Below, in pieces: positions 1 to 34,788 of a stretch of 34,788 bases of DNA. This DNA is from Candidatus Woesearchaeota archaeon. Its GTDB lineage: Archaea; Nanobdellota; Nanobdellia; Pacearchaeales; GW2011-AR1. The stretch lies in the NCBI GenBank assembly GCA_964365195.1, contig CAYIPM010000001.1:1-34788 (forward strand), in the 5' to 3' direction. Below the pieces are notes generated by a model. The model saw nothing but the letters and a program-made list of their open reading frames with translations, ran no database searches and was not told where the DNA came from. Position 1 is the stretch's first letter. Each line of letters opens with the position of its first letter. Both the position numbers and the translations under genes were made by a program.

Positions 1-54
1 ACAGTTCAAAATATATTTTTAAGACAGAACAAAACCGCTTATGCGGAGATACTG
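1..54 (+). repeat. 3' part of TIR-bounded interspersed element (family A), ending GCGGAGATACTG
   Basis: Near-identical to 5182..5235 and 8609..8662. The terminal GCGGAGATACTG is the reverse complement of the CAGTATCTCCGC that opens the copies at 8455 and 34733. Confidence 0.7.
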
Positions 55-56
55 AA

Positions 57-107
57 TATAGTGAAAGACATACAAATATGGTAAAAAGCTTATGTCTTTT
101 ACTATAG
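57..107. repeat. TATAG-bounded hairpin unit
   Basis: TATAGTGAAAGACATA ... TATGTCTTTTACTATAG forms an imperfect ~16-bp stem. Same design as the family B/C/D hairpins elsewhere in the window. Confidence 0.5.
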
Positions 108-310
108 CCTGTTGCAGAGATAGCAAAAATTTAGGCAATTTCTTTATTATTTTTGTCTATTTGAAAAATAAAATTGTCCGCAAGCTGCGAGGTATTTCTT
201 AAGCCTCCAAATTGGAACGACGAAAAATAATTGCAAGCAAGGAGGTATTAACCCATTTGGAGCAATAAAAAATACCAATGAAAATGTTTATAAATTAGCT
301 GTCGTATAGT

Positions 311-383
311 TATAGTGAAAGACTCGCGTCTTTCCCTATCTAGTCAACGACAAACTGAGGAAAAATAAAGGTCGTTGACTATA
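311..383 (+). repeat. Double-hairpin repeat, family B (short form)
   Basis: TATAGTGAAAGACTCGCGTCTTTCCCTAT hairpin followed by TAGTCAACGAC..GTCGTTGACTA hairpin. Copies at 2953, 5273, 9443 and 33483. Confidence 0.75.
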
Positions 384-396
384 ATAAAGAGGATGC

Positions 397-702
397 ATGA
401 AAAAAAATAAAGCTTCTTTAGATAACAAATCGCTGTTGCGTGAAGCAATTGCTGACATCAACAAAGAGTTAGTTTATTTAAAAAAAGAAAAAAGAAAATT
501 CAAAAAGCAGATTTCTGGATTAGATTGCACTGTTGAAAAAGCTCATTTGAAAGAAGAGGAATTAAAAAATAAAATTGCGAAACTTTTGGAGAAAGAAACG
601 CGATTAACAGAAAATAAAAAAAGCACTCAGATAAAAATTGACAGACTTTCTGATAAGCTTGGCAAGATAGAGAAAATCAAGTATGAGATGAGTGATGTGT
701 GA
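397..702 (+). CDS. Hypothetical coiled-coil protein (K/E-rich heptad-like sequence)
   Basis: 101-aa ORF with ATG 14 nt after the family B repeat. Composition is typical of a coiled coil. No family recognised. Confidence 0.5.
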   Translation: MKKNKASLDNKSLLREAIADINKELVYLKKEKRKFKKQISGLDCTVEKAHLKEEELKNKIAKLLEKETRLTENKKSTQIKIDRLSDKLGKIEKIKYEMSDV

Positions 703-774
703 TTGTTATTTGTTTTCTTTCAATGAGAAGTTTTATTAATTGATTTTATGTATGAATCTTAGGAAGAGGTTTAT

Positions 775-2943
775 ATGAATGTCGACGATGTATTAAAAAA
801 ATATTCCCAAAAAATTGAGAAAGAAATAAACAGTAATGCTGTGAATGTTGATTTTAGCACGAATGGCTCCATTGAATATGCTCGGTTTAAAGAAGAACTC
901 ATGCCTTCTCTTTCTCGTTATGAGCGATGGGCAAAACAGATCGGCGGCATGATCACGTTTCGTCTTGCGCCTAAAGACGAACAGCGAATAAGTATGCATT
1001 TAGCGACAGCACATCTTTCTATAACTCCTGCAGATGTTGTTGGATATGCTGCAATGAGCGCGTTTATTTTATTTTTTATTGGTGTTTTATCGTCGGTTGC
1101 GTATTGGTTTTTGCAGGGGGCTGTTCTGGGCGATTTTCCCCTCTTTTTTTTATTTTTAATTTCTTTATTCAGCAGTTTTCTTTTTTATTATTTATATTCT
1201 GCACCGGCACGATTTGCAACACGCTGGAAACTTAAAGCAAGCAGCCAGATGGTCCCAGCAGTTTTGTATACGGTGATTTATATGAAGCATACGAGTAACT
1301 TGGAGCGCGCCATTGGTTTTGTTGCACAACACTTAGAAGCACCTTTAGCTTTAGATTTTAGAAAAATTATCTGGGACGTAGAAACTGGACGATTTTCAAA
1401 TATTAAAGATAGTCTTGACAATTATTTGGAATTTTGGAAAGAATCAAGCATTGAATTTATAGAAAGTTTTCACTTGATTGAAAGCAGTCTGTATGAACCA
1501 AATGATGCGCGCCGCGTGCAAATATTAGAACGCGCGCTTAAAGTAATTCTCGACGGCGTGTATGAACGCATGCTGCAATATACGCACACAATCAAGTCTC
1601 CTTTATCAAATATCTATATGCTTGGCATTGTTTTACCGACGCTGGGATTAGCACTTTTGCCGCTTGCTTCAGTATTATTGGGAGGAAGCATTCGTTCATA
1701 CCATATTTTTGTTTTTTTTAATATCATTATTCCATTTTTTGTTTTTTATTTGACTTCGCAGGTGTTACTCAAACGACCAGGCGGTTATGGAGATACAACA
1801 CTCTTAGAAAAAAATCCGTATTATTATCAGTATGAATCCAAGCGCGGTTATTGGATTGCATTTTTTATCTGTTTTCCTATTTTTTTGCTGGGAATTCTGC
1901 CGCTTATTTTTGGATATACAAAATTACCGACGCTGATTGGTTTGCCACAAGATTTTAATTTAAGCGATTTTGGATTAAAAATTTTTGGCGAAAAGGCATT
2001 TGATTTTAGCGCAAGTGCAGCGGGAGTTATTGGCCCGTTTGGATTTTTTGCGCTTCTTTTGAGTTTATGTGTGCCTCTGTCGATTTCACTTTTTTTTATT
2101 ATTGCGTTTTCTATGCGGACGAAAAATCTTATCACTGCTCGGAATGAAACTGAAGCGCTAGAAAAAGAATTTACGAGCGGTTTATTCTCATTGGGTAATC
2201 GACTTGGCGACGGCATCCCAGCGGAAATTGCATTTGCAAAAGTTGCTGCCAGTACACGCGGACAAAAAACAAGTGAATTTTTTAAAATTGTGACGACAAA
2301 TATTCAATCAATGGGCATGAGTTTAGAGTCGGCAATTTTTGATCCTCGACGAGGAGCACTGGTGTATTATCCGAGCAATTTAATTGCAACAAGCATGCGC
2401 ATTTTAATTGAGAGTGTGAAGAAGGGTTTGCACGTTGCTGCTGAAAGTTTGATGAGCATTTCTGATTATGTTCATAATATTCAAAAAATTAATGAGCGTT
2501 TGCAAGATTTACTTGCTGATGTTGTCAGCGATATGAAAAGCAACATGACATTTCTTGCGCCACTCTTGGCAGGCATTGTCATTGGTCTGTCAAGCATGAT
2601 CACTGCTATCTTAGCGAAAATAAAAACACTTTCTGCATTACAAGGTGAAGCAGCAATTAGCGGTTTAGGAAATTTATCGAATATAACTCAATTATTTGAT
2701 ATCACTGCAATGATTCCTCCGTATTTTATGCAAATTTTTATTGGCCTGTATATTATTGAAATTATTTTTATTTTGTCTGGCGCGCTTGTTACGATTGATT
2801 CTGGAGAGGATCAATTGCGCTCGACGTATGAATTATCAAGAAACTTATTACGGGGTAGTTTTTTGTATTTACTCATTGCCTTTATCTCTATTGTATCGCT
2901 TTCTTTGCTTGCAAGCATTGCGGTGCGGGGCATTGGGGGATAG
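775..2943 (+). CDS. Polytopic membrane protein, possibly the FlaJ/TadC (T2SS-F-like) platform protein of a type IV pilus-like system
   Basis: 722 aa with many long hydrophobic helices separated by two soluble helical segments (around PLALDFRKIIWDVETGRF and AEIAFAKVAASTRGQKT) that resemble T2SS-F repeats. Lies next to pilin-like genes, a KaiC-like ATPase and an A24 peptidase. Assignment rests on architecture and context only. Confidence 0.45.
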   Translation: MNVDDVLKKYSQKIEKEINSNAVNVDFSTNGSIEYARFKEELMPSLSRYERWAKQIGGMITFRLAPKDEQRISMHLATAHLSITPADVVGYAAMSAFILFFIGVLSSVAYWFLQGAVLGDFPLFFLFLISLFSSFLFYYLYSAPARFATRWKLKASSQMVPAVLYTVIYMKHTSNLERAIGFVAQHLEAPLALDFRKIIWDVETGRFSNIKDSLDNYLEFWKESSIEFIESFHLIESSLYEPNDARRVQILERALKVILDGVYERMLQYTHTIKSPLSNIYMLGIVLPTLGLALLPLASVLLGGSIRSYHIFVFFNIIIPFFVFYLTSQVLLKRPGGYGDTTLLEKNPYYYQYESKRGYWIAFFICFPIFLLGILPLIFGYTKLPTLIGLPQDFNLSDFGLKIFGEKAFDFSASAAGVIGPFGFFALLLSLCVPLSISLFFIIAFSMRTKNLITARNETEALEKEFTSGLFSLGNRLGDGIPAEIAFAKVAASTRGQKTSEFFKIVTTNIQSMGMSLESAIFDPRRGALVYYPSNLIATSMRILIESVKKGLHVAAESLMSISDYVHNIQKINERLQDLLADVVSDMKSNMTFLAPLLAGIVIGLSSMITAILAKIKTLSALQGEAAISGLGNLSNITQLFDITAMIPPYFMQIFIGLYIIEIIFILSGALVTIDSGEDQLRSTYELSRNLLRGSFLYLLIAFISIVSLSLLASIAVRGIGG

Positions 2944-2952
2944 AATTCATTT

Positions 2953-3078
2953 TATAGTGAAAGAATCGCGTCTTTCCCTATCTAGTCAACAAAAACAAAA
3001 AGCATTTACTATTTTATAATAATTTGAAAATGCTTTTTGTTTGATAAACTGGGGGAAATATTAAAGTCGTTGACTATA
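2953..3078 (+). repeat. Double-hairpin repeat, family B (long form with nested inner hairpin)
   Basis: Nearly identical to 5273..5397. The second hairpin carries an inner inverted repeat ACAAAAAGCATTT..AAATGCTTTTTGT. Confidence 0.8.
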
Positions 3079-3082
3079 ACTC

Positions 3083-3199
3083 GCAATTTTGTTCACTTAA
3101 AGTTTTCCTCCCTATCTCGTAATCTCCCTCGTTTTATTTTTTGATAGTCTCGTGAAGTTACTCGACCCTCCCACCCATCAGAGAGGTGAACAAAATTGC
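3083..3199. repeat. Element bounded by a perfect 14-bp inverted repeat with a C/T-rich interior
   Basis: GCAATTTTGTTCAC (3083..3096) pairs with GTGAACAAAATTGC (3186..3199). The interior contains CCCTCCCACCCATC, similar to the C-rich tract of family A. Confidence 0.6.
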
Positions 3200-3261
3200 T
3201 TGATATCTCGACGATTTTGGTTAGATAAAAACATTTAAATGATTCTTTCCTCTGTAATCAT

Positions 3262-3438
3262 ATGATGATGAAAAAAAAGAGTGGAAATGGTGAACGAGGA
3301 GAAGTTTCATTACAATTTTTATTTTGGCTTATAGTGGCAGTTATTGTTTTAGTTATTTCTGTTGTTGCCATCATTTATTTAACGCAGACAGGACAGAACG
3401 CTTTATCATTTATTAAAGATTTTATTAGGGGAGGATAA
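3262..3438 (+). CDS. Small pilin-like protein (class III signal peptide-like N-terminus); not in the ORF track because it is under 60 aa
   Basis: Own translation: MMMKKKSGNGERGEVSLQFLFWLIVAVIVLVISVVAIIYL.., 58 aa. The stop abuts the ATG of the next gene at 3439. Confidence 0.5.
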   Translation: MMMKKKSGNGERGEVSLQFLFWLIVAVIVLVISVVAIIYLTQTGQNALSFIKDFIRGG

Positions 3439-4050
3439 ATGTCCGAAGAAAAATCAATTGGTACCCTTGTCAATTTTATTATCATTGTTCTGGTTTTAGC
3501 AATTGTGATTGGAGGATTATATTATTTTGATGTTATTGGAAACATTAAAGATATTTTTCCGACGTTTGGAAAACAAAATACAACTGTTGCATGGGAAGGA
3601 CATTATTTTTTGGAAAGGCCGGAATTGATTGTGTATGAAATCCAAGACACAGACGATACGCTTTTTTTATGGTATGATACTGCTCTTATTGCCGTCGGCG
3701 AAAAAAAAGGTCAATCTATTGGATGGCGCTGGTTTAGAGATATATCCCGAGATAAAGAGGGATGGTTAACCGCTGAAAGCTACATCTTTACTGCTAGAGA
3801 ATATAAACCTTTTTTTGATCGCAATAAAAATTTGATAAATGCGCTTGCTTCTGTGCAACAAAATCCCGAAAAAGGTTTACAAAAAATTGTGGAACGTATT
3901 GTAAAAAGTAAGGAAGCGCTGCATGTGAAGATTGGAACGAATTGGAATGAAGTATATGCTGCGAATGATGCGCGTTTGCGTGATCTTGACGGACTTATTG
4001 ATAAATTTAATCAGATTTCACGTGGTGTTGTGCGGGAGAAAAAAATATGA
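3439..4050 (+). CDS. Hypothetical protein with N-terminal membrane helix (pilin-like/pilus-associated)
   Basis: 203-aa ORF with an N-terminal hydrophobic helix (LVNFIIIVLVLAIVIGGLYYF). Overlaps the next gene by 4 nt. Confidence 0.6.
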   Translation: MSEEKSIGTLVNFIIIVLVLAIVIGGLYYFDVIGNIKDIFPTFGKQNTTVAWEGHYFLERPELIVYEIQDTDDTLFLWYDTALIAVGEKKGQSIGWRWFRDISRDKEGWLTAESYIFTAREYKPFFDRNKNLINALASVQQNPEKGLQKIVERIVKSKEALHVKIGTNWNEVYAANDARLRDLDGLIDKFNQISRGVVREKKI

Positions 4051-4592
4051 ATCGAGCAGGCGTTGGGTGGCTCACTGAAGATACGGGAAAAATTGTGTTG
4101 GCAGTCATTTGCGTAGTTATCTTATTGGGGTTTGCGGCGAAATTATTTTTTTTCGTGAAGGCAGATAGTGAAGCAGCAACAATGAAGACGCAACTTGAAA
4201 CACTGACTCTGGCTATTCAGCAATCATCGACGGAAGGGCAGGAAAAAATTATTGAATTATTTCCTAAAACGGGGTGGTATTTACGGAGTTTTCCAGATAA
4301 TGATTTTCCACAAGGAAATTGCCGCGGTGGTATTGGATGTATTTGTTTTTGTAAGAATGTAGAATGCACCGACAAAAGAGAATGCAGTTCATTTTCTTTT
4401 GATGTTTTTGTTGAGGAAGAAATCTTTTCAGGTTATTCACTTGATGAACGGGTTACCTATGGCGAGCAGGAAAATAAGGCGATAGTTGCAGAGAGAATTG
4501 AGAGTGTATTGGAATTACAAAGCATAGAAGTGTTACGTATTTTTCCACAAGGAGATTTTATTGTTATTAAACGCGCGGAACAAAAAAAATGA
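4047..4592 (+). CDS. Hypothetical protein with N-terminal membrane helix (pilin-like), Cys-containing ectodomain
   Basis: 181-aa ORF with ATGA overlaps on both sides. N-terminal helix IVLAVICVVILLGFAAKLFFF. Confidence 0.6.
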   Translation: MNRAGVGWLTEDTGKIVLAVICVVILLGFAAKLFFFVKADSEAATMKTQLETLTLAIQQSSTEGQEKIIELFPKTGWYLRSFPDNDFPQGNCRGGIGCICFCKNVECTDKRECSSFSFDVFVEEEIFSGYSLDERVTYGEQENKAIVAERIESVLELQSIEVLRIFPQGDFIVIKRAEQKK

Positions 4593-4714
4593 ACGCGAAA
4601 CATTTTTCTAGAAAAGCGCAGATGGAGCCATTTTTAAAATGGATTTTATGGATTATTTTTTTTCTCATATTATTGATGGGGCTTTATTTTTTATTGCAGA
4701 GAATGGGAATATAG
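4589..4714 (+). CDS. Very small membrane protein, class III signal-like (RKAQ/MEPF..)
   Basis: Own translation: MNAKHFSRKAQMEPFLKWILWIIFFLILLMGLYFLLQRMGI, 41 aa. Its ATG overlaps the stop of the upstream gene. Confidence 0.35.
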   Translation: MNAKHFSRKAQMEPFLKWILWIIFFLILLMGLYFLLQRMGI

Positions 4715-5056
4715 AGAGTTTTGAAAAACCTCAATTTCAAAACTTTCTATAGAGAATCTTGCAAAATTATCAAAATTCTCTAAGAAGAAGTTTGAAACGC
4801 TGAAATTTACAACTATTGGACGTTGTAAATTTCAGAATCCTATTTATTCAAACTTCTCTATAGAAAAAGACTTACGTCTTTTTCTAATAAGCTATAGGAA
4901 ATAACATTAATTTTCGTACTTTTATTTGTTATTTCCTATCTCTCCAAACAAAATGTTTGTAGACAACGACAAACGAAAAAAATTAATGTCGTTGGCTATA
5001 AGAAGGACTTTGACGCGATTTCCTTCGGAAATGTGGGTTATTCAAAGTCCTCTATA
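4711..5056. repeat. Tandem array of 5-6 different hairpin units joined at (C)TATAG junctions (families D, B' and C plus unique units)
   Basis: Consecutive inverted repeats: AGAGAGTTTTGA..TCAAAACTTTCT, AGAGAAT..ATTCTCT, AGAAGTTTGAA..TTCAAACTTCT (inner CTGAAATTTACAAC/GTTGTAAATTTCAG), AAAAAGAC..GTCTTTTT, CAACGAC..GTCGTTG, GGACTTTGA..TCAAAGTCC. Units recur at 9106..9202 and 33322..33555. Confidence 0.75.
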
Positions 5057-5115
5057 AAAAATCAGCTCAACGAATGCGATTGAATCTGCTCTTCCACCAA
5101 ATGAGCTGGAATTTT

Positions 5116-5235
5116 CCGCCCACCACCCACCTGAAGCGGTTTTGTTTTATCGACGATATATGTAAAGATTGGTTTTGATTGACAGTTCAAAATATATTTT
5201 TAAGACAGAACAAAACCAATTAAGCGGAGATACTG
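5116..5235 (+). repeat. Family A element copy (C-rich tract plus 3' arm)
   Basis: CCGCCCACCACCCACCTGAAGCGGTTTTGTTTTATCGACG...GCGGAGATACTG. Overlaps the sequence of copies 8455..8662, 34733..34788 and 1..54. Confidence 0.7.
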
Positions 5236-5272
5236 TTTTAAGCCAAACTTTAATAAATCGAAAAACTTTATA

Positions 5273-5397
5273 TATAGTGAAAGACTCGCGTCTTTCCCTA
5301 TCTAGTCAACAAAAACAAAAAGTATTTACTATTTTATAATAATTTGAAAATGCTTTTTATTTGACAAACTGGGAAAATGCCAAAGTCGTTGACTATA
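5273..5397 (+). repeat. Double-hairpin repeat, family B (long form)
   Basis: Near-identical to 2953..3078. Ends 3 nt before the ATG at 5401. Confidence 0.8.
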
Positions 5398-5400
5398 ACC

Positions 5401-6384
5401 ATGCGCAAAAAAAGAAGTGAACAGGGGGAGGTTATGACAACTACGCTTGTTGCTACAATCGTTGTTATTATTAGCTTTGGCGTTATTTTAGCGTTTTTAT
5501 ATTTTTTCTCTTTTCCGACGGTGATTGACACAGAAGCATGCAGACAATCTATTATTTATCGCGCTAGCGTAAAATTTGGACTTGTTGATTCTGCGAGCGT
5601 TGTACCATTACAATGTCAGACAGAAAAAATTTGTTTTAGCATGAGCGGGGATTGTATTCTTTCAAACAGTAAAGATAATCCTGTGCGTATTGTAAAACTG
5701 TCGACTGAAGCAGCATCAGCAAAAGCAACAATTCTTAATACCTTAGCTGAATCCATGCGCGCATGTCATTACATGCTTGGTGAAGGACAATTAGATTTTA
5801 TGCCGCGTAAATTAGAAACCGTGAACTATGGACTCATTTGCACTCGATTTGCATTTGATGAAAAAGCAAAACAGACGATTGAGAGTATTTCGTATAGTGA
5901 ATTGTATTCTACGTTAGAGAAAAAGAAATTACAGAACGGAAAAAGTTATTTAGAATATTTGTATCCTGGGTTTACAAACTCTCGCGATTCAGTTTTATTA
6001 TTTACTCATTTGCAACAACAAGGAAAAATTGAAAAGAATGTTGATCCTAAAAATTTCGGTATACCTCTTTCTGAAGAGAGAGGATATATTATTATGGCAA
6101 TTATGGAACCAAAAGGAACTTTGAAAAGCTGGGCGTTAGGAATTGGCACTGCCGCAGCAATTCCTGCAGGGGTTGGCCTTATTGCGACTGGAATTGGCGC
6201 GCCGATTGGCGTTTTATTATTAACAAGCGCAACAACAATTGGTGCGACATCTTTTGTTGCCGGCAGTTATGTATTTGCCTATACATATCCTAACAAATAC
6301 ACTTATTATCCTCCGTCGGTGCAGCCGTTTGATGTTAAAAAATTACAAGATCAAAAAATTTACAGCTTTGATATTGCACCGTAA
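5401..6384 (+). CDS. Pilin-like/pilus-associated protein with class III signal-like N-terminus and hydrophobic Gly/Ala-rich C-terminal segment
   Basis: The ORF track starts at 5377, but its first 8 codons lie inside repeat B. MRKKRSEQGEVMTTTLVATIVVIISFG resembles the N-terminus of the 3262 gene (GERGEV..). Confidence 0.6.
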   Translation: MRKKRSEQGEVMTTTLVATIVVIISFGVILAFLYFFSFPTVIDTEACRQSIIYRASVKFGLVDSASVVPLQCQTEKICFSMSGDCILSNSKDNPVRIVKLSTEAASAKATILNTLAESMRACHYMLGEGQLDFMPRKLETVNYGLICTRFAFDEKAKQTIESISYSELYSTLEKKKLQNGKSYLEYLYPGFTNSRDSVLLFTHLQQQGKIEKNVDPKNFGIPLSEERGYIIMAIMEPKGTLKSWALGIGTAAAIPAGVGLIATGIGAPIGVLLLTSATTIGATSFVAGSYVFAYTYPNKYTYYPPSVQPFDVKKLQDQKIYSFDIAP

Positions 6385-6385
6385 T

Positions 6386-6808
6386 ATGAATCAAACAAAT
6401 CGTCGCGCTGAAACCTCTTTAATTGAACTGGTTGTTTTTATTATTCTTATTGTTGTTTTTACCGTCGGCATTGGATTTTATGTCGTGTATCATGGCTCCT
6501 ACACCGCATTCTATGAAAAATTGCTAAGCCAAGAATTTGCATTGGTGATTGACGCAATGGAGCCTGCAATGGATGTTTCTATTGATATAACTCGATTGTA
6601 TAATCTTGCAACGAAAAATCGGTATGCAGGAGAATTTATTTTTATTAATAATAGTGACCATACTGTTTTTGTGCGATTGAACAGTGATTCGGGATATTCA
6701 TACACTTTTTTTAATGATCAGCATATTGTATGGAATATAGACGGAGAAAAACGATTATTATTGTTGCGGAGTGTTTCTTTTGAACCGGAGGAAAAAATAT
6801 CTCAATGA
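6386..6808 (+). CDS. Type IV pilin-like protein
   Basis: Internal ATG of track ORF 6239..6808. MNQTNRRAETSLIELVVFIILIVVF resembles the pilin N-terminal (T/S)LIEL helix. The 6239 extension overlaps the upstream gene. Confidence 0.65.
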   Translation: MNQTNRRAETSLIELVVFIILIVVFTVGIGFYVVYHGSYTAFYEKLLSQEFALVIDAMEPAMDVSIDITRLYNLATKNRYAGEFIFINNSDHTVFVRLNSDSGYSYTFFNDQHIVWNIDGEKRLLLLRSVSFEPEEKISQ

Positions 6809-7269
6809 AAAAATCAATGAACAAGTGCGCATATACTCAATTGGCAGACAGCGGCATGTTTTTTTTATGTTTTATTATTATTGCGGCAGGAATTGTTTTA
6901 GGTGTTTATTTATTTTATCAGAATCAGCAAAACCTGGCATTAGTAGAAGCGAGCATTTTATCGGAAAAAATTTCAGGGGTTTTTACCGACGGCAATGGTT
7001 TTAATCAGAATGTCTTGAAAGAGGGTTTTGATATTTTTACTGCAGCAGATTTAAATCGAGAAATTATAGACAATGAGCATCATTATATCCGGATTGAGAT
7101 TTTTAAAGATGCGGCACTCATAAAAAAAATTGAGAGCGGCAATCGCGATTTTTCTGTTTTGTGTGATTTGAAAGGCGAACAATTGCCGCAGTGTTTTCGC
7201 ACGAAAATTGTCAGAGATGATTATGTCATAAAAATTGTGAGCGGTGTTCGCGAAGGAGGAGGAAGATGA
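6805..7269 (+). CDS. Pilin-like protein (N-terminal helix)
   Basis: 154 aa with ATGA overlap to the upstream gene. N-terminal helix MFFLCFIIIAAGIVLGVYLF. Confidence 0.6.
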   Translation: MKKSMNKCAYTQLADSGMFFLCFIIIAAGIVLGVYLFYQNQQNLALVEASILSEKISGVFTDGNGFNQNVLKEGFDIFTAADLNREIIDNEHHYIRIEIFKDAALIKKIESGNRDFSVLCDLKGEQLPQCFRTKIVRDDYVIKIVSGVREGGGR

Positions 7270-7928
7270 TTTTGAAAATGAATGCCCGCGGCGGTGTTGA
7301 CAGTTTATTTACTTGGATTATTGCAGTTGGGCTTATTATTTTTATCATGGCTTTTTTTGTTTTTTTTACGATGCTGCTGTTTGGGAAATATAGTTTGACT
7401 CAAAGCGATGCAATTGAAATAAAGCAAATTTCTTCACCGATAGAAAAAAATATGCTTCTTTTATTGCAAGAAGAAATGATCATTGATGGAAAAAATATGC
7501 GGGTGATGGATGGAATATATCAAACGCTTGATTCGTTTATGCGCATTACGAATGAAGACGGCAAAAATATAGTGAATGTTTTTGGCATGCAAATGCCGTC
7601 GATGCAATTACGAGGACAGATGTTTGCCAAAGGTTTTGATGAAGATGATTGGGATGCACTTATTGACGCGCATCGGCAATTACAAGAAGGAGAACTTGTT
7701 AAAATCTTGCAAAAAAAATTATCGTTACGGTGTGATCGAGAATATTTTCTTGCAGTGCCTTTTGGCATTGTAACGCGCGATGGTTTAAAATCTTATGAAG
7801 CTGTACAATTTCATGATGATGATGCGTCGCTGTTACGCTATACTTCGACACAATCGTACCCTTTTATATATAAACAATTTCATTTTACCATCAATTTTCG
7901 CATGAGCAAGGAGTGCGCGCATGAGTAA
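7266..7928 (+). CDS. Pilin-like protein (N-terminal helix)
   Basis: 220 aa with 4-nt overlap upstream. N-terminus NARGGVDSLFTWIIAVGLIIFIMAFFVFF. Confidence 0.6.
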   Translation: MILKMNARGGVDSLFTWIIAVGLIIFIMAFFVFFTMLLFGKYSLTQSDAIEIKQISSPIEKNMLLLLQEEMIIDGKNMRVMDGIYQTLDSFMRITNEDGKNIVNVFGMQMPSMQLRGQMFAKGFDEDDWDALIDAHRQLQEGELVKILQKKLSLRCDREYFLAVPFGIVTRDGLKSYEAVQFHDDDASLLRYTSTQSYPFIYKQFHFTINFRMSKECAHE

Positions 7929-8388
7929 TTTATTTTTTTCCCGACGAGCAGTTTCACCAGCTATTGTTTTATTAGTTATTGCCGCAGCATCATTAAGCAT
8001 ACTTGCGTTATTTTATTTTAATAACGTTAATAAAGAATTACACGAAACTATTTTTTTACATGCCTTTGTGCATGAAATGAATGAAAAAAGATTTTTGCTT
8101 CATTTTTATATTCAAGATATTTTTGAAAGAAGTGTCGACGAATTTGGTGAAAATACAAATACAGAAACTTTTTTAACGACATTTCAAAAAAATGCAGTGA
8201 CGTATCGCTATGAGAACGGAAGTTATTTTATAAGTGAATTAGCGCAGTTAGAAATGTTAGGTATTGAGAGTGTGAGTTTTGAGAATGGAGAAATTGCATT
8301 GTATGTGCCGTTTGTTATTAGAAAAGAAAAAAATTTGATACAAATAAATTATGTTTATGATGAAGCATTTCGGAAAAAAATTCAGTAA
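7921..8388 (+). CDS. Pilin-like protein (N-terminal helix)
   Basis: 155 aa with 8-nt overlap upstream. N-terminus SRRAVSPAIVLLVIAAASLSILALFYF. Confidence 0.6.
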   Translation: MSNLFFSRRAVSPAIVLLVIAAASLSILALFYFNNVNKELHETIFLHAFVHEMNEKRFLLHFYIQDIFERSVDEFGENTNTETFLTTFQKNAVTYRYENGSYFISELAQLEMLGIESVSFENGEIALYVPFVIRKEKNLIQINYVYDEAFRKKIQ

Positions 8389-8454
8389 GGTTTGTTTTGC
8401 TTGAAGTGTCGCTTATGTTCTGTTCGAGCAATTAGTTTTGCCATTTTTTACAGG

Positions 8455-8662
8455 CAGTATCTCCGCACAGACTTTTGCCCCGCCACCTTCCGCTCACCAT
8501 CTCACAATTCTATTTTGCTATTTTTATTCAATTTGCCAAAATAAAATTGTTCGCCCACCCACGCTGTTTTGTTTTATCGACGATATATGTAAAGATTGGT
8601 TTTGATTGACAGTTCAAAATATATTTTTAAGACAGAACAAAACCGCTTATGCGGAGATACTG
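8455..8662 (+). repeat. Full-length family A element with 12-bp terminal inverted repeats
   Basis: CAGTATCTCCGC (8455..8466) pairs with GCGGAGATACTG (8651..8662). There is an internal C-rich tract and an inner stem GTTTTGTT/AACAAAAC. This copy carries an extra ~70-nt internal insert compared with the version implied by 34733.. plus 5116... Confidence 0.75.
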
Positions 8663-8691
8663 TACAGGTCAGTAAGGTTTTTAAATAATCA

Positions 8692-9063
8692 ATGATTAGT
8701 AAGAAAATGAAAAGAGGGTTACGCAGGAATAAATATGCTCAGAACATAACTATTAGCACGCTTGTTGTTATAATTCTTGCCATTATTGTTCTTGTTGTTC
8801 TTGTGTATGGATTTACTGTTGGATGGGGAGATTTATTCAGCAGAATCACGGGTTTAGGCGACGGTAAAATTAATGTTCAAACTGTTGTACAAAGCTGTCA
8901 AATTGAGTGTTCAACGCAGTCAAGTTATGATTATTGCACACGAACGCGAAGGGTGGTGTTTGATGAAACTGATGCTGCTAAAAATAAACAACCAATTACC
9001 TGCTCTAAACTTGAAAATGAAAATGTTGGATTGGAAAAATGCGCGCTAATAACCTGCCCGTAG
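8692..9063 (+). CDS. Cys-rich pilin-like protein (paralog of 31242..31577)
   Basis: MKRGLRRNKYAQNITISTLVVIILAIIVLVVLVYGF, followed by a shared motif (VQ..SC...C..Q..YDYCT...V....) also present in the 31242 gene. The true start may be the ATG at 8707. Confidence 0.7.
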   Translation: MISKKMKRGLRRNKYAQNITISTLVVIILAIIVLVVLVYGFTVGWGDLFSRITGLGDGKINVQTVVQSCQIECSTQSSYDYCTRTRRVVFDETDAAKNKQPITCSKLENENVGLEKCALITCP

Positions 9064-9105
9064 ATCAAGGGAATCTGCCGCGGTTCACCAATAGCCCCTT
9101 CTATA

Positions 9106-9202
9106 TATAGAGAGTTTTGAATAACCTCAATCTTAAAACTCTCTAAGAAGGACTTTGAAGAGATTTCCTTCGGAAATTGGGGTTATTCAAAGTCCTCTAT
9201 AG
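9106..9202. repeat. Hairpin units, family D plus family C
   Basis: Same units as 4711..4752/5003..5056 and 33322..33363/33433..33485. The inner ATTTCC-TTCG-GGAAAT stem-loop is conserved. Confidence 0.75.
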
Positions 9203-9442
9203 TAATTATCATTATCGCGGATCAGAGTGTTTTGCATTAAGATGTCAATGGAATCCGACGGCATAATTTAAATATTCAATTCTTTTTGTTGTATTATGGA
9301 CTATTCATTTGGTGATAAGCGAAAATCGAAAAATGACAAGCGAGCAAAAGCCAGATATAATCGCTATAAGAAGGGCGGCGGAAAAACCACGCGCAGTCAA
9401 GACCCAAAAAAATATTAATTTGATTCTTGGACAATTTCAGGT

Positions 9443-9514
9443 TATAGTGAAAGAATCGCGTCTTTCCCTAATAAATCAACGACAAAATGGTCAAAAATTA
9501 ATGTCGTTGATTAT
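9443..9514 (+). repeat. Double-hairpin repeat, family B (short form)
   Basis: TATAGTGAAAGAATCGCGTCTTTCCCTAATAAATCAACGAC...GTCGTTGATTAT. Confidence 0.75.
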
Positions 9515-9620
9515 GACTTAACATTTCACAAAGATTTTTAAATAAGTTCTTATTAGTATTTGTAAAGATGGTGATGGAATATATTTTTTTGAATGATTAT
9601 TATATGTTGAGGGAGAAATC

Positions 9621-10478
9621 ATGAATCCTAAACCTACATTGCATGATAGAGCTTCTTCTGTAAAGACGAGCAAGGGCGCTTTTTTGCCTTCCTCGAAACA
9701 ATCTATAGTAAAAACGAAATTTGATTTTATTAAAACAGATATTTCCGGTTTTGATGAGCTATTAACAGACGGCATCCCTCGAGGAAGCTCTCTTCTTGTT
9801 GAAGGCGGACCGGGAAGCGGCAAGACTGTTTTTTGTTTACATCTTGCAAAAAATTTTTGTAAACAAGGAAAAAAAGTATTATACATGAGTTTTGAAGAGC
9901 CGGAAGCGCGCCTGAAAGTGCATATGCATGGTTTTGGCGCTGATCCGGAAGAATATGAAAAAAAGAAATTACTTTATATCAAACGATTCAATGCGCTGGA
10001 CATAGCCAGAAGTGTTGAAGCATTATTAAGCGAAGCAAAAAAAGAATTGCTTGTTGAAGTGCAGCCGGTGTTAATTCCAAAAGATTTTCAGCCAGATTAT
10101 ATTTTTATGGATTCATTAACAAGCATAGGGAGCGCGTTCTCTGGAGAGGAAAGCAGATTTAGAATCTATATGGAGCAATTATTTAGATATCTTGAAGGAC
10201 ATAATATCACCTCGTTTCTGATTCGGGAAACAAGCGCGCCGTCTCATATTGGCACCACTTTTTTTGAAAAAGGGGAAGCAGTTTCTTTTTTGAGTGATGG
10301 CATTATTGTTTTGTATAATGTTTTTTATAGAGGGAAAGAACGAAAACGCGCCCTTGAAATATTAAAAATGCGCGGAGCTGACTTTATGCGAAAAGTTGTT
10401 GAACTTGAAATTATATCTAAGAAGGGCATTATTGTATATCCAGGCCGCATTTTAAGCGGCGAATATGTTTTGACGTAA
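9621..10478 (+). CDS. KaiC/RecA-superfamily ATPase (FlaH-like)
   Basis: TDISGFDELLTDGIPRGSSLLVEGGPGSGKT (Walker A) and hhhhD (YIFMDSL) Walker B. Single-domain KaiC-like layout of about 285 aa. Confidence 0.8.
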   Translation: MNPKPTLHDRASSVKTSKGAFLPSSKQSIVKTKFDFIKTDISGFDELLTDGIPRGSSLLVEGGPGSGKTVFCLHLAKNFCKQGKKVLYMSFEEPEARLKVHMHGFGADPEEYEKKKLLYIKRFNALDIARSVEALLSEAKKELLVEVQPVLIPKDFQPDYIFMDSLTSIGSAFSGEESRFRIYMEQLFRYLEGHNITSFLIRETSAPSHIGTTFFEKGEAVSFLSDGIIVLYNVFYRGKERKRALEILKMRGADFMRKVVELEIISKKGIIVYPGRILSGEYVLT

Positions 10479-10496
10479 TCTACATTAAATCGTTTT

Positions 10497-10541
10497 ACCC
10501 CACAGCTCGCTGCGGAGTGAGCCGGTGGCGAACGGGGGTAG
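10497..10541. other. Isolated GC-rich stem-loop region downstream of the ATPase gene
   Basis: CCCCACAGCTCGCTGCGGAGTGAGCCGGTGGCGAACGGGGG with outer CCCC/GGGG and inner GCTC/GAGC pairing. Stands out from the AT-rich surroundings. Confidence 0.4.
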
Positions 10542-10719
10542 TTGATTTTCATTATTTTTTTGCAAATATTTATAAATCCTTTTTTAATTATATATTAATA
10601 GTAATTAATAGAATTAATTGGTACATGATTGATTATTATTAATTACTAAAATAAAAAGATGGTGATAAGTGATAATAGATTTATTAGAACAATTACTAAT
10701 AATTATCACTAATGTATAT

Positions 10720-10929
10720 ATGTCAAAAATTGACGAGGTTATAGAAGGCATTAAAGATATTCTTAAAAAAGATGCTCGTGGATTGACTATTCAGGAATTA
10801 TCTGAAAAAATAAAAGTTTCCCGCATTACTGCCGCAATGGCGCTCATGAAACTTGATGGCATGGGTGTTATCGACATTCGCACTATTGGAAATTGTAAAT
10901 TGCATTATTTGAAGAGGAAGGGAGCATGA
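10720..10929 (+). CDS. Small winged-helix DNA-binding protein
   Basis: 69 aa from the first ATG (the track ORF starts at a GTG at 10669). LTIQELSEKIKVSRITAAMALMKLDGMGVI looks like an HTH. 4-nt overlap with the next gene. Confidence 0.55.
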   Translation: MSKIDEVIEGIKDILKKDARGLTIQELSEKIKVSRITAAMALMKLDGMGVIDIRTIGNCKLHYLKRKGA

Positions 10930-11486
10930 TAGAAAAATTATTTACATCAAAAAACAGAGTGAAAATTCTCGAGTTTTTTTTGTTTAGAGAAAAAGAGAGT
11001 TATATTCGAGAAGTATCACGACAATTAAAAATAACCAGCAGTGCCGTAAAAAAAGAAATTGATAATCTTATTGCTATAGGAATTTTAAAAAATGATAAAG
11101 GAACGATAACACTTAATACTTACTGCAATTATCTCGAAGATTTGAAAAATATTTTTATAAAAACAGACTTTCTTTTGTATCCTTTACAAGAAGCTTTTAA
11201 GAATGTTACCGCAGATTATGTTTTTCTCTTTGGAAGCTTTGCACGCGGAGATTATAATGAACAAAGTGACGTTGACGTTATGGTTATAGGAGAAATATCT
11301 TCATTTGATGTTTATAAAAAAATAAAACCTTTTGAGGATATCCTGAAGCGAGATATTAATCCTGTTGTTTGGACAATTAATAATCTCAAAAAAGAGAAAA
11401 AAAGTGGTTTTATTCGGGATATTTTCAAAAAGGGGATTATTATGATACGAGGTGATAAAAATGAACTTGCAAAAATTATTAGATGA
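10926..11486 (+). CDS. wHTH-fused minimal nucleotidyltransferase (MNT-type antitoxin-like)
   Basis: N-terminal wHTH (RVKILEFFL..SYIREVSRQLKITSSAV) plus the NTase motif LFGSFARGDYNEQSDVDVMV. Confidence 0.85.
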   Translation: MIEKLFTSKNRVKILEFFLFREKESYIREVSRQLKITSSAVKKEIDNLIAIGILKNDKGTITLNTYCNYLEDLKNIFIKTDFLLYPLQEAFKNVTADYVFLFGSFARGDYNEQSDVDVMVIGEISSFDVYKKIKPFEDILKRDINPVVWTINNLKKEKKSGFIRDIFKKGIIMIRGDKNELAKIIR

Positions 11487-11895
11487 AGGGAAAATTGAAA
11501 AAGTTGAACAGAAAGAATTCTCTTCTGATTCTATTGAGAAGAGCCTTGATTTTGCAAAAAAAGGATTAGAAATGGAACGATATGATGAAGTAATGCCGAT
11601 AGCGTATAACTCCATTTTTAGAATCAGCAATAAACTGATGAACCATTTATGGTATCGTGCAATCGGAAAAGAACATCATAAGAATGTATTTGAATTTTTA
11701 GTGCAAGCGGGTTTTGACAAAGAATTAGCGGGTTATTTTGATACAGTACGGAAAAAAAGAAATGATTTCATTTATCGAGATATTGAGAAAACATCAAGAG
11801 AAGAAGCCCAAGAAATTCTTTCCAAAGCAAAACTATTCGTTCACAAAATAAGAACATTTGTTCAAAAAAAGAGAACAGGAGAAAAAGTGAAATAA
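11452..11895 (+). CDS. HEPN-domain protein (partner of the MNT)
   Basis: 147-aa all-helical protein immediately downstream of, and overlapping, an NTase gene. VRKKRNDFIYRD lies where the HEPN R-x(4-6)-H motif sits, but no His is present. Confidence 0.55.
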   Translation: MIKMNLQKLLDEGKIEKVEQKEFSSDSIEKSLDFAKKGLEMERYDEVMPIAYNSIFRISNKLMNHLWYRAIGKEHHKNVFEFLVQAGFDKELAGYFDTVRKKRNDFIYRDIEKTSREEAQEILSKAKLFVHKIRTFVQKKRTGEKVK

Positions 11896-11988
11896 TATGA
11901 CAAGACAAGAGGTAAAACATATGCCCGAGCAGAAGAGAAATGAAATCAAAAAAGGAGATGTCTCTTATTTGAGACTTAAGTCTATACA

Positions 11989-12489
11989 ATGAGACAGGAT
12001 AACTATCAGAAGATGCTTGAGGTTTTTTATGAATATCCTACTCGCAGATTTACTATTCGTGAGATTGAAAAATTAACTAAAATACCACGAGCAACTGTTC
12101 ATAAGCAATTAATTAATCTTAAAAAAGAAAAAATGATAACCGTCGAGAATCAAGCTGAAACTACCCTTATTTTCAAAATAAAGAAAATTAATTATTATCT
12201 AGAAAAGATTGTTGCGTCTGGATTGCTTGAAGAGCTTATTGAAAAATTAAATCCTTCTTGTATCATTCTTTTTGGAAGTGTGCGAAAAGGAGAATCAGTC
12301 AAGGAAAGTGATATAGATTTGTTTGTAGAAAGTTTTGTGAAAAAAGAATTTTCTTTAAAAAAATTTGAGGGAATTTTGAAACATCCTATCCAGCTTCTTG
12401 TAAATTCAGATATGCACGATTTAGATAAAGAACTGTTGAATAATGTTGTGAATGGCATTAAACTTTTTGGGAGCTTTAAAATAAAATGA
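11989..12489 (+). CDS. wHTH-fused minimal nucleotidyltransferase
   Basis: RRFTIREIEKLTKIPRATVHKQLINL wHTH plus LFGSVRKGESVKESDIDLFV. Confidence 0.85.
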   Translation: MRQDNYQKMLEVFYEYPTRRFTIREIEKLTKIPRATVHKQLINLKKEKMITVENQAETTLIFKIKKINYYLEKIVASGLLEELIEKLNPSCIILFGSVRKGESVKESDIDLFVESFVKKEFSLKKFEGILKHPIQLLVNSDMHDLDKELLNNVVNGIKLFGSFKIK

Positions 12490-12914
12490 TTATCACAGAA
12501 ATAATGCATTGGAGGGAATGTGAAAAGGATTTTATACGAAGAGTAGAAATTGATGCTGAAAGAATAGAGTCACTCAAGAAAAAGGCATTATTACGACTTA
12601 CGCGCGCACGAAATACAACGGTGAATACTGAAACAATATCTTTTGTTGTTGAAGATTATTATGAGGTGATTAAAGAGCTTCTTATTGGATATTTATTAAA
12701 AAATGGTTTACGATCTAAAAATCATCAGTGTCTGATAAGTTTTTTTTATAAAAATAATCCTCAGTATGAAAAAGAAAGCTATCTTATTTCTCAGATGTCC
12801 TATTTTCGCAATAGACTTAGTTATTATGGGGAAGATATTCCGATGGATTTTTATCAAAAGAATAAAAAGGAGTTTGAACATATAATTTCATTACTGGTGA
12901 AATTAATTAGTTAA
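12486..12914 (+). CDS. HEPN-like protein (partner of the MNT)
   Basis: 142-aa helical protein with ATGA overlap to the NTase gene. FRNRLSYYGEDI lies at the HEPN motif position. Confidence 0.5.
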   Translation: MIITEIMHWRECEKDFIRRVEIDAERIESLKKKALLRLTRARNTTVNTETISFVVEDYYEVIKELLIGYLLKNGLRSKNHQCLISFFYKNNPQYEKESYLISQMSYFRNRLSYYGEDIPMDFYQKNKKEFEHIISLLVKLIS

Positions 12915-12927
12915 TCGGAAATAAAAA

Positions 12928-13146
12928 ATGAAAAAAGAGATGAACATATTAGATGAGAACACAAGAAACGAACGATATAATTTTTTGATGATATTCTTAA
13001 TCATTGTTTTAGGAGTTATTGCTATTTTTGCCGCATCTGTTTTGGAATTTATATTTCCTTCTTTTACAGACATTCCTTATTTTAAAAAATACTATAAAAT
13101 GGTAAATTTTATAAAAATAAAAACTAAAAATACTATAAAATGGTAA
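12928..13146 (+). CDS. 72-aa membrane-anchor fragment paralogous to the N-terminus of the giant ORF
   Basis: MKKEMNILDENTRNERYNFLMIFLIIVLGVIAIFAAS compared with giant ORF MKKKEASDVEKKKRHEQYNLIMIFLIILVGVVVIFAAY. Confidence 0.45.
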   Translation: MKKEMNILDENTRNERYNFLMIFLIIVLGVIAIFAASVLEFIFPSFTDIPYFKKYYKMVNFIKIKTKNTIKW

Positions 13147-13736
13147 AAATTTATACTTTATTTAAGAAAAAGGTGATTAGCAGAATTAATGAATTAGAAG
13201 TGGGAAGATATATTAACTTTTTTGAAAGTTCTTATGTCAGGAATGCTGTTGCGAAAACCACACACTTCAGTGTGCGGATGAGCATTCCTGAGCATCCTAA
13301 AGTCGCACAAACTGCGGACTTTAGTCCGCAGAATTTTCAGCGACTTTTTGATACTGATAATTTAGAACATTGTAAAAAAACAATCGAAGAGTTTCCTCGA
13401 TGGAGCATCATTTCTGGCTATTATGCCCTGCATGATATAACTAAATTGTTTATAGCAAAAAAATTTCAGATAAAAATAGATTTTAAAGTGCATGCAACTA
13501 CGATTATAGTATTGAGGGCATTATTAAAAAATAAAGAGTTGAGTCAGTCTTTAAACAATGGATATAGGGAATTTTTGCTTCTCGCCAATGATTTGGAAGA
13601 AGCAAAAAAAGAAAGAACAAAGGTGCAATATTATACTGGCAGTGCATTTTTGAAGGAAGAATATAGAAAACGAGCAAGAATTTTTTACAAAGATGTATTG
13701 CTCTATATACATAAAATAAAGGAGCTTGTAGCATGA
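13140..13736 (+). CDS. HEPN-like protein (upstream partner of the third NTase)
   Basis: 198-aa helical protein with ATGA overlap to the NTase gene. Contains SGYYALHDITKLFIAKKF. Carries a palindrome-rich, GC-richer in-frame segment at 13261..13331. Confidence 0.4.
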   Translation: MVKIYTLFKKKVISRINELEVGRYINFFESSYVRNAVAKTTHFSVRMSIPEHPKVAQTADFSPQNFQRLFDTDNLEHCKKTIEEFPRWSIISGYYALHDITKLFIAKKFQIKIDFKVHATTIIVLRALLKNKELSQSLNNGYREFLLLANDLEEAKKERTKVQYYTGSAFLKEEYRKRARIFYKDVLLYIHKIKELVA

Positions 13737-14290
13737 TCGGCACACTTGATAAAGATGTAATAAAAGTATTGACGGTTTTCGGAGTTTCTCCTGGATCTCA
13801 TCTTAAACGTACGCTTATACAGGAGAAAACCAACATTAATAACATTATTCTTAACAAAACTTTATTCAAGCTTGTTAATCTTACTATTTTAAAGAAAGAA
13901 AAAAATTATTATTATCTTAATTTTGAAGAAAAAAGTAGTAAAACTCTTTTAGCCCTTATTCAAGCGCATTATACAAAATTAAAACATCTTCCTTTGCGGG
14001 AATATTTTATTATTTTAGACATTTATTTTGAACTTTTATCTTTTGCAAATATTTCGGCAGTTTATTTATTTGGCAGTTACGCAAAACTTATATTTACTGA
14101 GAAATCTGATATTGATATTGCAATTATTACTGAGGAATCTGATAAAAAGGCACTCAAATCTTCTCTGCATACACTAGAAAAGAGACATAACAAAACTATT
14201 GAATTACATTTTTTTGGCAAAGATTTTTATAAAAATAAACGAGATCCTTTAGTTAAGGACGTAGTAACACATGGAGTGCAATTGATTTAA
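13733..14290 (+). CDS. wHTH-fused minimal nucleotidyltransferase
   Basis: LFGSYAKLIFTEKSDIDIAII NTase motif with an N-terminal wHTH-like region. Confidence 0.7.
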   Translation: MIGTLDKDVIKVLTVFGVSPGSHLKRTLIQEKTNINNIILNKTLFKLVNLTILKKEKNYYYLNFEEKSSKTLLALIQAHYTKLKHLPLREYFIILDIYFELLSFANISAVYLFGSYAKLIFTEKSDIDIAIITEESDKKALKSSLHTLEKRHNKTIELHFFGKDFYKNKRDPLVKDVVTHGVQLI

Positions 14291-14319
14291 TAATAAAAAT
14301 CCAGAAAAAAGATGAAACA

Positions 14320-17300
14320 ATGAAAAAAAAAGAAGCGAGTGATGTGGAGAAAAAAAAGAGACATGAACAATATAATTTGATAATGATTTTTTTAATTATC
14401 TTAGTTGGAGTTGTGGTTATTTTTGCTGCGTACACCATTTCAACATTCTCTTCAAGCGAATCAATCGATACCAACGTCACCCAAGAAAATAATTTTTCGC
14501 ATCTGACAATTAACAATGATGTTGCGCCTTACAATAGTTTAGTGTTGTATATGTCGTTTGATGAGAATTTTTCAAGATATGCAAATGTTTCATATGATTA
14601 TTCGGCGAATGGGAATGACGGAAGATTTATATTTAATAATGGAACGAGTAAATATAATTCGACTGGATTGTATGGAGGAATGGTTAGTTTTGATAATGAT
14701 GGAGATTATATTAATGTGAGTACTGCAAATAATTTAGATTTTGGATTATCTCCTTTTGCAATTAGTATGTGGGTATTAGCAGGTGATCCTACTGATAACT
14801 TAGACGGATTTCTTTCTAAAGATAATTATGCAGGAGGTACTACTTATGTTGGGTATCTCTTAAATATTCAAGCAGGTCCTCGTTGTAGTTTTGAAACGAG
14901 AAATATTACTGGTGGCGTTGGTCCTGATTCGAGGGTATTTAGCATAGCCACAATTTCAAGTAATGTCTGGACACATATCGTCGCTGTGAGAAATGCAACC
15001 TCTCCTGCAGCATTGCAAATTTTTGTCAACGGAGTGCTTGATAATTATACTATTGAATCGAGTGCAACAAATGTTACTAATAATGCGTCGCTTACATTAG
15101 GTGTTATTAATTCTTTCACACCCCTGCAATTCTTCAACGGTTCCATCGACGAAGTCATGATATTTAATTCTTCATTAAATTCTAGCGAGATATTAAAAAT
15201 ATATCAAAATCAATCTAGCAGATTTAAAAATCCTGGCAAGCAGGAATTAAAAGCATTTAATACGACGCTGACAGCTGGCTGGATTCGTGTGCAGGAAGAG
15301 GATCAGCAATTATTCAGCACTAATTTGACAAAACGAATTGGACAATGGAATGTTAGCAAAGGATACAAAGATTGGGATTTCACAGCGAATACGTATGGAA
15401 GTTTTGATGGGGTGAATGATTATGTGGATTTGGGAAATACTCTGCCCTTTGATTTTAATACTCCATTTACCATTTCTGCATGGATTAAGCATTCTATGAC
15501 TTCAAGTATTAATTTTATTAGTAAGCAAGAAAATTCTGGTAACTATAGAGGTTATGGATTAGGAACGGCTGTTAGTGGTAAATATGAGTTCTTTATTTAC
15601 AACAATGGAGGAATTACAGTTGATGCTTCTGCCAATCACAATGATGGCCAATGGCGCCATGTGTTATTTACATATTCGGGAAATAGTGATGCAAATGGAG
15701 TCACTTTTTATCTCGATGGCAACCCAGCCGCGTCTACCATCGTGACAAACACTTCTGTAGCTAGCATTCTAACTACGGCTTCATTGCAATTAAATGGTCG
15801 TGCCGGAGCGAATAATTTATTTGCTGGCTCCATAGACGAAGTCCGCATTTACAACCGAAGCTTGAATGCAACAGATATTTTAGAAATTAATGCATCGGGT
15901 AGAAGTGCAAATGCTTCAATAAATTCAACAGGGTTAGTTTTATGGATGCCATTTGCGGAAGATGGATATGTGAATGATAAGGTATTAGTTGCGGATAGAA
16001 GTGGATTAAATAATGATGGTGTGCGAAATAACGGAACAGATTATGGTGGGGAAAATTTAGTGAATGGCTCTTTAGTTTTGTATATGCATTTTGATAATAT
16101 CTCGACAGTAGGAGAGAATGATACGCTTGTTAAGGATTGGAGTGGGAGGGGGAATAATGGGACTGCTTTCAATGGTGTGCGGGTGAATACGACTGGAAAA
16201 TATGGGGGAGCGATGACGTTTGATGGGGTGGATGATTATGTGAATGTAACCCATAATAGTATATTTAATATTAATAATAGCATAACTCTTTCTGCATGGG
16301 TGAAAACCATTGATGGAACTAGTAATTATATTATAACAAAAAATGAGGATTCTTGGTTTCTCGCTATTGGTGCTGATGCTTCAACAACAAATAAGTTTTC
16401 ATTCTTTTTAACTCCTTTTTCTTTAGTGTGGTTAGGAAGTAGTTCTGATATAAATGATGGAATATGGCATCATGTTGTAGGGACATATAATGGTTCAGTT
16501 AAGAGTGTATTTGTTGATGGAATACAAGAAAATAGTACGAATATAACTGGGGCAATTGGTACAGGTGCATCTTCCGTACTAATAGGACATCGCCCTCTTT
16601 TAAGTGCTTATTTCAACGGCTCCATCGACGAAGTCATGATATTCAACCGTTCGCTTTCAGCATCGGAGATTACAAAATTGTATATAAAAGGTCGAGCAAA
16701 ATTCAACTATACTGATTATCAGCATACAAGCAATGAATATTTACGAGTAGATAAAGATTCAACGATGTGCATACTTGATTATAGATTTAATGCAACTAAT
16801 TATACTAATCCGTTTTATACGCCGTTATTGTTTACGAGTTCAGCAAACCCTTTGAATATCAGCGATGATACTATTTCACCAAGTGTTATAATAAATGCAC
16901 CAGCAAATGCAACTATAGGCACACGAAATATAACATTTAATATAACTGCAACAGATGGGGCTGTTGTTGATAATTGCACGTATTCCATAGATACTATTAT
17001 TAATGTTTCATTAACAAATTCAGTTGCAAATGATTATACTCATACCAATTCATCTTTAGGAGAAGGTTCTCATACAGCAAGATTCTATTGCGCAGATGCC
17101 TCAAATAATATAAATAACACAGAAACGAGAACTTTTTATGTTGATGCTCCGCCCTTAATTACTATTACATTTCCAACAAATAACTCTTTTTATAATTATA
17201 ATGTTTCAGTCATTAATTACACATACTCTGAAATTAATCCAGGCAGTTGTTGGTATTCTACTGATAAGGGATTTACTAATTCATCGACTGTTGCAATGGG

Positions 17301-26300: not shown

Positions 26301-29300
26301 TAAATCTTTCTCACTACAACCGATACCAGATGTTTACAATGACTTTGAAAATGGCGAAGAAATTTATTTCTTGGATTCAGAAAATAATCCTGTTTTAGTT
26401 AAGAGCATTGAAAAAATTCCTTATTCAGGAAAAATATATGATGTTGATGTGAAGAATGATATTGTGCTGGTCCGCCGCGCGGACAGCGACGGGAATTCTG
26501 TTGCAGTGTGGAGCGGGAATAGTAATAATGGGACACTGATTCGAGCTGGAACTAATAAACCTGTTATAAATACTACCTTCTGTAAATATGGCAATTGCAT
26601 GACGTTTCATGACTTGAATGATTCATTGAATGCATCGACTGGAGTGGGGCTACTTTTAGGAAATGGCTCAACAAATTTTTCAATAAGTTTGTGGTATTAT
26701 GAAAGTGTTAATAATGAAAATAAAGGATTAGTGTGGTTTCGTCCAGCAAATCAAGATAGAAGTGTTTCACTTTTTAGACAATCAAATAAAGTAATTGCAA
26801 CTCTCAATGATTTAAGTGTAGTTATGAGATCAAATACGACGGTGACACAGAATCAGTGGTATCATGTTGTATTAACCTATGATGGCAGTGTTGCTTCTTT
26901 ATTTCTTCAAGGAGTCATTGATAATACTACTATATATTCTACTCCTGTTAATTTTTCAGGATCTAGTTTTATCGTGGGAACATATTATAGTTTAGTAGAT
27001 AGTAGTTCTTTCAACGGCTCTATCGATGAAGTTGGTGTTTGGAACAGAAGTCTTTCACGAGAAGAAATCAAACAACTCTATCAATCTCGCTTGAAAAAAT
27101 TGGTTTCGGCAAACGGCGGCGTGAATGACACGTACTTGCAGATGGTGAATTCTTCGACGGCTGGAAATTTCACGGTGAATTTGCGTTCAGATAACATGAG
27201 CTATTGGAATGTTGCTCTTAATCAAAGCGGGCTTGTATTGGGATTGCGGCAAAGTTATAATTATAATATGAGCGCGACAGATAGAGCAAACACCATAAAT
27301 AATTCTGGATTGCGCACGGTGTTTGGCAATTCTAAGCCAGAATTTATCAGTGTGGGTTATGTTGCTAATGATAGTGAGGGAGTTGATCCATCGACGATAA
27401 TTGTGGTGACAGTTAATGTAACTGATGTTGATAGTAATTTTGATACGGCGATTTTACAATGGAAAAATATGAGCCAGATCTGGACAAATGTGACAATGGT
27501 GAATATAACTGCAAAGGGAGTGTACACGATGGTGAATACAAGTTTTACCACACCTGCGTATGATACTAATGTTACGTTTCGAATTTTTGCGAATGACACC
27601 TTAGGTGATTCTAATTTTTCCCTTAATTATACTTTGAATAGCTCGTATGATTGCACCTGGGCCGCAACGGCGGATTTAGGCGCTATTGCCGGCTGGGACG
27701 AAAATAAACGCGTCGGAAATATTTCCATTAATAATACGGGAGATTCAGCGTTTGTAACTGCAAATTGTTCGCTTGATTTTCGTTTGAATTATAATTTGGC
27801 AGAAGGAAGAATTTATTTTAATCAAGATTATGTGAAACCGTCGAATACTATCACGCTGTCTGCAAAACAAAATACGAGCATTGTGGTGAATGCAAGCTTT
27901 TTATCAGAAATTAAAGAAGAAAGTGTTAACATTACTGTTGATGAATTTCGCTCACGATCCAATATGACTGAAATTAATACAACATTGACTCTTGTTTCAA
28001 ATCAGGCAGGGCCGTATTTATATCAGAAAATAGCTGCAGCACCGACATCGATTGATTTACAATCAGGCAATAATTTCAGCTTGCAAGGATACATTCGAAA
28101 TTTAATGGGAACACTGACGGCAAATGTAACTAATAGCGCGTATAACGTTAGTTTTAATTGGAGTGTTCCTAGTGGCTTTACCAATTTATCCGGCGAGCTT
28201 GAAGTGAGTTTAGTTAATATGACCAATAACAGTTTAATTTATAATAATGTGAATGTGAGTTTTAGTAGTCTTGCGTCGATGACTGATGGTGTTAAAACAT
28301 TTTATTTGTATGCACAGGGATATAATATCACTGGCGGAGCAATTAAAGATGCGTTGAATAATACATTATTAACGCAGCAAATGAATATTACTTTCCTTTG
28401 CTATGCCACGAGTGATTCTGTTTGTGTTACGGATTGCGGCAGCACGCAGGATCCTGATTGCTCTGCTGCGGGTTCATCGTCGAGCTCGTCTTCGGGCAGC
28501 GGCGGCGGAGGGGGCAGCTCTACGAAAAAAGAGGAAAAATCAGAAGCAACTTTTGAATTATTGCGTGGAAAAAATCAGGAATTTATTTTACCCATCACTA
28601 ATAAACTTACTAGCTCAAAAGAAAACATTGTTATCAGTGTGAGCGGGCTTAATGCGCAGTACATACAAATAATTCCTGATCATCTTGACTTTATTGCATC
28701 GGGCAGCTCGCGTGATGTTCGGGTCAAAATCACTGCGCCGGATTATTTTGTTGCAGGCACCTATACATTGACATTTTTTATTAGCGGTGATTTAGTTTTT
28801 AACGGCAGCCGCACGCAGTTTTCTGAACGCAAATTTGTGACTCTTTATGTAATTGAAATGTCGCGCGATGAAGCCGACGAGTTTTTAAGGAATGCTGAAA
28901 AATTAGTTGATGAAATGAAAAAAGCAGGCATGATTGTTGATAAAGCAGATGCATTATTTTCTGCAATAGAAGAAACTCATGCCGCAGTTAATTTTTTAGA
29001 GATGAAGAATCATTATGAACAACTCAAGGAAATTCACGACGCTGCATTTGCTTCTTTAAAAATTATCACCGATCTTAATGAAAAGATACAACAGGCAGAA
29101 AAACAGGGAATTGATGTAAGTGAAACTAAAAAATTATTTTATGTTGCTCAGGCAGCGTATAGCCGCGGTGATTATATCCTCGCGATTAAGCAGCTTAAAG
29201 AAGCGCAATTAAGCTATGCCCTTGAAACAAAAGGAGAATTTAATGTTTTGTATGCCATCAAAAATAATCCGGGAAAATCTGCCGCAGGTTTTCTTTTAGC

Positions 29301-29787
29301 TTTATTAATTGGATTTGGCTCTTCTTTTGCAGTGCGACTGCATATCTATAAATCCAAATTAAAATATTTAAGAGAAGAAGAAAAATTATTGCTTGGTCTG
29401 ATGCGCGCGGTGCAGATTGAATGTTTCCAGAATAATAAAATGTCAATGGAAGAATATGATCTCGCGATGAATCATTATGAATTAAAATTACGGGAGACTA
29501 TCGAGGATAAAATTAGAATTGAGACACAACTTGCGAGCTTGTTTAAAATAGGCGGCAGAAAAAAAGCGCTGTTTGAAGAACGAAAGCGGCTTATTGAGAT
29601 GATTAAGAAAGCGCAGAGTGATTATCTTAAAGAAGGAAGCCTTGAAACGCGCGTGTATGAAAATATGCTGAAATCGTATTCTTCCCGCTTGTCTGAAGTT
29701 GAAGAACACATTGCGACACTGGACGCCTCTGAAGCGCTGGAAGAAAATAAATTTATTAAAAAAATCTTAGCGAGGTTTGGATTATGA
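14320..29787 (+). CDS. Giant (5155 aa) surface protein: N-terminal signal anchor, 8 LamG/Laminin_G_3-like repeats, Ig-like modules, Ser/Gly linker, coiled coil, C-terminal TM anchor; interrupted by three intein-like elements
   Basis: Single open frame. The motif (N/A)(G/A)(S/T)(I/M)DEVxhaN(R/S/K)(S/T)h, where h = hydrophobic and a = aromatic (Y/F/W), recurs 8 times. The domain-start motif D-x-SG-x-G-NNGT...FDG.DDY recurs. N-x-S/T sequons are very frequent. Ser/Gly linker at 28471..28521. TM helix around 29281..29340. Confidence 0.85.
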   Translation: MKKKEASDVEKKKRHEQYNLIMIFLIILVGVVVIFAAYTISTFSSSESIDTNVTQENNFSHLTINNDVAPYNSLVLYMSFDENFSRYANVSYDYSANGNDGRFIFNNGTSKYNSTGLYGGMVSFDNDGDYINVSTANNLDFGLSPFAISMWVLAGDPTDNLDGFLSKDNYAGGTTYVGYLLNIQAGPRCSFETRNITGGVGPDSRVFSIATISSNVWTHIVAVRNATSPAALQIFVNGVLDNYTIESSATNVTNNASLTLGVINSFTPLQFFNGSIDEVMIFNSSLNSSEILKIYQNQSSRFKNPGKQELKAFNTTLTAGWIRVQEEDQQLFSTNLTKRIGQWNVSKGYKDWDFTANTYGSFDGVNDYVDLGNTLPFDFNTPFTISAWIKHSMTSSINFISKQENSGNYRGYGLGTAVSGKYEFFIYNNGGITVDASANHNDGQWRHVLFTYSGNSDANGVTFYLDGNPAASTIVTNTSVASILTTASLQLNGRAGANNLFAGSIDEVRIYNRSLNATDILEINASGRSANASINSTGLVLWMPFAEDGYVNDKVLVADRSGLNNDGVRNNGTDYGGENLVNGSLVLYMHFDNISTVGENDTLVKDWSGRGNNGTAFNGVRVNTTGKYGGAMTFDGVDDYVNVTHNSIFNINNSITLSAWVKTIDGTSNYIITKNEDSWFLAIGADASTTNKFSFFLTPFSLVWLGSSSDINDGIWHHVVGTYNGSVKSVFVDGIQENSTNITGAIGTGASSVLIGHRPLLSAYFNGSIDEVMIFNRSLSASEITKLYIKGRAKFNYTDYQHTSNEYLRVDKDSTMCILDYRFNATNYTNPFYTPLLFTSSANPLNISDDTISPSVIINAPANATIGTRNITFNITATDGAVVDNCTYSIDTIINVSLTNSVANDYTHTNSSLGEGSHTARFYCADASNNINNTETRTFYVDAPPLITITFPTNNSFYNYNVSVINYTYSEINPGSCWYSTDKGFTNSSTVAMGTNFSSVTSLVDANNWTVYCNDSSNRLNSTIVSFVKDLTFPQIDFDSRTPANATVTPNTTVIVNISIVELYPDEIKYNWNGTNFTLMNDSLVLFMNMDNRSSLGENDTLVADVSGYCYDNETEILTLEEVDCGDYLEEIENGNYYVDDENIIIGKRNENLIQDKNYDGSIENEKKKVGSNRIVKPNRLIHDYTYCNDKEYLNISVHLNENVGVAEWLLQPLDTRCPSGFVGSIPTPDGLFENSQKCYIKSWNYFVELDGDEKVMTLDSSTGEKEWQVPTERQEFENNGEMYSIKTIDEEGKEGELVVSEKHRVYTASESFFNSVDTSLVEIPKPMLNNKTSYVHNLQPLDTHNAINSSSFEWFFNNCFAFGNETLYSSKGTNVILLKMSCTNVSNLFSDSFVLDSNSFLCLSNSSLSFKGANKSSWELNTISKISPCEISIRNKMFESRTTVRGIYNNPLLTKSSCIDFLTFSDNSSASFWVNCDSDIISLASVNSSLFENSLSVFDNARSNSFLNTSGISTLIDISAIENSMNTDYKKLSIEDFSLQPVSEMYEEFTNSKEIYFLDSENNPVRVSSIEKIPYSGKMYDVDVENDIVLVRRNNGASKINNQLLKNKSSLLDINPVMMVKIFKNNSITFYRKEKNKTSNLNSFKVTQIMPKILEMHDSNNVHFSNLSYLFLYSEKQRKVFLFEFSQDVVNFRSVYLHNESQNLLNSSTVIDLPDNFLEDFNFSTYFSFNSNSSTGYQSILSQNSWSSNDKVPDCMNFSNIDCFINLITAFDNNSKSNFMELSDLSNISAIKNDKSNGYLSFSIGEFSNLINSGEEEASKRKETNADDSHFEKASSEAFASEETGIWSGNSNNGTGVNGVKVNTTGRYGGAFTFDGKDDVINTTLLFNSTQGTWSAWISVPSFTLEGGFGRRVLHQSDNAGNHEINLNTNDNSRVRWSGYGTSYVWNFNSNETLSTNTWYHIVGTYNGSYAALYLNGQLSNSSTQTGPVGDANRTVAIGRINFQVNGHFNGSIDEVQLWNKSLSSTEIYQLYASNLYKFNQTQWYLTVNQSKNTTNGLDNGTYTYYAYSKDNGGNANMTDVRTITSDTEAPNATLLTPVNNSFVTNGSQNFSANLTDTYGLKNATLNVYPSANNSWLEFDGVDDSVNMGTTGGNVSGNITISVWVFPAATQNDYARIISKENAGGPVNQGWGIEQDFNTINKYYFFWYGSAGGGSGSGSNITSTLVANKWNHFVITLSNSNVIQYVNGVQTNSSTGLGTMVQQPTASLLLGTWFGDTTRFWNGTMDEVRVYNRSINATEVLDIYRSGLLRNPTLNSTGLVSWWDFEQASGTILVDQVGLNNGTINGSTWRNFHRQFFSFASGTTSALVGTVLGLLEGTYNWFYQLFDMAGNIFTSSNFSVTIDTVYPLVSFDSRTPANATTTPNVSVTINISIVEQYLDELKYNWNGTNYTYMNDSLVLLMNFDNRSALGENDTLVADVSGYCYDNETEILTLEEVDCGDYLEEIENGNYYVDDENIIIGKRNENLIQDKNYFDRDQLKNNEKEKEVFDVTPKALLVMQDNVLTDYNNYEINNYINFSVDNHHAEDASEALLVMQQTDTLRLNGLSGSTPDWGDSALENSPTCYVEKWKYFNDLSGTEKVMTLNQKTGEQEWQLPKEKQEFENTGEMYSITTIDEEGNKGELVVSEKHRVYASEGIGIISNVSGNNLIRLPSNSDDFISFNSDSNAVIRSWVLSCGILNHTTENIFSFENFKAFEKCRSLVISTLCSDFENVANDPFESSFGLEIMSYPCSFKNFSSLNFTFSSRKNLTERELDIVTSFKNICGILQSSSNMSLCQRRIILENFIKSHSSPQHFQDLPDHDSGSLKSWSSSTDFTVCNNIGVNFDSHCIMNRQDLYKSFSLQPITAVYKDFENGEDIYFLTEDNTPVLITSIEKVPYSGKMYDVDVKNDIVLVRRADSDGEYGSAVWSGNSNNGTAINGVKVNTTDCKYGNCDTFDGINDYINSTVVSSNINNKTLSAWVKLAYLGQGGGGLVTVQTLDGNIFDSIVYNETGLGWGFGSNVYRRTAWSGLVETSTDWIHIAATYTNGSYVLYRNGIAIVTNTTLSVLNFNSSTAHVVIGRRHTTGGANTYLNASIDEVYVWNRTLSASEVYELYASNLYKFNQTQWYLTVNQSKNTSSGLDNGTYTYYAYSKDNGGNANMTDVRTITSDTEAPNATLLTPVNASFVTNGSQNFSANLTDNLGLKNATLYVYPSANNSWLEFDGVDDVINITRNETLEPTKNLTVSVWIRHTTNTRYVLSKHYDGGASSYAIDVADDNVQFYVRNGTGSSHFRNAISGTATNGNTWHHVVGTVNDSSVAIYVDSVLKASTAITGAIVYNSGNLSIGNFVDTPASFSFNGSIDEVRIYNRTLSSTEITEIYKSGLLRNASINNTGLVSWWDFEQATGTNLVDQVGLNNGTISGATWRNFHRQFFSFSSGTTSALVGTIFGLLDGAYNWFYQLFDYAGNIFTTSNFTTTIDTSAPQIDFVTPTLSNGSAANSDFLVNVTISEQYLSNISWYWNNTRFVYGENFSLVSPENISRGLVLLYNFDNESTYGENDTNVFDFSGYCYDNETEILTLEEVNCGDYLEEIENGDYYVDDGEIIIGKKNENLIQDKNYFDRNQLKNNEKEKATNAASMVTHNFTGYVSNNENKYLNFSFDKTAVGDDPVASVVMRRSNKPNLHGYPGSIPGWSESPTLDNLKNSENKCYIKSWKYFNELSGDEKVMTLDSSTGEKEWQVPTERQEFDEDKEMYEIVMEDANGEESNLVVSEKHRVYFSDFDNNIPFNPKIVNPISFPDSDCLAIMPEPKSTLIAFSGFPNEMYNTSASSSYSHDDLSDFPINSSIVSFYFLTYLNKKQLGQNRLSETALCMQHLDACCLLQESCQTFLSQEENLHLLVEQYKDCLAFPKYYPLGFSSQDDYCTYVSIVFQSVLSEHHSLKKQFSSDYCNKNELYKSFSLQPIPDVYNDFENGEEIYFLDSENNPVLVKSIEKIPYSGKIYDVDVKNDIVLVRRADSDGNSVAVWSGNSNNGTLIRAGTNKPVINTTFCKYGNCMTFHDLNDSLNASTGVGLLLGNGSTNFSISLWYYESVNNENKGLVWFRPANQDRSVSLFRQSNKVIATLNDLSVVMRSNTTVTQNQWYHVVLTYDGSVASLFLQGVIDNTTIYSTPVNFSGSSFIVGTYYSLVDSSSFNGSIDEVGVWNRSLSREEIKQLYQSRLKKLVSANGGVNDTYLQMVNSSTAGNFTVNLRSDNMSYWNVALNQSGLVLGLRQSYNYNMSATDRANTINNSGLRTVFGNSKPEFISVGYVANDSEGVDPSTIIVVTVNVTDVDSNFDTAILQWKNMSQIWTNVTMVNITAKGVYTMVNTSFTTPAYDTNVTFRIFANDTLGDSNFSLNYTLNSSYDCTWAATADLGAIAGWDENKRVGNISINNTGDSAFVTANCSLDFRLNYNLAEGRIYFNQDYVKPSNTITLSAKQNTSIVVNASFLSEIKEESVNITVDEFRSRSNMTEINTTLTLVSNQAGPYLYQKIAAAPTSIDLQSGNNFSLQGYIRNLMGTLTANVTNSAYNVSFNWSVPSGFTNLSGELEVSLVNMTNNSLIYNNVNVSFSSLASMTDGVKTFYLYAQGYNITGGAIKDALNNTLLTQQMNITFLCYATSDSVCVTDCGSTQDPDCSAAGSSSSSSSGSGGGGGSSTKKEEKSEATFELLRGKNQEFILPITNKLTSSKENIVISVSGLNAQYIQIIPDHLDFIASGSSRDVRVKITAPDYFVAGTYTLTFFISGDLVFNGSRTQFSERKFVTLYVIEMSRDEADEFLRNAEKLVDEMKKAGMIVDKADALFSAIEETHAAVNFLEMKNHYEQLKEIHDAAFASLKIITDLNEKIQQAEKQGIDVSETKKLFYVAQAAYSRGDYILAIKQLKEAQLSYALETKGEFNVLYAIKNNPGKSAAGFLLALLIGFGSSFAVRLHIYKSKLKYLREEEKLLLGLMRAVQIECFQNNKMSMEEYDLAMNHYELKLRETIEDKIRIETQLASLFKIGGRKKALFEERKRLIEMIKKAQSDYLKEGSLETRVYENMLKSYSSRLSEVEEHIATLDASEALEENKFIKKILARFGL
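17929..18010 (+). tRNA. tRNA-like cloverleaf 1 (82 nt, long variable arm, anticodon-loop TTGATAC), translated in frame within the intein
   Basis: Acceptor GTCGGGG/CCCTGAC. D arm GCAG-AATGGTTA-TTAC (weak). Anticodon arm ACCGC-TTGATAC-ACGGT. Variable arm GCCC-TTCG-GGGT-TT. T arm GTGGG-TTCGATT-CCCAC. Discriminator G. Confidence 0.55.
18237..18662 (-). CDS. PIN-domain toxin (VapC-like), antisense within intein 1
   Basis: MPLTVVLDSNILFRIL (N-terminal PIN Asp) and a later acidic DEEFIALC. 141 aa. Starts directly after the upstream small ORF. Its stop TAA is the complement of the sense GTT TAT of block B. Confidence 0.65.
   Translation of the reverse strand: MPLTVVLDSNILFRILISQGDILEIVFNSQLDLLAPLKLKEEFERHKKELLSKTKLSEKRFDTFVQLIFKRITFVPLEEYKVSLPKAKQLLKNHSKDEEFIALCVSKGCKLWTYEVLLFNIGFGISTKEVSTELKKLSDAV
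18663..18884 (-). CDS. Putative antitoxin (73 aa, helical, K/E-rich) of the PIN toxin
   Basis: Small ORF abutting the PIN start (0-nt gap). TATA-like element about 26 nt upstream. Confidence 0.5.
   Translation of the reverse strand: MAEISIKVEIPEVFKKEFERALSKTLKEFSNKLELTLAKEIISESQFTQKDADELSEKVKKSMHDDLVKRGLL
18906..18916 (-). promoter_or_regulatory. TATA-box-like element for antisense cassette A
   Basis: The minus strand reads GTTTTTTATAA, centred about 26 nt upstream of the ATG at 18884. Confidence 0.45.
19147..19416 (-). CDS. RelE/ParE-family toxin, antisense within intein 1
   Basis: ILRKLKKKD..QKKITQI...KNLRHDLSNFKRVQIGSFVLLFSVKGDTIIFEDFDHHDRIY follows the RelE/StbE pattern. 89 aa, with 4-nt overlap to the upstream ORF. 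Confidence 0.65.
   Translation of the reverse strand: MKIDTSKIDDILRKLKKKDFPLFFAVQKKITQIAEMNIIAIMHFKNLRHDLSNFKRVQIGSFVLLFSVKGDTIIFEDFDHHDRIYIKKR
19413..19694 (-). CDS. Putative antitoxin (93 aa) of the RelE-like toxin
   Basis: Translationally coupled (ATGA) to the RelE-like gene. TATA-like CTTAAATAA about 26 nt upstream. Confidence 0.45.
   Translation of the reverse strand: MAEMLLKSDNSIKLDFELLSKAVIRLMKQSIFEKFMQSGTLSLDDQEFCDKIDWYPVDEFELKEKYVEKLKSSKKLSGKSMTVDEFNKFCDSL
19716..19724 (-). promoter_or_regulatory. TATA-box-like element for antisense cassette B
   Basis: The minus strand reads CTTAAATAA, centred about 26 nt upstream of the ATG at 19694. Confidence 0.4.
22081..22162 (+). tRNA. tRNA-like cloverleaf 2 (82 nt; the best-formed copy)
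   Basis: Acceptor GCCTCAG/CTGGGGC (7 bp including one T-G). D arm GCAT-TGTTGGTA-ATGC. Anticodon arm GCAGA-CTGATAC-TCTGC. Variable arm GTCT-TAAC-GGAC-TT. T arm TCGGG-TTCGACT-CCCGA. Discriminator G. Confidence 0.6.
22392..22766 (-). CDS. DUF5615 (Mut7-C/PIN-like) toxin, antisense within intein 2
   Basis: From the internal ATG: MSNSRSVKFLRDENVKLRLEKFLKEHGYDI...VLITNDRHF, a typical DUF5615 pattern. The track ORF extends to 22814. Its stop again lies in the complement of block-B GTT TAT. Confidence 0.7.
   Translation of the reverse strand: MSNSRSVKFLRDENVKLRLEKFLKEHGYDIISKPKELSNGSLATFSKSEQRVLITNDRHFSNALKFSKEKIFSVVWLRIPQDKTQLLITAFESLLKEIKSSEFEGNLIKLFPDTFEIIPIPSEA
22744..22983 (-). CDS. DUF433 antitoxin-like protein, antisense within intein 2
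   Basis: INPYIVADSEICGGTPTFKGTRIMVWQILEMLRGGMALNEIFKDYPSLTKAHIAAALQYA matches the DUF433 consensus. Confidence 0.8.
   Translation of the reverse strand: MRVEINPYIVADSEICGGTPTFKGTRIMVWQILEMLRGGMALNEIFKDYPSLTKAHIAAALQYAADILKGSDNVQFPLR
23005..23015 (-). promoter_or_regulatory. TATA box for antisense cassette C
   Basis: The minus strand reads GATTTATATAA, centred about 26 nt upstream of the ATG at 22983. On the sense strand it encodes the conserved LYKS. Confidence 0.5.
25438..25519 (+). tRNA. tRNA-like cloverleaf 3 (82 nt; degenerate anticodon stem)
   Basis: Acceptor GATCCAG/CTGGAGC (6 of 7 bp). D arm GCAT-CAGTGGTA-ATGC. Anticodon arm CAGGT-CTAATAA-ACCGA (only 3 bp). Variable arm ACCT-TCAC-GGGT-AT. 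T arm CCGGG-TTCGATT-CCCGG. Confidence 0.5.
25764..25973 (-). CDS. DUF2283-like small protein (antitoxin-like), antisense within intein 3
   Basis: WEYDEEADVLYISFGKPEKAISVDLGSGIIARQSESGKLIGFTILG matches the DUF2283 pattern. Its stop lies in the complement of block-B GTT TAT. Confidence 0.7.
   Translation of the reverse strand: MEELIGKSDKSSWEYDEEADVLYISFGKPEKAISVDLGSGIIARQSESGKLIGFTILGLKGILLSKSLK
25961..26272 (-). CDS. Putative toxin (about 104 aa, family not recognised) coupled to the DUF2283-like gene
   Basis: From the ATG at 26272 (the track ORF starts at a GTG at 26314). LKHMYNNHPEM...ILETLNNPYIV...GFVLTAFY. 13-nt overlap with the downstream gene. TATA about 28 nt upstream. Confidence 0.4.
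   Translation of the reverse strand: MKIAFSVNGVPIRLTEKQLKHMYNNHPEMKSQEDNILETLNNPYIVQQGDVGSLLAIKKFDKTPVTNNKHLNVAYKELSQTDGFVLTAFYSSKLKNRKILWKN
26296..26306 (-). promoter_or_regulatory. TATA box for antisense cassette D
   Basis: The minus strand reads GATTTATATAA, centred about 28 nt upstream of the ATG at 26272. On the sense strand it encodes LYKS. Confidence 0.5.
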
Positions 29788-30641
29788 ATTGCGTGAATAG
29801 CAAGCGGCTTTTTTTTGTTTTTTGTAGCAGCGTATTTTTATTGTATGCTTTTTCTTTTGTCAGCGCTGCCGAAGAAAAAAATACAAGTGTTGAAGAGCAA
29901 GCAACACACTGCCTGAACACATCGCGAGCGATTTTTGAGGAGTTATCTATGGCACATTTCTCGACGCAACGTGTTAATGATACTTTGAAGGAAATGGAAC
30001 AACTGTACTTAGCGCAAACCATTTTGAAAAGCAGAAAATCAAAAACTGATTTTTCTATTATTTTACCGTACTGCAGGGAAATAGCACAATTGCAGGAAAA
30101 TGCTTTTAAGGCACGAGATGAATTTACAGCTCTTCAGCGATTTTATAATGAATCGTTTGAAGAGGGCGTTAGTACCGGCAGCGTTACTACAATGATTGAA
30201 CAGATTCGCTATGAAATTGTGAGTGAACGGTATGAGCGTGTCGGCGATTTAATTGATAGAGCGTATGAAGAAATTATCACGGTAAAATCCAGCAACACTG
30301 CACTCAATCTTTTTTACAAAACGACAACGCGGACTATCGGCGATTTTATTTTTGAGCACAAATATTTTTTGATTGCGCTTGTTGTTGCGGGCATTATTTT
30401 ATTTTACCTCTATAAGAAACCGTTTGCGCGCTGGTATATTCAGAAAAAAATCACAAATCTAGACATTCGCAAGAAAACAATCAAGAAATTAATTGCACAT
30501 ACACAACAGGAATATTTTACCGATGGCACGCTTTCTGAAAGCATTTATACCATCCGCGTGCGAAAATTTGGAGAACTTATCCGCGACATTGACCGGCAAT
30601 TGCCGCTTCTGCAGGAGGATTTAGAAAGACTTAAAAAATGA
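29784..30641 (+). CDS. Hypothetical membrane protein (N-terminal signal/anchor, coiled coil, internal TM)
   Basis: 285 aa with ATGA overlap to the giant ORF stop. Hydrophobic N-terminus FFVFCSSVFLLYAFSFVSA and TM helix YFLIALVVAGIILFYLY. Confidence 0.6.
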   Translation: MNCVNSKRLFFVFCSSVFLLYAFSFVSAAEEKNTSVEEQATHCLNTSRAIFEELSMAHFSTQRVNDTLKEMEQLYLAQTILKSRKSKTDFSIILPYCREIAQLQENAFKARDEFTALQRFYNESFEEGVSTGSVTTMIEQIRYEIVSERYERVGDLIDRAYEEIITVKSSNTALNLFYKTTTRTIGDFIFEHKYFLIALVVAGIILFYLYKKPFARWYIQKKITNLDIRKKTIKKLIAHTQQEYFTDGTLSESIYTIRVRKFGELIRDIDRQLPLLQEDLERLKK

Positions 30642-30665
30642 AACTAATACTATTGAGGGGAAACC

Positions 30666-31211
30666 ATGTTTGAATCATTGTTTAATTATTTTACAAAGAA
30701 AAAAACGAGCGAGCGAATTGATAATCCTGAATATCATACGATGACAAAAACAGAAAAAAAAGAATTTTTGTCAAATGATTTTATTGAGCGGATGATTCGG
30801 GTTGAACAGCGTGTTGCACAGACTTTTGGCACAAAACTTTCTTACAAACAAACTCGATATTACCAGGGTTTGACACCTGGAGAAAAACGTTTATTTAATG
30901 CATATACGTATCGAGCAAAGCCAGTCGCATTTTTATTGCCGATACTTTTTATTTCATTTGTTTTATTTTTTGCCTCATTTAGATTTCAGTTGACAGGTGC
31001 TGTTGTAGCCGAAGAGATCATGGGATTTATTTTTGGCATGAGCGGATTTTGGATTTTATTATTGTGCGTTGATCTTTTTTGTTTATGGTTTATATTAAAA
31101 CATCGCACAGAAAAAAAGTTTAATAAAAAATTTAATATTCTCGAGGAAATCATGCTGCGACGGTATCATCATAAGCCGCACACGGCAGAATCTTCGCGCG
31201 CCGGAGGGTAG
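30666..31211 (+). CDS. Hypothetical membrane protein (two TM helices)
   Basis: 181 aa with a GGGG-containing SD-like sequence (GAGGGGAAA) upstream. TM helices around VAFLLPILFISFVLFFA and GFWILLLCVDLFCLWFIL. Confidence 0.55.
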   Translation: MFESLFNYFTKKKTSERIDNPEYHTMTKTEKKEFLSNDFIERMIRVEQRVAQTFGTKLSYKQTRYYQGLTPGEKRLFNAYTYRAKPVAFLLPILFISFVLFFASFRFQLTGAVVAEEIMGFIFGMSGFWILLLCVDLFCLWFILKHRTEKKFNKKFNILEEIMLRRYHHKPHTAESSRAGG

Positions 31212-31241
31212 TTTTATAAATTATTAATTGTTTTATTGAAT

Positions 31242-31577
31242 ATGAAAAGGGGCATGAATACAAAAGGATTTGAATTGGCAATGAGCACACTTGTCGCTCT
31301 TATTTTAGGAGTTTTAGTATTAGGTGTTCTTATTTTTGGCTTTAGTTATGGATGGGATGCATTTTGGGGAGATATTAAAGGATTTCTTGGCGGGCGCGAT
31401 AATGTGCAGCAGGTTTTAGATTCATGTGAACGCGCTTGTTTACAAGAACAGCAGTATGATTATTGTACTTTATTGCGAACTGTCATCGTCAATGAAAAAC
31501 AAATCAAGCCATCTCCGACATGCCAGAATTTATCAATACTTTATGATTTTAGCTGCTCGAAGGTGTCATGCAGGTAG
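31242..31577 (+). CDS. Cys-rich pilin-like protein (paralog of 8692..9063)
   Basis: MKRGMNTKGFELAMSTLVALILGVLVLGVLIFGF is a class III signal-like N-terminus. The C-terminal Cys pattern is shared with the 8692 gene. The track start at 31236 is a TTG. Confidence 0.7.
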   Translation: MKRGMNTKGFELAMSTLVALILGVLVLGVLIFGFSYGWDAFWGDIKGFLGGRDNVQQVLDSCERACLQEQQYDYCTLLRTVIVNEKQIKPSPTCQNLSILYDFSCSKVSCR

Positions 31578-32419
31578 GCACGATGATTTCGAATGAATCC
31601 TTTTTTTTAATTGCGGCTGGTTTTATTTGGATAATTGGAGCAATTTTACAAGATTTACGACGACGCGAAGTTGACAATATTTGGAATTTTTCGCTTATTG
31701 GCATTGTCCTTGCGTATCGATTGGCAGTCAGTGTTTTGAATAGCGAGCCGTGGTTTTTTATCAACGGTTTATTAGGATTATTTATTTTTGTCATTGTAGG
31801 AAATGTTTTTTACTACAGTCGGATTTTTGCAGGTGGAGATGCAAAATTACTTATTGCGCTCGGAATAATCTTACCTTTAAGTTTTGATTGGATGGTGAAT
31901 GCGAAAATTTTTGGCGCATTCATTGTTCTTTTTTTATTTGGCGGCTCCTTGTATGTCTTTATCTGGTCTTTAGTGCTGGCGGGCTTTCATCGACGAGCAT
32001 TTATGCGGGAATTTGTAAAACAAGCAAAGATGTATCGCTATTTTTTTCTGTATAGCTTTGTTTTCTTTGCAATTTGCATCGGCTTTTCATTTTATTTTTT
32101 TGTAGCACTTATTTTTGGAATTGTTTTTTTGTTTTTTCCTGTTTTATTTGTTTTTGCAAAAGCGGTAGAAGAAAGCTGTCTTGTACGGGCAGTTTCTGTG
32201 GCAGCATTGACTGAAGGAGAATGGCTTTATGAAGATATTTTTGTGAACGGAAAAAAAATACGCGCAACCTGGGAAGGTGTCACAAAACGAGAATTATCTT
32301 TAATTAGGGAAAAATACCGACGGAAAATTTTAATCAAACAGGGAATACCATTTACTCCGGGATTTCTACTAGGATTTATAGGTCTTATTTATTTTGGCGC
32401 AAGATTTGGATGGATGTAG
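31568..32419 (+). CDS. A24-family prepilin/preflagellin peptidase (PibD/FlaK-like) with C-terminal extension
   Basis: Multi-TM protein. First Asp region ILQDLRRREVDN and the second catalytic motif FAGGDAKLLIALG (GxGDxKL-type). Confidence 0.75.
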   Translation: MQVGTMISNESFFLIAAGFIWIIGAILQDLRRREVDNIWNFSLIGIVLAYRLAVSVLNSEPWFFINGLLGLFIFVIVGNVFYYSRIFAGGDAKLLIALGIILPLSFDWMVNAKIFGAFIVLFLFGGSLYVFIWSLVLAGFHRRAFMREFVKQAKMYRYFFLYSFVFFAICIGFSFYFFVALIFGIVFLFFPVLFVFAKAVEESCLVRAVSVAALTEGEWLYEDIFVNGKKIRATWEGVTKRELSLIREKYRRKILIKQGIPFTPGFLLGFIGLIYFGARFGWM

Positions 32420-32435
32420 ATTTTTTGAATGATTT

Positions 32436-33065
32436 TCAATAAAACTTCGGCGCTCGCGGTTTTATTTCTTTTTCTTTTGAGGAAGCTCTTTTTTTTATTA
32501 TTTTTTCTTCTTTTTTTATTTCCAACAGCATTTGCATTTTTTGTAAGTTCTCTTCTTTTTCTTTTTCTTTTTTGAGCGGTTTATTTTTATAGAGTGGAAT
32601 AACATTAAGTGCTGCATATCCTTGCAACTGAAATGTTTCAATTTTGACCTCGAGTGGTTTTAATTTTATTTTAATCTTTTTTGCGATTTTTTGCGCAAGT
32701 GAGAATGCTTTTTTTGGAATTTTTTCAATGTCGTATTTTTCTTTTGGAATAACGAGCGTATGCGCAGGTGCAAGAGGATTTATTTCAAGAATTGCAATTG
32801 CCATTTCATTTTCCGCAATTTTATAGGAATTAAGTTTATTTTCCACAATTGCCTGAAAAATAAATGGTTCTTTTTCCGAAGGGGAATTATCTTGCATTGA
32901 GTCAGCCAATTGTATATTATTTGTTTTCAGAAATTCTTCGAGCTGTTTTTCGTCAAGAGACGCAATATACTGCTCGATTTGTTCATGATCAGCATTGGGC
33001 ATTTTTTTTATTTCCAGAAAAAGCTGTTTTTTTATTTCTTCAGCCTGAACTTTAGTGAATGCCAT
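32436..33065 (-). CDS. HIT-like domain protein lacking the histidine triad
   Basis: From the internal ATG (MAFTKVQAEE..). AILEINPLAPAHTLVIPKEKY resembles the HIT core, but the HxHxH position reads ALNVIPLY. K/E-rich tail. TATA-like ATATTTATAA about 30 nt upstream. Confidence 0.5.
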   Translation of the reverse strand: MAFTKVQAEEIKKQLFLEIKKMPNADHEQIEQYIASLDEKQLEEFLKTNNIQLADSMQDNSPSEKEPFIFQAIVENKLNSYKIAENEMAIAILEINPLAPAHTLVIPKEKYDIEKIPKKAFSLAQKIAKKIKIKLKPLEVKIETFQLQGYAALNVIPLYKNKPLKKEKEKEENLQKMQMLLEIKKEEKIIKKRASSKEKEIKPRAPKFY

Positions 33066-33321
33066 GAATAAAAAAAGAGGGGGGAAGTTATAAATATTTG
33101 TAGAGGAATGCTTTGTATCGGACTTCGTCCGAACAATTATAATTTGCAAATCACGGAAAATAAAATATTTTCCGTGCGCAAAAAATCAAAGATTTTTCTG
33201 GTTTCACGAAATAAATTCGATAAAAATTTGTTATTTTTACCAATATAACCCTAGCTCCGGACAGAACATAAAGGAAAATATATTAATAATTTTATTTTAC
33301 ATTATATATGCTATTATCAAA

Positions 33322-33555
33322 TATAGAGAGTTTTGAAAAACCTCAATTTCAAAACTCTCTATAGAAAAAGACTTACGTCTTTTTCTAATAAGCCAACGAC
33401 AAACGAAAAAAATTAATGTCGTTGGCTATAAGAAGGACTTTGACGCGATTTCCTTCGGAAATGTGAGTTATTCAAAGTCCTCTATAGTGAAAGAATCGCG
33501 TCTTTCCCTAATAAGCCAACGACAAAACGAGGAAATATAAATGTCGTTGACTATA
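33322..33555. repeat. Contiguous array of four hairpin units (D, B', C, B) joined at CTATAG
   Basis: Each unit matches copies at 4711.., 4859.., 5003../9146.. and 311../9443... The units directly abut one another. Confidence 0.8.
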
Positions 33556-33639
33556 AGCACATTAAAAAAATATTGAAAAAATATAAAGAAGATTTTGATG
33601 CCCTTGAAGCATATGATAAAGAAATTGTCTAAAATTTTG

Positions 33640-33826
33640 CTATCTGGGACAGCAAACTGACGGTATTTGCCGCAAAATTTTTGCTGCGCGCCGACAATTT
33701 CTTATTTTCAAATTGACAACGCAACTCGCAGTTTCATTTTCTTATTTTTATTTATTTGCTAAAATGAAACTGCTCTCTATCGTTATCTCGTTTTTTATTT
33801 TTTAATTTTACTAAAACGAAATAACT
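33640..33826. repeat. Cluster of AT-rich inverted repeats
   Basis: GCAGTTTCATTTT (33728..33740) pairs with AAAATGAAACTGC (33761..33773). GTTATCTCGTTTT pairs with AAAACGAAATAAC (33782..33825). The CAATTT..AAATTG hairpin resembles those at 140..190 and 8520..8555. Confidence 0.55.
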
Positions 33827-33930
33827 CACAAGCCGCGGGGTATTAAACCCAATTTGAAAATAAAACTTGTAAGTTAACCTTACATGGCGAGGATATTCTC
33901 AAAAAATATTCTCAAGAAAATATCTGAACA

Positions 33931-34203
33931 TCATCCAAACGCCCGACGAAAATCTATAATTTCCGCAGAATTAACATGTTTTATTTTTTTTAAACTATTT
34001 TCAAAAATGTCTGTGGGAAGTGATTCGTCGATGGCAAAGGTTGCAATGACTGCAGTAAGACCAAAGGCGATCGGCTCTTGTTCAAAACGGGCTTGCCGTC
34101 CCTTTTCTTTTTGGATTATCTTTTTTGCATCTTCTTCTATGTTTGCAAGATTTGTTTGCGGCGATTCCGGCATAATTTTAATTTTGAGCAAGGCGGTTCC
34201 CAT
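33931..34203 (-). CDS. Archaeal translation elongation factor 1-beta (aEF-1beta)
   Basis: 90 aa. LLKIKIMPESPQTNL...EQEPIAFGLTAVIATFAIDE...IKHVNSAEIIDFRR follows the aEF-1beta pattern (..kvmPes...d.....ePiAFGL...). Confidence 0.85.
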   Translation of the reverse strand: MGTALLKIKIMPESPQTNLANIEEDAKKIIQKEKGRQARFEQEPIAFGLTAVIATFAIDESLPTDIFENSLKKIKHVNSAEIIDFRRAFG

Positions 34204-34245
34204 TCTTTAGAGTAAAGAGGAATATTTATATAGTTACCGAATTTT

Positions 34246-34702
34246 ATGCTAGTTGAAAAGATGGTGTCTAAGAAAAATAAAAAAGGTCTTAGGAAAAATT
34301 CTGTTGTTAAAAAAACAAAAAGAAATTATCTTTTGAATATTGCTTTGATTGTGTTGTTTGTTTTAGCTGTTTTGTTTATTGTTAAAATTGTTTTTGTGAA
34401 TAGTGTTTTGAAAAGTGGAGACGAGGATGTTGAAGGCAGTGTTTCTTTTTTTTATAACCTCCCCTTTTTTTTTACAAAAAGTTTTGAATAATCTTGGATT
34501 TGGTCCAGATAGACCTCCTATTAACTGCAGAAATACAGAAGATGGATCTGATATTGATAATGCGTGCGATTCCGGCGAAGTTTGTGTGGGAGCAAGTGAA
34601 TCATGCCCTCAGGACAACCCTTTTCAAACTACCTGTCAAGAATGCGGTAGTGACGGTGACTGTCCTGCAGGAAAAACTTGTTCTGGATGCAGCTGTTCAT
34701 AA
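34246..34702 (+). pseudogene. Signal-anchored Cys-rich small protein split between two frames at poly-T tracts (34246..34491 and 34415..34702)
   Basis: Frame 1 encodes a K-rich N-terminus plus a TM helix. Frame 2 encodes a Cys-rich domain (C..C..C..C patterns). T8 (34446..34453) and T9 (34465..34473) lie in the 77-nt overlap. Confidence 0.35.
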
Positions 34703-34732
34703 TTTAGAAAAGCATATTATTTTTATCTTGAC

Positions 34733-34788
34733 ACAGTATCTCCGCACAGACTTTTGCCCCGCCACCTTCCGCCCACCACCCACCTGAA
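34733..34788 (+). repeat. 5' part of a family A element (window ends inside it)
   Basis: CAGTATCTCCGCACAGACTTTTGCCCCGCCACCTTCCGCCCACCACCCACCTGAA matches 8455..8496 and then 5116..5136. Confidence 0.7.

Follow-up and report, generated by a model that had tools for sequence, protein, structure and literature searches.

The short hairpin units that occupy intergenic DNA throughout this genome most probably form a superfamily of very small non-autonomous DNA transposons (MITEs) of the IS630/Tc1-mariner kind, a reading to which we assign a probability of about 0.8 and in which the mobilizing enzyme would be a DDE transposase of the IS630/Tc1-mariner type supplied in trans. The element proper extends from TAG to CTA, folding as one or two hairpins, and inserts into a TA dinucleotide with duplication of that TA, so that an integrated copy reads TA-TAG…CTA-TA; the constant TATAG and CTATA borders of the units result from this duplication around a TAG…CTA element. 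Landing is mostly intergenic, often in or beside older elements, after which two abutted elements can be mobile as one composite, and nested landing together with composite mobility gives rise to modular nested arrays.

The window analyzed here (34,788 nt) is one entire contig of a 1.04-Mb assembly made of 214 contigs, with 33.7% G+C, 87% complete and broken at repeats. TBP is encoded in the assembly, sigma-70 region 2 is absent from its encoded proteins, and no rRNA is assembled in the 1.04-Mb genome. A near-identical contig is known from Hainich groundwater, and the contigs that encode the gene beside the array belong to the same strain only (99.8% identity, gap-free). The host is a groundwater DPANN archaeon of the Pacearchaeota/Woesearchaeota type. 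Within a 5155-aa ORF of the window (14320-29787), three tRNA-like genes lie on the + strand at 17929-18010, 22081-22162 and 25438-25519, scoring 50, 41 and 36 bits, respectively, against Rfam tRNA; ARAGORN calls them as tRNA-Ile with a long variable arm.

A preliminary description of this DNA had listed a series of sites with modular hairpin units, and units recur at every one of them, its account being confirmed almost to the base (Table 1). What had to be changed is the assignment of 57..107 to type B, since this copy is a single long hairpin subtype (57-106), and the status of C as a stand-alone unit, since C is never solitary and always forms the right half of a D-C or B′-C composite. The nested extra hairpin that had been noticed in the long forms of B corresponds to a 52-nt hairpin in the 5′ arm of the second hairpin (hp2); the genome holds eight such long copies, and a TA duplication is absent from the 52-nt insert.

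Table 1. Hairpin units and related sites; positions refer to the 34,788-nt window.
Feature	Position	Strand	Description
Single long hairpin	57..106	+	B-type ends TATAGTGAAAGACATA..TATGTCTTTTACTATA
Unit B	311..383	+	73 nt, two hairpins; 13 nt upstream of ATG 397; stems GAAAGAC/GTCTTTC (hp1) and GTCAACGAC/GTCGTTGAC (hp2)
Unit B, long form	2953..3078	+	extra 52-nt hairpin within hp2 5′ arm
Unit D	4710..4751	+	single 42-nt hairpin, TATAGAGAGTTTTGA..TCAAAACTTTCTATA
Dv-Cv composite	4748..4862	+	115 nt, two hairpins, D and C variants
B′ left hairpin	4859..4892	+	TATAGAAAAAGAC-TTAC-GTCTTTTTCTAATAAGC; uninterrupted B′ copy at 33359-33431
Insert E	4893..4963	+	71 nt, nested, splits B′
B′ right hairpin	4964..5000	+	CAACGAC..GTCGTTGGCTATA
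Unit C	5001..5056	+	AGAAGGACTTTGA..ATTTCCTTCGGAAAT..TCAAAGTCCTCTATA; right half of B′-C composite
Unit B, long form	5273..5397	+	
D-C composite	9106..9201	+	two hairpins, about 96 nt
Unit B	9443..9514	+	degenerate right end (..GATTATG)
Array D, B′, C, B	33322..33555	+	D 33322-33363, B′ 33359-33431, C 33431-33486, B 33483-33555
Empty target site	33795..33822	+	..AATTT-TA-CTAAAACG..
Unit H			46 nt, about 24 copies; TATAGCATATGAC…GTCATATGCTATA
Unit J			two hairpins, about 95 nt

The region 4710-5056 consists of hairpin units in a nested array, with TATAG at the start and CTATA at the end of each unit. The Dv-Cv composite occupies the CTATAG junction separating D from B′, and the E insert that splits B′ is built from a J-left-type hairpin and a small CAAACA/TGTTTG hairpin. 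The array at 33322-33555, in which neighboring units overlap by TATA(G), is without both the Dv-Cv composite and insert E, and the two arrays can thus serve as a filled/empty pair. Window positions 33322-33393 represent the empty site for the Dv-Cv composite, while the flanks of E, once joined, equal 33359-33428 with 100% identity and no gap; a TA duplication is absent around E. A second copy of the 115-nt Dv-Cv composite is found in another TATA junction, at C28:6040-6154. Over the whole window, CTATAG is observed 12 times for 4.3 expected, a number reached by none of 100 shuffles.

The units extend beyond the window, as iterated nhmmer models matched 189 B, 62 C, 52 D and 46 E copies across the genome, and 151 hairpins combine a TATAG foot with 12-nt arms, compared to 8-82 for ten control pentamers. 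Unit blocks amount to at least 252 (~240 per Mb) and cover 21,963 bp, i.e. 2.1% of the genome and 11.9% of the intergenic DNA. Since 86 of these blocks are located at most 150 nt from a contig end, spread over 73 of the 214 contigs, the true block number is higher than 252 and assembly fragmentation is in large part due to the repeats. B matches are intergenic in 163 of 189 cases, although coding sequence makes up 85% of the genome and non-coding DNA 15%. The units (42-130 nt, for an element size range of about 40-130 bp) are ORF-free and present in both orientations, with copies that are 90-100% identical in flanks that are unrelated.

Clustering yielded three extra unit types, H, J and X. 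The terminal inverted repeats match at 9 of 11 positions in B (TAGTGAAAGAC vs TAGTCAACGAC), are perfect in D (15/15) and are perfect across 12-15 nt in H and J. Full D copies number 49 genome-wide, with 98.5% canonical pairs in the stem. Each of the 41 full C copies is preceded by D, Dv or B′, which makes D-C a two-hairpin element, like B and J. At G000:C147:167-1160 (L059), mirror-image pairs of units lie on both sides of a secreted-looking gene of 193 aa (X,H - gene - H,X), an arrangement through which this gene might be mobile as a composite transposon; a TFS-like gene (C187) and a FEN-1 gene (C28) are bracketed in a similar way.

Another MITE family, unrelated to the units, is also found in the genome; its inverted ends are 12 bp long (CAGTATCTCCGC…GCGGAGATACTG), and it is present in the window at 1-54, 5116-5235, 8455-8662 and 34734-34788. 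Forty-seven such ends were counted in the genome; the flanking bases are not TA, and the copy at 8455-8662 has TACAGG at either side. B elements have inserted into copies of this family (C103 vs C7).

Mobility was assessed by joining the 35-nt flanks of every unit and searching the genome by BLAST for uninterrupted paralogues, which are available because many units sit inside other repeats. At least 12 independent filled/empty pairs of B type were obtained, in which ..TA.. becomes ..TA-TAG…CTA-TA... Three of them were re-aligned (C83 vs C75, C103 vs C7 and C34 vs window 33795-33822). In the first, CTCAAT-TA-ATTGA within the loop of an H unit is converted to CTCAAT-TA-TAGTCAACG…CACTA-TA-ATTGA; in the last, the locus paralogous to 33795-33822 (C34:2510-2599) is filled by a 90-nt B element between duplicated TA. 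The bases beside TA differ among empty sites, indicating that the target is TA alone. The J::B composite, formed when a B element landed in the J spacer, occurs at five sites with different flanks, while at least seven J copies are without B, from which we conclude that composites move as single elements. Comparison of orthologous intergenic regions also revealed presence/absence differences: in the nearest relative, G001 (84-90% protein identity), the syntenic region lacks both the D-C composite at 9106-9201 and the B unit at 9443-9514 (the site of the latter is on G001:C42). The MITE-like character suggested in the preliminary description is therefore substantiated by the TA duplication in at least 12 pairs, the imperfect inverted ends, the non-coding content, the near-identical copies in unrelated flanks and the absences in G001. 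The interval from the D-C composite to the B unit contains a small, very basic ORF (ATGGACTATTC.., window 9296-9420), which falls outside the list of ORFs of at least 80 aa and is kept in G001.

The same filled/empty pairs are explained equally well by an element ending in TA and inserted after TA, as would occur if the units were of the REP/BIME or IS200/IS605 type, with single-stranded DNA hairpins recognized by a Y1 (HUH) transposase, RAYT or TnpA, and TAG…CTATA pasted 3′ of TA without true duplication. Arrays in both orientations are reminiscent of BIMEs, covariation of the hairpin arms (see below) is expected for a structure read single-stranded, and the genome contains five Y1_Tnp matches, with no TnpB. 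However, IS200/IS605 elements have no inverted ends, carry subterminal hairpins and insert 3′ of a fixed 4-5-nt target, whereas the units have true inverted ends, and their empty sites keep TA alone constant with variable bases at its sides. IS608-type enzymes recognize their target through guide pairing, for which a 2-nt target is too short. In addition, the Y1 genes bear their own G+C-rich end hairpins, unlike the units; a TATAG hairpin was found near none of 11 Y1 loci of relatives; and the co-occurrence of Y1 genes and repeats is weak among 48 congeners (11 with both, 9 with repeats only, 8 with Y1 only, 20 with neither). We consider mobilization by a Y1 enzyme quite unlikely.

As for the Y1-related genes of this genome, a 261-aa Y1-transposase-like gene (35 bits; G000:C145:1597-2382, L029:1276-2061) is flanked and followed by GTGAAGGACCGTCCTTCAC hairpins and resembles a RAYT accompanied by a small REP of its own; AGGACSGTCCT sites number only 8 in the genome. 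IS200-like elements are present at G000:C5:50-400, C54:3828-4163 and C111:1171-1428, and their G+C-rich right end is conserved (..CCGCGCGCACGCGGATTTTTTGCCGCAGCAAAAAACC..GGAGGATGTCA). Of the three genes, two are broken, by TAG and by expansion of a GAATT repeat, and the one on C111 has an H unit at a TATA in its 5′ part.

The TA duplication points to an IS630-type transposase. Neither a TATAG-ended transposon nor an intact IS630-type gene was found in this assembly, which contains a 39-residue remnant of a DDE_3 gene at G000:C12:58-174. Among the relatives, G063 (Pacearchaeota RIFCSPHIGHO2_01_FULL_37_14) holds B units together with two intact IS630-like copies, whose homology begins with TATAGATAAC and ends with GTTATCTATA. 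IS630-like transposons of 1.1 kb with ends TA-TAGATAAC…GTTATCTA-TA are thus present in G063, and also in aquifer metagenomes: a metagenome scan gave 424 relatives of the G063 transposase, about 25 of the 35 close relatives inspected have TA-TAGATAAYTGCG ends, and a 1099-nt contig from the Hainich aquifer (17x coverage) is exactly one element with such ends. The other IS630-like elements of the order begin with GAATCC.., ATTATT.. or AATAAT.. after TA, which makes the TAG tip specific to the TATAG-ended clade. The ends of these insertion sequences match the units over TA+TAG(A) alone, their inner binding sites being different, and a DDE_3 gene is present in only 2 of the 17 genomes of the order sample that bear the first B hairpin (hp1). 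The connection of the TATAG-ended IS630 clade to the units, which we draw from the comparison of end sequences, is thus circumstantial; a partner transposon would share the unit ends TAGTGAAAGAC, TAGAGAGTTTTGA or TAGCATATGAC.

Other candidate partners were discarded. An rve (IS481-like) transposase present in five copies has an unrelated end (..ATAACACA), and the D unit adjoining it is coincidental. The IS630-like gene of the congener G038 is single copy, with ends TTAAGTACACTAA.. that are not TATAG. Long elements bounded by unit ends were not retained either, as the genes found between inverted units are ordinary (TFS-like, FEN-1, secreted protein). In 65 foreign loci, the distance from hp1 to the right end is almost always at most 135 nt.

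The array junctions depart from simple insertion. Adjacent units share a CTATAG junction, as the preliminary description had it, with an overlap in TATA where they touch. CTATAG is present 324 times in the genome, 180 of them in the non-coding 15%, and CTATATAG 6 times; abutted units always display CTATAG and almost never CTATATAG. Plain nested insertion with TA duplication, which predicts CTATATAG or CTATATA, fails to account for this rule, and extra TA repeats at one side of abutted units were not seen. Our guess is that the CTATAG junctions arise by microhomology-mediated collapse, deletion or recombination between TATA(G) ends.

The second misfit is found in the hairpin arms. When 68 distinct B copies drawn from many genomes are compared, the internal and terminal arms of hp2 show covariation, with compensatory changes in 5 of 11 pairs and a stem that is 92% canonical; compensatory cells number 19, compared to at most 4 when the partner is slid. 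The 7-bp stem of hp1 is invariant, with loops that are mostly NNAA. Within subfamilies, covariation was uninformative because the copies are too similar. A transposase that reads double-stranded DNA ends has no need of hp2 arm covariation, which could come from homogenization of palindrome arms, from a single-stranded intermediate or from an RNA role. Taken together, the CTATAG rule and the arm covariation leave a small chance for something less ordinary, namely that the modules act single-stranded, being moved or kept by an agent other than a resident IS630 transposase, or that they were recruited as RNA or DNA structure modules shaping expression in a genome with hardly any classical regulators. 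The agent could be an enzyme provided by the host cell or by a virus of these episymbiotic archaea, or a hairpin-specific nuclease, and the CTA-TAG sharing would then reflect the chemistry of that enzyme. We regard this reading as unlikely.

Compensatory changes that keep the stems, along with the NNAA loops of hp1, are also what arrays functioning as RNA would display. The units would then be leader or trailer stem-loops or small RNAs, transcribed with their neighbors or from their own TATA-like ends and involved in stability, termination or processing at CUAUAG, mobility being merely the means of their spread. Units lie on the same strand as neighboring genes more frequently than on the opposite one, 79:56 in this genome and 73:47 in other genomes. 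Some copies stop 10-20 nt upstream of a ribosome-binding site and start codon, and these individual copies must therefore be transcribed in leaders. D stems read on the D-to-C strand contain more G·T than A·C mismatches, although in copies that are not independent. On the other hand, 40% of the copies are antisense to their neighbors, and a ~60% same-strand bias is mild, typical of selection against harmful orientations and unlike that of a cis-acting RNA. There is no excess of copies beside start codons, and copies of one subfamily resemble each other too closely to reveal selection on structure. Most congeners carry 0-3 copies, so a conserved host function is not required. A search of Rfam 15 gave no family at the gathering threshold, the best unit matches being mir-3047 (30 bits for a threshold of 53) and SraG (29 bits for a threshold of 50). 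We hold a primary RNA function to be very unlikely, and the processed multi-hairpin RNA raised in the preliminary description is disfavored by the ~60% same-strand proportion and by the patchy occurrence of the units among genomes. The possibility that the terminal TATA of a unit serves as a downstream promoter was dismissed separately, as starts are not enriched at a promoter-like distance.

The distribution across genomes was examined with the exact hp1 module of B, the most conserved module, which 17 of the 401 sampled genomes of the order carry, as do 11 of its 153 genera; a reversed-pattern control gave 0 in all 401 genomes. Copy numbers are 54 in the present genome, then 19, 18, 18, 5, 4 and at most 3. 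Some match to a 234-nt query is found in 20 of 48 congeners. A scan of one genome per species returned at least 65 matching stretches, nearly all in MAGs labeled Pacearchaeota, Woesearchaeota or Nanoarchaeota, from Rifle, Californian groundwater, Lac Pavin, Hainich and other sites; no match was found in the viral contigs searched for units. A B unit is also present on L083 (CAYYJP010000012.1) and L110 (CAYNXO010000029.1), which belong to bins named, one, 'uncultured Gammaproteobacteria bacterium' and, the other, 'Candidatus Undinarchaeota'; this reflects either mis-binning or spread past the Pacearchaeota group. Such a patchy distribution is at odds with a host function inherited vertically, and the patchy, burst-like pattern fits selfish DNA rather than a housekeeping RNA. 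Across species, the unit is 85-95% identical, compared to 76-90% for conserved proteins. This conservation exceeds that of neutral intergenic DNA and fits a mobile element whose sequence is constrained, or one transferred from lineage to lineage.

With respect to their hosts, the genomes of DPANN archaea are among the smallest and most streamlined of any cells, and hairpin elements fill one-eighth of the intergenic DNA in this one, after a recent burst to more than 250 blocks in one lineage; sister species have almost none. A third of the contigs end in these elements, which thereby disrupt metagenome assemblies and bias MAG completeness. Neighboring genes may be affected as well, as TATA-containing hairpins are put beside promoters and start codons. 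Most carriers are without a visible cognate transposase, which offers an entry to non-autonomous mobilization in episymbionts, and the TATAG-ended IS630 clade is a practical handle on that question. The known workings of such elements are not altered by these findings.

IS630/Tc1-mariner-derived (Stowaway-like) MITEs include Sulfolobus SM1 with ISC1048, pneumococcal RUP, enterobacterial MITEEc1/ERIC and cyanobacterial Nezha. Like them, the units are small, non-coding, multicopy, intergenic and nested, with inverted ends and a TA duplication, and relatives contain an IS630-type transposon whose terminal bases match. They differ in being much shorter (down to 42 bp) and composed of one or two near-perfect hairpins, in forming many unit families that have only the TA-TAG tip in common and overlap by CTATAG when abutted, and in their hosts, ~1-Mb DPANN archaea mostly without an assembled transposase gene. 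By end sequence, the nearest look-alikes are probably the Correia elements (CREE) of Neisseria, the likeness being limited to the TATAG tip and the TA duplication. Correia elements measure 100-150 bp, begin their inverted ends with TATAG, duplicate TA, are intergenic in hundreds of copies and can fold as RNA hairpins. They make up one family, in which the ends are 26 bp long, and have promoter, IHF and RNase III features. They are not known to form modular arrays, unlike the units, and their sequence is probably unrelated to that of the units past the TATAG tip.

REPs make no target duplication. REP/BIME systems with RAYT consist of short extragenic palindromes with a GTAG or CGTC foot tag, organized in mosaic arrays (PMC2817692, PMC3733652). 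The REP/BIME likeness put forward in the preliminary description holds for the appearance of the units, which are palindromes with a conserved foot tag, here TATAG, clustered as mosaics in both orientations; it does not extend to the mechanism, as no RAYT/Y1 association was found and the units have a TA duplication and inverted-repeat ends. In Anabaena, TATAGGA…TCCTATA palindromes host REP dimers (PMC3733652), and these palindromes may be a similar TA-MITE. According to an automated census of prokaryotic MITEs, a 'Woesearchaea' genome is among the MITE-richest archaea, with 105 per Mb (PMC11602168), with which the ~240 blocks per Mb found here agree. Its main text contains no description of the unit families, the TA duplication, the modular arrays or the TATAG-ended IS630 clade, and our literature search, which included the unit sequences, returned no account of the families, their modular grammar or this clade. 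Set against these known systems, the elements are selfish DNA of an ordinary kind, and it is the host that is unusual.
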